This document shows positions 1-64,000 of a stretch of 64,000 bases of DNA, one piece after another. Both the position numbers and the translations under genes were made by a program. The notes beneath the pieces are model-generated. The model had not been told where the DNA came from. It saw only the letters and a program-made list of their open reading frames with translations, and searched no databases. This stretch comes from Candidatus Spongiisociaceae bacterium. Its GTDB lineage: Bacteria > Actinomycetota > Acidimicrobiia > Spongiisociales > Spongiisociaceae. The DNA lies in contig OZ253564.1 in assembly GCA_965262915.1 (NCBI GenBank), positions 1,312,001 through 1,376,000 of the forward strand. Reading direction: 5' to 3'. Numbering within the stretch: position 1 is the stretch's first letter; every line of letters begins with the position of its first letter.

Positions 1-2
1 AC

Positions 3-179
3 TACCTGGGCAGCCCCCGCAACCCCATGACCCGGGAACAACTGGAGGCCAAGTTCGTACGGAACGCGTCGGTCGTGGTCGGCGACTCCCGGGCGAGGGA
101 AATGGCGGCCGTCTTCGGCGCTCTTGAGGAATTGGACGACATCCGCAAGCTCACCCGGCTGTTCTCGCCATCGCCCTGA
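3..179 (+). CDS. MmgE/PrpD family protein, C-terminal end (gene starts before window)
   Basis: Hand translation YLGSPRNPMTREQLEAKF...FSPSP*; GSP.NPM....L..KF is the typical MmgE/PrpD C-terminal motif. Confidence 0.75.
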   Translation, partial: YLGSPRNPMTREQLEAKFVRNASVVVGDSRAREMAAVFGALEELDDIRKLTRLFSPSP

Positions 180-305
180 CGGTCACGCCCCACTTGCATT
201 CGAAGGCGGTGTCAGACCGGTATCGGGCTAGGAAGGACCAGGAGTCTCCATCATTGGATTGTGTTCTATTGGTCAAAGAGGTATGAAGCGGGTTTAGTTC
301 GGTTA

Positions 306-327
306 TGTCATAGGTATCGTGTATGAT
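306..327 (+). promoter_or_regulatory. RecA-NDp/PafBC-like DNA-damage promoter
   Basis: TGTCAT-N10-TATGAT resembles the mycobacterial TGTCRG-N10-TAnnnT motif; ATG at 336 fits a leaderless start. Confidence 0.5.
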
Positions 328-343
328 ACGAACATATGTACGA
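328..343 (+). promoter_or_regulatory. Actinobacterial LexA (SOS) box overlapping start codon
   Basis: ACGAAC-ATAT-GTACGA versus consensus TCGAAC-N4-GTTCGA. Confidence 0.6.
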
Positions 344-1705
344 CTTCCTACTCGACATCGCCGATCAGGACACCATCCAACCCGCCCCTGTGATCGCGCC
401 GGTGGGGGATCGGTCGCATCTCGATGTGTATATGACCCGCTATCAGAAGCAGCGGCAGCGTGTCTATGACCGGGCCCGGCATCTGGTCGATGGCCGCAAC
501 CATTCCCGTGTTGAGGTGCGGGATGCCAAGGCCGAAGCGGGCTTAGTCGGTAGCGAGGCCAGGATCAGCCGGGAGCGGGGAGCCCAGCTCATGTGGGTGC
601 GTAGCTTGGTGCAAAACACGGCGCGGTCCGGTACGGGTATCGCAGCACGGTAGACCTGGTGGTCTCCCGTGCCGATATGCATCGTTCGACGGCGCGGGAT
701 CTGGTGTATCTGGCGCAGCGGCTGCGCGAGGGCGAGATCGAGCGGATACGGGCGGGTGAGGTCTCCTACACCCGGGTGTTGGAGGAGACCCGCCTCGGTG
801 AGGCCGGCGCCCCGGCGGAGGAGATCGCCCGAACCCGGGATATGGACCTCGACTCGGTGAGACGGGTCGCACAGAAGCGCCGCAAGGTGACCCGCAGCGA
901 CGAGCGGAAGGCCTTCGAGAGCCAGTATGTGGCGTTCCAGCCGTCGTTGGACGGTACCCACATGCGGGTGATGGGACGGCTGGGCGCTTACGAAGGAGAG
1001 ATCTGCCGCAAAGCCCTCGACCGGCCGGGCGATGAGATGGTACCGGCGGGTGAAACCCGGCCCGAAGCGGGAACACGCCGAGCGTTGGCGCTCACCACAC
1101 TATGTATGGACGAACTGGACCGCAGCCCCACCTCCACCCGAACAGGCGAGGGCACTGTTCCTTCAGGAAGCCGTCGGGAGCCCCTCCTCATGGTGGTAGC
1201 CGACGGCCCCCTAACCCAGGCATCCGACTTCGAGCAGGGCGCCGCGATCCTCGCCGGACCGCGGGTCGGACCCGACACCATCGACCTCATCCTCTGTACT
1301 GGCAGAACCGCAAACATCACTACCACAGGACAGCACATCACCAACCACACCTCGACCACTTCCATACGCCCCGGGTTGCGGAGAGCGGTCCTCGCCCGCG
1401 ACGACGGATGCACCATCGACGGCTGCAGCTCCACCTACCGTCTCGAAGTCCACCACATCCTCGAACTATCAAAGGGCGGGGACAACTCGGCGGAGAACCT
1501 CACCACCCTGTGCTGGTGGCACCACCACGTCGCCGTACACCGCCAAGGCATGCGCATCGACCCCCAATCCCCACCCCGCAGAAGACGGCTACTACACCCC
1601 CGGGCCAACTGCGGCTACCAACCCCCACCCCCCGCCCCCCACACCCTCGCCATACTCCGCGCCCTCAACACACCCACCAACCGTGCCCCACCCCGACCGG
1701 GGTAG
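336..1705 (+). pseudogene. DUF222/13E12-type HNH endonuclease, split by frameshift near 630-660
   Basis: ORFs 336-653 and 659-1705 are in different frames; C-terminal RDDGCTIDGC...EVHHI...GG...ENLTTLCWWHH is an HNH motif. Confidence 0.75.
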
Positions 1706-1789
1706 TGACCGCCTAGCCGAATTGGTGGTCCCGCTGATCGGGGACTGCCTAGTCTCCTGCGCGAGGATGAAACCGACCAAGCTTCCCCC

Positions 1790-2424
1790 CTCGGCTATTA
1801 CCTGGCGTATGAAGCGCGCAACTGGCCGGAGTGTCGGGTGACCGCATCGGCCAATGGGCACGATACGGCTACATATGTTCGTCGCAGTCTGATGGCCCGC
1901 CACGGATCTACTCGTACCAGGACGTAGCCGAGGCGATCGTGGTCCATGGGCTGATTCGCGACGGTATGCCGATGAGGAACGTTCGCATGGCAGTCTGGAA
2001 CCTACGGGATGAGTTCGGACCCTGGCCGCTTCAGGACGCACCCCTGTACCGCGAACTGGATCGTCGGATCCTGCTGCTGGACTCGGGCGAACTGTGGGAA
2101 GTTGACGCCAAGAAGATGCCGGGGCACGGTGTGATCTACCCGACGGTGCAGCAAGACCTCAAGCAGATCGCCCCCGACCTTCGTAGAGGAGGCTGGGCAG
2201 TTTGCGAACGCCCCGACCTCGAACACATCGAGGTCAACCCGCAGCGGCTGTCCGGTCGCCCCACCATCAAGGGCCGTCGCATACCGGCCCGTTTCGTTGC
2301 AGAGACGGCCCGAACCGCCGGCGGCAGGGAGCTACTCCGGACAGATTTCGACCTCGAACCATCTCAGATCGACGACGCGGTCTCCTGGCTCGAATCCGTC
2401 GACTCAAATCTCGCTGCCGCATAG
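1790..2424 (+). CDS. MerR-like HTH + DUF433 antitoxin-like protein (Rv2018/VapB45 type), probable 5' frameshift near 1815
   Basis: ORF 1831-2424 has IGQWARYGYI...YSYQDV and IEVNP..LSGRPTIKGRRIP (DUF433); upstream GYYLAYEA is in another frame; no PIN toxin follows. Confidence 0.7.
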
Positions 2425-2507
2425 TTCGTGCGGGCCCGTCCCGCCTCCGTTAGTAACATCATCATGTCCCGGCATGGTGGCCGGCTGGAGTCCTGGGGAG
2501 GCGGAAC

Positions 2508-2918
2508 ATGGAAGCGGTGCTGATCATCGGACGGATTCTCTTCTCTCTGATATTCCTAGGGGCCGGGATAGGTCACCTCGTCAAGCCCAAGGAAACGGCC
2601 GCGTATGCCGAGTTAAGAGGCGTTCCTGCTGCTGACTGGCGAGTCCGCGTCTCGGGTGTACTCATCGCCGCGGGCGGCCTCGGTGTCATCCTCGGTGTGT
2701 GGATGGACCTCGCCGCGCTCGGACTAACCGCCTACGTACTGATCGCCGCCTTCCTGGTTCATCACTTCTGGTCCGACGAAGAGCCCACCAGGACTACGGA
2801 AATGGCCATGTTCATGAAGAACCTCGCCATCGCCGGCGCCGGTTTGATCATCTTCGCACTGTCGGCCAGAGGCGCCGACATGGGCTGGGAACTGGGAACC
2901 AGCGCCTTCAACCTCTGA
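2508..2918 (+). CDS. DoxX family membrane protein
   Basis: GRILFSLIF...HHFW...MFMKNLAIAG motifs; about four TM segments. Confidence 0.9.
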   Translation: MEAVLIIGRILFSLIFLGAGIGHLVKPKETAAYAELRGVPAADWRVRVSGVLIAAGGLGVILGVWMDLAALGLTAYVLIAAFLVHHFWSDEEPTRTTEMAMFMKNLAIAGAGLIIFALSARGADMGWELGTSAFNL

Positions 2919-2936
2919 GCCGATATCATTGGAGTC

Positions 2937-3200
2937 ATGGCTTCGGCTGAGATGATTCGCGGTGCCCGGCATCGGTCGGGCCTCTCGCTCCCGGCTCTCG
3001 CCGAGCGAGTCGGCATCCCGAATTCGGAGATGGCGGCTTACGAGACCGGGACGGAGACTCCCGATCCCGAGATACTGGATTGGATCCTCGCCTGCGCCGC
3101 CCTTGATCGAGGCGAGGAGTTGGAGGCCCTTCTCGAACTCGCCGAGCAGTTCCCCGCCCGATACAGGCCCACACTCGAGTATCCCGTGTTCGGTCGGTGA
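2937..3200 (+). CDS. XRE-family HTH protein (putative antitoxin)
   Basis: IRGARHRSGLSLPALAERVG...YETG..TP HTH_3 pattern; 4-nt overlap with next gene. Confidence 0.8.
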   Translation: MASAEMIRGARHRSGLSLPALAERVGIPNSEMAAYETGTETPDPEILDWILACAALDRGEELEALLELAEQFPARYRPTLEYPVFGR

Positions 3201-3724
3201 ACCTCACCGAGCGCATAGTTGCCATCCATGAAGCCTTGGAGTCCGGCCGTATCCCTCACGCCTTCGGTGGTGCCCTTGCGCTGGCCTGGTGTGTCCCCCG
3301 TCCCCGGGCCACCATCGACATAGACGTGAATCTGTTCGTGAAGAAGGCGGACGCGGTGGCGGCATTGGAAGCACTTCCTCAAGGCATAGCTGTGAGCGCA
3401 GCAACTCATCGGGCAATCGCTAGAGACGGTCAGGCCCGGCTCCGGTGGAATGAGACACCCGTCGATGTCTTCTTCAACACCACGTCCTTCCACGACGAGG
3501 TAGCTCAGCGGGTACGGCGGGAGTTCTTCGGTGGATCCTGGATTCCGTTCCTCGCATGCCGCGACTTGGCGGTCTTCAAGGCTTTCTTCAACCGATCCCA
3601 GGACTGGGTGGACCTCGAGAACATGGTCGTGTCCCGGAGCATCGACGTCGAAGAGGTGGCGGATACACTCGCCCACCACCTTGGCGCTGACGATCTCCGG
3701 GTTCGCCGCCTTCGCAGCTTGTGA
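3197..3724 (+). CDS. Nucleotidyltransferase (AbiEii/DUF6036-like; putative toxin)
   Basis: AFGGALAL...PRATIDIDV NTase motif and C-terminal K...R.QDWVDL. Confidence 0.7.
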   Translation: MNLTERIVAIHEALESGRIPHAFGGALALAWCVPRPRATIDIDVNLFVKKADAVAALEALPQGIAVSAATHRAIARDGQARLRWNETPVDVFFNTTSFHDEVAQRVRREFFGGSWIPFLACRDLAVFKAFFNRSQDWVDLENMVVSRSIDVEEVADTLAHHLGADDLRVRRLRSL

Positions 3725-3894
3725 ATACGTCCGCTGTCTGCGAAGGGCTTCGGTCCGCGGTGGGTGCTGACCGAGGCTTCCGGGCATCCGCCCTGCGTCG
3801 GCTCCCTGCCTACCGATTCCCGTAGCGGGTCCGCCCAAGGGCTGGAGGTGCCCACTGGTAGAGTCGCAGCGCTCGTCTGAGGAGGGTTCCGGCT

Positions 3895-5088
3895 ATCGAA
3901 GGATCACTGCCACTGGAGGGGATACGCGTCGTTGATGCGTCGACCCTGATCGCCGGGCCTCTGGCGGCCACGATCCTGTCCGACTTCGGTGCCGACGTGA
4001 TCAAGATCGAGCATCCCCGTGGGGATCCGATCCGAGATCACGGTCATGCGAAGGACGGGGTTCCGCTGTGGTGGAAGGTTGTTGGGCGCAACAAGCGTGC
4101 CGTGACCCTTAACCTGTCCAAGGAGGCCGGCCAGGAGATCCTCATCAAGCTCGTCGAGCGGTCCGATGTGCTAATCGAGAACTTCCGGCCGGGAACGTTC
4201 GAGCGGTGGAACCTGAGGCCGGAGCGGCTGCACGCCGTCAACCCCCGGCTCATCATCACCCGTGTTACCGGGTTCGGCCAGTTCGGGCCCTACTCGTCGA
4301 GACCAGGCTTCGGGACCCTTGCCGAGTCGATGAGCGGATTCGCTCACATGACCGGAGAGCCCGACGGGCCACCCACCCTGCCGCCTTTCGGACTGGCCGA
4401 CGGCATCGCTGCCCAGGCCACTGCCAACGCCATCCTCATGTGCCTCTACAACCGCGATGCGCGCGACGGCGGCGGGCAGATCATCGACGTGGCGATCATC
4501 GAGCCGATCCTCACTGTGCTCGGTTCCCAACCGACTGTCTACGACCAGTTGGGGATCGCGCAGCGCCGCTCCGGCAACCGTTCAGTGAACAACGCTCCCC
4601 GCAATACCTACAAGACCAGGGATGGACACTGGGTAGCTATCTCGACCAGCGCCCAGAGTGTGGCGGAACGGGTGATGAGGTTGGTGGGGCACCCCGAGGT
4701 GATCGCCGAGCCGTGGTTCGACTCGGGTCGGGAGCGCGCCAAACACGCCGACTTGCTCGACGGCTACGTCGGATCGTGGATCGGGAGTCGGGATCTAGGG
4801 GAGGTGGTGGACGCTTTTGAGAAGGCCCAGGCTGCGGTTGCACCGATCTACGACGCGAAAGGAATCCTCGACGACCCCCAGTACCAGGCCCTCGAATCGA
4901 TAGTCACCATCGAGGACCCCGAGTTGGGGCCAGTGAAGATGCAGAACGTGATGTTCCGGCTCAGCGAGACTCCCGGCCACATTCGTTGGGCGGGGAGGCC
5001 ACTTGGCGCAAACAATCGTTCCGTTTACGCGGAACTTGGACTCTCGGAACGCGAGATCGACGACTTGGCTGGTGCCGGGGTGATCTGA
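3895..5088 (+). CDS. CaiB/BaiF class III CoA-transferase (start codon uncertain)
   Basis: Frame extends upstream of the tracked 3997 start with PLEGIRVVDASTLIAGPLAATILSDFGADVIKIE; ENFRPG motif. Confidence 0.85.
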   Translation: MEGSLPLEGIRVVDASTLIAGPLAATILSDFGADVIKIEHPRGDPIRDHGHAKDGVPLWWKVVGRNKRAVTLNLSKEAGQEILIKLVERSDVLIENFRPGTFERWNLRPERLHAVNPRLIITRVTGFGQFGPYSSRPGFGTLAESMSGFAHMTGEPDGPPTLPPFGLADGIAAQATANAILMCLYNRDARDGGGQIIDVAIIEPILTVLGSQPTVYDQLGIAQRRSGNRSVNNAPRNTYKTRDGHWVAISTSAQSVAERVMRLVGHPEVIAEPWFDSGRERAKHADLLDGYVGSWIGSRDLGEVVDAFEKAQAAVAPIYDAKGILDDPQYQALESIVTIEDPELGPVKMQNVMFRLSETPGHIRWAGRPLGANNRSVYAELGLSEREIDDLAGAGVI

Positions 5089-5091
5089 GCC

Positions 5092-5892
5092 ATGGACCTT
5101 CAACAGCTGACCCGAGCTCGGGTCATCGATCTGGCCCATCCCATGGAACGGGGAATGCCGGTTTCCCCCAACCATCCGGCCTTCGAGATAGCGATGATGC
5201 GGCGGCATGGTGACGTGGTCCGCCCCGACGGTGGGTCGGCCGCCAACGAGATGATCACCCTCGGCGGTCACGTGGGTACCCACATCGACGCTTTGGGGCA
5301 TGTGTCACAGGACGGCCTGCTCCATGGTGGCGTTGAGGCCTCGGACGTGCAGACCAACCGCGGCCTCGGAGCTCTAGGAATCGACATGGTGGAACCCATC
5401 GTGGGCCGAGGGGTGCTGCTCGATGTGGCGGCGTTTCACGGGATCGAATGCCTTCCCCCTGCCTACGAGATCACTGTTGAGGATCTGGAGGCGGCCGAGC
5501 AGGCCGGTGGAGTGGGAGTGCGGACTGGGGACTCGGTGCTCATCAGGACAGGCTGGGCCGCGCACTGGGGTGATCCGGACCTGTTCCGGGGTCAGATCGA
5601 CGGTGCTCCGGGCCCAGGAGCCGCGGGGGGACGGTGGCTTGCCGACCGGCGCGTGCGCCTGGTGGGAGGAGAGACCATCGCCTTCGAGGTGATCCGCCCG
5701 GGCGCCGGTCACGCCACCTTGCCCGTCCACCGCATCCTGCTGGTGGAGGCCGGTATCCATATCGTCGAAACCATGAACCTGACGGAACTCGCGGCGACCG
5801 GATCGGCGGAGTTCGTGCTGGTGGTGGCCCCGCTCAAGATCGTGGGAGGCACCGGGTCGCCTATCCGCCCGATCGCGCTGATCGATGGCTGA
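5092..5892 (+). CDS. Cyclase family metal-dependent hydrolase (kynurenine formamidase-like)
   Basis: HVGTHIDALGH motif; GGTGSPIRP C-terminus. Confidence 0.9.
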   Translation: MDLQQLTRARVIDLAHPMERGMPVSPNHPAFEIAMMRRHGDVVRPDGGSAANEMITLGGHVGTHIDALGHVSQDGLLHGGVEASDVQTNRGLGALGIDMVEPIVGRGVLLDVAAFHGIECLPPAYEITVEDLEAAEQAGGVGVRTGDSVLIRTGWAAHWGDPDLFRGQIDGAPGPGAAGGRWLADRRVRLVGGETIAFEVIRPGAGHATLPVHRILLVEAGIHIVETMNLTELAATGSAEFVLVVAPLKIVGGTGSPIRPIALIDG

Positions 5893-7315
5893 AGGTCTCG
5901 TAGTACGCCTCGGTCATTTCGCGGCGGCGCTACGCGACGCCGGTTTGAACGAGGATGTAGCCGCCAACGTGCACGACCGCATTCTGGACGTGCTCGGCGT
6001 CGGCCTTGCCGCCCGAGGTGAGGATGCGGGGAAGGCAACGCTCGGTCTGGTGCGAAGCCAGGGGGGAATTGCGGAGTCGACGGTGTGGGGTGAGCAGGAT
6101 CGGCTTCCCGCAGCTGCGGCGGCGCTGGTTAACGGGACCCATTGCCATGCCCTCGACTTCGACGACACCCACCTGCCTTCGGTGTTGCATCCGTCCGCCT
6201 CGGTGGTTCCGGCGGCCTTGGCCGCCGCCGAAGCGGTTGACGCGTCAGGCACCGAGTTGATGGCGGCGGTGGCCGCGGGCACCGAGATATGCATCAGGCT
6301 GGGAATGGCGTCCTACGATCCCGAGATCCGCAACTCGATCTTCTTCGAGAACGGTCTCCATGCAACCTCGGTCTGCGGAGCCTTGGCATCGGCCGCGGCG
6401 GCGGCTGCGCTGCTCGGACTGGACGGTGAAGGTATTGCCCACGCTATAGGCATAGCGGCGAGCATGGGGGCCGGGATCATCGAAGCCAACCGCACCGGGG
6501 GCAGTGTGAAGCGGATCCACTGCGGATGGGCGGCGCACGCCGGTGTGTCCGCCGCCCAACTGGCCTTGCACGGTTTGACTGGACCCCCGACCGTCCTCGA
6601 AGGCCGTTTCGGGTTCTACCGGGCCTATTCGGAAGGCCGTTTCGATACTGATGCGTTGGTGGGCGGACTGGGCGATAGATGGGATCTGCTACGGGTCTGG
6701 TACAAGCCATATCCGACCAACCACTTCACCCATGCCGGAATCGACGCCGCACTGGCCATTGTTGGCGAAGGCGTCGATACGGCCGATATCGAAGCGATCG
6801 AGCTGGGCGTTCCCCAGCCGGTGTTACGGACCATCGCCCAGCCGCCGGAAGTGAAGGCCCGCCCCACCAGCCCCTACACAGCCCGGTTCAGCGGCCCGTT
6901 CTGCGTGGCCGCCGCCCTCGTCGGGGGAGGCGGGCTCGGTGTCTATCTGGACGACTTCACCGCAGACACGATCAGGGATACCGAACGGATTCGCCTCGCC
7001 GGTCTGGTGACTTGCTATGCCGACGAGGAGGCCACCGACATCTTCCCCCACCAGTTCCCCGGCGTGCTGCGAGCCAGGCTGCGAGACGGTTCTGTGGTAG
7101 AGCATCGGGTGCGACACAATCGGGGCGGGCCCGAGAACCCCCTATCGGCCGAGCAACTGGCACTGAAGTTCAGGCTGAACGCCAATCTCTCCATGAGCCC
7201 ACCAGCCGTCGCTGCCATTCAGGAGGCAGTGAGTTCACTAGGGGTGGTCAGGGCTCGAGACCTTGCGGAAGTCCTTGCCGAGCCGGAGAGCCGGTCGCAA
7301 GCCGGTTCCGGCTAG
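5885..7315 (+). CDS. MmgE/PrpD family protein
   Basis: HALDFDDTH...HPS, KRIHCG, KPYP..HFTH and GGPENP motifs. Confidence 0.9.
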   Translation: MAEGLVVRLGHFAAALRDAGLNEDVAANVHDRILDVLGVGLAARGEDAGKATLGLVRSQGGIAESTVWGEQDRLPAAAAALVNGTHCHALDFDDTHLPSVLHPSASVVPAALAAAEAVDASGTELMAAVAAGTEICIRLGMASYDPEIRNSIFFENGLHATSVCGALASAAAAAALLGLDGEGIAHAIGIAASMGAGIIEANRTGGSVKRIHCGWAAHAGVSAAQLALHGLTGPPTVLEGRFGFYRAYSEGRFDTDALVGGLGDRWDLLRVWYKPYPTNHFTHAGIDAALAIVGEGVDTADIEAIELGVPQPVLRTIAQPPEVKARPTSPYTARFSGPFCVAAALVGGGGLGVYLDDFTADTIRDTERIRLAGLVTCYADEEATDIFPHQFPGVLRARLRDGSVVEHRVRHNRGGPENPLSAEQLALKFRLNANLSMSPPAVAAIQEAVSSLGVVRARDLAEVLAEPESRSQAGSG

Positions 7316-7340
7316 ACGCGCCGGACTTCATCCGGAGCGG

Positions 7341-7446
7341 TCCGCATTGTAGGACGGGTTCACTCCAGACTGTGGGATAACACTCAGCCAAGTCGTTGAT
7401 TTACTGTTGTCCCTTCTGTGGGATAGATCGAGTCCAGACTGTAGGA
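7341..7446. promoter_or_regulatory. Operator-like direct-repeat array, 23-bp period
   Basis: TCC-N4-TGTRGGA at 7341, 7364, 7410 and 7433, with a degenerate slot at 7387. Confidence 0.5.
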
Positions 7447-7480
7447 TCATCAGCAGAGGTAAGCGAAGAGGGTTAGCAGG

Positions 7481-8752
7481 ATGAACGAGAGGCTCATACC
7501 CGGGGGCTATCTTCCCCGGCTAGCCGACGATGAGGTCCGATCTGTCATGGAGTCCTCGGCGGCGGTGGTCATCGAGGGCCCCAAGAGCTGTGGCAAGACT
7601 TGGACGGGACTACGCCACTCCCGCAGCGCCGTCATGTTGGACCGCGACCCGGACGCCCGGCTGTCCGCGGCTGTGAATCCGGCCCCTCTACTCAACGGGC
7701 CGTATCCCAGGCTCTTGGATGAATGGCAGACAGCTCCGGAGTTGTGGAACGCGGTCCGCGGTGCGTGCGACGACGGGACGGGCCCGGGTCGTTTCATTCT
7801 GACCGGATCCGCTGTCCCGGCTGATGACACCACCAGGCACTCCGGCGCCGGCCGTATCCGACGGGTACGGATGCGACCGATGTCGTTGTTCGAGTCTGGA
7901 GAGTCCACCGGCGAGGTGTCTCTCGGGACACTTCTCGACGGCGGCGGATGCACCGCGGGCCGACCCGATATGGATTTCAGGGGCTTGGTCGAGTCAGTAT
8001 GCAGGGGCGGATGGCCTCGTCTCCTCAAGCTCCCTCCGGCGCAGGCCCAAGCGGAACTCCGGGCCTACCTCGACGAGATCTGCCGTACCGATATATCTCG
8101 GGTCGACACAACGCGTCGCAATCCGGTGGGCGTTAGCCGGCTGCTCACTTCAGTGGCCCGAAATGTGGCAACTGAAGCGTCGATTTCCAAACTTGCAGCC
8201 GACACCGGGGGCGAGCGGCCGGTCGACCGAACCATCGCCAAGGCCTACTTACAGGCCCTCCAAAGGCTGTTCGTGGTAGAGGATGTGCCGCGTTGGCCCA
8301 CCCACCTTCGTTCGCGCAAGCCGCTTCGCGGCGTGCCGAAGCGCCACTTGGTGGATCCATCGTTGGCGGCGGCGCAACTGCGCGCGACGCCTATGAAGCT
8401 CGAAGCCGAGTTGCGCTACTTCGGTTTCCTCTTCGAGTCATTGGTGGTGAGGGATCTCCGGATCTACGGGCAGCCGGCCGACTCCCTTGTATGGCACTAC
8501 CGCGACAGCGACGGGCTTGAGGTGGACATCATCGTCGAGGCCGGTGACGGCCGCTGGATCGCCATAGAGGTCAAACTCGGCAGCGAGCGGCTGATCGACG
8601 CCGGCGCTGCGTCACTGCTGCGGCTTCGTGCCAAAGCGGTGGCCGATCGGATCGAACCGCCCGCCAAACTGCTGGTGGTCACCGCCACCGGGTTCGGCTA
8701 CGAGCGCCGCGACGGCGTGGCGGTGGTGCCTATCACCGCGTTGGGTCCCTGA
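7481..8752 (+). CDS. AAA_14 ATPase + DUF4143 (PD-(D/E)XK-like) protein
   Basis: GPKSCGKT Walker A, LLDEWQ Walker B, FILTGS, YRDSDGLEVDIIVE...IEVK. Confidence 0.9.
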   Translation: MNERLIPGGYLPRLADDEVRSVMESSAAVVIEGPKSCGKTWTGLRHSRSAVMLDRDPDARLSAAVNPAPLLNGPYPRLLDEWQTAPELWNAVRGACDDGTGPGRFILTGSAVPADDTTRHSGAGRIRRVRMRPMSLFESGESTGEVSLGTLLDGGGCTAGRPDMDFRGLVESVCRGGWPRLLKLPPAQAQAELRAYLDEICRTDISRVDTTRRNPVGVSRLLTSVARNVATEASISKLAADTGGERPVDRTIAKAYLQALQRLFVVEDVPRWPTHLRSRKPLRGVPKRHLVDPSLAAAQLRATPMKLEAELRYFGFLFESLVVRDLRIYGQPADSLVWHYRDSDGLEVDIIVEAGDGRWIAIEVKLGSERLIDAGAASLLRLRAKAVADRIEPPAKLLVVTATGFGYERRDGVAVVPITALGP

Positions 8753-8897
8753 CGGCTCTCAGGTCGTGTGCGATGTCTCCCAGGGACAACCTCCCGAGGT
8801 GGAGATGACGGGCTCTCCGCTCAGATCCGTTGGGTAGATCTCGACGCATTCGCCTTCGGGGCTGAGGAACGTCGCCAGCCTTGCGGGTCCGGTGTGT

Positions 8898-10898
8898 CTA
8901 TCTTCTGAGCATCCACCAAGGACTCTTCTGTCGTAGTCGCCGACCGAGAAACTGCTCCAGGCTCGCCTTGTGCATGACTGTTCGGTCCCCGCCGCTCGCG
9001 GCTTCGTCGATGAGGGTGGAGGGGAGGTCGTCCCAGCTGAAGCCGCGCCTGCCGAATGCGTCCCGCTGTTCCCACACGATGATGTTGTTCCCCTCGATGG
9101 TCCAGCCGTTGGGTGTCTCGCCCTCTCGTTTTGAATAGGCCGCGTGGCGGAGCAGATTGAGGACCCGGGCCCTCACCCGATCATAGCGTTTGTCGGCATA
9201 GTCGAGCCAGGTCACTTCCCGACACCAGGGTGGGGCAGCGCCTTCGGCTGCCTCCCTAAGGATGCCGCTCAGGACGCTCGAGGAGATGGCTAGCCAGTCC
9301 TCCGGGAGCCGCTCGTGTTCGAGGCGGTCCATGACGTCGACCAGGTAGCGCCGGTACAGGTGACCCGTCAGATCGCTGCGGATCTGCTGGATACGGCTTT
9401 GCAGACGTTGGCGCAACTGTTCGTGGTGCGCAGGCAGGGCTGTGGTGGTGTAGACAGTCAGGCTGCGTTTGACGACCTCATCGGGGAAGGAGTGAGGTTC
9501 CGCGTTCATCGACAGCACGAAGCCCGGGTATTCCGTCACCTGCGGCGGGTTCTCATCCTTGATGATGTCCTTGCCGTGGTTGTTGAAGGCCTTCCGTCCG
9601 ATGTCGTCGAACACGACCGGGTGACGCTTGTAGGCGTGCTGCAGGCCCCGCAGCCTCGCAGTCGTGAAGCTCCTCTTCTCGACCGTGTGTGCCCGACCGA
9701 ACATGGAGGTGACGAGCGTATCGACAAGGCTGGTCTTGCCGCAGTTCGACTTGCCGAAGATGATGGCGAAGGAGGGGTATCGAACTACGTCGCTGTCCTG
9801 TAGATGGGCTAGAGAACGAATGTCGCAGATAAAGGGGGAGAAATACAACCAGGCCATGAACGTGAAGTAGTCACGTTGAAGCATGGGAACGTCTCCGTCA
9901 AACGCCCCCTCGTAGTTGCCGAAGTAGTCCAGGAAGAGTCTGGCGTCGGATCGAACAGACTCGTCATCCGAATGCAACGAGAACTTCTCACCAGACAACT
10001 CCGCCGTCCGGTTCAACCGATCTATGGATAGGTATCGGGTGGTGGTTTCGTCGGTCGACTTGACCAGACGGATTCGGCTCAATTCCCGCTTGATCTTGGG
10101 CGTGATCGTTTGTTTACCGGCGCGCAGCGGCGGGATCGCCGCCGATAGGCGCGGCCTCAACACCGCGGCTACCTTCTCGATGCGCTCGACCTGCGCCGGT
10201 CCCGAAACTTCGGCTTCGGCCGGCTCGGTGGGGGTGATGATCACGGTAGAGGAGGTGTCGGACAGCACCGGTGTGTCGGGCACCTCGATCTCGGCGCGGG
10301 TGATCCGTTCTTCGGGTAGGGGGATCTCGTCCGAGCCCGAGTCCCGGATCGTGTCGAACATGCGGCTGTAATGACGCCACGCCGTCTCGTCGTTGTCGAA
10401 GACGACCAGCGTCTCGGGCTGGATACCCGAGAAGGCCCGCTCGGACAGGTTGGCGGAGCCGACTATCACTCGGGTCCGCTCGGAATCGGCCAACAGGTAC
10501 AGCTTGGCGTGGGCCACCGACTCGCGGAGAACCCTGAACTTGGCTTGGCCGGCGGCGACCCTCTCCAGGATGCGGTGGTGGCGTTTGTCCCTGAGGCCCA
10601 TGATCGCCGCCCTCGTCCCCTCGACCGCAACCTTCTGGAACGCCAGAACGTCGATGATGTTTCCAAGCGTGGCCTCGCAGCCGAAGACACACTCGAAGCT
10701 GTCGAAGGAGAACTCGTCGAGCATCTTTACGATGGCGTTGCTGCTGGCCGAGTAGGTCAGAACCCGCAGGCTCTCGAAGCCCTCGAACAAGGTCCACTCG
10801 AACTTGGCTTCGTCCACGAACGTGGCTCGGACCACACGAAGTCCGGTGCCGTCATCCAACCCCAGGGTCAGCGTCGGTGCATGCCCACGGTTCGGCAT
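8898..10898 (-). CDS. PLD-family (NgoFVII-like) nuclease fused to a P-loop ATPase
   Basis: HAKLYLL...IVGSANLS...E PLD motif; FGKSNCGKT Walker A, VVFDD Walker B, LSMN sensor-like motif. Confidence 0.75.
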   Translation of the reverse strand: MPNRGHAPTLTLGLDDGTGLRVVRATFVDEAKFEWTLFEGFESLRVLTYSASSNAIVKMLDEFSFDSFECVFGCEATLGNIIDVLAFQKVAVEGTRAAIMGLRDKRHHRILERVAAGQAKFRVLRESVAHAKLYLLADSERTRVIVGSANLSERAFSGIQPETLVVFDNDETAWRHYSRMFDTIRDSGSDEIPLPEERITRAEIEVPDTPVLSDTSSTVIITPTEPAEAEVSGPAQVERIEKVAAVLRPRLSAAIPPLRAGKQTITPKIKRELSRIRLVKSTDETTTRYLSIDRLNRTAELSGEKFSLHSDDESVRSDARLFLDYFGNYEGAFDGDVPMLQRDYFTFMAWLYFSPFICDIRSLAHLQDSDVVRYPSFAIIFGKSNCGKTSLVDTLVTSMFGRAHTVEKRSFTTARLRGLQHAYKRHPVVFDDIGRKAFNNHGKDIIKDENPPQVTEYPGFVLSMNAEPHSFPDEVVKRSLTVYTTTALPAHHEQLRQRLQSRIQQIRSDLTGHLYRRYLVDVMDRLEHERLPEDWLAISSSVLSGILREAAEGAAPPWCREVTWLDYADKRYDRVRARVLNLLRHAAYSKREGETPNGWTIEGNNIIVWEQRDAFGRRGFSWDDLPSTLIDEAASGGDRTVMHKASLEQFLGRRLRQKSPWWMLRR

Positions 10899-11115
10899 CC
10901 GCAGAGTCCTCTCTCCTTCTCGCCTTGGACGATATCAGTGGACCGTGACACCGGAATCCCCGATCAGGGGCAAGGTGGCTTTCACGGGCTGAGGTTCTGG
11001 TTCGGGTATTCCGCGTCGTCCCATCGGCATCGAGGATGGGAACCGGAAGAACGGTCAAGACGCCGGGACCGGGAGACCGGTCCGGAGCGGAGGGGTCCGG
11101 GTTCTGAGTAGAACC

Positions 11116-12189
11116 TCAACTGTGTGTGGTGTTGACCTGATCCACCGCTGCGGTCATCACGGCGAGTTTGCGTCGGGCAATGTCACGGCTCAGGAAGCCG
11201 AGTCCGCAGTCCGGGGCGGCTATCAGACGATCGGGGGAAACGTACTTCACAGCTTCGGTCAAGCGGCCGGCGATCTCCTGGATGGTCTCCACGCGACTTC
11301 GCGCCACGGCCACCACTCCGAGGATCACCTTTGTGGTGGCGAACCGGGGCAGCAGAGTGGCGAGGTCGTTGGGTCGGTGGGCATCCTCGATGCTGATCGC
11401 GTCGAGGGGCGCCGCGTCGAGGGCCTCGGCAACCTGTAGGTACGCGCCGGGATCGGCTTTCGGGTAGTCGCTCTGATCGAGCCGTTCGGGGTAGCCACAA
11501 CAGCAGTGGACCACCCGCACCACATGATCCGGCACTCCCTCGAAACAGCGGGCCAAGTGGTCGATACCGTGGACAAGCGCCCCATCGGGGTTGCGGGCCA
11601 TTACCGGCTCGTCCACCTGTACGTGGTTGCACCCGGCCGCGACCAGTTCGAGGATCTGGGTGTTGATAGCGGCCGCGAGGTCGTCGCCGAGGGTGACCTC
11701 GTCGTGGTAGTACCTATCGACGGTGGTGTCGATGATCGTCATCGGACCCGGGATCGTGACCCTCACGGGATTCGGCGAGCGCGATCGGGCTACCTCGAAG
11801 TCACGGACCAGCGGCGAGGTGTCCAGGTAGCGGACCTCTCCTGTCACTGTCGGCAAGAGAGCGGATGTGACACCACGAAGGCGACGCGGGCTCAGCTTGC
11901 CGAAGTCGAAACCGGAGAAGTGGCGACACTGGTAGTGAATGTAGTTCTCACGCCGCACCTCGCCATCGGTCACGACATCGATCCCGGCTTCCACCTGGTC
12001 GGCGATGACCTCGGCAGTTGCCCTCCGGAACAGGCCCTCCGCCGCAGCCCCTGCCTTCGACATCTCGCGGGTGAAAGCGGTCGTGTAGTCCGTCGTGCCA
12101 TCGTGGTTATTCGGGTCCGAGAACCAGTCTGAAATCGGTACGTAATCCGGCTTCGGGTAAGCACCGATCGTGGTGGTGGTGATCACCAC
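11116..12189 (-). CDS. Cobalamin-independent methionine synthase II family (MetE catalytic half only)
   Basis: TTIGAYPKP, DGEVRRE, QVDEP, HCC and APDCGL Zn-ligand motifs; 357 aa. Confidence 0.85.
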   Translation of the reverse strand: MVITTTTIGAYPKPDYVPISDWFSDPNNHDGTTDYTTAFTREMSKAGAAAEGLFRRATAEVIADQVEAGIDVVTDGEVRRENYIHYQCRHFSGFDFGKLSPRRLRGVTSALLPTVTGEVRYLDTSPLVRDFEVARSRSPNPVRVTIPGPMTIIDTTVDRYYHDEVTLGDDLAAAINTQILELVAAGCNHVQVDEPVMARNPDGALVHGIDHLARCFEGVPDHVVRVVHCCCGYPERLDQSDYPKADPGAYLQVAEALDAAPLDAISIEDAHRPNDLATLLPRFATTKVILGVVAVARSRVETIQEIAGRLTEAVKYVSPDRLIAAPDCGLGFLSRDIARRKLAVMTAAVDQVNTTHS

Positions 12190-12190
12190 C

Positions 12191-13375
12191 CTAGGATGTT
12201 GGAGCCTGGGCGGACGCTATCTGATCAGGTGTCAGACCTAGCAAGCCCTCGAGGATCTCCTGGTTGTGTTGGCCCAGTTCGGGCCCTACCCAGCGGACCT
12301 CACCCGGTGTCTCGGACAGCTTCGGGGCCACGTTCTGCATGCGGAAGTCGCCGAACTCGGGGTGCAGGAGCGTGACGATCGCTTCCCGAGCTGCGAAATG
12401 GGGATCTTCGAGCATGTCGGGCGCGCGGTAGATCCGGCCGGCCGGGACGCCCGTCTCATCGAGAAGGTCCACCAGCGTCTGGCCCGTGACTGTCTGGGTC
12501 CACTCGGTGACGATGTCGTCGAGTTCGGCCTGGTTGGCTCCGCGGGCGGCGTGGTTGTCGAATCGGGGATCGACTGCCAGATCTTCTCTTCCCATCACCT
12601 TGGCAAGGCGGGCGAAGACGGTGTCCTGGTTGGCGGCGATGAGGACCATCGATCTGTCGCTGGTCGGGTACACGTTCGAAGGGGCCACGTTCGGGAGGAT
12701 GGCGCCGCTCCGCTCTCTTATGTACCCACCGATGTCGAACTCGGGTATGAGTGACTCCATGTAGGAGAGCACGGCCTCGTATATGGCGGTATCCACGACC
12801 TGGCCGCGTCCGGTGCGCTCGCGGTGGTGTAGGGCGACCATTCCGCCGAGGGCGCCCAGCGTGCCGGCCAGGGCATCTCCGATGCTGACACCCACCCGGC
12901 TGGGCGGGGTTCGCGGATCCCCGGTTATGTACCGGAGGCCTCCCATGGCCTCGCCGATCGCGCCGTAGCCGGCCTTCCCGGCGTCGGGTCCGGTCTGGCC
13001 GAATCCGGTGACCCTTATCAGAACGATCCCCGGGTTGAGGCGGGCGAGCTGGTCGTATCCGAGATCCCATCGCTCCAGGGTTCCCGGTCGGAAGTTCTCG
13101 ACCACGACATCGCTCCGAGCGACGAGGTCGCGGGCCACCTTCTGCCCGGCCTCCGCCCGTAGGTTGAGGGTGACGGACTTCTTGTTGCGAGCCACCACCG
13201 GGAACCAGAGCGATCGTCCGTAGGGCCTCTCCCGGCCCCACTGCCGCATGGGGTCGCCGCGGAGGGGCTCCTCGATCTTGACGACTTCGGCCCCGAAGTC
13301 TCCGAACAGCTGGGCGCAGAACGGCCCGGCCAGCAGTTGGCCCATCTCGACTACCCGGATATCGCTGAGAGGCAT
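12191..13375 (-). CDS. CaiB/BaiF class III CoA-transferase
   Basis: MPLSDIRVVEMGQLLAGPF start at 13375; RNKKS and ENFRPG motifs. Confidence 0.9.
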   Translation of the reverse strand: MPLSDIRVVEMGQLLAGPFCAQLFGDFGAEVVKIEEPLRGDPMRQWGRERPYGRSLWFPVVARNKKSVTLNLRAEAGQKVARDLVARSDVVVENFRPGTLERWDLGYDQLARLNPGIVLIRVTGFGQTGPDAGKAGYGAIGEAMGGLRYITGDPRTPPSRVGVSIGDALAGTLGALGGMVALHHRERTGRGQVVDTAIYEAVLSYMESLIPEFDIGGYIRERSGAILPNVAPSNVYPTSDRSMVLIAANQDTVFARLAKVMGREDLAVDPRFDNHAARGANQAELDDIVTEWTQTVTGQTLVDLLDETGVPAGRIYRAPDMLEDPHFAAREAIVTLLHPEFGDFRMQNVAPKLSETPGEVRWVGPELGQHNQEILEGLLGLTPDQIASAQAPTS

Positions 13376-13466
13376 CTGCTTCAGGTGGACGTCCCCGAGG
13401 TTGCTTCCCCGAGTGTAAGCACCGGCCTTCCGGTTATGGTGTCGCAAGGAACTCCCTGGAGCGTTT

Positions 13467-14381
13467 GTGACCGCAGGCATCATCGAGATCGTCGAAGTGG
13501 GCCCGCGTGACGGGCTGCAGAACGAGGATGTCCTCCTCGCCACCGACAGGAAGGTCGAGCTCATCGGCCGGCTGGTCGCCGCCGGGATCAGGCGTGTCGA
13601 GGCGGTCAGCTTCGTACACCCCCGGCTGGTTCCGCAGATGGCCGACGCCGAGGCGGTCATGGCATCTCTTCCGGATGCGGAAGGGGTTTCCTACATAGGG
13701 CTGGCACTCAACGAGCGCGGGGTGGACCGCGCGTTGGGGGCCGGTGTCGACGAGGTCAACTTCGTGGTCGTGGCCACCGACACGCTCAGCCGCCGGAACC
13801 AGGGGTCCACGACCGCCGAGTCGATAGACACCTGGGAGAGGTTGATGTCCTGGGACGACGCGAGCGGCATGCGTTTCGGCGTGACGATCGGGGCTGCGTT
13901 CGGCTGCCCATTCGAGGGGGAGGTTCCCGTGGAACGGGTCGTGGAGGTAGCCACCCGGGTTGCTGCGGCCGGTCCCGCGGAGATCACGCTCGCTGACACG
14001 ATCGGGGTCGCTTCTCCCGGAGATGTCGCCCAACGGTTCGAGGCTGTGCGGGAAGCAGTGGGGTCGATCCCGCTGCGGTGCCACTTCCACAACACCCGCA
14101 ACACCGGGCTCGCCAACGTCTTCTCGGCCGTCCTGGCCGGCGTACAGAGCCTCGACGCTTCGATCGCAGGTCTCGGAGGTTGCCCGTTCGCCCCCGATGC
14201 CACCGGGAACATACCGACCGAGGACCTCGTGTACATGCTCCAGCGGATGGGCGAGGTTCCCGAGCTGTCCCTGCCGACCCTCATCGACACAGCGCTGTGG
14301 CTCGAAGGCAACATAGGGAGGCGCCTCCCGGGGATGCTTATGCGAGCGGGGATCTTCCCGACCGCGGGCGCGCCGGCTTGA
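13467..14381 (+). CDS. HMG-CoA lyase / citramalyl-CoA lyase family
   Basis: EVGPRDGLQNE, HFHNTR and GLGGCPFAP..TGN motifs. Confidence 0.9.
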   Translation: MTAGIIEIVEVGPRDGLQNEDVLLATDRKVELIGRLVAAGIRRVEAVSFVHPRLVPQMADAEAVMASLPDAEGVSYIGLALNERGVDRALGAGVDEVNFVVVATDTLSRRNQGSTTAESIDTWERLMSWDDASGMRFGVTIGAAFGCPFEGEVPVERVVEVATRVAAAGPAEITLADTIGVASPGDVAQRFEAVREAVGSIPLRCHFHNTRNTGLANVFSAVLAGVQSLDASIAGLGGCPFAPDATGNIPTEDLVYMLQRMGEVPELSLPTLIDTALWLEGNIGRRLPGMLMRAGIFPTAGAPA

Positions 14382-14382
14382 G

Positions 14383-15274
14383 ATGAAACCCGCCGACTTC
14401 GAGTATGTCGCCCCCGGTCACTTGGATGCTGCGTTGGGGATGCTCGCGTCCCGGCCCTCCGAAACGCGAGTACTGGCCGGGGGCCAAAGCCTCCTACCGC
14501 TGCTGAAGGCCCGGCTGGTGAGTCCCGTGACGTTGATCGACCTCGGGCGTATTGAGGACCTGGACCGGATCGAGTTGAGGAACGGAGCGCTGCAGTTGGG
14601 TGCCATGACCCGTCAGTCGAGGGCGCTCGAATCCAGGCTGGTGAGCACTCATGCCCCGTTGCTGGCGCGGGCGTTACGCCTGATCGGCAGCCCGGCCATC
14701 CGCAACCGGGGCACGATCGGCGGCAGTGCCGCCCACGCCGACCCGGCAGCCGAGATCCCGGCGGTCCTGGTCGCGCTGAACGCCACCCTTACGGTCGTGA
14801 GCACCGCCGGAAGGCGCGAGATACCCGCCCGCACCTTCTACCGGTACGCCTACGAGACTTCACTGTCGGATGACGAGATAGTGGCCGACCTGAGCATTCC
14901 GCTCCGGACGGCAGGCCAGGATACCGGGGTGTCGTTCTACGAGATCGCCATCCCCAGCCACAATTTCGCCCTGGCCGGCGCGGCGGTCAGTGTGACTGTG
15001 GCCGGTGGCGTCATGAATGACGTTCGGATCGGGCTCTGCGGGCTCGGGGCGACACCTTTGCGCGCTCGCGAGGCGGAGACCCTGGCCGACGGCTCGCCTC
15101 CTACCCCCGATGTAGTCCGCCGTGTAGCGCGTGGAGCCGCCGCGGTCGCGGAACCGTGGACGATGTCCTTGCCTCCGGCTCCTACCGCCGGGACATCGCC
15201 CGGTGGTGATCCGGCGCGCCCTTCTGGAAGCGCTGGGCGAGGCAGAGGCTCATCGGGATGGAGCGCCGCGATGA
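14383..15274 (+). pseudogene. Xanthine dehydrogenase/CoxM family FAD subunit, frameshifted near 15157-15210
   Basis: MKPADFEY, AGGQSL and IRNRGTIGGS motifs; the conserved DDVLASGSYRR tail lies in another frame. Confidence 0.75.
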
Positions 15275-15395
15275 GCCGGGTTCACGAGGTGTCCATCACC
15301 GTCAACGGGGTCCGGTCCGGCGAGATCGTTGCCTCGAGGCCCTCGCCGCCGAACTCCTTGTCCGGTCTCCCGACAAAGCGGGAGGCGCGGGATGA
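15271..15395 (+). pseudogene. Remnant of CoxS-type [2Fe-2S] small subunit, internally deleted
   Basis: MSRVHEVSITVNG N-terminus joined to a LEALAAE... tail; no Cys clusters; both ends overlap neighbours by ATGA. Confidence 0.6.
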
Positions 15396-17836
15396 CCGAC
15401 GTAACGGTCCGCGGCGACCTGCCCACCGCCGGTCCAGAGTTCGCCACGGTCGAGTCGGCCCGGATGGTGCGCGGGCATGGCGCGTTCATCGACGACTTCG
15501 ACGCCCGGGGGGTACTCCACATGGCGTTGGTCCGGAGCCCGTTTGCCCATGCCCGCATCATCGGCGTCGATGTCAGCGGGGCGCGCGAGCTTCCCGGTGT
15601 TCACGGTGTTGTCACAGGCCAGGACGTGATCGAGCGAACCGGTCCCATATTCACCCTCGCCGATGTCAGCGATCCTCCTCTCCCGATCCCCATGTATGCG
15701 CTCGCTGCCGGCAAGGTACGCCATGTCGGAGAAGCGCTGGCGGCCGTGGTCGCAACCAGCCGCGAGGTAGCGGAGGACGCCTGCCGCAGGGTCGTGGTCG
15801 ACTACGAGCCTCTGCCGCCGATCCCGACGATCGAGGTGGCGACCGCCCCGACCGCTCCGCTGATCCATGAGGGCCTCGGGTCCAACGTGATCATGCGGAG
15901 GAAGCTCGAATGGGGTGACCCGGAAGCTGCTTTCGACAGCGCCGGCCATATCGTGCGCCGCACCATGCGATGGGGCCGCCACAGCGGCGCGGCTCTGGAC
16001 ACGTTCGGTGTCGTGGCTGCGTTCAACCCGGGTCGGGGAGAGCTCACCTACTGGAGCAACTCCCAGAGCAACGCTCTGCTGTGGACGCTCGGCGACACAC
16101 TTGGTCTCCCCACCCACAAGATCCAGGGAATCCCCAGAGACGTGGGAGGGGCGTTCGGTGGAAAGTTCTGGGTCCCCCGCAACATGGTGCTGGTCGGGAT
16201 GTTCGCGATGGACACCGGTCAGCACGTCAAGTACATCGAGGACCGCTGGGAGGACCTGATCGTCGGTGACAACCACGGCGAGGACCGGCGTTACGACGCC
16301 GAGTTGGCCCTCGACGGCGACGGTCGCATGCTCGGGATGAGGTTCCGGGTGGTCGAGGACTACGGTGCCTACTTCCTTCTGGGGCCTGCCGCCAACTCCA
16401 GCCCTCTGGCCCAGGCCACGGGGCCCTACCGGATTCCCTCGCTGCAGGTGGACTTCACCGCGGTGCTCACCAACAAGACCAACCAGGGTGCATATCGCGG
16501 GCTCGGCGCTTCCCCGATGGCGATGGTCCTCGAGAGCCTGGTGGATGCGGCAGCCGACCGGCTTGGCCTGCCACCCGAGGAGATCCGCCGTCGCAACTTC
16601 ATCCAGCCGGACGAGTTCCCCTTCAAGACCCCCGTGGGTAACATCTACGACTCCGGCGACTACCCGGCGGCACTCGAACGTGCTCTCGAGTTCGGCCGGG
16701 TGGAGGAATGGCGCCGCCGCCAGGAGGAGGCCCGAGCCGCAGGCCGGTACGTGGGGATAGGCTTGGCGACCACCCAGGAGCGGAGCGTTCCCAGCATGAC
16801 CGAACTCTGGGTAATGTTCGAGAACCCGGGACGTCGGCCGACTACCTCCGCCGAGACGGTGACCTGCCGCATCGACTCGCACGGCCACCTGTCGATCATG
16901 CTGCACTCGCCGTCACTCGGTACATCGCCCGAGACGGTGGCCGTGATGGTGGCGACCGAGGAACTGGGTATCGACCCCGGGCATATCGTCGTCGACCGGA
17001 TGACGACCAGGGCGGCAGGTCCGCCAATGGGACCTGCCGGTAGCCGCATGACGGTCATGACATCCGGCGCGCTGAACGGCGCCCTGATGGAGATCAAGCA
17101 GAAGCTGGTCCGGATCGCCGCCCACCTGCTGGAGGCGGCGCCCGAGGATGTCGTGTACGACTCCGCCACGCCCGGATGCCGGGTGCGCGGTACGCCAGGC
17201 GCGGTCAAGACCCTTACCGAGCTGTCCTTGGTGGCCAACACGGCCAGCCTCCTGCTCCCGCCCGGTGAGTCGAGCGGGCTCGAGTCGACCCACACCTACG
17301 ATCATCCGCTGGCGACCATGCCGGGGCCCGACGGTGACTGGGGCAGCTTCAACCCGATCATGGGGCATTCGGTCCACATACCTGTCGTCGAGGTGGACAT
17401 CGAAACCGGTCTGGTGAGCCTTCTCGACTACGCGGTGGTGCACGACTGCGGGACCGTGCTCAATCCCCCGGCGGTTAGGGGTCAGATCATCAGAGGGATA
17501 TGCCAGGGTATCGGCAGCGCCCTGTACGAGGAGTTCGTATATGACGAGGCCGGCACTCCGCTCAACGGCAGCTTCGCCTCATACCTGATGCCGACCTTCA
17601 TGGAGATGCCGCCGGTTCGGATCGAGCATCTCTGCACACCGTCGCCGTTCACCTACCGAGGGGTAAAGGGAGCCGGTGAAGGCGGACGTATCGGCGCGCC
17701 CGCCGCCATCGCGTCGGCCATCGAGGACGCGCTGGCGCCCCTCGGTGTCGTGGTCGACCAGGTACCGATGACCGCGGAGAGGCTGCTCGGGCGTATCAAG
17801 AAAGCACAGGCGGCAGAGAGGGGGGCTAATGCCTGA
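15392..17836 (+). CDS. Molybdopterin-binding large subunit of a xanthine dehydrogenase-family hydroxylase
   Basis: RSPFAHARI, GGAFGGK, AYRGLG (not the form-I CODH AYxCSFR) and KGAGE motifs. Confidence 0.9.
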   Translation: MTDVTVRGDLPTAGPEFATVESARMVRGHGAFIDDFDARGVLHMALVRSPFAHARIIGVDVSGARELPGVHGVVTGQDVIERTGPIFTLADVSDPPLPIPMYALAAGKVRHVGEALAAVVATSREVAEDACRRVVVDYEPLPPIPTIEVATAPTAPLIHEGLGSNVIMRRKLEWGDPEAAFDSAGHIVRRTMRWGRHSGAALDTFGVVAAFNPGRGELTYWSNSQSNALLWTLGDTLGLPTHKIQGIPRDVGGAFGGKFWVPRNMVLVGMFAMDTGQHVKYIEDRWEDLIVGDNHGEDRRYDAELALDGDGRMLGMRFRVVEDYGAYFLLGPAANSSPLAQATGPYRIPSLQVDFTAVLTNKTNQGAYRGLGASPMAMVLESLVDAAADRLGLPPEEIRRRNFIQPDEFPFKTPVGNIYDSGDYPAALERALEFGRVEEWRRRQEEARAAGRYVGIGLATTQERSVPSMTELWVMFENPGRRPTTSAETVTCRIDSHGHLSIMLHSPSLGTSPETVAVMVATEELGIDPGHIVVDRMTTRAAGPPMGPAGSRMTVMTSGALNGALMEIKQKLVRIAAHLLEAAPEDVVYDSATPGCRVRGTPGAVKTLTELSLVANTASLLLPPGESSGLESTHTYDHPLATMPGPDGDWGSFNPIMGHSVHIPVVEVDIETGLVSLLDYAVVHDCGTVLNPPAVRGQIIRGICQGIGSALYEEFVYDEAGTPLNGSFASYLMPTFMEMPPVRIEHLCTPSPFTYRGVKGAGEGGRIGAPAAIASAIEDALAPLGVVVDQVPMTAERLLGRIKKAQAAERGANA

Positions 17837-18572
17837 CGTTGTCGGGTACCGGGCCAAGTTCGGCGTGATTGTCCCGTCCACCAACACGGTGGTCGAGCAC
17901 GACTTCAACATGATCGGACCGCGTGGTGTCACGTTCCACACCGGCCGCATGTACATCGGGACCCCAACCCTCGACTCCGACGAGTCCTTCCTGGCCCTGA
18001 TCGGGGAGATCCGCGCCTCCATATCCGTCGCCGTGCGGGACGTGCTCACCTGCCAACCCGACTACATGGTGATGGGTATGTCGGCGGAGACCTTCTGGAA
18101 CGGGGTGGAAGGTAACCGGCGCTTCGAGACCCGCATCAAGGACGCCACCGGACTGGAATTGAGCACCGGCGCCACCAGTTGCCGGACCGCTCTCGAACTG
18201 CTCGGAGTGGAGCGTATCGCCGTGCTCACTCCTTACCAGCCGGTTGCCGACCGGGAGGTCGCCCGGTTCTTCACGGAGGCCGGTTTCTCGGTCAGGCGGG
18301 CGGAGGGTCTCAAGTGCCCTACGGCGACCTCGATCGCCGAGGTCACGCGTGCAACGCTTGTCCATGTATTGCGGGAACTGGACGGCGATGATGTCGACGC
18401 CATCGTGCAGGCGGGTACCAACCTGTCGATGGTGCGCCTGGCAGCAGAGGCAGAGGAGTGGCTGGCCAAGCCCGTGATCGCCATCAACGCCGCGACGCTG
18501 TGGCACGCGCTGCGCGCCAACGGGTTCGACGACCGTTTCGAGGGTCTCGGTTCGTTATTCGCCGAGCACTAG
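17829..18572 (+). CDS. Maleate cis-trans isomerase / Asp-Glu racemase family
   Basis: GVIVPSTNTVVE, LTPY and QAGTNL motifs. Confidence 0.8.
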   Translation: MPDVVGYRAKFGVIVPSTNTVVEHDFNMIGPRGVTFHTGRMYIGTPTLDSDESFLALIGEIRASISVAVRDVLTCQPDYMVMGMSAETFWNGVEGNRRFETRIKDATGLELSTGATSCRTALELLGVERIAVLTPYQPVADREVARFFTEAGFSVRRAEGLKCPTATSIAEVTRATLVHVLRELDGDDVDAIVQAGTNLSMVRLAAEAEEWLAKPVIAINAATLWHALRANGFDDRFEGLGSLFAEH

Positions 18573-18868
18573 CTGGTGTCAGGTGTCAGGTGTCAGGTGT
18601 CAGGTGTCAGGTGCCAGGGGTCAGTGAAGACTGGCGGGACTGAAGGATTTTCGGTGTTTTTGAGTTGGGTTGGTGACCTGTCTGTCCTGTCGGTGGCCAT
18701 AGAACCGATCATTGAGGATTGGTACCTGGCACCTGGTACCTGGCACCTGTTGTCGGGTGTCAGTGGTGACTGGCGGGATTGAAGGATTCTCGGTGTCTTT
18801 GAGCTAGGTTGGTGACCTGTCCGTCCCGTCGGTGGCCACAGAACCCATCATCGAGGACTGGCACCTGG
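18573..18868. repeat. Composite intergenic repeat: heptamer arms plus two ~110-bp units, bracketed by CTAG
   Basis: (GGTGTCA)x5 + GGTGCCA at 18575-18616; inverted (TGGYACC)x4 at 18720-18747; similar units at 18620-18730 and 18759-18869; CTAG at 18569 and 18869. Confidence 0.85.
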
Positions 18869-19513
18869 CTAGATGTCGGCACGCACGGTCCATAGATACT
18901 TGATGGCGTCGTCCTCGCTCACCACCTCCGCGTACTTGGCTTGGAGGTCGAAGAGGTTGGCCTCGTGGGGCCTGGGATCGCGGTCGCCGACCGCGTCGGC
19001 AACGACGATCGGGATGAATCCGTACTGCATGGCGTCCACTGCGGATGCCCGGACGCACCCGCTCGTGGAGAGACCCACGATGACCACCGTGTCTACACCC
19101 AGGGCCGTCAACGTAGAGGCAAGGGATGTGCCGAAGAAGGCGCTGGCGTACTGCTTGTAGATGATGATCTCGTCCCGTCCGGGCGCCAGCTCGTCCGGAA
19201 TCTCGCCTAGCGAAGATCCGGCTTCGAACACCTCCAACACAGGGATCTTGCGGTAGAAGATGCCACCGTCGACACCGCCCGGCGTGTAGATCACCTTGGT
19301 GTAGATGACCGGGATAGTGCTCTTCCGGGCCGCAGCGAGCACGCGGCCCGCGGATTGCAATGCGTTCTCCACTCCTGCGTACAGTGGTGAGTCCGGATCG
19401 AGGTAGGCGTTGACGAAGTCGATGACGAGAAGCGCCGGACGCTCTCCCGGCTCCAGGCTTCGCTTGAAACCGGCAGCCTCGTAGTCGGCGTCGAGGTCGA
19501 TGTCGGTGCTCAT
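18869..19513 (-). CDS. Isochorismatase-family amidase (N-carbamoylsarcosine amidase/maleamate amidohydrolase-like)
   Basis: ALLVIDF, KQYASAFFGT and GLSTSGCVRA motifs. Confidence 0.85.
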   Translation of the reverse strand: MSTDIDLDADYEAAGFKRSLEPGERPALLVIDFVNAYLDPDSPLYAGVENALQSAGRVLAAARKSTIPVIYTKVIYTPGGVDGGIFYRKIPVLEVFEAGSSLGEIPDELAPGRDEIIIYKQYASAFFGTSLASTLTALGVDTVVIVGLSTSGCVRASAVDAMQYGFIPIVVADAVGDRDPRPHEANLFDLQAKYAEVVSEDDAIKYLWTVRADI

Positions 19514-19611
19514 GCGTTTCTCCGTTCAGCAGGCCATCGCCGCGATCGACAGTAGCCGGGATCGCAATCCGGCTGTGCCCAGCCGCACCCTCCTAGAGTC
19601 TGGTAGCGAGT

Positions 19612-20522
19612 ATGGGTTCCAGCGGCATTCTCATCACCAAGATGCTCGGCGCCACTCTGGCGGTGCCCGAGCCTACCCGCACCGTCGAGGCCCTGGCCGA
19701 TGCCTTCGAGTGGAGGGTTCACGGCACGGGCGACCTCGACGGGCGCTGGTCCTCACTGGGCCTGGCGGGAGTCGGACTTCGTAGTCATGGGTCGTCCGGA
19801 GGCCACCCGTGGGCTGGTAAGGCTGATCCGTGCCTCGGTCACGGGAGGGCGGCGGCCGCTTACCCCGCGCATGGTCGTCGGTGGAGCCCGTGGTGCGGGA
19901 TCTCGGCGGGCTGGTGGACATGGTGGACCGGCACCCCGAGTTCGAACTCTCGAGTCCGGGTATCGAACTCGACATGAGGGACCACGGGAGCAACATCCAC
20001 CAGGCGGCGGTGGCGCGGCTGCATGACTGCCTGTTCGTGCTGACGATGGCCGTGACCCGACCGGCCGAGAGGGACTTCCCCGAGTCGCCCCCCAGGGTCG
20101 GCCATATCTTCGCCGCCCATCTCCGCTCGACCGAGGCCGATGCAGCCCGACATCTGTACACCGATGCGTTCGGGATGCGTCCGCTGATGGTGGTGAAAGG
20201 CTACGACACCTTCATACACCAGTTCTGGGGCGTTGACAGCCGTTATCCGGTACGAGTGGACGTTCTCCAGGGAGTCGCCGAGGGGCTCGGGCTGGGAGCC
20301 GTGGAGGTCCAGTCGTGGCCCCGCGGCTACCTGGGGCGGTACGTGACCGAGCCGGTACCACCCGGGATCTCGGCCGTCACCTACCAGACCCCCGATCTGC
20401 CCGTCGCTCGCTCGGCGGTTGCCCGAGCCGGCATCACGATCGTTGGCGAGGACCCCGACGGCTTCGTAGTGCGCGGAGCGGAGGGCGAACTCCTGGAGGT
20501 CATCTCGACGGTCTGGATCTGA
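19612..20522 (+). pseudogene. VOC/glyoxalase family protein, two frameshifts
   Basis: Coding signal spread over ORFs 19612, 19700 and 19830; ends VRGAEGELLEVI. Confidence 0.6.
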
Positions 20523-20543
20523 GCGACCGTTCGCGTCCGATCC

Positions 20544-21467
20544 TCAGCGGAACTGCGGCATGACCCCGGAGGCGAACTGGCGGATGGCATCCGAGTCGAA
20601 GGGCGGTCGGTTGCCGAATACGTTCAGGTTGATCTGCTCGGCGCCGGCGTCTCGGTAGGCGGCTACCTGCTCGACGACCTCGTCGACGGTTCCCAGTAGC
20701 ACCTCGTCGGGGCGCAGGTAGGACGCTCCTACCAGTTCCCGGTAGGCGTCGGCTTCCGCTCGCGTCGTTCCCATGTAGAACCCGACGTTGATGGCCCTTC
20801 CTACCTCCCGGCGGCTTCGGCCCTCCATCTCCAGGACCTCGTCGAGCCTCTCGATTCGGGCCGTGTACTCGGAAGGGGTCATGTTGTTGCCGTTGTACAC
20901 GTCGGCGTACCGGGCTGCCAGCGGAACCAGACGGACCATACCCTTGCCGCCGATCCACAGCGGGATCCGGTCCTGGATAGGACGCGGGGTGAGTGCCGCG
21001 TCATCGACCCGGAAGTGGCGTCCCCGGTAGGTGAAGCGCTCGTTATGCAGCATGCCCGGCACGACCACGCAGGCCTCTGAGAGCTGGTCGAGGCGTACTC
21101 CCGCAGTGGGGAACTCGTATCCGAAGGCGGTGTACTCGGCTTCCATCGCACCGGTACCGAGGCCCAGTTCGACCCGGCCCTTGCTCCAGCGGTCGACCGT
21201 GGCCACCGCCTTGGCGATCAGGCCGGGTGACCGGAACCCCACCGCCCACACCAGGCAGCCGATCCTGACGCGGGTCGTTTCGAGGGCCAGCGCGGTGAGC
21301 GTTGCGACCGGCTCGTAGCAGACCGGGGATCCGTCGCCGCGTGGGATCGGATAGAAGTGATCCGATGTGAAGATCGTGTCGAACCCCACGTTCTCGGCCA
21401 GCCGCCAGACGTCGACCAGATCGTCAAGCGAGCATTCCTGCTGTCCCGTATGCAGCCCGAACCGCAT
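20544..21467 (-). CDS. LLM-class (probably F420-dependent) oxidoreductase
   Basis: GFDTIFTSDHF, GRVELGLG and PLWIGG motifs. Confidence 0.9.
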   Translation of the reverse strand: MRFGLHTGQQECSLDDLVDVWRLAENVGFDTIFTSDHFYPIPRGDGSPVCYEPVATLTALALETTRVRIGCLVWAVGFRSPGLIAKAVATVDRWSKGRVELGLGTGAMEAEYTAFGYEFPTAGVRLDQLSEACVVVPGMLHNERFTYRGRHFRVDDAALTPRPIQDRIPLWIGGKGMVRLVPLAARYADVYNGNNMTPSEYTARIERLDEVLEMEGRSRREVGRAINVGFYMGTTRAEADAYRELVGASYLRPDEVLLGTVDEVVEQVAAYRDAGAEQINLNVFGNRPPFDSDAIRQFASGVMPQFR

Positions 21468-21587
21468 CGATCGACCTCCTCTTCTTCCTCGGGATGCTGG
21501 TACGGCGTGGGCATCCCGCGGCCGGCATCCCTGGCGAATCCTTGTTAGGGGGTTCCCAGCATCAGTTCCTTAGGGTACGGTAAGTGC

Positions 21588-21794
21588 ATGGAGGCCCTCT
21601 CGGATTGGATCACTCCTGCCATAGTCATCGCTGTGTCGGGCCTGTTCTGACGGCACCTCGTCCGGATCGAGCACCGGTTCGACCGGGTGGAGGATCGTCT
21701 GGATGTCCTAACCCGTGAAGTCGCGGCCAACGGCACGGCTATAGCCCGGCTCGAGGGGCGCCACGAGGGACACCCTGTTCCCGCTACCGAATAA
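21588..21794 (+). pseudogene. Small TM + coiled-coil protein with in-frame TGA at 21648
   Basis: MEALSDWITPAIVIAVSGLF*RHLVRIEHRFDRVEDRLDVLTREVAANGTAIARLEG...; not in the ORF track. Confidence 0.55.
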
Positions 21795-21836
21795 ATACTG
21801 TCAAGCCGAGACCCGGTGCGGGACTCGGCAGGCTTC

Positions 21837-22787
21837 TCAGGGCACTACCAATACGCGGCCGCGGCCACCGACGGCTGCGTAGCCGGCGGCCATTTCCTCC
21901 AGCGGGACGGTCAGGCGGACGATCGGCTTTAGTACTCCCTGCGAGATGTCTTCAAGCACCTCTGCGATGACCTCCTGGTAGCGGCCGGGAGGGGCCTGGT
22001 AGGCGTGGAAACCCATGAGGCGGTGCTGGCGGATCATCGTCAGTGGGATGGTGAAGTTGGTACTCCTTCCGGCGCTGTACCCGATCAACAGGTGCCGCGC
22101 CCTGGGCGCGCCGCACAGGATGGCGGAGTTGAGGTAGGGGGCCGCCCAAGGGGTCGATGATCACGTCGGCGCCCTTGCCGCCGGTGGCGGCCATAACCTC
22201 CGCCGTCAGGTTCTCGATGGATATCGGTATGGCGTCCAAGTCGTCGAGCGCGGAGGTGTCACGGCCCGCGGCCAGGACCGAAGCCCCGAACGCGGCGGCG
22301 ATCTGGCAGGCGGCTCTTCCTACCGATCCGGTAGCGCCGAGTACCAGCACCGTCCCGTCGGGCTGCAGTCGCCCGTAGTCGAACAGCGACTGCCGTGCGG
22401 AGATGCCTCCGCTCACGCCGGCTGCGGCCAGCATCGGGTCCACACCCTCCGGGATGGGTACTGCCGCGGCGTCGGGCACCGAAACCTGCTCCGCCATCAC
22501 TCCCGGCCGGCGGTTCCCGATGCCGAACGGCCCCCCGCCGACGTAGACGAGTCCTCCGGAGTCCAGTGTCTCCGAACTCAGGACACGCCCCACGCCCGTG
22601 GCGCCCGGCTGGATGGGGAGCGGTCCGGCGCCGGGCAGGTTCCCCATGGCGATCTGGCGGTCGAGCGGGGCTATCTCAGCGGCGATGATTCGATCAGGGT
22701 CTCCCCGACGCCGGGTTCCGGTGTTGGTATGTCGACAACAACCGGACCGGGGGGGTCGGCGAACTCGGGAATCCTCACGGCGCGCAC
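21837..22787 (-). pseudogene. NADPH:quinone oxidoreductase (MDR family), frameshifted
   Basis: AGGAGG + GTG start (VRAVRIPEF); VLGATGSVG and GKGADVIIDPLGG; C-terminus in ORF 21837-22088. Confidence 0.75.
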
Positions 22788-22802
22788 TGCGGCACCTCCT
22801 CT

Positions 22803-24263
22803 TCAGGTTGCGGGTCGCCGGATGAACCGACCCGTCGGGTTTCCGGTGATCTTCCCGTCTGCCAGGATCTGCCCCCCTCGCAGGAATACGTCTTTGACCC
22901 ATCCGGTGAGTTCGTGACCCTCGAACGGGGTGTACTCCTGGGCTGACTCAGACTCGGCTGCGGTCACCACGAACGACTTGGCCGGATCCAGCACCACCAG
23001 GTCGGCGTCCAATCCGGGAGCTATATCACCCTTGGTGTGCAGTCCGTAGCGGCGAGCCGGGTTGGCGCTCAAGAGTTCCGCGACCCGGTTGGGGGACAGC
23101 CCACGTCGCGTCCCTTCGCCGAAAACGCCTGACAGCAGGTACTCGGCCCCCCCGAATCCGGCCTTGGCCAGGAACACGTCATCGCGATCGGCAGGCGAGA
23201 ACTTCATCTCGTCCAAGCAGCAGGCATGGTCCGAAACCACCCAGTCCACGTTTCCGTCGAGCAGGTGGCGCCACAGGGCTTCGCGGTCCGCCTCGCTCCG
23301 CAGCGGAGGGTTGACCTTCCCGCCGAGGCCGCCGGCCGTGTCGTAGCTTGTCAGCAGGTGCCCCACGGTGACCTCGCGCCGGAAGTCGATGTTCTCGAAG
23401 GTAGTGGCCATCAGCATCGCCGCATCGAGGGCCTTGGCCGAAGACAGGTGCAGGAGGTTGATGGTCGCCAATCCGGTCTCGTAGGCGAGGTATGCGGCCA
23501 CCGTCACCGCCAGGCCTTCGGAGTGGGGAGGCCGTGAGGCACTGTAAGCCTCGAGGCCGGACAGAGTGGTGTCCTGTTCGACCTTCTCCGTGTAGGCGCG
23601 CATGATCTCCGCCGTCTCGCAGTGGAGAGACAGGCTGATGTTGTCGGCGATGCTGCCGAAGCGTTCCCGAGCAGCCTGGATACCCCGCATCACCTCCTCG
23701 AAGTGGGCCACGTCATAGGACTCCCCCTCGGGTGTCATGAGAAAGGACCGCTGATCGGTTGAACGTCCGTGAAGGCCGTGACCGCCGTAGAACATGAAGA
23801 TCTTGAAGGACGGTACCCCGAAGTCCTCGATAATCGACGGGATCTCCTCTACGTGCCGGCGCATCATCGGAGCTACATGGAAGCTGTAGTCGACGTAGGC
23901 CCGGTTGGCGGCCATATCCAGCGCCACTGGCAGGAACTCCGCATAGGGACCCCCCCGGTTCAGGTAGTACTGGCCGGTACGGATGTAGGTGATGCCGGTG
24001 GTCACGCCACCCTGTGCGGATGCGCGGCTCTCCGTTTCCGCGTCCACCTCGAGCGGGTTGTAGATGCCCCAGTGCTGGTGAGCATCCACGACACCCGGGA
24101 AAACCAGGAGTCCTCCCGCGTCATGGGTAGGAGCGCCGGCCGGATCGATGTTCGGCTGGAGTGCGGCGATCCTGCCATCGCGAACGGCTACATCGAGGTG
24201 TCGGACATCGGTTCGGAAAGGCCGTACGACCCTTCCGTTCTTGATGACCAGATCGTAAGGCAT
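22803..24263 (-). CDS. Cyclic amidohydrolase (allantoinase/dihydropyrimidinase-like)
   Basis: PGVVDAHQH, SFKIF, KVNPPLR, SDHA and NPARRYGL motifs. Confidence 0.85.
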   Translation of the reverse strand: MPYDLVIKNGRVVRPFRTDVRHLDVAVRDGRIAALQPNIDPAGAPTHDAGGLLVFPGVVDAHQHWGIYNPLEVDAETESRASAQGGVTTGITYIRTGQYYLNRGGPYAEFLPVALDMAANRAYVDYSFHVAPMMRRHVEEIPSIIEDFGVPSFKIFMFYGGHGLHGRSTDQRSFLMTPEGESYDVAHFEEVMRGIQAARERFGSIADNISLSLHCETAEIMRAYTEKVEQDTTLSGLEAYSASRPPHSEGLAVTVAAYLAYETGLATINLLHLSSAKALDAAMLMATTFENIDFRREVTVGHLLTSYDTAGGLGGKVNPPLRSEADREALWRHLLDGNVDWVVSDHACCLDEMKFSPADRDDVFLAKAGFGGAEYLLSGVFGEGTRRGLSPNRVAELLSANPARRYGLHTKGDIAPGLDADLVVLDPAKSFVVTAAESESAQEYTPFEGHELTGWVKDVFLRGGQILADGKITGNPTGRFIRRPAT

Positions 24264-24434
24264 CCAGCCTTCCCCTTTCACCGTGGCAGGGCGGAGGATG
24301 TGGTGAAACTAGTATGTGCTACGACCCACCGCCGAATCCGGCGGGCTTCTATCAAACAGGGCTCAGTGCAGATCCTCCGAAGGAACAACCGATCGAGACA
24401 CGGTCTGACCTCCTCAGGGTCATGCGACAGACCC

Positions 24435-25685
24435 ATGCCGACCAGCAAGCGGCTTGGCCGCCTTCCGATGCTGAGGGCCTTCCGCCATCGCGGGTTCACA
24501 ATCCTCTGGAGTTCGATGCTCCTCTACCGTCTCGGGTTCTGGATAGGTTCGATTACCTTTCAGTGGTTGGTGGCGCGCGTCACCGATAACAGCCCTTTGA
24601 TGTTGGGTCTACTGGCATTCTTCAACCTGATCCCGATGCTGTTCATAACCCCTGTGGGTGGTGTGGTGGCGGATCGGGTGGGTCGAAGTCAGATCATGGT
24701 GGTTACCCAACTCGTTATGGGTGCGTTCACCGGACTTCTCACCCTGCTGGTCGTGCTTGGTCGAGCCGACTCCGTGGTTGTCCTTTTCGCCTTCGCCTTC
24801 GTTTTCGGTGTGGTCCTCTCCTTCAACGCTCCGGCCAACCAAGCCGCGGTCGCCAACTCGGTTCCGGACTCGGACCTGAGAAGCGCTATTGCTCTCAACT
24901 CCATAGGTCTCAACCTGGCCAGGATCGGAGGTCCGGCCCTCGCAGGGCCGCTCATCCTTGCGTGGGGAGCGGGGGCCAGCTTCGGCCTATGGGCGTTGGT
25001 ATGCGTGTCAGCCGCAGTCGGAATCTCAGCCGTCACCTTGAGACCCTACGAGCGCGAACCCGATTCACTGGGCGTGATGCGCCGGATAGTTCAAGGGTTC
25101 GACCATGTGCGGGCGCGACCTCCCGCCATGCTCGCGCTCACGCTGGTCGCGGTCCTTACGATCTTCGGGCAGTCGTACTCGGCGGTCGTAGCCGTCATCG
25201 CATATGACACCCTTGGCCTCGGTGATCGGGCCTTCACGTTGTTGGTCACATTCACAGGGATCGGAGCCATGGTTGGTGCTCTGGCGGCAGGAACCGGACG
25301 GTTGCCGTCGAAGCTTCCCCGTCTTGCGATGTGGACGGTGGGCTACGCAGTGGTGCAGGCGGCTTTCGGCATGTCCCGCTCGCTTTGGATCTCGTTGGCC
25401 CTGATCGCCTGTGTAGGGGGCCTCAACTTCTTCCTGATGACCTCGCTGAACGTGCTCCTGCAGCACCTCACGGTCGAATCCAAGAGAGGAAGGGTCATGA
25501 GCCTGTTCATGCTGGCGTGGGGTGGGCTGTATCCCGTCGGGGGTCTTGCCATCGGTTTCGTCGGTGAGCTCATCTCGGTGCCGACCACCCTCGTCGTGTT
25601 CGCGGCGGTGCTCAGCGTGCTCAGCCTTTGGATCGGGTGGGTCGCCCGGTCCGCGGCCTCGACGGTTCAAGCAGGTCGGGCGTAG
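24435..25685 (+). CDS. MFS transporter
   Basis: GGVVADRVGR motif A; about 12 hydrophobic segments. Confidence 0.9.
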   Translation: MPTSKRLGRLPMLRAFRHRGFTILWSSMLLYRLGFWIGSITFQWLVARVTDNSPLMLGLLAFFNLIPMLFITPVGGVVADRVGRSQIMVVTQLVMGAFTGLLTLLVVLGRADSVVVLFAFAFVFGVVLSFNAPANQAAVANSVPDSDLRSAIALNSIGLNLARIGGPALAGPLILAWGAGASFGLWALVCVSAAVGISAVTLRPYEREPDSLGVMRRIVQGFDHVRARPPAMLALTLVAVLTIFGQSYSAVVAVIAYDTLGLGDRAFTLLVTFTGIGAMVGALAAGTGRLPSKLPRLAMWTVGYAVVQAAFGMSRSLWISLALIACVGGLNFFLMTSLNVLLQHLTVESKRGRVMSLFMLAWGGLYPVGGLAIGFVGELISVPTTLVVFAAVLSVLSLWIGWVARSAASTVQAGRA

Positions 25686-26614
25686 ATCTCCCTGAGCCTG
25701 GGATCCAGGAACGCGTAAAGGACATCGACTGCCGCGTTCAACAGTAGAAAGAAGGTCGCCAGGAACAGGGTTGCTCCGGTTGTCACCGGGATGTCCTGGT
25801 TACGGAGGGATTGCACGAGGAGCCGGCCGACGCCGGGGATCGTGAAGACCGTCTCGACGATGGCCGTTCCGCTGATCAATACCCCTACCAGCAGACCTAT
25901 CACCGTTGCTGTCGGAAGCACGGCATTGGGGAGCGCCACATGCCGCATCACCTTGCTTTCGGCCAGCCCGGCGGAGCGTCCGAACGTGACGTAGTCGCGT
26001 TGGAGGGTCTCCCGCATCGAGACCTGGAGGGTCCGGGAAACCAGCGCGACGGTTGCCAGACCGAGCACAAACGAGGGTAGGACGAGGTGCATGAGATTCC
26101 CGGCGGGATCCTCGGAGAACGGGACCCATCCACCGGCCGGAAGCAGGTCCGGCAGATACAGACCGAACAGCATCAGCAGCAGCAGCCCTAGCCAGAATCT
26201 CGGTACCGAAACCCCGATCACCGTCGCCACCCTGATCGCGATGTCCCCATACCGCCCCCTCCGGGCGGTGGCGTAGAGACCCAGTCCGAGACCGATCGAC
26301 GTTGCGGCTACGGCGGTGAAGAGAGCGAGTTCGAGGGTGGGACCGGCCCGGTCGGCGACCAGGTCGACGACCTCGGCGCCGCTCAGCCACGACCGTCCCA
26401 GGTCCCCCCGGACGAGGTTGGAAATGTAACGCCCGTACTGGACGGCCAGCGGCCGATCGAGACCCAGTTCCCGGGCGTCGAGACCCCCGAAGATCATCGC
26501 CACGTTCCCGGGTGTCAAGGAGATGAGCAGGAAGACAATGGTTGCCACCGCCCAGAGCACCAGCACCGAGGTGACGAACCGTCTCACGATGAACCGCCAG
26601 ATCAGCCCATCCAT
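25667..26614 (-). CDS. Peptide/nickel ABC transporter permease (DppB-like), no partners nearby
   Basis: GDLGRSW, EAA-like loop and VETVFTIPGVG. Confidence 0.85.
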   Translation of the reverse strand: MDGLIWRFIVRRFVTSVLVLWAVATIVFLLISLTPGNVAMIFGGLDARELGLDRPLAVQYGRYISNLVRGDLGRSWLSGAEVVDLVADRAGPTLELALFTAVAATSIGLGLGLYATARRGRYGDIAIRVATVIGVSVPRFWLGLLLLMLFGLYLPDLLPAGGWVPFSEDPAGNLMHLVLPSFVLGLATVALVSRTLQVSMRETLQRDYVTFGRSAGLAESKVMRHVALPNAVLPTATVIGLLVGVLISGTAIVETVFTIPGVGRLLVQSLRNQDIPVTTGATLFLATFFLLLNAAVDVLYAFLDPRLREIYARPA

Positions 26615-26668
26615 TGCCTCATCTTCACGGTCGGAGGACCGGCCCGCGAATCGGATCGGCGGCTTTCA

Positions 26669-27748
26669 TCACGCAGGCCGGACGTTGTGGTTCCTGAGGT
26701 GTTCCCAACGCTTGGCCTCGACCGGACCGACTCCGGTGAAGTCCTCCATGCGCTCGCTCACCGCGAACATGGTCACCCCTAGGTCCAGGTAGCGGGCGAA
26801 CTACTGGTGGAACCGATCGGGATCCGGTACTCCGGTGAGGGTGAAGTGCGGGGCGACGGCGGTCTTGGCCAGGGTGGCTGCTTTCTCTGCGGCGCCCGCA
26901 GCGGCCAGGCGGCGGATCTCCATGGCTTCCGTCCACAGGTCGCCGTGGCGCCACAGCGACTCGAACCCGGGGTGGGAGCAATGCAGGACGATGTTCTTCA
27001 GCCATGACTGCTGTCTAGCCTTCAAGAAAGGGTCGTCTATGTCGGTGAGAAAGTGGGTCTCGACGCAGACCTCGAATCCGTCGAGCGAACGACCGTTCCG
27101 TGCCGCTCCCTCCCGGATCCTGTCCCATGCCCACCTCACGTAGGTCTCGGAGGCATGCTCGAGAATCACGCCGTCCGCCCAGGCGCCTGCGATCCGTAGC
27201 ATCATCGGCCCTACGGCGGCGATGTAGATCGGGGGGATGCGGTCCGGGATCAGGTCCAGGGTGGCGTGCCGGACGCGGACGGTCTTCCCCTCATACCGCA
27301 GGGCGCCTGTCGGAGAGCGTTCGATCCCGGGAACTTCCTGGCCGAACAGTGCCCTGTACAGCTTGATGGTGTCCTCCATGCGGCTGGCCGGCCGTTTGAA
27401 CTTCAGGCCCATCACGTCTTCGACCATGTAGGGCATCGAGGCGCCCAGGCCCAGGGAGAATCGACCCCTCGACACTGCGTCGACCCAGGCCGCCCCGGAG
27501 GCGAGCAGCGTGGGGGAGTGGCCGAATACCCCCATGATCCGGGAGTTGACCTCCACACGGCTGGTTGCCTGGGCGATCAAGGTGAGTCCCGGGAAGAGCT
27601 CGCTGCGTCCGAAGTCCGCCAGGCACACCACATCGAACCCTGCCTCCTCCTGGGCGAGCGCGGTTGCGACCACATGATCCGGAGTGATCCTGCCTTCCCA
27701 CCCTGGGATGGTGAAGTGGTTTGCCTGAGTGGCGAATCGGACTGTCAA
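26669..27748 (-). pseudogene. LLM-class oxidoreductase with in-frame TAG at 26801-26803
   Basis: GFDVVCLAD, GRFSLGLG and IYIAAVGP; frame continues FARYLDLGVTMFAV... to TGA at 26669. Confidence 0.7.
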
Positions 27749-27826
27749 GGAGACCGGAACTGCCTTGTGCGGGACCAGGAGTGTACATTTCGGGGCCGAG
27801 CACCAACGTGGGTAGGGGAGGGGAGC

Positions 27827-28600
27827 GTGGAACGCCGGATCATCAGTACGAGCCTGGGGCAGGTCCATGCCGTCATCGACGGACCGGACAACGCTCCTCC
27901 GGTGGTGTTGCTGCACCAGACCCCCCGCTCGACCGACGAGTTTGCCGAGGTGGTTCCCCTGCTGTCCGGGACCCTGCGGGTCATCGCAATGGACACTCCC
28001 GGGTACGGGGCTTCCGACCACCCGCCGACGCCGCCCAGCATGGAGGACTATGCAGGGGTGGCGGCCGAGGTCCTCAAGGAAGTGGCGGATAGACCGGCCT
28101 ACGTGTGCGGGCATCACACCGGAGCGATCATCGCCGTGGAGTTCGGGGCGGCGTATCCGGAACTGACGCGAAAGGTGATCGCTTCCGGCCTGATCTACGT
28201 CGACGACGAGGTGCGCGCCGATCTCGGCCCCCGCTTCAAGCAGTGGACCGTACAGGCGGACGGGTCTCACCTGATGGCGCACTGGGAGCGCCTCTCCTAC
28301 TGGACTTCACCCGATACGGCACTGACCCAGCGCCTGCTCCTCGATGTCTACCGGGCCGGTGAGACCAGCGAGTGGGGGCACTGGGCCTGCCTCGACTACG
28401 ACATGGAGGCCCGGTTGGCCCTCGTCACCAAACCTGTTCTCATCCTCACGGGTAGGGACGATCCGTTCGTCACTCCCCGGATGATCGAACAGCTGACCGG
28501 TGCTCTCCCCGACACCGAACTGTCCTACATCGACGGCAGCGTATTCCTGCCCAACGAGAATCCCGAAGGCTTCGCCGATGCGATCCTGTCGTTCATGTGA
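27827..28600 (+). CDS. Alpha/beta-fold hydrolase with atypical GHHTG elbow
   Basis: LLHQTPRS, DTPGYGAS, CGHHTGA and PVLILTG. Confidence 0.85.
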   Translation: MERRIISTSLGQVHAVIDGPDNAPPVVLLHQTPRSTDEFAEVVPLLSGTLRVIAMDTPGYGASDHPPTPPSMEDYAGVAAEVLKEVADRPAYVCGHHTGAIIAVEFGAAYPELTRKVIASGLIYVDDEVRADLGPRFKQWTVQADGSHLMAHWERLSYWTSPDTALTQRLLLDVYRAGETSEWGHWACLDYDMEARLALVTKPVLILTGRDDPFVTPRMIEQLTGALPDTELSYIDGSVFLPNENPEGFADAILSFM

Positions 28601-28624
28601 CAACCGGAAGGGTTGGGAGGTCGC

Positions 28625-28981
28625 ATGGAACTCGATACCGCCCTCTCGATAGTTGAGGCTGCACGGCAGGCCGCCGAGGAAATCGGCATCCCGATGGCCA
28701 TCACGGTCGTCGACGCCGGCAAGCATCCCGTCGCGATGTTGCGGATGGACGGTGCCCTCCCGGTCGCGGTCGATACGGTGCTCGCGAAAGGACGCACCGC
28801 CGTGCAGTTCGGGTGCACGACCGGAGAAGTACTTGAAGCAGCCAGGACCAACCCGACCGTGTACGACTCCTTCCTCACCGCGGTGCCCGACAAGATGGTG
28901 TATTCCCGCGGCGGGATCCCGAACTCCGGGAGTCGCCGGCGGATGACTCGACGCCCTCCGGTCGGCGCGGTGTCCACCTAG
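28625..28981 (+). pseudogene. GlcG/HbpS heme-binding protein, C-terminally truncated
   Basis: AITVVD..G...LRMDGA...KGRTA...GGIP, then similarity is lost before IS1380. Confidence 0.65.
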
Positions 28982-30777
28982 CCCCAATTCTTCATGGGTT
29001 GGCGGGTTGGGGGGTGTGAGCGGCTTGGGGTGGGGTGCTGGGGTGGTTGTCTTGGGTTGGCCGGTTCTGGGGGTGTTGGGGTGTGTTGGGGTGGGCTCGT
29101 AGGGGGTGGGGTTGGTGTTCGGGGCGTGGTCGGGTTGGGGTTCGAGGTGTGTGTTGGGGGTTCGGTTCATGAACCGTACCGGGTTTCCCGGGGCGATTCA
29201 TCAGGGTTAGAGGGTCTGGATTTGTTGGTGGGTGGTTGCGATGAGGGTGGCGGTGGGCCAGGTGGTTGGTATTCGGAGGGTGGTTTGTCGGCTGTGGCGT
29301 GCGATGACGCCGGGTATGTGCCATAGGTTCGGGCGCAGTGTTTTGGGTTTGGCTCGGGTGAGGGGGTGGTGTTTGGGTAGGGAGAGTTTCTGGAACCAGC
29401 GGACCAGGGTGTCGGCGAGGGCGACGATGTGGAGCCAGAGCCGGTTAGGGGCGTATCTGGCGAATGGGAAGCGGTTGCCGCCGTGGTCTTTGACGCGGGC
29501 GATGTGGGTTTCGACTCGGGCGTGGGCGCGCATGTCGCGGTCGGATTCGGGGGCGGGTGGGGGTTGGTCGGTCCAGTGTCCCCAGTATCGGTAGCGTTCG
29601 GAGCCGAACAGGGAAGTTTGCGCGCCGGGGTGGAGGGGTTCGCGTCTGATGACGAGTCGGAGGTCTTCGGGCCAGTTGTAGGCTTTGACGTGGTCGGTGA
29701 GTTCGATCACATGGGCACGAACCGGCTTAGGTTCCAGATCTTCGGTTTTGTTGTCGGAGCGGACAGCGTCGGGTCCCTCCTCCGGGTTGTCGACCCCTGC
29801 GGTGTTCGGGTTGTTGTGTTGGGCTGGTCTGGGTTGGGGAAGGGCGGGCTGCCAGCGTGGGTCGTCTACGGGGATGTGGCTGAGGGCTTCCGCGATCCCG
29901 TCGGATCTTCGAGCAACGAAACTGAACCCGATGTTACGTTTGCGGCATTCGGTAGCGAACGCGGGTCCCGCCGCGGAGTCGGCCCGGACCCGGATCGGAT
30001 AGACCACCCGCTCGGGGTCGTCACCCGGCGAATGCCCCACCCGCATCCGGGCGGGCAGCGCCCTGATAGCCGCGTCCAGCACCTCTGTCAGGTCCGAAAC
30101 CTGATTAGGGGTTGCGTCACCCCGCCGCAGCCGAACAGCGAGCGGCTCCCCCGTCCAGTCCCCAAAGCAGTACATGGGATGGAACCCGTACTTGTAGTTA
30201 TAGGTCGGCGCGGCGCCCGCCTTGTTCTCCGAATGCACCTCATGGATCGACGAATCGATATCCAAGATCACCGTCTCGCCTTCGGGATAGTCAGCCCACA
30301 CCCGCTCCCGGACCCTGACCATCGCCCCGGCCAGCCTCTCCAACGACCCCTCATCCGCCCCGGTGAGGGTCCGGTACAGGGTCGAGTCCGACGCCACCTC
30401 GCCGAACAATCCCCGCTGGGAACGCAACGTCTCGATGTCAGTGCAAGCCTCCCCACCCCCGGCCAACACGAGCATCAAATGAACCAGCACCCGGCCCCGA
30501 TCACCAACCACCCCCGAAGAACCGAACGCTTCTGACAGCACTTCGCCCACCCACATACGATCCGCGAACCGGCCCAACAGCCACAACCCCACATGACCCA
30601 CCTGGCCGCCACCCCCCACCTCGACCCTCAACGCCAAACTGCTGTTAGCCTTCACCATACGGGTGCCCTCCTGACTGCGACCACGGACGATTACTTCACC
30701 GCCCATAATCGCAGGTCAGAAGGGCATTCCCGTGTCAAACCACCCACCCCCACCACCAACCCCATGAAGAATCAGGG
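28982..30777 (-). mobile_element. IS1380-family element, copy 1
   Basis: TIRs CCCCAATTCTTCATGGG / CCCATGAAGAATCAGGG; CTAG duplication at 28978 and 30778. Confidence 0.9.
29207..30658 (-). CDS. IS1380 transposase
   Basis: VASDSTLYR, LDIDS, YGFHP, RADSA and ARVETHI DDE motifs. Confidence 0.9.
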   Translation of the reverse strand: MVKANSSLALRVEVGGGGQVGHVGLWLLGRFADRMWVGEVLSEAFGSSGVVGDRGRVLVHLMLVLAGGGEACTDIETLRSQRGLFGEVASDSTLYRTLTGADEGSLERLAGAMVRVRERVWADYPEGETVILDIDSSIHEVHSENKAGAAPTYNYKYGFHPMYCFGDWTGEPLAVRLRRGDATPNQVSDLTEVLDAAIRALPARMRVGHSPGDDPERVVYPIRVRADSAAGPAFATECRKRNIGFSFVARRSDGIAEALSHIPVDDPRWQPALPQPRPAQHNNPNTAGVDNPEEGPDAVRSDNKTEDLEPKPVRAHVIELTDHVKAYNWPEDLRLVIRREPLHPGAQTSLFGSERYRYWGHWTDQPPPAPESDRDMRAHARVETHIARVKDHGGNRFPFARYAPNRLWLHIVALADTLVRWFQKLSLPKHHPLTRAKPKTLRPNLWHIPGVIARHSRQTTLRIPTTWPTATLIATTHQQIQTL

Positions 30778-31689
30778 CTAGTCGGAGGTCTCCTCTTCAA
30801 CCTCGGGCAGCGCCCGCAACTCGAAGACCATCGTGATGCGGGAGGTGACTACCTCAGCGCCCCCGAACACGGGTGTCGGCACGGAGACCGAGTCCGAAGC
30901 CTCGGCCACTACCCCATCGAGTCCTAATCTGCGGCGGTCTCCGTACGGGTCGAAGCCGCCACCTGGCATCATCCTGACGATCCGCACGATCTCGTACCCC
31001 ATGTGATCGGCGATGGCTTGGGCGGTCGCCCGGGCGTCGTCGATGGCGTCGAGCAGCGCGAGCCGTTCGAATTCTGCGCGGCGGGAGACGGTGAAGTCCA
31101 GTCCTTCGAACCGGACGTTGTCTCCCCCGCTCGTGATCACCAAGTCGACCAGCCCGCCGGCGAATCCCGTGCCGCGGATAGCAATAGTGAGCCGGTTCTC
31201 GTAGCGGAAGCCGTTCGAGACCTGGCCCTGTTCGGTCCAGTCGAACTCCTCCTGGATACGGATGCCCACCGTCTGCAAGCCGCGCGGGGAGATGCACGTC
31301 GGGTCGGTCGTGTGATCGGCGTCCTCCGGTTCCCCCTCGGTGCACTTCTCCTCGACCGCGTCGGCAATGGCCTGGACCGTCGCGTTACCGTCCGACACCG
31401 CGGTGATGAGCGAATCGCGCAGCACGCTCACCGTGAACCGGCCGATCGCTCCGTCATAGTTGACGCTGCGCGAACCGATGCCCTCCACCGTGAGTTCCGT
31501 CAGCTCTTCCCGTTCCGACCGAACCTCATCGTCGGGCATGATCGACGCGCGCTCCTGCACGCCATTCGCTCGCGCGGCGTGGGTCAGTGAGGGCGCGCTC
31601 ACCGCTCCCAGCACTACAAGCACCGCCAGCCCGACTACGACCATCCGGCGCAGGCCCGGAATCCGTATCGCTTCCCTCATGTTGATCAC
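30778..31689 (-). CDS. SIMPL/DUF541 exported protein
   Basis: Signal/TM segment; LTVEG.G, AIDDARATAQAIA and ITMVFEL. Confidence 0.8.
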   Translation of the reverse strand: MINMREAIRIPGLRRMVVVGLAVLVVLGAVSAPSLTHAARANGVQERASIMPDDEVRSEREELTELTVEGIGSRSVNYDGAIGRFTVSVLRDSLITAVSDGNATVQAIADAVEEKCTEGEPEDADHTTDPTCISPRGLQTVGIRIQEEFDWTEQGQVSNGFRYENRLTIAIRGTGFAGGLVDLVITSGGDNVRFEGLDFTVSRRAEFERLALLDAIDDARATAQAIADHMGYEIVRIVRMMPGGGFDPYGDRRRLGLDGVVAEASDSVSVPTPVFGGAEVVTSRITMVFELRALPEVEEETSD

Positions 31690-31855
31690 TCCACTTCGCT
31701 AGCAATTGGCGGTCGGTCAAGCCGACGCCTGATTGTCCCACGTCGACAGGACCTCGGGGTGGCACCCTGGTCGTGATCGACGAGGCTCAGGATGCCCCAG
31801 CCGAGCCGCAGTTTGGCTCTTGACGGCCTCGAGACGAACTCGGAACAGCACCTAG

Positions 31856-31953
31856 GAGAATGCTGAAAAACGGGTAATTGGTTGGCCCGTCGTCCGCTGA
31901 CGTGGCATTTTGTCATCGACCGCCGGGCCAACGGGGGGTTTCTCAGCACTCTC
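31856..31953. mobile_element. MITE with IS1182-like ends
   Basis: TIRs GAGAATGCTGAAAAAC / GTTTCTCAGCACTCTC; CTAG on both sides; internal TTGGCCCG...CGGGCCAA stem. Confidence 0.8.
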
Positions 31954-33285
31954 CTAGTACAACGCGGCGAGTTCTTTGGCGCTGTGGACTGACTCGACCG
32001 ACCAGAGAGCTTCCAGTAGGCGGGCGGCGCGCTCATCGCCGATTTCGGGCCGGACCTGGCGGAGGAACTTGCTGTCGAGCATCTCTCGCGGTATCGGCTT
32101 GCCTGGCCCGCCGATGGCGTTGCACATCGTGACCGACCGGCGAATAGTTCTTCCTCGGGCGCGGATCTCGACCGTGTTGATCACGTCTGCCAGGTAGCGG
32201 GAGTCCCAGATGCGGGTAGAGGCCTTGTCTTCCTCGATCTCGATGGAGGCGGCCAACTCCCGTGCTGTCGGATCAACGAGCCGTTGTTCCGTGAACCACT
32301 CGGGCCCCGGTTCGACATCGAGCAGCGCTATGGCGGCTGCCCATTGCACGCTGTAGATCGCTTCCCAGTAGGTTTCCGGGCTGGGTTCGAACATGTGGGG
32401 CTTGAGGTAGAAGGCGGGCAGTCCCAGGGTTATACGGTCGATCTCGTCCAGGGACAGGTCATGTTCTGTGATCAGCTCTCGTAGTAGTTGGAGGGCACCG
32501 TGGCACTGGCGACTAGCGGGTCATACCTTGAGCTGGAGCTGGTCGGCGGTGTAGAAGAAGGGTTGGGGCGAGGTCTCCAGCTCATCGAGCCGGTACTCGT
32601 CGTCCCGGTGTTCGAGTTCGTCGGACAGCTCGCCGAAGCCGTTCATGGCGAGGAGAGCGGCCTGGATTCCCGCCTGGCACTGCCAGAGGTTGCCGAAACC
32701 GATCCGGCTGATCCGTTTGGGGGCCGGGGTCGCATCAGTAGGGACTTGCGCACCGGGTAGTTCCAGCTCAGCCCGAGCGCCAGGTTGGTCGTCCCCTCGT
32801 CGAGTCCCAACAGGCGGGCCGTGGCCAGCGTCAGGCACGCAGGGATGTGTCTCTGGATGTCACCGGCCCGGTTGGCGTAATGGAACCGGGCGTTTATCTC
32901 GTACACGATGCAGGCTGTGGCCAGCATCTCGGCGCCGTTCGCACCCGTGCGCTGGCCTACCGCCAGCACGGTGTGGATCAGCGAGGGAGCGAAGTGCAGC
33001 CCTGGTCCGCCTTCCTCGAAGTCCATCGTCCGCGCCATCTGGGCGTTGATCCCGGCGGCCAGCTCGCAGCTGGTCCTCCCACCGTTGCCGATCACCACCG
33101 CCTCGGCCCTGGCGCCGACCTCTCGGGCGTACGCAGCCAGTTGACGCCCGATGACGGGTACGCCTCCGTACGTGGTCCCCACGGTGTCGACGAAGGCGCG
33201 GCGCATCCGATCCAGGGGCTGCTTCGGGGATATCCCCGAGGTCGGTGTCCATCGTCTCCCCGATCAGCGATCTGGTTATGCCCAC
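31954..33285 (-). pseudogene. Divergent MmgE/PrpD family pseudogene
   Basis: Fragments AGINAQMARTMDFEE...YEINARF, LKV*PASRQCHGAL and GGPGKP...LDSKF; frameshifts plus TGA at 32521. Confidence 0.75.
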
Positions 33286-33289
33286 GCCC

Positions 33290-34327
33290 TCACCCCGCCT
33301 CGATGTCTCCCGTCGGTACCCCCTCGAGGACCGAGAGGCTGGAACCCTCCGCGGTGGGGATGATCCGCCGCAAGCAGAGTCCGCTCTGCTCGTAGAGGGA
33401 GCGGAACTCCGCGGCGTTACGCTCCCTGCCTCGGGTCAGGAGCATCATCCCGACATCCTGGGCCTTGTGCGGGTCCGGCTCGTTACCAGGCCGTATCACG
33501 GCCTCGACCACCAGAACCCGTCCGCCGGGTCGTACCGCGTCCTGGCAACGTCGAAGGAGGTCGACGGCAGTGGTGTCGTCCCAGTCGTGGACTATCCGTT
33601 TCAGAACGTAGACATCGCCGCCGGGCGGAACCGACTGGAAGAAATCCCCGGCTGCCAGACTGCATCGCTCCAGCAACTCTCCGTCGAGGAGGTCGGCATC
33701 CGCGACGACTTGGGCCTGGTCGAACAGGACTCCCCGTACCCTCGGGTAGCGTTGCAGCACCGCAGCGAGCAAGCCGCCCCTACCGCCACCCACGTCGACG
33801 ACCAGACGATGGCGGCCGAAGTCGTAGGCCGCCGCCACGGCCGCGTCCTCGGGACCCGATATCTGTGCCATCGCCTTGTCGAAGGCCGCGTTGGCTTGGG
33901 GATTATCGGCCAGGTAGTCGAACAGCGGTAACCCGTGAGCCCGGTCGAAGGCCGGCTCTCCCGTCATCACGGTGTGAGGAAGTTCGCCGTAGGTAGCCCA
34001 GATGAGATCCTGCCATTCCAGGCGCAGCCGGCTGCGCAGGGAGCCCTCCACCCCGGTCTGTAGCTCGGATGCCGCCGGCGTGAGGTGGAACCGCCGGTCA
34101 CCGTCCTCGGCGAAGATTCCCCGCGCGGCGAGCATCCGGAGGACACGGTACAGCGAGTCGGCGTACGCGCCGGTGGCAATCGCTAGTTCGGTGGCTGTAC
34201 GGGGCTGCTCGCTCAGGAGATCGGCGATGCCCAACTCGGCGACCATCTGGAGGCACCTCGCCGCGGCGACGCTGCCGATGATGTCGTGGATCGTCATGTC
34301 GTTCTCGTGGGTACCGGTGTCCGGCAT
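33290..34327 (-). CDS. SAM-dependent O-methyltransferase (dimerisation + Methyltransf_2)
   Basis: VDVGGGRG, GDFF, LKRIVHDWDD and GRER motifs. Confidence 0.9.
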   Translation of the reverse strand: MPDTGTHENDMTIHDIIGSVAAARCLQMVAELGIADLLSEQPRTATELAIATGAYADSLYRVLRMLAARGIFAEDGDRRFHLTPAASELQTGVEGSLRSRLRLEWQDLIWATYGELPHTVMTGEPAFDRAHGLPLFDYLADNPQANAAFDKAMAQISGPEDAAVAAAYDFGRHRLVVDVGGGRGGLLAAVLQRYPRVRGVLFDQAQVVADADLLDGELLERCSLAAGDFFQSVPPGGDVYVLKRIVHDWDDTTAVDLLRRCQDAVRPGGRVLVVEAVIRPGNEPDPHKAQDVGMMLLTRGRERNAAEFRSLYEQSGLCLRRIIPTAEGSSLSVLEGVPTGDIEAG

Positions 34328-34598
34328 CGCACATCAGGCTAGGCCGATCCCGTTGCGGCCGGGCCATACTGCGGCCAGAATCCTTACCGATGAGTATTAG
34401 CGAACCCTGGCCGAGGAGATCGTCCGCACTGATCGGGATTGCATCCCCGACGATGCTGCGGACCTCGTGAGGTCGATGCTCGTCGACCATGTTGGCATCG
34501 CGTTCATGGGGCATCGGTTCACCGGGGAAGGCCTGATCGGATACGCCCGCGATCTGGGAGGCCAGCAGGATGCGATCCTGTTGGGTACCCGGTACTAG

Positions 34599-36344
34599 GA
34601 GGGTGCTGATTTAGTCGCCTTGTCGGGGTACGGGCGGTTCGCGTTTTGTGTTTGTTGGGGGTATTGTAAGGGTCATGCAAGGATATGAAAGCTTCGACCG
34701 TGAGTTTCTGGACACAGCGGACCTGTGGCATCTGGTTCCGGTGGGGTCTGTGTACCGGTTCTTGGCCGAGAACCGCCGCCGTCTGTTTCCCGATGAGATG
34801 TTCGCCGATCTGTTCGGCCCGCGGGGTCGCCCGTCGATACCGGGTCCGGTGATTGGGGCGGTGATGGTTCTCCAGGCGTTGGAGTGCCTCTCGGATCGGG
34901 AAGCGATCCAGCGGCTGCGTCGTGATATAGCTTGGAAAGCCGCGACTGGTCTGTCGTTGACACATGGGGGGTTCCACCCGACGGTGCTGACCTTATGGCG
35001 GGCCCGCCTGCGTGCCAGCGACAAGCCGGAGCGTATCTTCGACGCGGTGCGTCAAGTAGTCACCGAGTCCGGCGTGTTGGCGACCAGGGACCGTCGGGCC
35101 CTGGACTCGACCATTTTGCACGACGCGGTCGCTACCGGGGACACGGTGACGATGATCTCATCGCAGATAAGGCGTTGCCGCCGTCTGATTCCGCAGGCAG
35201 CCGACCTGGTGCTGGTGGCCCATGACTACGAATCGGTGACCAAACCGTCCTGCGACTGGTCTGATCCCGATGCCCGCTCGGAGTTGGTGGACGGGCTGGT
35301 CACCGACGGGCTGAGGCTGATCGAAGCAGTCGAGGACATGAAGCTGGACCCCGAACAGGCCGACGCCCTAGGGCTGTTGGGAGTTGTCACAGGCCAAGAT
35401 GTGGAACCGGACCCCGATAGGGAGGGCCGATGGCGGATAGCTCGGCGTGTGGCCCGAGACCGGACCATATCGACGGTGGATCCCGAAGCCAGGCACGGTC
35501 ACAAGACCCGGACCCGCAAACGGGACGGGTACAAGGCCCATGTCGCTACCGAACCCGAAACCGGCCTGGTCACCGCCGCGGTCCTAACAGCTGCCAACAC
35601 CCCAGACGCCGACAGCATCGCGGATCTCGTTGCCGAAGCACCCCCGGGCGCCGAAATCGTCGCGGATTCGGCGTACGCGTCCGGTGCGGCCCTCGAAACG
35701 TTCGACGATCTCGGTCACACCCCGGTGACCAAACCAATCGTACGCAAACCCCACATCAAAGACGGGTTCCACCGCGACGACTTCGCCATCGACACCGGAG
35801 CCCGCACAGTCACCTGCCCCGCCGGGCACACCACCCACATACGCCCCGGAGGTACCGCCCCCTTCTCCAAACGATGCAACGGCTGCCCCCTGCGGACACG
35901 ATGCACCACCTCGGAGCGAGGACGGACCATCACAGTCGACAAACACCACGACCGTCGCGCCGCGAACAAAACACGGTGGGCCAAAGAAGAAACCCGCAAC
36001 ACCTACCGGAACTTGCGGCCGTCCGTGGAACGGACCATCGCCTGGCTCACCCGCCACAACCCCAGACGCGTACCCTACCGAGGAACCATCCCCAACCAGC
36101 AATGGCTCACCACCACAACAGCAGCCATCAACCTACAACGCCTCATCAACCTCGGACTCACCCACACAACCACCGGCTGGGTCCTCAACCCCGCCTAGAA
36201 CCCCAAAACCCGCCCGCCACCCCCAAAGAACCCCGCCACCGCCACCAACCGACCCAAAACACCCACCCCACAAGCCCCAACCAGCCCCACCACACCCAAC
36301 ACACCAACACAGCCAACTCGCCGAACCCGATAATCAGCAGGCTC
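34599..36344 (+). mobile_element. IS1182-family element
   Basis: TIRs GAGGGTGCTGATT / AATCAGCAGGCTC; CTAG at 34595 and 36345. Confidence 0.85.
34675..36198 (+). CDS. IS1182 transposase
   Basis: GRPSIP, SDRE, LDST, DPEARHG, GYKAH, ADSAY, CPAG and R..VER motifs. Confidence 0.85.
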   Translation: MQGYESFDREFLDTADLWHLVPVGSVYRFLAENRRRLFPDEMFADLFGPRGRPSIPGPVIGAVMVLQALECLSDREAIQRLRRDIAWKAATGLSLTHGGFHPTVLTLWRARLRASDKPERIFDAVRQVVTESGVLATRDRRALDSTILHDAVATGDTVTMISSQIRRCRRLIPQAADLVLVAHDYESVTKPSCDWSDPDARSELVDGLVTDGLRLIEAVEDMKLDPEQADALGLLGVVTGQDVEPDPDREGRWRIARRVARDRTISTVDPEARHGHKTRTRKRDGYKAHVATEPETGLVTAAVLTAANTPDADSIADLVAEAPPGAEIVADSAYASGAALETFDDLGHTPVTKPIVRKPHIKDGFHRDDFAIDTGARTVTCPAGHTTHIRPGGTAPFSKRCNGCPLRTRCTTSERGRTITVDKHHDRRAANKTRWAKEETRNTYRNLRPSVERTIAWLTRHNPRRVPYRGTIPNQQWLTTTTAAINLQRLINLGLTHTTTGWVLNPA

Positions 36345-36348
36345 CTAG

Positions 36349-37516
36349 TGTCCTGATTCCTTAGTTTCTTTGCCATATGCTGCTAGAATATGCAGGTCAG
36401 TAGCAGTCAGTAGTGGGAGCAGCGTATGGAGAAGCAGCGGGGTCGTAAAGCAGTGGTTATCGAGCTGGATGAAGAGGAACGCCAGACGCTCGAGCGGTGG
36501 ATACGGCGGCGTAGCACCGCACAAGGGTTAGCGATGCGGTCTCGTATCGTGCTGGGAGCGGCCGAAGGCCGCACCAATGTGGACATCGCAGCGGAGGTGG
36601 GCTGCAGCGGGGTTACGGTCTCGAAGTGGCGGAACCGTTTCGCCCGGCGCCGTCTCGACGGCCTCTACGACAATCCCCGCCCCGGGCCGCCCCGCCGCAT
36701 CGACGACGCCAAGGTAGAAGAAGTGGTGGTCAAGACCCTCGAGGAAACACCGAGAGACGCGACGCACTGGTCGACCCGGTCCATGGCGAGGGCCGTCGGC
36801 CTGTCCCAGTCGTCGATCCTAAGAATATGGCGGGCGTTCGGTCTCAAGCCGCACCGGACCGAGCATTTCAAGATATCTCCCGACCCCCAGTTCGTGGAAA
36901 AGGTCCGCGACCTGGCGGGTTTGTACCTGAACCCGCCCGACGCGGCGGTGGTGCTGTGTGTGGACCACAAATCCCAGATACAGGCCCTCGACCGCACCGC
37001 GCCGATCCTGCCCCTGTTGCCCGGAACCCCCCAGCGGCGCACCCACGACTACCGCCGGTACGGCACCACCAACCTCCACGCCGCGCTCGACACGGCCACC
37101 GGCCGGGTCATCACCTCCATGACACGACGCAACCGCACCCAAGAATTCCAGACGTTCCTAAACCTCATCAACCGCGAAGTCCCACCAGAACTCGACGTCC
37201 ATGTCGTGTTGGACAACGCGTCGCCCCACAAAACAGAGCCCATAGGGCGCTGGCTGCAACGCCATCCACGGTTCACGTTCCATTTCACACCCACCTACGC
37301 GTCGTGGATGAACCTCGTCGAGCGATGGTTCTCCGAACTCACCACCAAACAGATACGCCGAGGCACCCACCGATCCGTAGCCGAACTCACCGACGCCATC
37401 AACCAATGGACCCAACACTGGAACCAAAACCCCAAACCCTTCATCTGGCACAAAACCGCCGACCAAATCTTCGACAACCTCACCAACTATCTACAACGAA
37501 TCCCCGAATCAGGACA
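36349..37516 (+). mobile_element. IS630-family element
   Basis: Ends TAGTGTCCTGATTC / GAATCAGGACACTA; CTAG at 36345 and 37517. Confidence 0.9.
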
Positions 37517-37520
37517 CTAG
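36426..37520 (+). CDS. IS630 transposase
   Basis: HWSTR, VD(H)KSQIQ, YRRYGT, DNASPH and SWMNLVERWF. Confidence 0.9.
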   Translation: MEKQRGRKAVVIELDEEERQTLERWIRRRSTAQGLAMRSRIVLGAAEGRTNVDIAAEVGCSGVTVSKWRNRFARRRLDGLYDNPRPGPPRRIDDAKVEEVVVKTLEETPRDATHWSTRSMARAVGLSQSSILRIWRAFGLKPHRTEHFKISPDPQFVEKVRDLAGLYLNPPDAAVVLCVDHKSQIQALDRTAPILPLLPGTPQRRTHDYRRYGTTNLHAALDTATGRVITSMTRRNRTQEFQTFLNLINREVPPELDVHVVLDNASPHKTEPIGRWLQRHPRFTFHFTPTYASWMNLVERWFSELTTKQIRRGTHRSVAELTDAINQWTQHWNQNPKPFIWHKTADQIFDNLTNYLQRIPESGH

Positions 37521-37992
37521 GCCCCCGCGGAGGTAGCAGCGGGGGTCAACGGGCAGCTGGCCCAGAACGCCGGTATGGAGAACACCGGTCCCGGCCTTCA
37601 TGCCGGCCCGCTGGTGGTGCACACCGCTCTGGCCATGGGGCAGCGCACCGGGGCGGGCGGCGCCGACATGTTGACGGCCATCGCGCTGGGATACGACCTG
37701 AACGCCCGATTCCATCTGGCGCGCACCGCAGACGAGGATCTTCGCCATCTGAACATGGTGGGCGCGGCGGTGGCCGCCAAGCTGCTCGGACTCGACATAG
37801 GCACGACGGCGGATGCCCTCTCGATGGCCTGGGAGTTCCCGATGCGCCGGCGTCTCTACCTCAAACCCAAGGTACCGAAGCGGGTGAGCGCCTTCCCGAT
37901 GGGCCACCTCTTCACGGCCAGGGTCGGTGTTCAGGCTGCGCTCATGGCCCGCCACGGATACCCGAACCTGGTCGACGAGATCGACCAACTAG

Positions 37993-38818
37993 GGCCTGTT
38001 GACGCTTTTCGGTGCTCGCGTTTTGTGGTAGATTACAATATAATCGGTGTATGACGATTATACAAGAACAATACGAATGTATCGCTCATCTATTCCCGAC
38101 ACAGCGCGGCAACGTCAAGATATCAAACCTCGACATGCTCAACGCGATCCTCTACGTGGCGGAACACGGCTGCAAATGGCGGGGACGCCCACCGCGGTTC
38201 GGTAAGTGGTACACCATCTATAAGCGGATGAACCGCTGGGCCCGAAACCGAGTCCTAGACCGAATACTGAAGGGGTTAGCCCAAGAAGGGATCACAAACC
38301 TCAACACCGAAGTAGCCGGGATCGACTCCACAATCGTCAAGGTCCATCCCAACGGTACCGGCGCCCCAAAAAGGGGGTCCACAGTCCATCGGGAAGTCCC
38401 GCGGGGGGTGGACCACCAAGATTCACATGGTCGCCGCCGACGACCGAACCGCGATAACGTTGTCGCTGTCGCCGGGTCAAGCCCACGACGCCCCGACCGG
38501 ACGTGAACTACTCAAAGGCGTCGGCCGCCAGCCCGAAGACCGGTTCCTGGTAGCCGACCGGGCCTATGAAGGCGACGAAACACGCCAACTGGTTCCAGAT
38601 CTCGGGTTCACCCTGGTGGTTCCACCCAAGAGCAACCGCCGTAATCCCTGGGACTACAACCGCGAGTTAAACAAGAAACGCAACGAGGTAGAACGTCTGT
38701 TCCGACGGCTCAAAAGCTACCGTCGTATCTTCTCCCGCGACGACAAACTCGACGTGCTCTATATCGGGTTCATCACCTTCGTGCTCACAATCGAGGCCCT
38801 ACGTAATGTCAACAGGCC
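37993..38818 (+). mobile_element. IS5-family (IS427-like) element, two-ORF transposase 38051-38822
   Basis: TIRs GGCCTGTTGAC / GTCAACAGGCC; CTAG at 37989 and 38819; GCKWR, IDST, ADRAY and RNEVER motifs; A5G5 run at 38368. Confidence 0.85.
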
Positions 38819-39089
38819 CTAGCAGGCGTGGTTCGATTTGGGTCAACCAGGCGGCCGACAAATAGGACACGAGCCGACGCTACCACCGCTCGGCGGCCCG
38901 CCGGAAGCTGGCCGGGCCTAGGGGACGGCAGACCGGGGGTAGGGTGACCGTCCGGCAATCCCCGAGAGGCAGGCCCAAGGCGGTATCCTCGGGGGCAAGT
39001 GGGGATAGCCCCCCGCCCGGGACGTGGTGGCCGAAGACGGAAGGGAGCGACCGATGGGCGTCAGCGGCTGGCTCCGGATCGACCCCGAT

Positions 39090-39690
39090 CCGGATGTTGT
39101 TGTTGATGTCGATGAGCGCTACGTCCCCGTAGTGGGGAGCGTATGTGTCGTACCACTCTTGGGCATCTTCCCAGATGTCGAAGTCGGCGCAGCTGACCGT
39201 GTTCCCCGGGTTCGGTGGCACCGATGTCGTGGTTGTGAACCCAGTTGAGGAATCTACCTCGGTCTGGGCTGCTGAAGCCGCTGTGACGTTCGTCGTAGTA
39301 GTGGCGGCAGTTCCCGCGAGGCCGGTGGCAGACGTGCTGCCAGCCCGGGTTTCGTCGCATCGTGCGAGAGTGATCCCAGCTTGGAAGAGCCGCTCGAAGT
39401 ATTCGATGTTCTCCTGGTTGTCGTAAACGTATGCCAGCCCGAGCATCATCACGTCGCCGCCCAGGAACCCGAGCTGATCTAGCGACTCGCCAGCATCTTC
39501 CTCAAGGGTGTCGAACGTTGTAAGCCACTCGTTGTACGGGCCCCCAACCGCGAAGCCCATCTGAGCGAACTGGGGGTCGTCCTTGAACCCCTATAACTGT
39601 TCATAGAGGCCGATGATCTCCAACGACACCGACGACAGATCCTTGGGGACGCATTCTTTCTCGACAGGGTTAAGCCCGACGTTCATGGCA
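39090..39690 (-). pseudogene. Remnant of exported protein with Thr-rich linker and Excalibur-like Ca-binding motif
   Basis: SCADFDIWEDAQEWY...DINNN; in-frame TAG at 39591 with coding continuing upstream. Confidence 0.5.
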
Positions 39691-39732
39691 TCGGGGACCA
39701 TGAACGTCACCCGTGCAGCTATGGTTTCACAC

Positions 39733-40416
39733 ATGGACATAGAAGTTCGCCACGCGCCCAGTTTCGCAGTAGCGAAGTGCAGGTTGAGCGGCGGCGAGCA
39801 GCTCAAGGTCGAGTCTGGGGCCATGATGGCCCACTCGATCGGGATGGCGCTCGAGGCCAAGATGGAGGGCGGTGTGTTGAAGTCGCTCAAGCGCAGCATC
39901 TTGGGTGGCGAGTCTCTGTACGTCTCCACCTTCACCGCGCCGGACACCGGCGGCTGGGTGGATGTGGCCGCGAAGCTCCCCGGCGACCTCCGCGTCCTTG
40001 AGCTCGACGGCTCGCAGACCTGGATAATCGAGCGGGGCAACTGGCTCGCCTCGGAGGCGTCGATCGAGATCGACACCAAGTGGAGCGGGTTCGAGATGCT
40101 GGCTGGCGGCGAGGGCGGGTTCATGATCCACGCCAGCGGCGCCGGGAAGGCCATCGTGGCCTCCTACGGCGCCATCGAGACGATGTCGCTGGCCCAGGGC
40201 GAGACCGTCGTGGTCGACACCAACCACATGCTGGCCTTCTCAGACACCGTCAGTTTCGAACTGAAGCGGGCGGTGGAGGGCCGGAGCATCCAGTCGACCA
40301 AGTCCGGGGAGGGGTGGGTGTTCCACTACACCGGGCCGGGCGACATCATGGTGCAGACCCGCAACCAACAACAGCTCATCGCCTGGATCAACACCGAGAT
40401 CGGCAGCCGCGAATAG
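39733..40416 (+). CDS. TIGR00266/AIM24 family protein
   Basis: VESGAM, GGESL, GGEG and YTGPG..MVQTRN motifs. Confidence 0.9.
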   Translation: MDIEVRHAPSFAVAKCRLSGGEQLKVESGAMMAHSIGMALEAKMEGGVLKSLKRSILGGESLYVSTFTAPDTGGWVDVAAKLPGDLRVLELDGSQTWIIERGNWLASEASIEIDTKWSGFEMLAGGEGGFMIHASGAGKAIVASYGAIETMSLAQGETVVVDTNHMLAFSDTVSFELKRAVEGRSIQSTKSGEGWVFHYTGPGDIMVQTRNQQQLIAWINTEIGSRE

Positions 40417-40425
40417 ATCACTCCC

Positions 40426-40875
40426 TCAACGGAAGCTGACAACGTCATCAGCGGTGGTGCCTGTGCCGGTGCTGACGACCTGTTCGAGGATCAGGTCGGT
40501 GCTGGTGGTGGTGTCGTTGACAAGGACGATCGTCGACTCGTTGGTGTCGGGGTTGTAGGTCACCGACGACATGAACCCGATGGTCTGGCCGAAGTGACCG
40601 ACGGTGCCGTCGTGGAACACCATCACACCGAGCCCGTAGGCGCTCAACATGGCCGAGAATATGCTGGCTTGGGAGAGCTGGTACCGGGGGTCGGTGGTGC
40701 TGGCGAGGAACTCGTCGGCGCCGGCGACCTGGTTGTTGAAGAGTGCGATGAGGAATCGGTCGAGGTCCCCGACGGTAGAGATGAGGACACCGGCGCTATG
40801 GGATAGCGAGTCGACGGCGACGAACTCCTCGACGAGGGCGTTGCTGCCGTCACCCCCCACCTCGCTGGTGTCCAT
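40426..40875 (-). pseudogene. C-terminal fragment of a beta-lactamase-family serine hydrolase
   Basis: AGVLISTVGDLDRF, YGLG and GHFGQTIGF; SxxK region absent. Confidence 0.6.
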
Positions 40876-40918
40876 CACACCGGACCCCGGGCAACGGACC
40901 ACGGACTACCATTCCAGT

Positions 40919-41389
40919 ATGCTGCTGCCGGGCTCACCCGCACCCGAGTTCATCCTTCCCGACCACAACGCGGCAGAAGTCCGTCTGTCCGATTTCCGCG
41001 GGCGCTGGGTGGTCATCTGGTGGTACGCGAAGGCGGCAACCGAAGGTTGAAGGCGCGAAGGGGAGGGGTTCCGTGACCGAACCCCGGAATTCGAAGCCGA
41101 GGATGTGGTTCTCCTCGGAGCCTCCTATGACACCTCGGCGGAGAACCGCGCCTGGCATGAGGACATGGGATTCCGCTTCCGGCTGCTGTCCGACCCCGAT
41201 CAGACCGCGGCCGCCGCCTACGGGGCTGTCCGGCCACCGATGGATCGCTTCGCCGCCTACCCGGCCCGCGTCACCTTCGTGATCGACCCGGCCGGGCTGG
41301 TCGGACTGGTGTACGTGGTGGCGGGTAGCCAGATCGCCGGCCACGCCTCCCGGGTACTGGAGGACCTGCGCGTTCTCAAGCAGGGATGA
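40919..41389 (+). CDS. bcp: BCP/PrxQ peroxiredoxin, predicted selenoprotein (UGA at 41048)
   Basis: APEFILPD...LSDFRG...WYAKAATEG-TGA-RREGEGFRD...LLSD...RVTFVID all in one frame; TGA occupies the peroxidatic Cys position. Confidence 0.8.
41056..41093 (+). promoter_or_regulatory. Bacterial SECIS-like hairpin
   Basis: GGGGTTC-cgtgacc-GAACCCC (41065-41085) with outer CGAA/TTCG pairing, directly after the UGA. Confidence 0.6.
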
Positions 41390-41407
41390 CGCAGCCTTCT
41401 CGTGCCC

Positions 41408-42250
41408 CTATTCACGGGAAGGGTCCAGGTACGCGGCCACTACTTGGCGTGACCTGCGGACCACGGCCTCGTCGATCATCCGGCCGTTGTGGTCGACGAT
41501 GATTCCCCGGCCCGAAGCGATTGCCGCGTCGTAGGCCTCCACCATCCGGCGTGCAGACTCCAGTTCCTCCGATGTCGGAGTGAAGGCCTCGTTGATGATC
41601 CTTACATGGGCTGGATGGATAGCCGAACGTCCCGCGAAGCCCATGTCCGCCAGCTCCCTGGTGGAACGCCTGAGCTCCTCCAGGGTGCTCATGTCCAGGT
41701 TGGTGTAGACGGGACCGATCGGGCCTTCGATACCGCCGGACGCCGATGCCCAGACCAGCATGGATCTCGACGCGAGCCAGGCCGGATGATTCGCCGGTAC
41801 GGACATCCCGAGGTCCGCCCCCAGGTCCGCTTCGCCGGCCATGAGCCGGACGACCCGATCATGAGCGGCCATCGCGGGTGCATCGAGCAGGCCCCGGCCG
41901 CTCTCGACCAGGGCCGTGATGTCCGTACCCGTTAGAGCCCCGGAATCGGCAACCGCCTCGATGAGGCGAAGATCGGCCTTGGGGACCACGACCGTGTCGA
42001 TGTCCAGTCCCGCCAGAGCTTCGAGGTCGGCGGACAGATGATCGGTATGGCTGTTGATCCGCACACCGACCCGGGCGCCCTCCTCCTTCAACCTCGGGAT
42101 CGCCCGGCGCGCTTCCTCACGGGCCAACTTCTTCGAGCCGACCGCAACCGCATCCTCCAGATCGACCAGGACGAGGTCGGCCTGTCGCTGTGCTGCCTTG
42201 ACCAGCATCTTCGGCCGGTCCGCCGGTACGTATAGGACGCTGCGGATCAT
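41408..42250 (-). CDS. CitE/HpcH-family CoA-ester lyase
   Basis: RSVLYVPA, DLEDAV, VPK, IHP and MIDE motifs. Confidence 0.9.
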   Translation of the reverse strand: MIRSVLYVPADRPKMLVKAAQRQADLVLVDLEDAVAVGSKKLAREEARRAIPRLKEEGARVGVRINSHTDHLSADLEALAGLDIDTVVVPKADLRLIEAVADSGALTGTDITALVESGRGLLDAPAMAAHDRVVRLMAGEADLGADLGMSVPANHPAWLASRSMLVWASASGGIEGPIGPVYTNLDMSTLEELRRSTRELADMGFAGRSAIHPAHVRIINEAFTPTSEELESARRMVEAYDAAIASGRGIIVDHNGRMIDEAVVRRSRQVVAAYLDPSRE

Positions 42251-42304
42251 GGCGTCGGATCGTAGCTGCGATGCAAGGACGCTCCGTTGCTTTGGAGGCG
42301 ACCG

Positions 42305-43075
42305 TTACGCCCCGGACGGGCGGAGAGCGGCGAGGAGGGGTATGGAAGCGATCTTGCGCTCGGTCAGTTCTTCCCAGCGCACCCCCGGCGTTCCGCTCCG
42401 ACCTTCACACGGGATGGCGCGCTCCGGAGTGACGATCAGGTCGAGGGCTACGTCGTGGTCGGCTAGAGGAATCAGATCCGGCTCGACGATCTGGATCTCA
42501 TGGACGGTGGTGGCCACCACCGTGGCGGGTCCGATCAGCCCGGCTTCCCATGCCAGGGCGTACTCCAGGTCGCTGAACCCGCCTCCCTTGCCCAGACGGG
42601 CGCCGGTCGTGGCCGCGGCAACGCATCCGGTGATGACCAGGTCGACCGGTTGCATGTCCTCGACCCGGATCGTGCGGGCGGACCGGCTTGCTCCCTTGAT
42701 GGAGGAAGAGGCCCGCGGGGTGCCGGCCAAGTCGTCGGGATCCAGGTAGAAGAACGGTTCGGCGCTCGCAAGCCGGGGCACGGCCATGAAAACCAGCTTT
42801 CCGTCCTCCAAGGCTTTCTGGCGCACCGGCCACTGCGGCGAGTCGGGATTCGACTTGAGCGTTCGGGCTGCCGCCCACTCGCCGGTGCTTCGCAGGCGTT
42901 CGGCGGCTGCTTCGGCCCCAACGAAATTGGGAATCCGTCCACGTGCACCGGGGAAACGGGAGGCCTTGCCTGCAATGAGGCGATCCCACACCAGCTCGCG
43001 CACGTCTGCTTTGGCAGCCAGGATTTCCGGATTACCTCCGGCGTCGTGGTCGTGACGGGGCGCGGACCGTGCCAT
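42305..43075 (-). CDS. 5-formyltetrahydrofolate cyclo-ligase (MTHFSD-like)
   Basis: RIPNFVGA, NPDSPQ, RLGKGGGFSDLE and HDVALD motifs. Confidence 0.85.
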   Translation of the reverse strand: MARSAPRHDHDAGGNPEILAAKADVRELVWDRLIAGKASRFPGARGRIPNFVGAEAAAERLRSTGEWAAARTLKSNPDSPQWPVRQKALEDGKLVFMAVPRLASAEPFFYLDPDDLAGTPRASSSIKGASRSARTIRVEDMQPVDLVITGCVAAATTGARLGKGGGFSDLEYALAWEAGLIGPATVVATTVHEIQIVEPDLIPLADHDVALDLIVTPERAIPCEGRSGTPGVRWEELTERKIASIPLLAALRPSGA

Positions 43076-43116
43076 GGGGCCCGACCTTACCGGCGTCTGC
43101 GGTCCGCGGTCCCTGG

Positions 43117-43225
43117 AAGGGTGCTGAAAAACCCCGTACAAAGGGGTTCGCTTGCTAGCCACAACTCTCAGACCAGGTGGTTTGCCAACCAGCGAACCCC
43201 GCAAGATTCGTTTTTCAGCACCCTC
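43117..43225. mobile_element. MITE with IS1182-like ends
   Basis: TIRs AAGGGTGCTGAAAAAC / GTTTTTCAGCACCCTC; CTGG/CTAG flanks; internal GGGGTTCGCT...AGCGAACCCC stem. Confidence 0.75.
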
Positions 43226-43339
43226 CTAGCGGCGAGGGCTCGGTGGGTGGCTTCGTGGTTCGTGGGTCACCGGTCACGCGGCACGGTTCACGGCTCGCGG
43301 AGCGCGCTACCGTCGGGCGGCGATCTCGGATTGGAAGGG

Positions 43340-44101
43340 ATGTCGAAACTGGCCCGAGTCCTGGCAGCCGTATTGACGGCGGTGCTGGTCGTGAGCGCGT
43401 GCGGGGGATCGATGGACGCTCCGAGCGCTCGCCGGGAGTTGCTGGTATCGGCCGCCGCCTCGCTCACCGACGCGTTCGCAGAGATCGAAAGGGAGTTCGA
43501 GAGAGCGACTCCCGGAGTCGATGTGGTTCTCAACCTGGGGGGTAGTTCGCTACTGCGCGAGCAGATTCTCTCCGGTGCTCCGGTGGGGGTATTCGCATCC
43601 GCCGATCCGGACACGATGAAGCAGGTTGGCGATGCCGGCTATCTGGACGGCCCGTACCGTGTGTTCGCTCACAATCGTATGGCCATCGCCGTTCCCAGGG
43701 GTAACCCGGCCGGTGTCCGTGGCCTGGATGACCTGGGTGACGGACACCTTCTGGTGGGGCTCTGCGCCGAGATGGTGCCCTGCGGTGACTTTGCCCGGCA
43801 GGTGCTGGCGAAGGCAGGGATCCGACCGGTGGTGGACACCGAGGAACCCAACGTACGCGCTCTTCTGACCAAAGTTGCAGCGGGAGAGCTTGACCTGGCG
43901 GTGGTCTACGTCACCGATATCGCCGTATCAGACTCAGTGGAGGAGATCCCCATCGCCGATGACTACAACGTGGCGACCGACTATCCGATCGCGGTGGTGG
44001 CGGGATCGCCGGACCCGGCCGGCGCCGAAGCCTTCGTCGTCTTCGTCCTATCGGAGGAGGGCAGGCGAATAATGGCCCGTCACGGGTTCTCTCTACCGTA
44101 G
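43340..44101 (+). CDS. modA: Molybdate ABC transporter substrate-binding lipoprotein
   Basis: Lipobox VSAC; AAASL, GSS.L..QI..GAP, VPCG and VYVTD. Confidence 0.92.
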   Translation: MSKLARVLAAVLTAVLVVSACGGSMDAPSARRELLVSAAASLTDAFAEIEREFERATPGVDVVLNLGGSSLLREQILSGAPVGVFASADPDTMKQVGDAGYLDGPYRVFAHNRMAIAVPRGNPAGVRGLDDLGDGHLLVGLCAEMVPCGDFARQVLAKAGIRPVVDTEEPNVRALLTKVAAGELDLAVVYVTDIAVSDSVEEIPIADDYNVATDYPIAVVAGSPDPAGAEAFVVFVLSEEGRRIMARHGFSLP

Positions 44102-44107
44102 GCCGGG

Positions 44108-44950
44108 ATGAGTAATACAGATCGGAACTGGGGCAGAGAAGGCTCCTCGAGATCACCGTCCCGGCAGCCGCGGCGGTCGCCGCCGCTGTTCATTCTGATC
44201 CCGGCCGCCATCGGGCTGGCGTTGTTCGTGATCCCGGTGCTCGGACTGTTGGTCCGTGCTCCCTGGCAGGATCTCCCGGCCCTTCTGTCGGCGGAGATGG
44301 TTGCGGACACGCTGTGGCTCTCCCTGCTGTCCTCGGTGGCCGCATCCGTTGTGTCTCTCCTGCTCGGTGTGCCGCTTGCCTGGATGCTCGCCCGCTTCGA
44401 GTTTCCGGGCAGAGCCGTGGTACGGGGTGTGGTCCTGCTTCCTCTGGTCCTGCCACCGGTCGTGGGAGGAGCGGCGCTGCTGTTCGCGCTCGGACGGCGC
44501 GGGATCGTGGGTGCCCCGCTCGAGCGCGTTACCGGCCTGACCCTCCCATTCACCACCTGGGGGGTGATCGTGGCGGTGTCGTTCGTGGCGATGCCGCTGA
44601 TGGTGATAACCGTCGAGGGCGCGCTGCGCAACCTGGATCCCCGCTTCGAGCGGGCCGCCGAGACCTTGGGGGCCCGGAGGTGGACGGTGCTGCGCCGGGT
44701 CACCCTGCCGATGATCGCCCCGTCACTGGTGGCGGGGGCCGCCTTGACGTGGGCCAGGGCATTGGGTGAGTTCGGGGCGACCCTTACCTTTGCAGGGAAC
44801 CTCCAAGGCCGCACCCAGACTCTCCCGCTGGCGGTGTTCGTCGCCCTGGAGACCGACCGGGACACTGCCATTGCTCTCAGCCTGGTGATGGTGGTTCTCT
44901 CGCTGGCCGTGCTGATCTCGCTCCGTGATCATTGGTGGAGGCGGCGGTGA
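44108..44950 (+). CDS. modB: Molybdate ABC transporter permease
   Basis: LPLVLPPVVGG and ARALGEFGAT motifs. Confidence 0.92.
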   Translation: MSNTDRNWGREGSSRSPSRQPRRSPPLFILIPAAIGLALFVIPVLGLLVRAPWQDLPALLSAEMVADTLWLSLLSSVAASVVSLLLGVPLAWMLARFEFPGRAVVRGVVLLPLVLPPVVGGAALLFALGRRGIVGAPLERVTGLTLPFTTWGVIVAVSFVAMPLMVITVEGALRNLDPRFERAAETLGARRWTVLRRVTLPMIAPSLVAGAALTWARALGEFGATLTFAGNLQGRTQTLPLAVFVALETDRDTAIALSLVMVVLSLAVLISLRDHWWRRR

Positions 44951-46002
44951 GTACCGGCCTCGATGCCCGTGTGGTCGTGGAGCGGGAGGGTTTCGTCCTC
45001 GATGTCTCCCTGAGCATCCCGCCCGACCGGACAGTGGCGGTCCTCGGTCCGAACGGGGCGGGCAAGACCACTCTGGTGGAGGTCCTGGCGGGTCTGCTGG
45101 CGGTAGACCGAGGGTCGGTACGGTTGGGCGACCGGGTCTTGGACGACCCTGCCCACGGGGTCTTCCTCGGGCCCGCTGAGCGTCGCATCGGGGTGGTGTT
45201 CCAGGACGGGATGCTGTTTCCCCATCTCAGTGCACTGGAGAACATCGCCTTCGGGCTGCGCGCCACCGGTGTGCCCAAGTCCGAGGCCCGGAGAAGGGCG
45301 GCCGGATGGTTGGCGGCGGTGGGACTCTCCGATCTTGCCGAGCGCCGACCCGGAGCCATTTCAGGGGGGCAGGCACAACGCGTGGCCTTCGCCCGGGCGC
45401 TGGCAACCGACCCGGAGATGTTGCTGCTCGACGAGCCTTTCTCTGCGCTCGATATCACATCGAGGGTCGGGCTCCGCCGGATGCTGCGCGATCATCTGTC
45501 CGGCTACGCCGGACCCCGCCTGCTGATTACCCACGATCCCACCGAGGCTTTCCTGCTCGCCGATGAGATGGTCATCCTGGAGCGGGGATCCGTGGTCCAG
45601 ACCGGCGGAGCTGACGAGATCAGGCTCCGGCCCGCCAGCCGCTACGCCGCCGACCTGGCCGGGGTCAACCTGGTGGTCGGTACCGCCGCCGGGCGGGTTC
45701 TGACAGTGCAGGGGCACCGGCTGGCCATTGCCGAGGGGGTGGAAGGTCGGGTGATCGCCACCATCCATCCGCGGGCCATCTCGATCCACCTCGGTCCGCC
45801 CGGCGGTAGCCCCCGGAACTCCTGGAAGACGAGGATTCGCCACGTCGACCACCATGCCGACCGGGTTCGGATCCAGACCGGTCGGCCGCTACCCCTCACC
45901 GCCGAGGTGACCCCGGATGCTCAGTCTGCCCTCAGCCTCTTCCCCGGCGCTTCGGTCTGGCTGTCGATCAAAGCCACGGAGATACTGGTTGCTAGGTGCT
46001 AG
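44947..46002 (+). CDS. modC: Molybdate ABC transporter ATPase with TOBE domain
   Basis: GPNGAGKT, SGGQ and LLDEP motifs; C-terminal IKATE. Confidence 0.9.
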   Translation: MSTGLDARVVVEREGFVLDVSLSIPPDRTVAVLGPNGAGKTTLVEVLAGLLAVDRGSVRLGDRVLDDPAHGVFLGPAERRIGVVFQDGMLFPHLSALENIAFGLRATGVPKSEARRRAAGWLAAVGLSDLAERRPGAISGGQAQRVAFARALATDPEMLLLDEPFSALDITSRVGLRRMLRDHLSGYAGPRLLITHDPTEAFLLADEMVILERGSVVQTGGADEIRLRPASRYAADLAGVNLVVGTAAGRVLTVQGHRLAIAEGVEGRVIATIHPRAISIHLGPPGGSPRNSWKTRIRHVDHHADRVRIQTGRPLPLTAEVTPDAQSALSLFPGASVWLSIKATEILVARC

Positions 46003-46016
46003 GTGCTAGGTGCTAG
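45990..46016. repeat. Heptamer tandem repeat (TGCTAGG)n
   Basis: CTAG at 45992, 45999, 46006 and 46013; IS1380 sits at the last one. Confidence 0.85.
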
Positions 46017-47759
46017 CCCCAATTCTTCATGGGGTTGGTGGTGGGGGTGGGTGGTTTGACACGGGAATGCCCTTCTGACCTGCGATTATGGGCGGTGAAG
46101 AAGTCGTCCATGGTCTCAGTCAGGAGGGCACCCGTATGGTGAAGGCTAACAGCAGTTTGAGGTTGAGGGTCGAGGTGGGGGGTGGCGGTCAGGTGGGTCA
46201 TGTGGGGTTGTGGCTGTTAGGCCGGTTCGCGGATCGTATGCGGGTGGGCGAGGTGCTGTCGGAAGCGTTCGGTGCTTCGGGTGTGGTTCATGATCGGGGC
46301 AGGTTGTTGGTTCATTTGATGCTGGTGTTGGCCGGGGGTGGGGAGGCTTGCACCGACATCGAGACGCTGCGTTCCCAGCGCCGATTGTTCGGCCCGGTGG
46401 CGTCGGACTCGACCCTGTACCGGACCCTCACCGGGGCTGATGAGGGATTGTTGGAGACCCTCGCCGGGGCGATGGTCACAGTCCGGGAACGGGTGTGGGC
46501 TGACTATCCGGCGGGCGAAACGGTGATCTTGGACATCGACTCGTCGGTTCATGAGGTGCATTCGGAGAACAAGCAGCACGCCGCGCCGACCTATAACCGC
46601 AAATACGGGTTCCATCCCCTCTATTGCTTTGGGGACTGGACCGGCGAACCCCTCGCTGCTCGGCTACGGCGAGGCGGCGCCGCGCCCAATCAGGTTTCGG
46701 ACCTGGTCGAGGTGCTGGACGCGGCGGTGGAGGCGCTGCCCAAACGGATGCGGGTGGGTCACTCGCCGGGTGACGACCCCGAGCGGGTGGTCTATCCGAT
46801 CCGGGTCCGGGCCGATTCCGCTGCGGGACCCGCGTTCGCTACCGAATGCCACAAACGTAACATCGGGTTCAGTTTCGTCGCTCGAAGATCCGACGGGATC
46901 GCCGAAGCCCTCAGCCACATTCCCCCAGACGACCCACGCTGGCAGCCCGCCCTTCCCCAACCCAGCCCACCCCAAAACAACAACAGAGGCAACCGGACCG
47001 AGATTGACAACCCCGACACCGCGCAGGCCGACGATCCAGAACCCCAGCGGGTTCGTGCCCATGTGATCGAACTCACCGACCACGTCAAAGCCTACAGATG
47101 GCCCAAAGGCCTCCGACTCGTCATCAGACGCGAACCCCGCCACCCCGGCGCGAAACGATCCCTGTTCGACTCCGACGGCTACCGCTACTGGGGACACTGG
47201 ACCGACCAAGCTCAGCCTGCCCCCGAATCCGACCGCGACATGCGCGCCCACGCCCGAGTCGAAACCCACATCGCCCGCGTCAAAGACCACGGCGGCAGCC
47301 GCTTCCCATTCACCAAATACGCTCCCAACCGGCTCTGGCTCCACATAGTCGCCCTCGCCGACACCCTCGTGCGCTGGTTCCAGAAACTCTCCCTACCCAA
47401 ACACCACCCCCTCACCCGAGCGAAGCCGAAAACACTGCGCCCGAACCTATGGCACATACCAGGCATCATCACCCGCCACAGCCGACAAACCACCCTCCGA
47501 ATACCGGTCACCTGGCCCACCGCCACCCTCATCGCAACCACCCACCAACAAATCCAAGCCCTCTAACCCTGAACCGAACCCCCAACACACCCCCCGAACC
47601 TCAACCCGACCACGCCCCGAACACCAACCCCACCCCCTACGAGCCCACCCCAACACACCCCACCATCCTCAGAACCGGCCAACCCGCCAACAACCACCCG
47701 AAGTACCCCACCCCAAAGCGCTCACACCCCCAAACCCGCCAACGCGTGAAGAATTGGGG
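46017..47759 (+). mobile_element. IS1380-family element, copy 2 (diverged from copy 1)
   Basis: TIRs CCCCAATTCTTCA / TGAAGAATTGGGG; CTAG at 46013 and 47760. Confidence 0.9.
46136..47566 (+). CDS. IS1380 transposase
   Basis: Close paralog of 29207-30658. Confidence 0.9.
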   Translation: MVKANSSLRLRVEVGGGGQVGHVGLWLLGRFADRMRVGEVLSEAFGASGVVHDRGRLLVHLMLVLAGGGEACTDIETLRSQRRLFGPVASDSTLYRTLTGADEGLLETLAGAMVTVRERVWADYPAGETVILDIDSSVHEVHSENKQHAAPTYNRKYGFHPLYCFGDWTGEPLAARLRRGGAAPNQVSDLVEVLDAAVEALPKRMRVGHSPGDDPERVVYPIRVRADSAAGPAFATECHKRNIGFSFVARRSDGIAEALSHIPPDDPRWQPALPQPSPPQNNNRGNRTEIDNPDTAQADDPEPQRVRAHVIELTDHVKAYRWPKGLRLVIRREPRHPGAKRSLFDSDGYRYWGHWTDQAQPAPESDRDMRAHARVETHIARVKDHGGSRFPFTKYAPNRLWLHIVALADTLVRWFQKLSLPKHHPLTRAKPKTLRPNLWHIPGIITRHSRQTTLRIPVTWPTATLIATTHQQIQAL

Positions 47760-47802
47760 CTAGTGATTAGTAGGATGTAACTCTATCTTACGTGGGTTTA
47801 AT

Positions 47803-47846
47803 CTGACACCTGACACCTGACACCTGACACCTGACACCTGACACCT
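47803..47846. repeat. Heptamer tandem repeat (CTGACAC)x6 + CT; resumes at 49328-49341
   Basis: Directly visible; interrupted by IS110 at the CT. Confidence 0.95.
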
Positions 47847-47854
47847 AATGGGGG

Positions 47855-48050
47855 TCCACCACTTCTGCCGGTTTGTCTGGGAGGGTGTGGTGGTTGAGCT
47901 GGCCGGCCGGTGAGTACTGGTGGCACCCGGAACGCTGATTCCTAGTGTCAGATCGTACCCCGGCCGGTTCGCGAGGGCCGCTTGTAGCGCTCATGGGGTG
48001 GCGTGCCACAGAGCACTGATCCATTAGGTCGCCGCCAGGCGTTCTCCACA
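47855..48050 (+). ncRNA. Predicted IS110 bridge RNA
   Basis: Two stem-enclosed loops carrying TGGCACC (47921), GTGTCAG (47945), TGGGGTG (47994) and CCATTAG (48021), matching the target and donor junction; RNA ends approximate. Confidence 0.8.
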
Positions 48051-48086
48051 GCTCGGCAAGAATCGATCCGCACGAGGGAGGCGAAG

Positions 48087-49307
48087 ATGATTTTTGTGGG
48101 TAACGACTGGGCTGAGGGCCACCACGATGTGTATCTGCTGGACGAGGGTGGGACCCGGCTGGGGTTCGCCCGTATACCGGAAGGGATCCAAGGTATAGCC
48201 AGGTTCCACCAGATGGTCGCCGAGCACGCATCGGATGCGGCTGAGGTAGTGGTAGGCATCGAGACCGATCGTGGGCTGTGGGTCGGTGCGCTGGTCGCGG
48301 CGGGCTATGTGGTGTATGCGATCAACCCTAGGGCGGTGTCCCGCTACCGGGACCGTCACAGCCTGGGCGGAGCTAAATCAGACCGCGGTGATGCCAAGGT
48401 GTTAGCTGATCTGGTACGCACCGACCGTCACAACCACCGTCCCGTGGCCGGTGACAGCCCCGAATCGGAAGGTATCAAGATCGTGGCCAGAACGCATCAG
48501 AACCTGATCTGGGCGAGGGTGCGTCACACCAACCAGTTACGCAACGCCCTGCGCGAATACTATCCCGCAGCGCTGGAAACGTTCGCTGACCTGGCCCATT
48601 CCGACGCTGTGGCCGTACTGGGTCGGGCACCCACCCCCGCCCTTGGCGCCCGCCTGACACTGCCCCAGATCCGAGCTGCGCTCAAAAGGGGCGGACGGAA
48701 ACGCAACCTCGATCCGGTCGCCCGCAAAATACAGAAAGGCCTCCGAGCTGCTCACCTCGCCGCACCGGGGCCGGTTGAGGACGCCTTCGGAGCGACTGTC
48801 GGGGCACTGGTGAGCATCATTGGGGAGGCCAACCGCCAGATCAGCCAACTCGAAGCAACCCTGGAGACCCGTTTTGAGCAGCACCCGGACGCCGTGATCT
48901 ACCATTCCCAGCCAGGACTCGGTACTGTGCTCGGCGCCCGGGTGCTCGGTGAGTTCGGGGACGACCCCGACCGTTACACCGGGGCCAAGTCTCGCAGAAA
49001 CTACGCCGGAACGTCGCCCATCACAGTGGCGTCGGGCCGCAAACGTGCTGTCCTGGCCCGCCACGTCCGTAACCGGCGTCTCTACGACGCCTTGGACCAA
49101 TGGGCGTTCTGTTCCCTAACCCCAAGCCCAGGAGCCCGAGCGTTCTACGACCAGAAACGAGCAGCCGGCGACCTCCACCACCAAGCACTCCGAGCCCTAG
49201 CCAACCGACTCGTCGGCATCCTCCACGGCTGCCTCAAACACCGAACCCCCTACAACGAACACACCGCCTGGGCACACCGAACCCTCATCGACCGAGCCGC
49301 AGCTTGA
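48087..49307 (+). CDS. IS110 DEDD recombinase/transposase
   Basis: VGNDW, GIETD and KSDRGDA (DEDD); GTSPITVASG (catalytic Ser region); ALANRL. Confidence 0.92.
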   Translation: MIFVGNDWAEGHHDVYLLDEGGTRLGFARIPEGIQGIARFHQMVAEHASDAAEVVVGIETDRGLWVGALVAAGYVVYAINPRAVSRYRDRHSLGGAKSDRGDAKVLADLVRTDRHNHRPVAGDSPESEGIKIVARTHQNLIWARVRHTNQLRNALREYYPAALETFADLAHSDAVAVLGRAPTPALGARLTLPQIRAALKRGGRKRNLDPVARKIQKGLRAAHLAAPGPVEDAFGATVGALVSIIGEANRQISQLEATLETRFEQHPDAVIYHSQPGLGTVLGARVLGEFGDDPDRYTGAKSRRNYAGTSPITVASGRKRAVLARHVRNRRLYDALDQWAFCSLTPSPGARAFYDQKRAAGDLHHQALRALANRLVGILHGCLKHRTPYNEHTAWAHRTLIDRAAA

Positions 49308-49329
49308 CATTTACGCGCCTGGGGTGTCT
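49304..49329 (+). promoter_or_regulatory. -35 half of IS110 circle-junction promoter
   Basis: TTGACA, 17 nt, then TCT; joined to left-end AAT it gives TCTAAT. Confidence 0.75.
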
Positions 49330-49345
49330 GACACCTGACACCGAC

Positions 49346-51466
49346 CTACCGGCCACCTCCGGCAGGCGGACTCAATCGACGAGCCCATGCCTGGAGGAGC
49401 CGGTCGAGGATCATGGCCAGAAGCACGATCGCCAGCCCGGCCGCGAAGCCCGACCCCACCGAGTCGCTCCGTCGCAAGCCGCGCACCGTCTCCAAGCCCA
49501 GACCCCCGCCCCCGACCAAGCCGGCGATCACCACCATGGCCAGCACCAGCATCACCGTCTGGTTGATCCCGGCGATGATGGTCGGCATGGCGAGGGGCAG
49601 TTGGATCTTGCGCAGGATCTGGCTCTGGGTGGCGCCGAAGGCACGGGCGGCCTCTGTCGCCTCCGCCGAGACCCGGCGGATTCCAAGGCTGGTCAACCGG
49701 GTGGCGGCGGGGAGCGCGTACAGGACCGAGGCGATTATGCCCGGGATCCTCCCCACGTTGAAGAGAATGATCACGGGAACCAGGATCACGAAGCTGGGGA
49801 TGGTCTGGAGGAAGTCCAGCACCGGCTTGAGCATGCGCTCGAACCGGTTGCTACGGGACGAGAGCACGCCCAGTGGGATCCCGAGGACGATCGCCAGGAT
49901 CACCGCCACTATCACCTGTGCCAGAGTGTCCATCGACAGGGTCCACATACCCAGCAGCCCGAGACCCAGGGCGCATGCTCCGGCGAGCGTAGCCAAGCCG
50001 GGGCCGCCGAACCACCATCCTGCCAGTATGACGGCGATCACCACCACCGGCCACGCCAGGGTGGAGCTGAAGAACTCCCGCAGAGGCGTCACCGCATAGA
50101 TGGTCACGAAGTCGCTGAACGGTCCGGTTCCGATCCACGTCTCGCCGATCTGGTACAGGTTCTTGCCGACCCAGTCGACCAGGCTGTCCACCGGAGCGGC
50201 GAAGGAGAATGTGACAGCCGAAGGGAACTCCGCTCCCTCACGGGTGGTGCCGAACACCACGGCAGCGAGCAGGAGTATTCCCCCCACCACCCGGCGCGGG
50301 TGGCGTTGGAGAGCCGTCTCCTCTCCGGTGCGTCTCGTCGTTCTCGCATCGGCCACCAGCGGATAGGAGACCATCCGCCCGGCTGCGCGGATGATCCGAT
50401 CAGCGCCCTCCAGAACCTCTTCGATCCGCCGGATCCACTGATTACCGAAGTAGCGGTCGGGGAAGATGCGCAGCCGTCCCTTCCCGGATCCGAGTCCGGC
50501 CGCACCGTGCATGAGCCGGTCCATGATGATGGCCAGCACCACTATGGCCAGACCGGCTTCGAGGGCGCGTCCCACGAACAGCCTCCGAAGGGATTCGAGG
50601 ACCACCTGGCCGAGTCCCCCGGCACCGATCAGCGCGGCGATCACGACGATGCTGAGCGCCATCATGATCGTCTGGTTGATACCCGTGAGGATGGTCGGCA
50701 TGGCTTGGGGTAGCTGGACCTTGCGCAGGATCTGGCCCGGGGTAGCTCCGAACATCTCGGCCGCTTCCACCGTCGAGGATTCCACCGAGCGGATTCCCAA
50801 CGTCGTCAAACGGATCACGGGCGGGAGTGCGTAGATCACCGTGGCGATGATGGCCGGAACCCGGGCGATCCCGAACAGGAGCACCACCGGGATCAGATAG
50901 ACGAAGGCCGGAAGGGTCTGCATGGCGTCGAGTAGTGGCCTCAGAGCGCGCTCCACGCGCTCCCGCCGGGCCGCCCATATCGCCAAGGGGATACCGATGG
51001 CGACCGAGATGACGACTGCTACTCCCATCAGGGCAAGGGTCTGGACGCTCTCCTCCCAGAGCCCTACCGACCCGAAGTACATGACGCCCGCCGCGGTGAG
51101 GATCCCCCCCTTGAACCCGAGGATGGACGTGGCCACCATTCCTGTGGCCATCACGATGACGAACCACGGCAGCCAGAGGAGAGCGGCTTCGACCCACCGG
51201 AGGCTGTAGTCGATCGCGTCACTGATCGGATTGAGCACCACCAGGAAGAGCCCGTGGGTTGTCTGGTTGCTGATCACCCAGCGGCGCGCCTGGTTGATCC
51301 ACTCGGCCAGCGGGATTCTCCACTCCTCCGGGAAGGGGCCTACCGTGTTCAGCGAGAGTCCCAGCGTCACCAGAGCCGCCAAGGCCACCAGAAGGAGCCC
51401 GCCGGTCCTGATCCGGCGGCGGCGGTCGAGGTCGAGCCGGGTCTCGACCGCCGCCGCGATGCTCAT
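49346..51466 (-). CDS. proW: Glycine betaine/proline ABC permease with two fused ProW domains
   Basis: Two copies of QT.P.FV.L.P...EAA..FGAT..Q.L.K.QLP...GINQT.M. Confidence 0.85.
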   Translation of the reverse strand: MSIAAAVETRLDLDRRRRIRTGGLLLVALAALVTLGLSLNTVGPFPEEWRIPLAEWINQARRWVISNQTTHGLFLVVLNPISDAIDYSLRWVEAALLWLPWFVIVMATGMVATSILGFKGGILTAAGVMYFGSVGLWEESVQTLALMGVAVVISVAIGIPLAIWAARRERVERALRPLLDAMQTLPAFVYLIPVVLLFGIARVPAIIATVIYALPPVIRLTTLGIRSVESSTVEAAEMFGATPGQILRKVQLPQAMPTILTGINQTIMMALSIVVIAALIGAGGLGQVVLESLRRLFVGRALEAGLAIVVLAIIMDRLMHGAAGLGSGKGRLRIFPDRYFGNQWIRRIEEVLEGADRIIRAAGRMVSYPLVADARTTRRTGEETALQRHPRRVVGGILLLAAVVFGTTREGAEFPSAVTFSFAAPVDSLVDWVGKNLYQIGETWIGTGPFSDFVTIYAVTPLREFFSSTLAWPVVVIAVILAGWWFGGPGLATLAGACALGLGLLGMWTLSMDTLAQVIVAVILAIVLGIPLGVLSSRSNRFERMLKPVLDFLQTIPSFVILVPVIILFNVGRIPGIIASVLYALPAATRLTSLGIRRVSAEATEAARAFGATQSQILRKIQLPLAMPTIIAGINQTVMLVLAMVVIAGLVGGGGLGLETVRGLRRSDSVGSGFAAGLAIVLLAMILDRLLQAWARRLSPPAGGGR

Positions 51467-52500
51467 CTGTCCCGACCGCCCACCAGGGCCGATACCGCTT
51501 TGCGGTCCACCTGCCCCATCAGTGTTCCGTGCTCATCCACGATCCCGATAGGTTCGGGTCCGGTCAGCAGCGAGGGCAGCACGTCTTCGAGGACGGTGTC
51601 GACGGGTACAGAGGTTCGGATCGTCTCGTTGCTCGACAGTGAGCGGAGCACGGTTCGCACTGTGACCACCTTGATCTTGGGAGCGTCCTTGGTGAACTCG
51701 CGCACGTAGTCGTCGGCGGGCGCCGACACGATCTCCTCGGGTGTTCCCAGCTGCATGAACACCCCGTCCTTCATGATGGCGATCCGGTCACCGAGCTTCA
51801 GTGCCTCTTGAAAGTCGTGGGTTATGAAAACCAGTGTCCGGTGCATCTCTGCCTGTAGGGAAAGCAACTCGTCCTGCATGTCTCGTCGGATGAGCGGGTC
51901 CAGGGCCGAGAAGGGCTCGTCGAAGAACAGGATCTCGGGTTCCACGCACAGCGCGCGGGCGAGGCCGACACGTTGTTGCATGCCACCGGACAGCTGCTGT
52001 GGATAATGGTCGCTCCACGCCTCGAGTCCTACCGACCCCAGCACCTCGAAGGCCCTCTCGTACCGCTCGGCCTTCGGTACGCCCTGTACCTCGAGACCGA
52101 ACGCCACGTTGTCGAGCACGCGCCGATGGGGGAACAGGCCGAAGTGCTGAAACACCATCGACATCCTGCGTCTGCGGAGTTCACGCAGGTCGTCGTCGTC
52201 GAGGTCACCGATCACCACTCCGTCTATGCGCACCTCTCCGTCCGTCGGTTCGACCAGGCGCGACAAGCACCGGATCAGGGTCGACTTGCCCGATCCCGAG
52301 AGGCCCATGACGACGAAGGTCTCCCCCCTACGGACGCTGAAGGATACGTCTCGGACGGCTACGACACATCCGGTCTCGTCGAGGATCTCCTGGCTGGTTC
52401 CGCCCACGTCCGCGAGCGACCGGGCCCGGCCCCGATCGTCACCGAATATCTTCCAGACGCCCCCGCACTCGATGGGTGGATTGTCTCTACGTGCTGTCAA
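51463..52500 (-). CDS. proV: Glycine betaine/proline ABC ATPase
   Basis: GLSGSGKS, LSGGMQQRVGLARA and DEPFSALDPLIR. Confidence 0.9.
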   Translation of the reverse strand: MTARRDNPPIECGGVWKIFGDDRGRARSLADVGGTSQEILDETGCVVAVRDVSFSVRRGETFVVMGLSGSGKSTLIRCLSRLVEPTDGEVRIDGVVIGDLDDDDLRELRRRRMSMVFQHFGLFPHRRVLDNVAFGLEVQGVPKAERYERAFEVLGSVGLEAWSDHYPQQLSGGMQQRVGLARALCVEPEILFFDEPFSALDPLIRRDMQDELLSLQAEMHRTLVFITHDFQEALKLGDRIAIMKDGVFMQLGTPEEIVSAPADDYVREFTKDAPKIKVVTVRTVLRSLSSNETIRTSVPVDTVLEDVLPSLLTGPEPIGIVDEHGTLMGQVDRKAVSALVGGRDR

Positions 52501-52693
52501 GTCCGCGCCGATCCTGCCTCGCTGCCGGTAAGGCCAGAATAATCAGTTAGGACCGTAACAATCAGGTACGACCACATGAGAGTACGGCTCCACGGGACTA
52601 GACGGAGACTACCGATTACGATGAGGTCGACGCTGATGCCTCCCCGGCATTCCGCGCCACTACCGAAGAGAAGGCTCTTCAGGGAGGAAGACG

Positions 52694-53638
52694 ATGATAA
52701 GAAGGATTACCCCACCTTTGGTGGCGGTGGCACTGATTCTGGCTGCGTGTGCGGGTGATTCCGCTCAAGGTGATCTTGAAACAGTACGGCTCGCGGTTAA
52801 CCCGTGGACCGGTTCTGCCGTCAATGTCGAGGTGGCGAAACAACTACTCGAAGGTGAGTTGGGTTACACGGTGGAAACCGTAGACATCGATGAGAATGCT
52901 CAGTGGACCGCCCTCAACACCGGGGATCTCCATGCTTCCCTGGAGGTCTGGCCGTCAGGTCATGGTGGCAACATCGCGGACTACATAGACAACCCGGACG
53001 GGAACGTGGCCGGTATCGGTCTCTTGGGTCCGGTGGGGAAGATCGGATGGTTCACCCCTACTTTCGTGGTTGACCAGTATCCGGCCGCGGCGACCTGGGA
53101 GGGATTCCTTGATCCGGCGCTGGCCGGAATGTTCGCCAGCGCCGAGACGGGGGACAAGGGTCAGTTCCTGGGTGGTGATCCGAGTTGGGTTCAGTACGAC
53201 GACGACATCATCGCCAACCTGGGTTTGAACCTCGAGGTGGTGTGGGCCGGATCCGAGGAGGCGATCCTGGCGGCGATCGATGCTTCGGTGTCCCGAGGGG
53301 AGCCGGTCCTCGTGTACTTCTGGACTCCGCACTCGGCGTTCAATGCCTACGACCTGACCGAGGTCCAGCTGCCGGAGTACTCGGATGGGTGCTACGCGAC
53401 GGCGGATGCCGATGGGGTGGACTGCGCGTACCCGGCCGACGACCTGTTGAAAATCGCTTGGGAGGGGCTGGAGGAGGCTGCGCCCAACGCGTGGGCATTG
53501 CTCAGCAACATGAGCTACACCACTGCCGATCAGATCTCCATGCTGGCCGCGGTGGAGTCCGATGGTAAGAGCTTCGAGCAGGCGGCTTCGGAGTGGATCG
53601 CTGCCAACGAAGCGACCTGGAGTGCCTGGTTGCCATAG
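52694..53638 (+). CDS. proX: Glycine betaine ABC substrate-binding lipoprotein
   Basis: Lipobox LAAC; NPW, LEVW, PSW and FWTPH aromatic-cage residues. Confidence 0.85.
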   Translation: MIRRITPPLVAVALILAACAGDSAQGDLETVRLAVNPWTGSAVNVEVAKQLLEGELGYTVETVDIDENAQWTALNTGDLHASLEVWPSGHGGNIADYIDNPDGNVAGIGLLGPVGKIGWFTPTFVVDQYPAAATWEGFLDPALAGMFASAETGDKGQFLGGDPSWVQYDDDIIANLGLNLEVVWAGSEEAILAAIDASVSRGEPVLVYFWTPHSAFNAYDLTEVQLPEYSDGCYATADADGVDCAYPADDLLKIAWEGLEEAAPNAWALLSNMSYTTADQISMLAAVESDGKSFEQAASEWIAANEATWSAWLP

Positions 53639-53721
53639 GCCGACGGTTCAGTCACATACGTACTGGAAGGGCCGGGTGCGATGCACCCGGCCCTCTCCTT
53701 GATCGGCTACAAATGCTTCTC

Positions 53722-54567
53722 CTAGCTTGATCCAACCTCCACGGGCACGCCGACCAGCGACCCGTATTCGGTCCAGGAGCCGTCGTAGTTCTTGACCCCT
53801 TGGTAGCCGAGAAGTTGGGTGAGCACGAACCATGTGTGGGCGGATCGCTCTCCGATACGGCAGTAGGCGATCACATCCGCACCCGGCGCTACGCCTTCGC
53901 CGTGGTAGAGCGCCTCCAGTTCGTCCCGGGACCTGAAGCTCCCGTCCTCCTGAGCAGCCTTTATCCATGGAATGTTGCGGGCCCCCGGCACGTGTCCCCC
54001 CACGTAGGGCTGTTCCTGCGGAAGATGGTCCGGCGCCAGCTTCTCGCCTGTGAACTCCTCCGGGGATCGAACGTCGACGTATGTCGCATCTCCCAACCTT
54101 CCGAGCACCTCGTTACGAAAGGCGCGCAGCTCGGGGCGATCCTCGCTGTCGATCGTCAAGTCGGTGGGCTCGTAGGTGGGGACCTCGGTCGTCTTCGGGC
54201 GTGCCTCGATGTTCCACTTGAGGCGTCCGCCGTTCAGCAGCTTGGCGTTGTCGAAACCGCGATACCGGAGCAACCAGTACCCGTAGGCGGCGAACCAGTT
54301 GTTGTTTCCTCCGTAGAGGACGACGGTGGTGTCGCGGCCGACGCCTGCTCGGGCGAGCAGGGATCCAAGGCCGTCGCGGTCCAGGTAGTCACGCCGTACC
54401 GGATGCTGGAGATCGGTGGACCAATCCCAGGCGACCGCGCCGCGTATATGGCCCCTGCCGTATGCTGAGACATCCTCGTCCACCTCGATGATCCGGATGG
54501 TCGGGTTGTTGAGATTCGCCTCGAGCCAATCGGTCGAGACGAGTGCGTCGGGGTTGAAGTAACCCAT
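53722..54567 (-). CDS. Thiosulfate sulfurtransferase (two-domain rhodanese)
   Basis: YCRIGERS active loop and YDGSWTEY motif. Confidence 0.92.
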   Translation of the reverse strand: MGYFNPDALVSTDWLEANLNNPTIRIIEVDEDVSAYGRGHIRGAVAWDWSTDLQHPVRRDYLDRDGLGSLLARAGVGRDTTVVLYGGNNNWFAAYGYWLLRYRGFDNAKLLNGGRLKWNIEARPKTTEVPTYEPTDLTIDSEDRPELRAFRNEVLGRLGDATYVDVRSPEEFTGEKLAPDHLPQEQPYVGGHVPGARNIPWIKAAQEDGSFRSRDELEALYHGEGVAPGADVIAYCRIGERSAHTWFVLTQLLGYQGVKNYDGSWTEYGSLVGVPVEVGSS

Positions 54568-54930
54568 GTGTCTGCTCCTTCTGATCTTGAGAACCTGATC
54601 CGGGAGAGACGCTGTTGGCTCTGAAGCTCTCGGTCGGGGGCGTCTCAGGGGCGAGGACGGCGGTCTGCGCCCGGTTTCTCCAACCGAGAGCGTGTACACG
54701 TAGCCCGACACGAAGAAGGCATGACGAGGTGCGCGTCCGCGACGCCACCAGGGGCGTGACCCCGGTGCACGACTATCGACGAAACCAACCCTGCGCTCCT
54801 CGTCTCTGCTGATCGGAGCGGTCGCCGACCGGTTGGCAGTACCCGACGAGCGGGTTGCCCGGCCCGGCTCGCTCCGCGATCTGCCACGTTATGAGCGGTG
54901 CGGGTGGATTGTCAACAGAGCGGTGCGGTA

Positions 54931-55293
54931 TCAGGCGGTGGCGGGCTCCATCATCCCGAACTCGTTGCCGCCCGGTTCCCGGATCCGGACCCAGCGTCCC
55001 ACTCCGGGGATCTCCATGATGTCGGCGGTGCGGATGCCTCCGGCGTTCTCGCAGATCGCGATGGCTCCTTCGAGGTCGGCCACCTCAACCGTGTTCATCG
55101 TGTGCGGCTCCTCACCCTCCTGGGCCGGACCGATGGCTCCGTTGATGCCCGGCTCCTCTTCTCCCGTGGTGGCCAGCCAGTAGTGGAACTCCCCCCAGCG
55201 GTTGAAGCTCCAGCCGAGGGCTTCCTCGAAGAACGCCACCGATGCGGCCGGATCGGACGAGTAGAACTCGAAGTGGATGGGGCGGGCTCCCAT
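54931..55293 (-). CDS. VOC/glyoxalase family protein
   Basis: HFEF, GINGAI, IPGVG and EPGGNEFG motifs. Confidence 0.85.
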   Translation of the reverse strand: MGARPIHFEFYSSDPAASVAFFEEALGWSFNRWGEFHYWLATTGEEEPGINGAIGPAQEGEEPHTMNTVEVADLEGAIAICENAGGIRTADIMEIPGVGRWVRIREPGGNEFGMMEPATA

Positions 55294-55377
55294 GGACTTT
55301 CCCTCCGTCGGCCATGATTTTCCCGCTCCAGGCTATACGTGCCCGCGTTCATGTGGTATGTTGATACCCAATACAAC

Positions 55378-55431
55378 AGCGCCGATTTGACGAAGTCAGC
55401 TTGCGGGCGCTCTACAAGACCAGCTAAAGCG
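55378..55431 (+). ncRNA. SAM-II (SAM-alpha)-type riboswitch
   Basis: AGCGCC-GATTTG...GCTTGC-GGGCGCT...CAAG...GCTAAAG matches the SAM-II pseudoknot layout; lies upstream of a methionine-synthesis gene. Confidence 0.75.
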
Positions 55432-55460
55432 ATCGAGCGTGTATAGGCAATATGCAGCAC

Positions 55461-55488
55461 GGGGCCGCCGAAGCCGGCGGCCCTTCAT
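55461..55488 (+). terminator. GC-rich hairpin in riboswitch leader
   Basis: GGGCCGCCG-aagc-CGGCGGCCC followed by only TTCAT. Confidence 0.4.
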
Positions 55489-55535
55489 CGTGGGCCCTTG
55501 TCGAGCACCGGCATCCTGACGCAGCGGGAGGAGCC

Positions 55536-56561
55536 GTGCTCGTACCATACCCGGGAACCACCACCCTCTTCGCCCGACTCCTCGCGGAGATGCCCGTACT
55601 GGTCGCCGACGGAGGGTTGGGTACCTCCCTGTTCAGGTTGGGGATGGCGCCCGGCGCATGCCCTGAACTGCTGAACGTCGACTGTCCCGAACTGGTCATG
55701 GAGGCGCACGGGGGTTTCCTCGAGGCCGGGAGCGACATCGTTCTCACCAACACCTTCGGAGCCAACCGGCGCCGGCTCGCGTTGCATAGGCTCGAAGACC
55801 GGGTGGCGGAACTGAATCTGGCGGCGGTCGGGCTGGTAAGACGGCTGGCCGCTCGTTTCGACCGTCCCATCGTGGTGGCCGGTAGCGTGGGACCTACGGG
55901 AGACCTGCTGGCGCCGCTCGGAAACCTCGAGCACCGGACCGCGGTGGAAGTGTTCGCCGAGCAGATCGACGCCCTGGTAAGCAGCGGCGTCGATGTGATC
56001 TGGATCGAGACCCTGTCGAGTCGGGAAGAACTGGAGGCAGCCTACGAGGCGGCCCGGCCATCGGGGATTCCGGTCGTGGTCACGATGAGCTTCGATACCC
56101 ACGGGAAGACGATGATGGGCTTCGGACCTGACGACTTCGCTGCCTGGAGCCGGGACCAGACTGTGTTCCCCGCCGCAATAGGGGCCAACTGCGGGGTGGG
56201 TGCGGGCGATGTTGTGCTCGCTGTCCGGGAGATGGCCGAGGCGCGCCCGGGAGCGGCGATCGTCGCCAAGGCCAATTGCGGCTTGCCCGCCTACACCGAG
56301 GGCCATCTCGCCTATCCCCACGGGCCCGAGACGATGCCCGACTACGTGGAGTTGGCCCTCAGAGCCGGAGCGCGGTTGATCGGGGCATGCTGTGGGAGCG
56401 GCCCGCGTCACATAGCCGCCATAAGGGAGGCGGTCGACTGCCGGCGTTCCCCACGTCGGGTGACCCGCGAGGAGATCACCCGCCGCCTCTCGATGGTTCC
56501 GCGCCCGCAACCGCGTACCTCCCGATCCCGCTCTCGCCGATCGCGCCGGAGGCGCGCCTGA
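55536..56561 (+). CDS. Homocysteine S-methyltransferase (Bmt / MetH N-terminal-domain type)
   Basis: DGGLGT, TNTFG, GSVGP, IET, GANCG and GACCG motifs; GGAGGAG RBS before GTG 55536. Confidence 0.88.
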   Translation: MLVPYPGTTTLFARLLAEMPVLVADGGLGTSLFRLGMAPGACPELLNVDCPELVMEAHGGFLEAGSDIVLTNTFGANRRRLALHRLEDRVAELNLAAVGLVRRLAARFDRPIVVAGSVGPTGDLLAPLGNLEHRTAVEVFAEQIDALVSSGVDVIWIETLSSREELEAAYEAARPSGIPVVVTMSFDTHGKTMMGFGPDDFAAWSRDQTVFPAAIGANCGVGAGDVVLAVREMAEARPGAAIVAKANCGLPAYTEGHLAYPHGPETMPDYVELALRAGARLIGACCGSGPRHIAAIREAVDCRRSPRRVTREEITRRLSMVPRPQPRTSRSRSRRSRRRRA

Positions 56562-56633
56562 CACATGGGTCCTCCGATGCCCGAGTGTTGCACAGCCGGC
56601 TACCGGCTTTTCCTGCCGGCTACCGGCAACCGT

Positions 56634-57290
56634 TCACCGGTCGGCGAGTCGGGTAAGGCTGAATCCGTCGCCGATCGGGACGAGGACCGTCTCGGTGCGG
56701 GGGTCGGCTTGCAGATGGCGGGCGAAGGCGGTCAGCGCCTCGGCGTCCGGGTCCGGTTCCGGATCGACGACGCGGCCGTTCAGGAACAGATTGTCGGCGA
56801 TGAGGACCCCGGTGGGAGTAAGGCGTCGGACCAGTTCCTCGTAGTAGAGGGTGTAGTTCCCCTTGTCGGCGTCGACGAACCCCAGATCCACCGACCTGGT
56901 CTCCGGGAGCGCCCGCAGCGTTTCTATCGCCGGGGCGATACGGAGGTCGATACGGTCCGCCACCCCTGCTCTCTTCCAGTAACGGCGGGCAACCGAGGTG
57001 AACTCATCGCTGATATCGCAGCAAAGGAGCCGGCCGCCCTCCGGAAGGGCGCGGGCCATGGCAAGGCCGGACAGTCCGGTGAAGGTGCCGACCTCCACGA
57101 CGAATCGGGCCCGGACCAGCCGCACCATGAATTCGAGAAAGGCTGCCTGCTCGATGCCCACCTGCATGGTCCGGATCCGTCCCATGGCGGCCGTCTCGCT
57201 CACCAACTCGTCGATCAAGGGGTCGGTAGGGGGGTTGTGGGCGATCATGTAGTCGTAGATCGCCTGTGGTAGGTGTGGGTTCTGGCTCAT
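56634..57290 (-). CDS. Class I O-methyltransferase (Methyltransf_3)
   Basis: EVGTFTGLS, FVDADK, ADN and IGDG motifs. Confidence 0.9.
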   Translation of the reverse strand: MSQNPHLPQAIYDYMIAHNPPTDPLIDELVSETAAMGRIRTMQVGIEQAAFLEFMVRLVRARFVVEVGTFTGLSGLAMARALPEGGRLLCCDISDEFTSVARRYWKRAGVADRIDLRIAPAIETLRALPETRSVDLGFVDADKGNYTLYYEELVRRLTPTGVLIADNLFLNGRVVDPEPDPDAEALTAFARHLQADPRTETVLVPIGDGFSLTRLADR

Positions 57291-57304
57291 GCTGCGAAAC
57301 CTAG

Positions 57305-57349
57305 CGGTCTGTCTGTGAAATGGCGTCAAGTTGTCTTGCAGGCAGACCA
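57305..57349. mobile_element. 45-bp minimal TIR element bracketed by CTAG
   Basis: CTAG-CGGTCTGTCTG...CAGGCAGACCA-CTAG. Confidence 0.55.
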
Positions 57350-57353
57350 CTAG

Positions 57354-57580
57354 CCTCAATTATTAGCGGTGATTGGTGGCGGGGGTGAGTGTTTGACGCG
57401 GGGGTGCCCTTCTGACGTACGATTATGGGTGGTGAAAAGCAGTTCCATGATCGTGTCAGGAGGGCACCCGCATAGTGAAAGGTAGCGGTACGGTGAACCG
57501 TACCGGGTCAACCTCAACCACCCCCCGCACCTCCACACACCCCAAACACCAACTCTCAAGCCTCTCCAACCCATGAAGAT
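57354..57580 (+). mobile_element. Internally deleted IS1380 derivative
   Basis: Matches the IS1380 left end (TTTGAC...GCCCTTCTGAC...CGATTATGGG...TCAGGAGGGCACCCG) and right end (CCAACCCATGAAGA); 14-bp tandem duplication at 57573-57600. Confidence 0.75.
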
Positions 57581-57745
57581 GCTCCTATGAAGATGCTCCT
57601 ATGGTTGTCAAATCGACGGTGGGGCCGCCTCGTGGGTGTGGAGCCACCTCTGGTAGCGGGTGGCGCGTTGGTGGTTGTGGTCGCGGCCGAGCTCGAGTGC
57701 GGAGATGCGGCCGGGATCCGGTCTCGGTGTTAGGAGAGTGGCCTC

Positions 57746-59993
57746 ATGATCGGGTTGTTGACCCGCTTCAGTACGCGAAAGCCGCTGGTAACAATCGGCG
57801 CGTGGGCGTTGCTGGTGCTGGTTTCGCTCGGTCTCATTGACCGTCTGCTGGATAGTGCGCTCACTACCGACTTCCGGCTGTCCGGTCGTTACGAATCCGA
57901 ACAGGCATCGGCCCTGCTGGAGGACAGGCTGCGAGGGCCCAAGCAGCTGACCGAGGTGGTCGTCGTTCAGTCGCCGTCCCTGACCGTTGACGACCCGGCG
58001 TTCCGGACGAAGGTCGAATCGATCCATCATGAGATCATGGCGCTGGGGTCTGAGACGGTGGGGACGGGAGTGCATTACTACCTGACCAACGATCCGCTCC
58101 TGGTATCCGTCAGCCGCCGGACCACCATCATGCTCTTCGTCTTGACCGGCACCGTGAAGGAGGCCACCGCAAACGTAGAGGATGTGGTCCACATCGTGGC
58201 GGAAGCGGACGGGGTCGACGACTTCCGGGTGCTAATCGGAGGAGACGCGAGCGTCGCTTTGGAGAACAACGAGCTGGCGACCGAAGATCTGGAGAAGGGG
58301 GAACGGTTCGGCGTTCCGGTGGCGGTGATCATTCTGCTGGTGCTCCTGGGCGCTGTCGTCGCTACCCTGCTGCCGCTGGGCTTGGCGGTGGTCTCCATAG
58401 TGCTCGCGATGGCCGCGGTGGCGGTCATCGGCCAGCAGTTCGAGTTGATCTTCTTCGTCACGATGATGGTCGTCATGATCGGTTTGGCGGTGGGCATCGA
58501 CTATTCGCTCCTGATCGTGTCCCGTTTCAAGGAGGAGATGGGGCGCGGCTTGGCGCCGGGAGACGCGGTGGAGAGGGCAGCCGCCACGGCAGGTCGAACG
58601 GTGGTCTTCAGCGGCGCAACCGTCGTGCTGGCCCTCGTCGGTCTGCTGATCACTCCCGCGTCTTTCTACCAGTCGCTTGCTCTGGGGGCCATCCTGGTGG
58701 TGATCTTCGCATTGGCGGCGACCCTCACGCTGCTTCCTGCCACTCTCGCTCTGCTCGGTCGGAAGGTGGACTTCCTGTCCATTCCGTTCCTCGCCAGGTT
58801 CTCCTTGAAGAGTCCCGATGTCTCCCGGCAGGGGTTCTGGGATGTCACCACGCGGTCGTGATGCGGCGCCCGGTCGTCAGCATCCTGCTCGTCGGTGTTC
58901 CGATGCTCGGCCTGTCGTCTTCTATCTGGACATCCGGACGGGACTCAACGACGTCAACACGTTCCCGGAAGGCGCGCAGACCAAGGAGACCTTCCTCCTC
59001 CTCGAAGAGGAGTTCTCCGTCGGAACCGTCAGCCCTGCCGGAGTCCTCAGCCCGGCGGAGATAGTCATCGACGGGGACATCGGTGATCCCCGGGTGGAGG
59101 CGGCGATCGGGCGTCTCGAGAAATCTCTCTTGGACGATCCCGGCTTTCCCGTCCCGCCCACCCGGGTGGTCAATCCCGCCGGAGACCTGGCCCTGGTGAC
59201 GCTCCCGTTCCCCGGAAAGCCGAACAGCCCGGAGGCGGCCGTCCAGATGTCCTCTCTCCGCGACCAACACATTGCCGTCGCTTTCGAAGGGGTACCGGCG
59301 GAGGTCTATGTGGGCGGCGTGACCGCGGAGGTCGCCGACTTCTACGGCATAGTCAGGGTGTACACCCCGATCGTCTTCGCCCTGGTGCTCGGCCTCAGCT
59401 TCATCATCCTGATGATGGTCTTCCGGTCGATTGTCATTCCGCTGAAAGCTATCATCATGAACCTCCTCTCCGTCGGGGCCACATACGGGCTGCTTGTGCT
59501 GGTGTTCCAGAAGGGGGTCGGCACTGACCTGTTCGGGTTCCAGCGAGCGGATGTCATCGACGCCTGGATACCCCTGTTCCTGTTCGCCGTCCTGTTCGGG
59601 CTATCCATGGACTACCACGTCTTCCTGCTCAGCCGGATACGTGAGCGCTACGACGAGAGCGGCGACAACACGGAGGCGGTGGCCTACGGGCTGCGTTCGA
59701 CCGCCGGGATCATCACCGGCGCAGCCCTCATCATGGTCGTGGTGTTCGGCGCGTTCGCGACAGGGCGGACCATCGTCAACCAGCTCGTGGGCTTCGGTCT
59801 CGCCGTAGCCGTGCTTCTGGACGCCACGCTGGTGCGGTCGGTTCTGGTCCCGGCCAGCATGGAGGTGCTGGGCAAGGCAAACTGGTATCTGCCTCCCTTC
59901 CTGAGTTGGCTTCCCGACCTGCGCATCGAGCCACCAGAAGAACATGCGGCCGTCGAGTTGGAGGGTACGAATCCGGAGAGTTACGGTCGATGA
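57746..59993 (+). pseudogene. MMPL/RND family transporter, frameshifted near 58855-58920
   Basis: GLAVGIDYSLLIVSRF and LFGLSMDYHVFLLSR in two ORFs. Confidence 0.8.
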
Positions 59994-60105
59994 AGATACC
60001 TACTGACTACTCCCTGGGTTGTGAAATGGCCTGTGTCGTCAATTCGGAGTCGGTAGAACCGAAAGGTTCTACTCTCGGACTCATATCTGCTGCGGAGGTT
60101 ACCGA

Positions 60106-61294
60106 GTGCAAGCACTAGTAGATATACCGACTGATTACATGCAGGGTTATGAAAAGGCTCGCACGGTCATGCCCGACATCGCGGACAAATATATAGCACA
60201 CACGCTAATTGGAGATCCGCTGGCCGAAGCCATGACAGAAGACCTCGCAGACTTTGGTCCAAAAAAGTCAAGGCTCCTCATCCAGGCAGCTATGAATGAG
60301 GAAGGTGACGAGGCTCTGCGGGACGCACCAACCTCATTTCGCGAGTTCTTTAGAGAAGCGGAAACACCACCAGATTGGCTCGACTATTCCGAGTTTGCCC
60401 CGGCTGTCCGTATGTTCTACAGGAACTCGCAGGTGATCCTGGCCGCATTCGTTGCAGGCGTTCTGATAGAAGGATTTACAACGAATATAGCACAGTCCTT
60501 TTACATCACCGGGCGTGTGCGTGATCAGGGTGTCAGGCGTTTGGGTCAGAATAACCGTCACATGATGGAGATATTCCTTCCGGGTGGCTTGTACAGGTAT
60601 GGAGACGGCTGGACACTTTCGGTCCGTATCAGGATAGTTCACGCACGTTTAAGATACCTTCTGAGTAATTCGGAAGAATGGAAAACTGAAGAGCTGGGTG
60701 TTCCGATTAGTGCGGCGCATTTGAGTTACGCCGATTTCCGCTTTTTCAGCAAGGCTGCTGAAACATATGAAAACCCTGGGCGCTGAGTATAGTGACGAAG
60801 AGTACGAGAGCTTCATGGCCGTTTGGCGCTACTCCGGTCACCTGATGGGCATTCCCGAATCTATCCTGTTCCAGGATGCCGATGAAGCTCTGAAACTGTG
60901 GAGGATCGGCCTCATGTGCGAGCCTGATCCCAAAATTGAATCAATCGTGATGGCACACTCTTTGATCAACTCAGCTCCATTGATTGCCGGGATGACTACG
61001 CCAGAAGCCCGTGGTAAGTTAGCCCGGTACGTCTTCCGTCTTTCCCGTGGTCTTATCGGGAACAAAGTAGCCGAGTCACTGATGTATCCACAGTACTCCT
61101 CCATCGGAGCTATCAGTTGGTTCAAGGCGCAACAGCGGTTTAGCCACATCCTGGATAAGGTCTCTCCCGGCCGTCGCCAGGATAGCAACTTCACCAAGTT
61201 CACTTCCTTGCTCGATACTTCGTTGTTCGACGAGGAAGGAATCCGCTACACACTGCCCGACCACGTATACGCAGAAGAATCCAGCAGTTGGTAA
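60106..61294 (+). pseudogene. MpaB/Lcp-like (DUF2236) oxygenase, frameshifted near 60735, lower GC
   Basis: GDPLA, PDWLD, RIRIVHARLR, GVPISAAH and WRYSGHLMGIP. Confidence 0.75.
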
Positions 61295-61436
61295 GAGGGT
61301 GCGCGGATAGGCGGACGCGGCCGCCCATCGGTAAACCCAACCCTCTTACCGCTCGGAAGAGCCCTGATCATCGCCGCGGACTCGTCAACCCGCGCAGTCA
61401 CTGTTCCCCCAGGTGAGCAGCTATCCGCGCACCCTC
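61295..61436. mobile_element. MITE with perfect 16-bp TIRs
   Basis: GAGGGTGCGCGGATAG / CTATCCGCGCACCCTC; TAA and TGA flanks. Confidence 0.7.
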
Positions 61437-61451
61437 TGAAGGTCGGCGGGG

Positions 61452-62468
61452 TCAGAACTCCCTGTCCACTATGAAACTCGCCAGGTCCAGCAACTCCTCG
61501 GCTGCCTGTGCCTCGACATCGGCGGCGGACAGGGCACCGGCAGCACGGTGCATGCACTCCCGGGCTGCCGAGGCGGTAGCAGCCCGCCCGCCCGCCTCCT
61601 CCACCAGCGCGGCCGCACTGTCGATGTCGGCCTCGTCCAGATGATCCCGTTCATATAGGTTGGCCAACATCTCGCCGGCCCTCGACCCCGAGCAGAGGGC
61701 CACCACTACGGGGATCGACATCTTGCGTTCCCGCAGATCGTTACCGGCGGGCTTGCCAGTGACGGCCGGATCGCCCCAGATGCCCAGCAGGTCGTCCATG
61801 GCCTGGAAACCCCGACCCAGTTCCTTCCCGAAACGACGTAGCGCCTCAATGGTGTGGACCGGGGCGCCCGCCAGGATCGCCCCCACCGCGCAGGCGTGGG
61901 CCAGGAGGGCGCCGGTCTTACGCGACACCATCTCCCAGCACCGGTCCACGTCGACCGTGTCCAGACGGCTGAAGGACATGTCCATGTATTGTCCTGCGAT
62001 CATGTCCGCCGTGGCCCGCGCCAGATCGGCCGCCGCCGCCGTGCGGGCGGGTGTCACCTCGTCCAGCAACAGTTCGAACGCCAGGACCATCAGGGCGTCG
62101 CCCACGACGATGGCATCGCCGACGCCGAAGACCTTCCACATCGTGGCCCGGTGCCGACGTTCGGCGTCGTCGTCGATGATGTCGTCGTGGACGAGCGAGA
62201 AGTTATGGATCAGTTCTACAGCCACAGCGCCGGGGAGGGCCACTTCGGCGGCGGCGCCGACCGCTTCGGCGGACAGCAGGGCCAGGGTGGGGCGCACGCC
62301 CTTGCCGGAACGGCCGCGGGGGAGCGGGACGCCCCGGGCGTCGACCCATCCGAAGTGGTAGCGGGTCGGAACCGCCAAGTCGACCGACAGCCGTTCGACG
62401 GCGGCCACCAAGGCGGGCTCCACCAAGGTACGGGCCCGCTCCAGGACATCGGGCGTACGGCGCTTCAT
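61452..62468 (-). CDS. Polyprenyl (FPP/GGPP) synthase
   Basis: GKGVRP, HDDIIDDD..RR, GQYMD, KT and FQAMDD motifs. Confidence 0.92.
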   Translation of the reverse strand: MKRRTPDVLERARTLVEPALVAAVERLSVDLAVPTRYHFGWVDARGVPLPRGRSGKGVRPTLALLSAEAVGAAAEVALPGAVAVELIHNFSLVHDDIIDDDAERRHRATMWKVFGVGDAIVVGDALMVLAFELLLDEVTPARTAAAADLARATADMIAGQYMDMSFSRLDTVDVDRCWEMVSRKTGALLAHACAVGAILAGAPVHTIEALRRFGKELGRGFQAMDDLLGIWGDPAVTGKPAGNDLRERKMSIPVVVALCSGSRAGEMLANLYERDHLDEADIDSAAALVEEAGGRAATASAARECMHRAAGALSAADVEAQAAEELLDLASFIVDREF

Positions 62469-63856
62469 GCCCGTACAGCAGCCGCGGACGACCGATGAGC
62501 TTCCGGCGTTACAGTCGGGGTCCTTGTGGCGAACTCGGCGGCGAGACGCCCCGCCTCGGTTCCGCTGCGAACCGCCCCCTCCATCGTGGCCGGCCAGCCC
62601 GTGTCGCACCAAGCGCCCGCCAGATAGACGCCGGGGAGGGCGCTTTCGCTGCCAGCGCGGAGGCGGTCTGTTCCCGGCCCGCCGTAGAAGGTTGCCGCGG
62701 TCTCCCGGGTGACTATCGACTCGGTCAGGGTGGCGTCTGCCGCGGCGGGCAGCAGGCGCGCCAACTCTGCGCTGAAGTGCGCTACCAGTTCCGGCGAACT
62801 CCGACCGATGTAGGACTCGGCCGCCGACAGGGAGATGGCCAGACACTGACGGCCGTCGTCGAGTCCGGCCGCCTCGGTGCGATCGAACACGTACTGCACG
62901 TCGCTTCCGACGGCCGCGAGGATCGGCAACTCAGTCACCGGACGGTCGTACACCAGGTGCACGTTCACGATCGGCGAGGCACCGAGGTCCTGCAACCGAT
63001 GTTGGGCGGTGACGCTGCCGGGCGGTAGCAGGGAGTCCACGACATCGTGGGGAACCGCCACCACGACGGACTCGGCCTCGATCAGGTGTCCGTCGGCCTG
63101 CACGAGCAGGCGCCCGGAGGAGCCGGTCCGCACGCCGGTCACGGCGGAGCGCGTCCTGACCTCGCCGCCGCCGGCTTCCAGGGCGCGCCGAGCAGCGTCG
63201 CCGTGCAGGGCCGAGAGCGGCACTCTGGCCCAGCCGATGTCGGAGGCGGCCGCTTCGGTCAACAGTCCGGTAACGAAGACCTTCGCGGCGAGCTTGAGGG
63301 ATGCCTCGGCGGCAGAAACGTTGACCGTCGGAAGCACGACCAGGTTCCAGAACGTCTCGATAGCTACGGCGTCCTGGCGATGGGCAGCCAGCCAGTCGCC
63401 GAAGGCCACCTCGTCCAGCGCCGGATCCGCGGGGTTCAGGCGACGCAGCGCCCACCCCGCCCGTAGTACGTTCAGTCTTTGGCCAAGGTCCAGATGGGGG
63501 TAGGTGAGCAGTGACGCGGCCAGATGAAGCGGCGCGGGACCGGCGGTGCGCCGGATGGCGCCGGACCGCCCGCCGGGGCGCAGTACGGGGATCTCCAGCC
63601 GACGCTGGAGGAACACGCCGTCCGACGAGCCGATTCGCTGCAGGAACGTCCGGTAGGCGGTACAGCAGCGTAGGAAGACGTGTTGGCCGTTGTCGAACCA
63701 GATGCCTCGCCGCCGGAACGACCAGGTGGCGCCACCCAGACGGGGGCGTCGCTCCAGCAGCGTCACCGCCGCGCCCCGGTCGGTAGCCTCCAGACCGGCG
63801 GCCAGACCGGCGAGGCCGCCGCCGACCACCACGACCTGGCGCGGGTGACCGCTCAC
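62465..63856 (-). CDS. hpnE: Hydroxysqualene dehydroxylase
   Basis: GGGLAG, DNGQHVF and TGWPATMEGAVRSG motifs; hpn context. Confidence 0.9.
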   Translation of the reverse strand: MSGHPRQVVVVGGGLAGLAAGLEATDRGAAVTLLERRPRLGGATWSFRRRGIWFDNGQHVFLRCCTAYRTFLQRIGSSDGVFLQRRLEIPVLRPGGRSGAIRRTAGPAPLHLAASLLTYPHLDLGQRLNVLRAGWALRRLNPADPALDEVAFGDWLAAHRQDAVAIETFWNLVVLPTVNVSAAEASLKLAAKVFVTGLLTEAAASDIGWARVPLSALHGDAARRALEAGGGEVRTRSAVTGVRTGSSGRLLVQADGHLIEAESVVVAVPHDVVDSLLPPGSVTAQHRLQDLGASPIVNVHLVYDRPVTELPILAAVGSDVQYVFDRTEAAGLDDGRQCLAISLSAAESYIGRSSPELVAHFSAELARLLPAAADATLTESIVTRETAATFYGGPGTDRLRAGSESALPGVYLAGAWCDTGWPATMEGAVRSGTEAGRLAAEFATRTPTVTPEAHRSSAAAVRA

Positions 63857-64000
63857 GGGCGAAGTCCGGTCACGCTGCGAGCCACCACGAGGGTCTTCTC
63901 CCAGGCCGGTAGGCTGACACGTTCGGTCAGCGGCCGGGTGGGCTGGGCGATGATGCGGTTCAGCAGCCGCCGGTAGATGCCGGCCATCGCCGCCGTGCAG
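63853..64000 (-). CDS. hpnD: Presqualene diphosphate synthase, C-terminal end
   Basis: CTAAMAGIYRRLLNRI...RVSLPAWEK; overlaps hpnE start. Confidence 0.8.
   Translation of the reverse strand, partial: CTAAMAGIYRRLLNRIIAQPTRPLTERVSLPAWEKTLVVARSVTGLRP

Follow-up and report, generated by a model that had tools for sequence, protein, structure and literature searches.

An IS110-group element with an IS621-style bridge RNA, embedded in a heptamer microsatellite of a Candidatus Spongiisociaceae bacterium

An intact IS110-type mobile element with an IS621-style bridge RNA in its left end occupies 1,481 bp (positions 47847-49327) of the window, by which is meant the whole 64,000-nucleotide stretch of contig OZ253564.1 that was analysed; it is embedded in a (CTGACAC)n array, with a CT core on either side. 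We consider it very probable that this IS110-group insertion sequence transposes by RNA-guided recombination, as IS621 does. The mechanism is known, and bridge RNAs and their natural re-programming have already been published; the element is a new example with an unusual target. Its novelty lies in aiming at a microsatellite and in having guide bases capable of wobble at the one variable position of the repeat. Full-text literature searches turned up no IS110 or bridge-RNA element directed at a tandem heptamer or microsatellite; the supplementary target tables of Durrant 2024 may list one.

The features of the element are collected in Table 1. When the element and one CT are taken out, the heptamer array continues in register. 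CT flanks both sides of all 11 full copies in this genome (the window copy is called c1 below; copy c11 lacks the usual right-end arm before its CT) and is the core in 45 of 47 guide classes of relatives. The left end runs for 240 nt upstream of the gene and the right end for 20 nt past the stop codon, the layout of the IS110 group; the termini, AATGGGGG... and ...TGGGGTGT, read by eye, show no reverse complementarity, i.e., no terminal inverted repeats.

Table 1 Features of the element and its surroundings, in window coordinates
Feature	Start	End	Strand	Remarks
Left microsatellite part	47803	47846	+	(CTGACAC) x 6.3, 100% matches, period 7 (Tandem Repeats Finder)
Left CT core	47845	47846	+	Final two bases of left microsatellite part
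Non-coding left end, bridge RNA-encoding	47847	48086	+	240 nt
5' stem-loop of bridge RNA	47857	47892	+	Helix 1: 14 pairs, 13 with changes on both sides, 93.5% paired
Closing helix, 5' strand	47893	47901	+	Brackets both binding loops; partner 48049-48057
Target-binding loop	47902	47968	+	Outer stem, internal loop, hairpin; helices 4-6, 95.8-99.6% paired; also in MAFFT-based fold
Outer stem of target loop, 5' side	47903	47917	+	CCGGCCGG/GTAC; read directly
Left target guide (LTG)	47921	47928	+	TGGCAC+CC; same sense as left target TG(A/G)CAC+CT
GGAA/TTCC hairpin of target loop	47929	47942	+	Read directly
Right target guide (RTG)	47945	47951	+	GTGTC+AG; reverse complement of CT+GACAC
Target-loop handshake guide	47952	47953	+	AT; directly after RTG
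Outer stem of target loop, 3' side	47955	47967	+	GTAC/CCGGCCGG; read directly
Donor-binding loop	47973	48046	+	Outer stem, internal loop, hairpin; helices 7-11, 82-100% paired
Left donor guide (LDG)	47994	48002	+	TGGGGTG+GC; same sense as right-end arm TGGGGTG(T)C; core-adjacent base mismatched
GTGC/GCAC inner hairpin of donor loop	48003	48016	+	Invariant
Right donor guide (RDG)	48021	48027	+	CCATT+AG; reverse complement of CT+AATGG (core + first five left-end bases)
Donor-loop handshake guide	48028	48029	+	GT; directly after RDG; complementary to target bases AC
Closing helix, 3' strand	48049	48057	+	Partner 47893-47901; covariation and de novo fold
Ribosome site	48074	48081	+	GAGGGAGG; upstream of transposase gene
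Transposase/recombinase gene	48087	49307	+	406 aa + stop, intact ORF, DEDD/Ser; Pfam matches, IS621 alignment, motif positions
-35 box	49304	49309	+	TTGACA; overlaps stop codon; 17 bases on: T(49327)+CT
Right-end donor arm	49320	49327	+	TGGGGTGT; followed by right CT core, 49328-49329
Right microsatellite part	49328	49342	+	(CTGACAC) x 2.1, 100% matches (Tandem Repeats Finder)

The encoded protein is matched by PF01548, the N-terminal RuvC-like DEDD domain (E = 2.3e-33; residues 4-160 cover profile positions 1-155 of 155), and by PF02371, the C-terminal transposase domain (E = 7.7e-9). Its sole relative in the PDB is the IS621 transposase (8wt6; E = 1.3e-7), with the D-x-x-D and Ser regions aligned; residues 269-390 align with IS621 residues 197-319, Ser-Gly included. 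The putative catalytic residues are D7, E59, D99, D102, and S316, the DEDD residues being placed by motif and S316 lying within an ASG motif.

A preliminary description of this stretch had identified an IS110 element in (CTGACAC)n with a CT core at both ends and had read two RNA loops in its left end. The Pfam matches and the IS621 relative bear out the family, the two arrays and cores are as described, and every motif of both loops was found in its place, base for base. GTGTCAG is indeed the reverse complement of CTGACAC and CCATTAG that of CT+AATGG across the circle junction; TGGCACC differs from the target TGACACC in one base, with RNA G opposite DNA T. In c1 the LTG thus carries a G:T wobble at its third base, and it is mismatched at the second core base. 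TGGGGTG of the LDG (47994-48000) is identical to the right end at 49320-49326; where differences between the LDG and the right-end arm were noted, RNA G faced a DNA A position and was wobble-compatible. Donor guides vary little because the donor arms are conserved. By the handshake rule, taken from the available part of Hiraizumi 2024 (PMC11208158), each right guide is followed by two bases whose pairing partner is the other DNA; in c1 these are by sequence AU opposite donor T,G and GU opposite target C,A.

The two ends together make up a predicted promoter. A -10 box, TCTAAT, is complete only when T(49327)+CT is joined to 47847-47849, i.e., at the circle junction. TTGAC(A/G/T) stands 17-18 nt ahead of this junction-only hexamer in 67 of 68 relatives, and the hexamer is TCTAAT in 65 of 67. 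From the position of the junction promoter, transcription would be expected to start near 47855-47857. The array was also considered as a source of the -35 box in the integrated state and was rejected: by reading, CTGACA falls 0, 7, 14, or 21 nt from CCTAAT, never 17-18.

The following cycle is proposed. On excision the right end would be joined to the left end across a single CT, and the junction would then create a promoter from the TTGACA box, a 17-nt spacer, and TCT/AAT. Transcription from about 47856 would yield an RNA of about 200 nt, then the transposase message. The RNA would fold into a 5' hairpin and a closing helix bracketing two stem-loops with open internal loops; a tetramer of the DEDD/Ser recombinase would cleave beside the CT and strands would be exchanged, the bases after RTG and RDG pairing with the other DNA as given above. 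This scheme builds on the anatomy, the conserved fold, the guide-flank covariation, the junction promoter, and the abundance of sites observed here; RNA production, protein binding, the chemistry, and present-day activity are presumed after IS621. Twenty sequencing runs, all in the form of contigs, contain part of the stretch; two of them are sponge metatranscriptomes, with no more than 0.07 of the sampled words, and they carry no weight here for habitat or expression.

The 11 full copies are 84-100% identical. One kind of donor loop is common to them, with a variant in c3, c10, and c11, and there are five kinds of target loop, each in agreement with its own flank: CTGACAC, CTGGCAC, CTAGCAC, or one of two sites inside other IS110-family elements. 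RTG and right flank are GTGTCAG and CTGACAC in c1-c4, GTGCTAG and CTAGCAC in c5, GTGCCAG and CTGGCAC in c6 and c7, CTGATAG and CTATCA in c8-c10, and AACATAG and CTATG in c11; the LTGs AGGCTCCT (c8-c10) and ATGCTCCT (c11) are identical to the respective left flanks. Across the 11 copies, 13 of 17 target-guide columns are variable, against 30 of 187 others (Fisher p = 4e-7). Seven full and two broken copies lie at TGRCAC-CT-RRCAC sites, with RTGs that change with the flank, so that the heptamer target proposed earlier holds; c8-c11 sit inside other IS110-family elements, with guides matching there. The ...CTCCT targets of c8-c11 presumably resemble the ribosome-site-like targets reported for mycobacterial IS900-type elements. 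The sister copies amount to a natural guide-swap experiment and provide ready-made variants for programmability rules in a high-G+C orthologue, covering the core-plus-5 RTG, G:T and U:G wobble, and an unpaired second core base.

The same copies raise the question of whether the bridge-RNA anatomy is real but belongs to a relic: this copy, or all of the heptamer-targeting subfamily, would no longer be mobile, and the guide matches would record past transposition. We think this unlikely, though it deserves some weight. All 11 copies differ from one another, and the most similar two, c1 and c2, agree in 97% of positions overall, as a relic would lead one to expect, yet their left ends are alike in 240 of 240 bases. 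The RDGs of c3, c10, and c11 do not match their own left ends, the ORF is truncated in two of these copies, and there are four additional broken remnants; against this, the ORF of c1 is intact with all five proposed catalytic residues, and its four guides, both handshake guides, both ends, and junction promoter are in place. Both left guides of c1 are mismatched near the core, as the preliminary description had correctly noted, but for the second core base this is the rule in the clade (matched by 49% of 47 LTGs) and therefore no sign of decay; among the seven heptamer-inserted copies, that base is mismatched in all seven and the LTG has the G:T wobble in six. For the variant RDG of c3, c10, and c11, the right-end arm joined to CT+AGCAG, a candidate donor, occurs at one place, and a circle-junction-like 13-mer was found at none.

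That the left end encodes a folded RNA is supported by covariation and not by stability. RNAalifold returned no compensatory pairs among the 11 own copies, which are too alike, and relatives were therefore used. A covariance model built from the 11 copies and searched in 80 actinobacterial relatives' loci matched 78 stretches, one per locus in 78 of the 80. Of 3,525 cells in 66 distinct rows, 92.9% are paired; displacing the partners by 1-3 columns lowers this share to 37-46%. Both sides have changed in 48 of 62 pairs. The observed values were reached by none of 500 shuffles, and the 78-row alignment, having been fitted to the covariance model, is biased toward that model's own pairs. Helix 3 of the closing helix has changes on both sides at all six pairs and is 98.4% paired; the three outermost pairs of the closing helix are weak (56.4% paired). 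A model-free check was made with a MAFFT/RNAalifold fold of 27 diverse sequences, hand-picked from the 78 matches plus the window to span the guide classes. This fold recovered the outer 5' hairpin, the closing helix, both target-loop stems, and the inner hairpin of the donor loop, with compensatory changes in 17 of 38 pairs; the outer donor-loop stem did not emerge from these 27 sequences.

The guides track the flanks. Over 68 distinct sites, which represent 47 guide pairs, the LTG agrees with the left flank of its own locus at 5.28 of 7 positions, compared with 2.25 for the flanks of other loci; for the RTG and the right flank the values over the 68 sites are 4.37 of 5 and 1.82. None of 10,000 permutations equalled this matching. 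For these statistics 15 of the 78 model matches were dropped (cut off, no AATGG start, flank too short, or right end unrecognizable), c11 was omitted for its aberrant right end, and duplicates were removed, reducing 73 sites to 68. RTG matching ends five bases past the core, falling from 0.70 to 0.15. In 39 of 43 cases the donor-loop handshake base agrees with position 7 of the target, the value for other targets being 0.59; the baseline of this test is high in that 34 of 47 targets have C at this position; at target position 6 a match is seen in just 12 of 43.

A search of 47600-49500 (E up to 10) matched no Rfam family in the left end, for which reason the bridge-RNA class is assigned by analogy; the only Rfam match above gathering score in this interval is Ms_AS-4, antisense within the gene. 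In folding energy the left end does not stand out from shuffled sequence (z = -0.91; 40 of 200 shuffles at least as good). Both results would suit a left end that is a leader or a protein-binding DNA site, with flank matches that are coincidental or left over from recombination and no RNA guide. We hold such an explanation to be very improbable: it does not account for matching by 47 guide pairs that surpasses every permutation, for the sharp stop of RTG matching, for compensatory changes in more than three-quarters of the base pairs, for left guides in the same sense as their flanks and right guides in reverse complement, as the IS621 strand rule has it, or for guides that are the most variable columns of an otherwise conserved left end. 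The structural covariation, the covariation of left ends with their flanks called for in the preliminary description, and the handshake rule all agree with the IS621-type order LTG-RTG-LDG-RDG that it had read from the window. The bridge RNA belongs to a family outside present RNA annotation, with nothing in Rfam and a model that finds it in nearly all the actinobacterial loci searched.

The target is plentiful in this genome. Since one and the same heptamer serves as both target arms, a site arises wherever two CTGRCAC units adjoin, one per 7 bp, and 299 candidate TGRCAC-CT-GRCAC sites were counted at 70 loci, where 0.92 would be expected from base composition. The genome holds 149 period-7 runs, and many other heptamer unit families form arrays without a matching guide. 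It is highly unlikely that the repeats were made by the element, through target duplication or slippage after insertion, rather than being a pre-existing target: in three long arrays the element is at or beside one edge (c6 in the last of 22 in-register sites), so that one side could have grown after insertion, but the sites far outnumber the nine copies (seven full, two broken) at them, arrays form as well from units that no guide matches, the repeat is back in register once the element and one CT are removed, and c2, c5, and c7 occupy sites of merely two to three units. The place of the element at the edge of these three long arrays gives a faint hint, too slight to build on, that insertion and the growth of arrays affect one another.

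The variable base of the CTG-R-CAC unit lies opposite G in the LTG and U in the RTG of c1-c4. G and U are the two RNA bases able to wobble-pair with either DNA partner; a single RNA could therefore recognize CTGACAC as well as CTGGCAC units, i.e., some 300 sites in 70 arrays, and sister copies with C or CU at the variable place would be narrowed to single variants. It is possible, and put forward tentatively, that in this lineage the bridge RNA has become adapted to a hypermutable microsatellite specific to the host, one RNA reading both units, with the arrays as renewable, mostly intergenic landing pads. A self-similar target offers a site every 7 bp and ties the fate of the element to a fast-evolving, lineage-specific repeat.

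The closest known system is IS621 of Escherichia coli. According to the available sections of PMC11208160 and PMC11208158, the two have in common a DEDD and Ser recombinase, a CT core, and a left-end RNA downstream of a junction-only promoter; a 5' hairpin followed by target loop and donor loop, with guides in the order LTG-RTG-LDG-RDG; left guides pairing with the bottom and right guides with the top strand, all overlapping the core, and a handshake guide after each right guide; and a natural G:T pair in the LTG and a repeated host sequence as target. The two transposases are no more than remote relatives (E = 1.3e-7, with two short stretches aligned). The RTG comprises the core and 5 nt here, compared with the core and 4 nt in IS621, an extended RTG being noted for other orthologues in those sections, and the closing helix around both loops is absent from the IS621 RNA domain boundaries quoted in the available text of PMC11208158. 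Here the LTG often leaves the second core base unpaired, unlike in IS621, for which Durrant 2024 (PMC11208160) describes low mismatch tolerance and a strong preference for both core bases paired. The target is a heptamer microsatellite in a host of 64% G+C, whereas IS621 targets a REP element.

IS110-family elements of Rhodococcus, Mycobacterium, Nocardia, and Acidimicrobiia, with transposases 60-83% identical, share the left-end start AATGG, the right-end arm TGGG(G/A)T(G/A)T, the junction promoter, and, in 78 of 80 loci, the fold of the covariance model; their target loops differ in pointing elsewhere, and they are annotated just as 'IS110 family transposase'. Among 16 copies parsed from 20 same-genus loci, none had an RTG for CTGRCAC; two of these genomes are fragmented, and repeats are often unassembled. 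The IS1111 group and its seekRNA (Siddiquee 2024, PMC11187229, in the part available) have in common with the present element an RNA-guided DEDD transposase, multi-copy host targets, and natural re-programming among relatives, with REP- and attC-targeting members described. In that group the non-coding region is downstream of the gene, the guide order is reversed, and there are subterminal inverted repeats; membership of the element in it was rejected, as only 20 nt lie past the stop codon and the structured RNA is upstream of the gene. Heptamer direct repeats are known from other lineages, with other unit sequences, such as TAACTGA in Beggiatoaceae (PMC4679880) and those of Nostoc and Xanthomonas (PMC4692102); the available parts of these two papers mention no insertion sequence aimed at them, and describe them as intergenic and abundant; tandem 7-bp arrays are numerous in this genome as well.

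The element studied here (copy c1) divides a perfect (CTGACAC) array, is bounded by CT on both sides, and leaves the repeat in register once the insert and one CT are removed; array and element occupy the gap between a DDE_Tnp_1_4 transposase gene and a BPD_transp_1 permease gene. Its single long ORF carries PF01548 (2.3e-33) and PF02371 (7.7e-9) in Pfam, the domain pair that defines IS110-family transposases. The sole relative of the ORF with a solved structure is the IS621 transposase (8wt6, E = 1.3e-7), the alignment spanning the D-x-x-D and Ser-Gly regions. The non-coding ends are unequal (240 nt ahead of the gene, 20 nt past the stop), a lopsided layout that is of the IS110 group and not of IS1111 according to PMC11187229. 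All motifs listed in a preliminary description of this DNA were found where it had placed them when read from the sequence. Rfam Ms_AS-4 (RF02464, 'Actinobacteria sRNA'; 89 bits) matches antisense within the transposase gene, across a conserved Tnp-domain region, and the family seems to represent sequence antisense to transposase genes of IS110-family elements.

Coordinates of features in the window and on contig C1 of the same genome (G000)
Feature	Coordinates	Strand	Detail
DDE_Tnp_1_4 transposase gene, upstream neighbour	window 46088-47566	+	intact, 492 aa, 2.1e-45
(CTGACAC) array; also an example period-7 run	window 47803-47846		6.3 units
CT at left bound	window 47845-47846
Element, copy c1	window 47847-49327		1,481 bases
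AAT at left end	window 47847-47849
Transposase ORF	window 48087-49307		406 aa
Ms_AS-4 match	window 48908-48989	-
TTGACA	window 49304-49309
CT at right bound	window 49328-49329
(CTGACAC) array, resumed	window 49328-49342		2.1 units
Double BPD_transp_1 permease gene, downstream neighbour	window 49346-51466	-	706 aa; 3' end faces element
Two c11-type sites	window ~57579-57603		14 bp apart
c6	C1:371392-372873
c8	C1:4420451-4421935
c9	C1:3638544-3640028
c10	C1:287302-288786
c11	C1:290125-291609
c11 right end	C1:290117-290140
Locus L104	C1:541500-547000
Empty c8-type sites (L104)	C1:542070 and 546055
ATGCTCCTATG, example match	C1:2257287
Other example period-7 runs	C1:372873-373034, 1214137-1296, 1659788-1659944, 571375-571575

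The fold of the predicted bridge RNA, encoded by the left end, was followed in relatives obtained by scanning one genome per species; the best 80 of 242 encoding stretches were kept (60-83% identity; Acidimicrobiia and Ca. Spongiisociaceae MAGs, Rhodococcus, Mycobacterium, Nocardia, and others). A covariance model made from the 11 own copies and an analyst-drawn structure matched 78 stretches, one per locus, in 78 of these 80 loci, about 70 of them at full model length. Standard pairs filled 92.9% of 3,525 cells (66 distinct rows), compared with 37-46% after the 3' partners had been slid by 1-3 columns; 48 of the 62 pairs changed on both sides, and none of 500 shuffles attained any observed pairing measure. 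There were two weak spots: the closing helix, whose three outermost pairs reached only 56.4% pairing, and loop 2, whose inner hairpin was invariant across relatives. Because a covariance-model alignment is fitted to its model, a model-independent fold was also run on a plain MAFFT alignment of 27 hand-picked diverse sequences. In loop 1 this fold regained both stems and left the guide segments unpaired; in loop 2 it regained the inner hairpin and missed the outer stem. The closing helix and the outer part of the 5' hairpin also reappeared, and 17 of the 38 pairs had compensatory changes. Folding energy was uninformative for the left end (z = -0.91), and the Rfam search returned no family matching it.

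Insertion sites were parsed for 63 relatives' and 10 own copies (68 distinct sites, 47 distinct guide pairs), the left target guide (LTG) being scored over seven non-core bases and the right target guide (RTG) over five. Of its seven bases, the LTG shared 5.28 with its own left flank and 2.25 with the flanks of loci whose guides differ, and the RTG was complementary to its own right flank at 4.37 of 5, compared with 1.82 for the flanks of other loci; no permutation out of 10,000 equalled the observed matching. Guides thus track their own flanks, the covariation for which the preliminary description had proposed aligning homologous left ends. The RTG match per position runs 1.0, 0.96, 0.87, 0.87, 0.70, and then 0.15, a drop that places the end of the RTG five bases past the core. 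Toward the core the LTG match climbs from 0.38 to 0.98, but the second core base matches at only 0.49; the core mismatch noted earlier in this guide is therefore real and ordinary for the clade. As described for IS621 (PMC11208160), left guides are top-strand sense, right guides are reverse complements, and both overlap the core. The same text reports that mismatches and an unpaired core base reduce IS621 activity; by that analogy the c1 RNA may be a moderate, not an optimal, guide. The handshake rule given for IS621 in Hiraizumi 2024 (PMC11208158) holds here too: in 39 of 43 classes, the base that follows the right donor guide (RDG) equals position 7 of the target (other targets, 0.59), against a high baseline, with C occupying this position in 34 of 47. 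In c1 the two bases that follow the RTG are AU, opposite T,G of the donor, and the two that follow the RDG are GU, opposite C,A of the target. Differences between the left donor guide and the right-end arm, in the cases noted by reading, place RNA G opposite a DNA A position and are wobble-compatible.

The genome, a single contig of 5.06 Mb (64.4% G+C), holds 11 full-length copies (c1-c11; 84-100% identity) and fragments. Element ends are constant over the 11 copies and flanks sort into classes, with both sides of loop 1 varying with the flank in the left-end alignment.

Target guides and flanks of the 11 full-length copies
Copies	Left guide	Left flank	Right guide	Right flank
c1-c4	TGGCACC	TG(A/G)CACC	GTGTCAG	CTGACAC
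c5	TGGCACC	TG(A/G)CACC	GTGCTAG	CTAGCAC
c6, c7	TGGCACC	TG(A/G)CACC	GTGCCAG	CTGGCAC
c8-c10	AGGCTCCT	identical to guide	CTGATAG	CTATCA
c11	ATGCTCCT	identical to guide	AACATAG	CTATG

Variable columns make up 13 of 17 in the target guides vs 30 of 187 elsewhere in the left end (Fisher p = 4e-7, own copies). Loop 2 is of one kind throughout, identical in 7 copies and with small guide variants in c3, c9, c10, and c11. Judged from these alignments, this is a natural guide swap within a single genome. No two copies are identical, so they show no sign of recent movement; ORFs are truncated in the sister copies c3 (263 aa) and c11 (344 aa). Copies c3, c10, and c11 share a right donor guide at odds with their own left ends, against which it forms one C:A mismatch and two wobble pairs; their donor loop has GAGGGGG for CATGGGG and CTGCTAG for CCATTAG (alignment A2, columns 146-148 and 176-178), and c9 carries only the first change (columns 146-148). 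The presence of this variant in three different target classes suggests exchange between copies; an alternative-donor pattern search with the variant right donor guide gave one match, and no donor was assigned. The right end of c11 is without the usual TGT before the core (...CCTGGGG+ATGCTC+CT), nine target bases, GATGCTCCT, stand on both sides of this copy, and gene conversion from another target copy, or aberrant recombination, may account for it.

Of the 149 period-7 tandem runs in the genome, four are G homopolymers; the runs belong to several unit families, among them CTGGCAC, CTGACAC, CCGACAC, CCGGCAA, CCGACTA, CCGACCA, and GGACAAC. TGRCAC-CT-GRCAC sites (R, A/G) number 299 in 70 loci, compared with 0.92 expected from base composition. 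Heptamer sites of the TGRCAC-CT type hold c1-c7, all seven of them full copies, as well as two broken copies (L017+L013; L016); c8-c11 lie at other sites, which their own guides match. Three-unit CTGRCAC arrays are far commoner in this genome, with 205 matches, than in each of the 40 relatives searched (0-8). Three of the seven same-genus relatives have 4, 5, and 8 matches, and the remaining 33 relatives have none, although fragmented assemblies may hide some. An RTG for CTGRCAC was found in none of the 16 parsed among 20 same-genus loci with the element family; with arrays scarce there, the heptamer-directed loop thus occurs, among the genomes searched, only where arrays abound. Opposite the unit's variable base, the LTG has G in all of c1-c7 (the target being A in six) and the RTG has U in c1-c4. 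Both bases can wobble, and the IS621 LTG itself uses a G:T pair (PMC11208158); these points are the basis for a bolder, less probable reading in which wobble would let one RNA read both CTGACAC and CTGGCAC units. In long arrays the element lies at or beside an edge in the few cases at hand: c6 is at the last of 22 in-register sites, c1 at the 6th of 7, c4 at the 2nd of 2, and c3 at the left edge.

TTGACA overlaps the transposase stop codon and is followed after 17 bases by T, then CT, then the element end; T and CT joined to AAT would give TCTAAT. Of 68 relatives, 67 keep this arrangement; the spacer is 17 in 31 of these loci and 18 in the other 36, and 65 of the 67 have TCTAAT as the hexamer. 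The arrangement is a candidate promoter that corresponds to the junction promoter reported for IS621 (PMC11208160, PMC11208158). In the integrated state, direct reading found no array hexamer at that -35 spacing.

As far as sequence can show, the element has all the features that define the IS110 group, and its left end all those that define a bridge RNA of the IS621 type. Motifs, fold covariation, and guide-flank matching bear out the preliminary description in both its observation and its IS621-type interpretation. Compared with IS621, the protein is only distantly similar, the RTG comprises the core and five further bases, both loops are enclosed by a closing helix, the second core base is often unpaired, and the target is a microsatellite. 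The novelty of the element had been overrated, because bridge RNAs, natural re-programming among relatives, and host-repeat targeting are already described in PMC11208160 and PMC11187229; full-text literature searches, which covered main texts, yielded no report of a tandem heptamer or microsatellite as the target of an IS110 or bridge-RNA element.

The target of copies c8-c10 is AGGCTC-CT-ATCA, a site ~60-130 nt upstream of, and in opposite orientation to, the 421-aa gene of another IS110-family element (PF01548, 7.9e-24; PF02371, 7.9e-19), so that by their predicted guides one insertion sequence targets another. Locus L104, which contains empty c8-type sites, has two inverted copies of the 421-aa element around an ISL3-family transposase gene (PF01610, 3.8e-59) and looks like a composite transposon. 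The target type of c11 is ATGCTC-CT-ATGGTTGTCAA; ATGCTCCTATG matched at 35 places, ~26 with conserved flank, and the target reads antisense to the 3' end of another IS110-family element (multi-copy, ~418 aa), an end that includes that element's own TTGACA box. The two c11-type sites in the window lie inside a short tandem duplication. One relative's element (loci L029 and L108) has a c11-type left flank, GGATGCTCCT, and a c8-type right flank, CTATCAGGTCAC, with an RTG that fits neither target fully; a deletion between two nearby insertions may explain the mixed flanks. The DEDD_Tnp_IS110 profile has 51 matches in the 5.06-Mb genome, all but one of which (50) pass the curated cut-off, an unusually heavy IS110-family load with several subfamilies.
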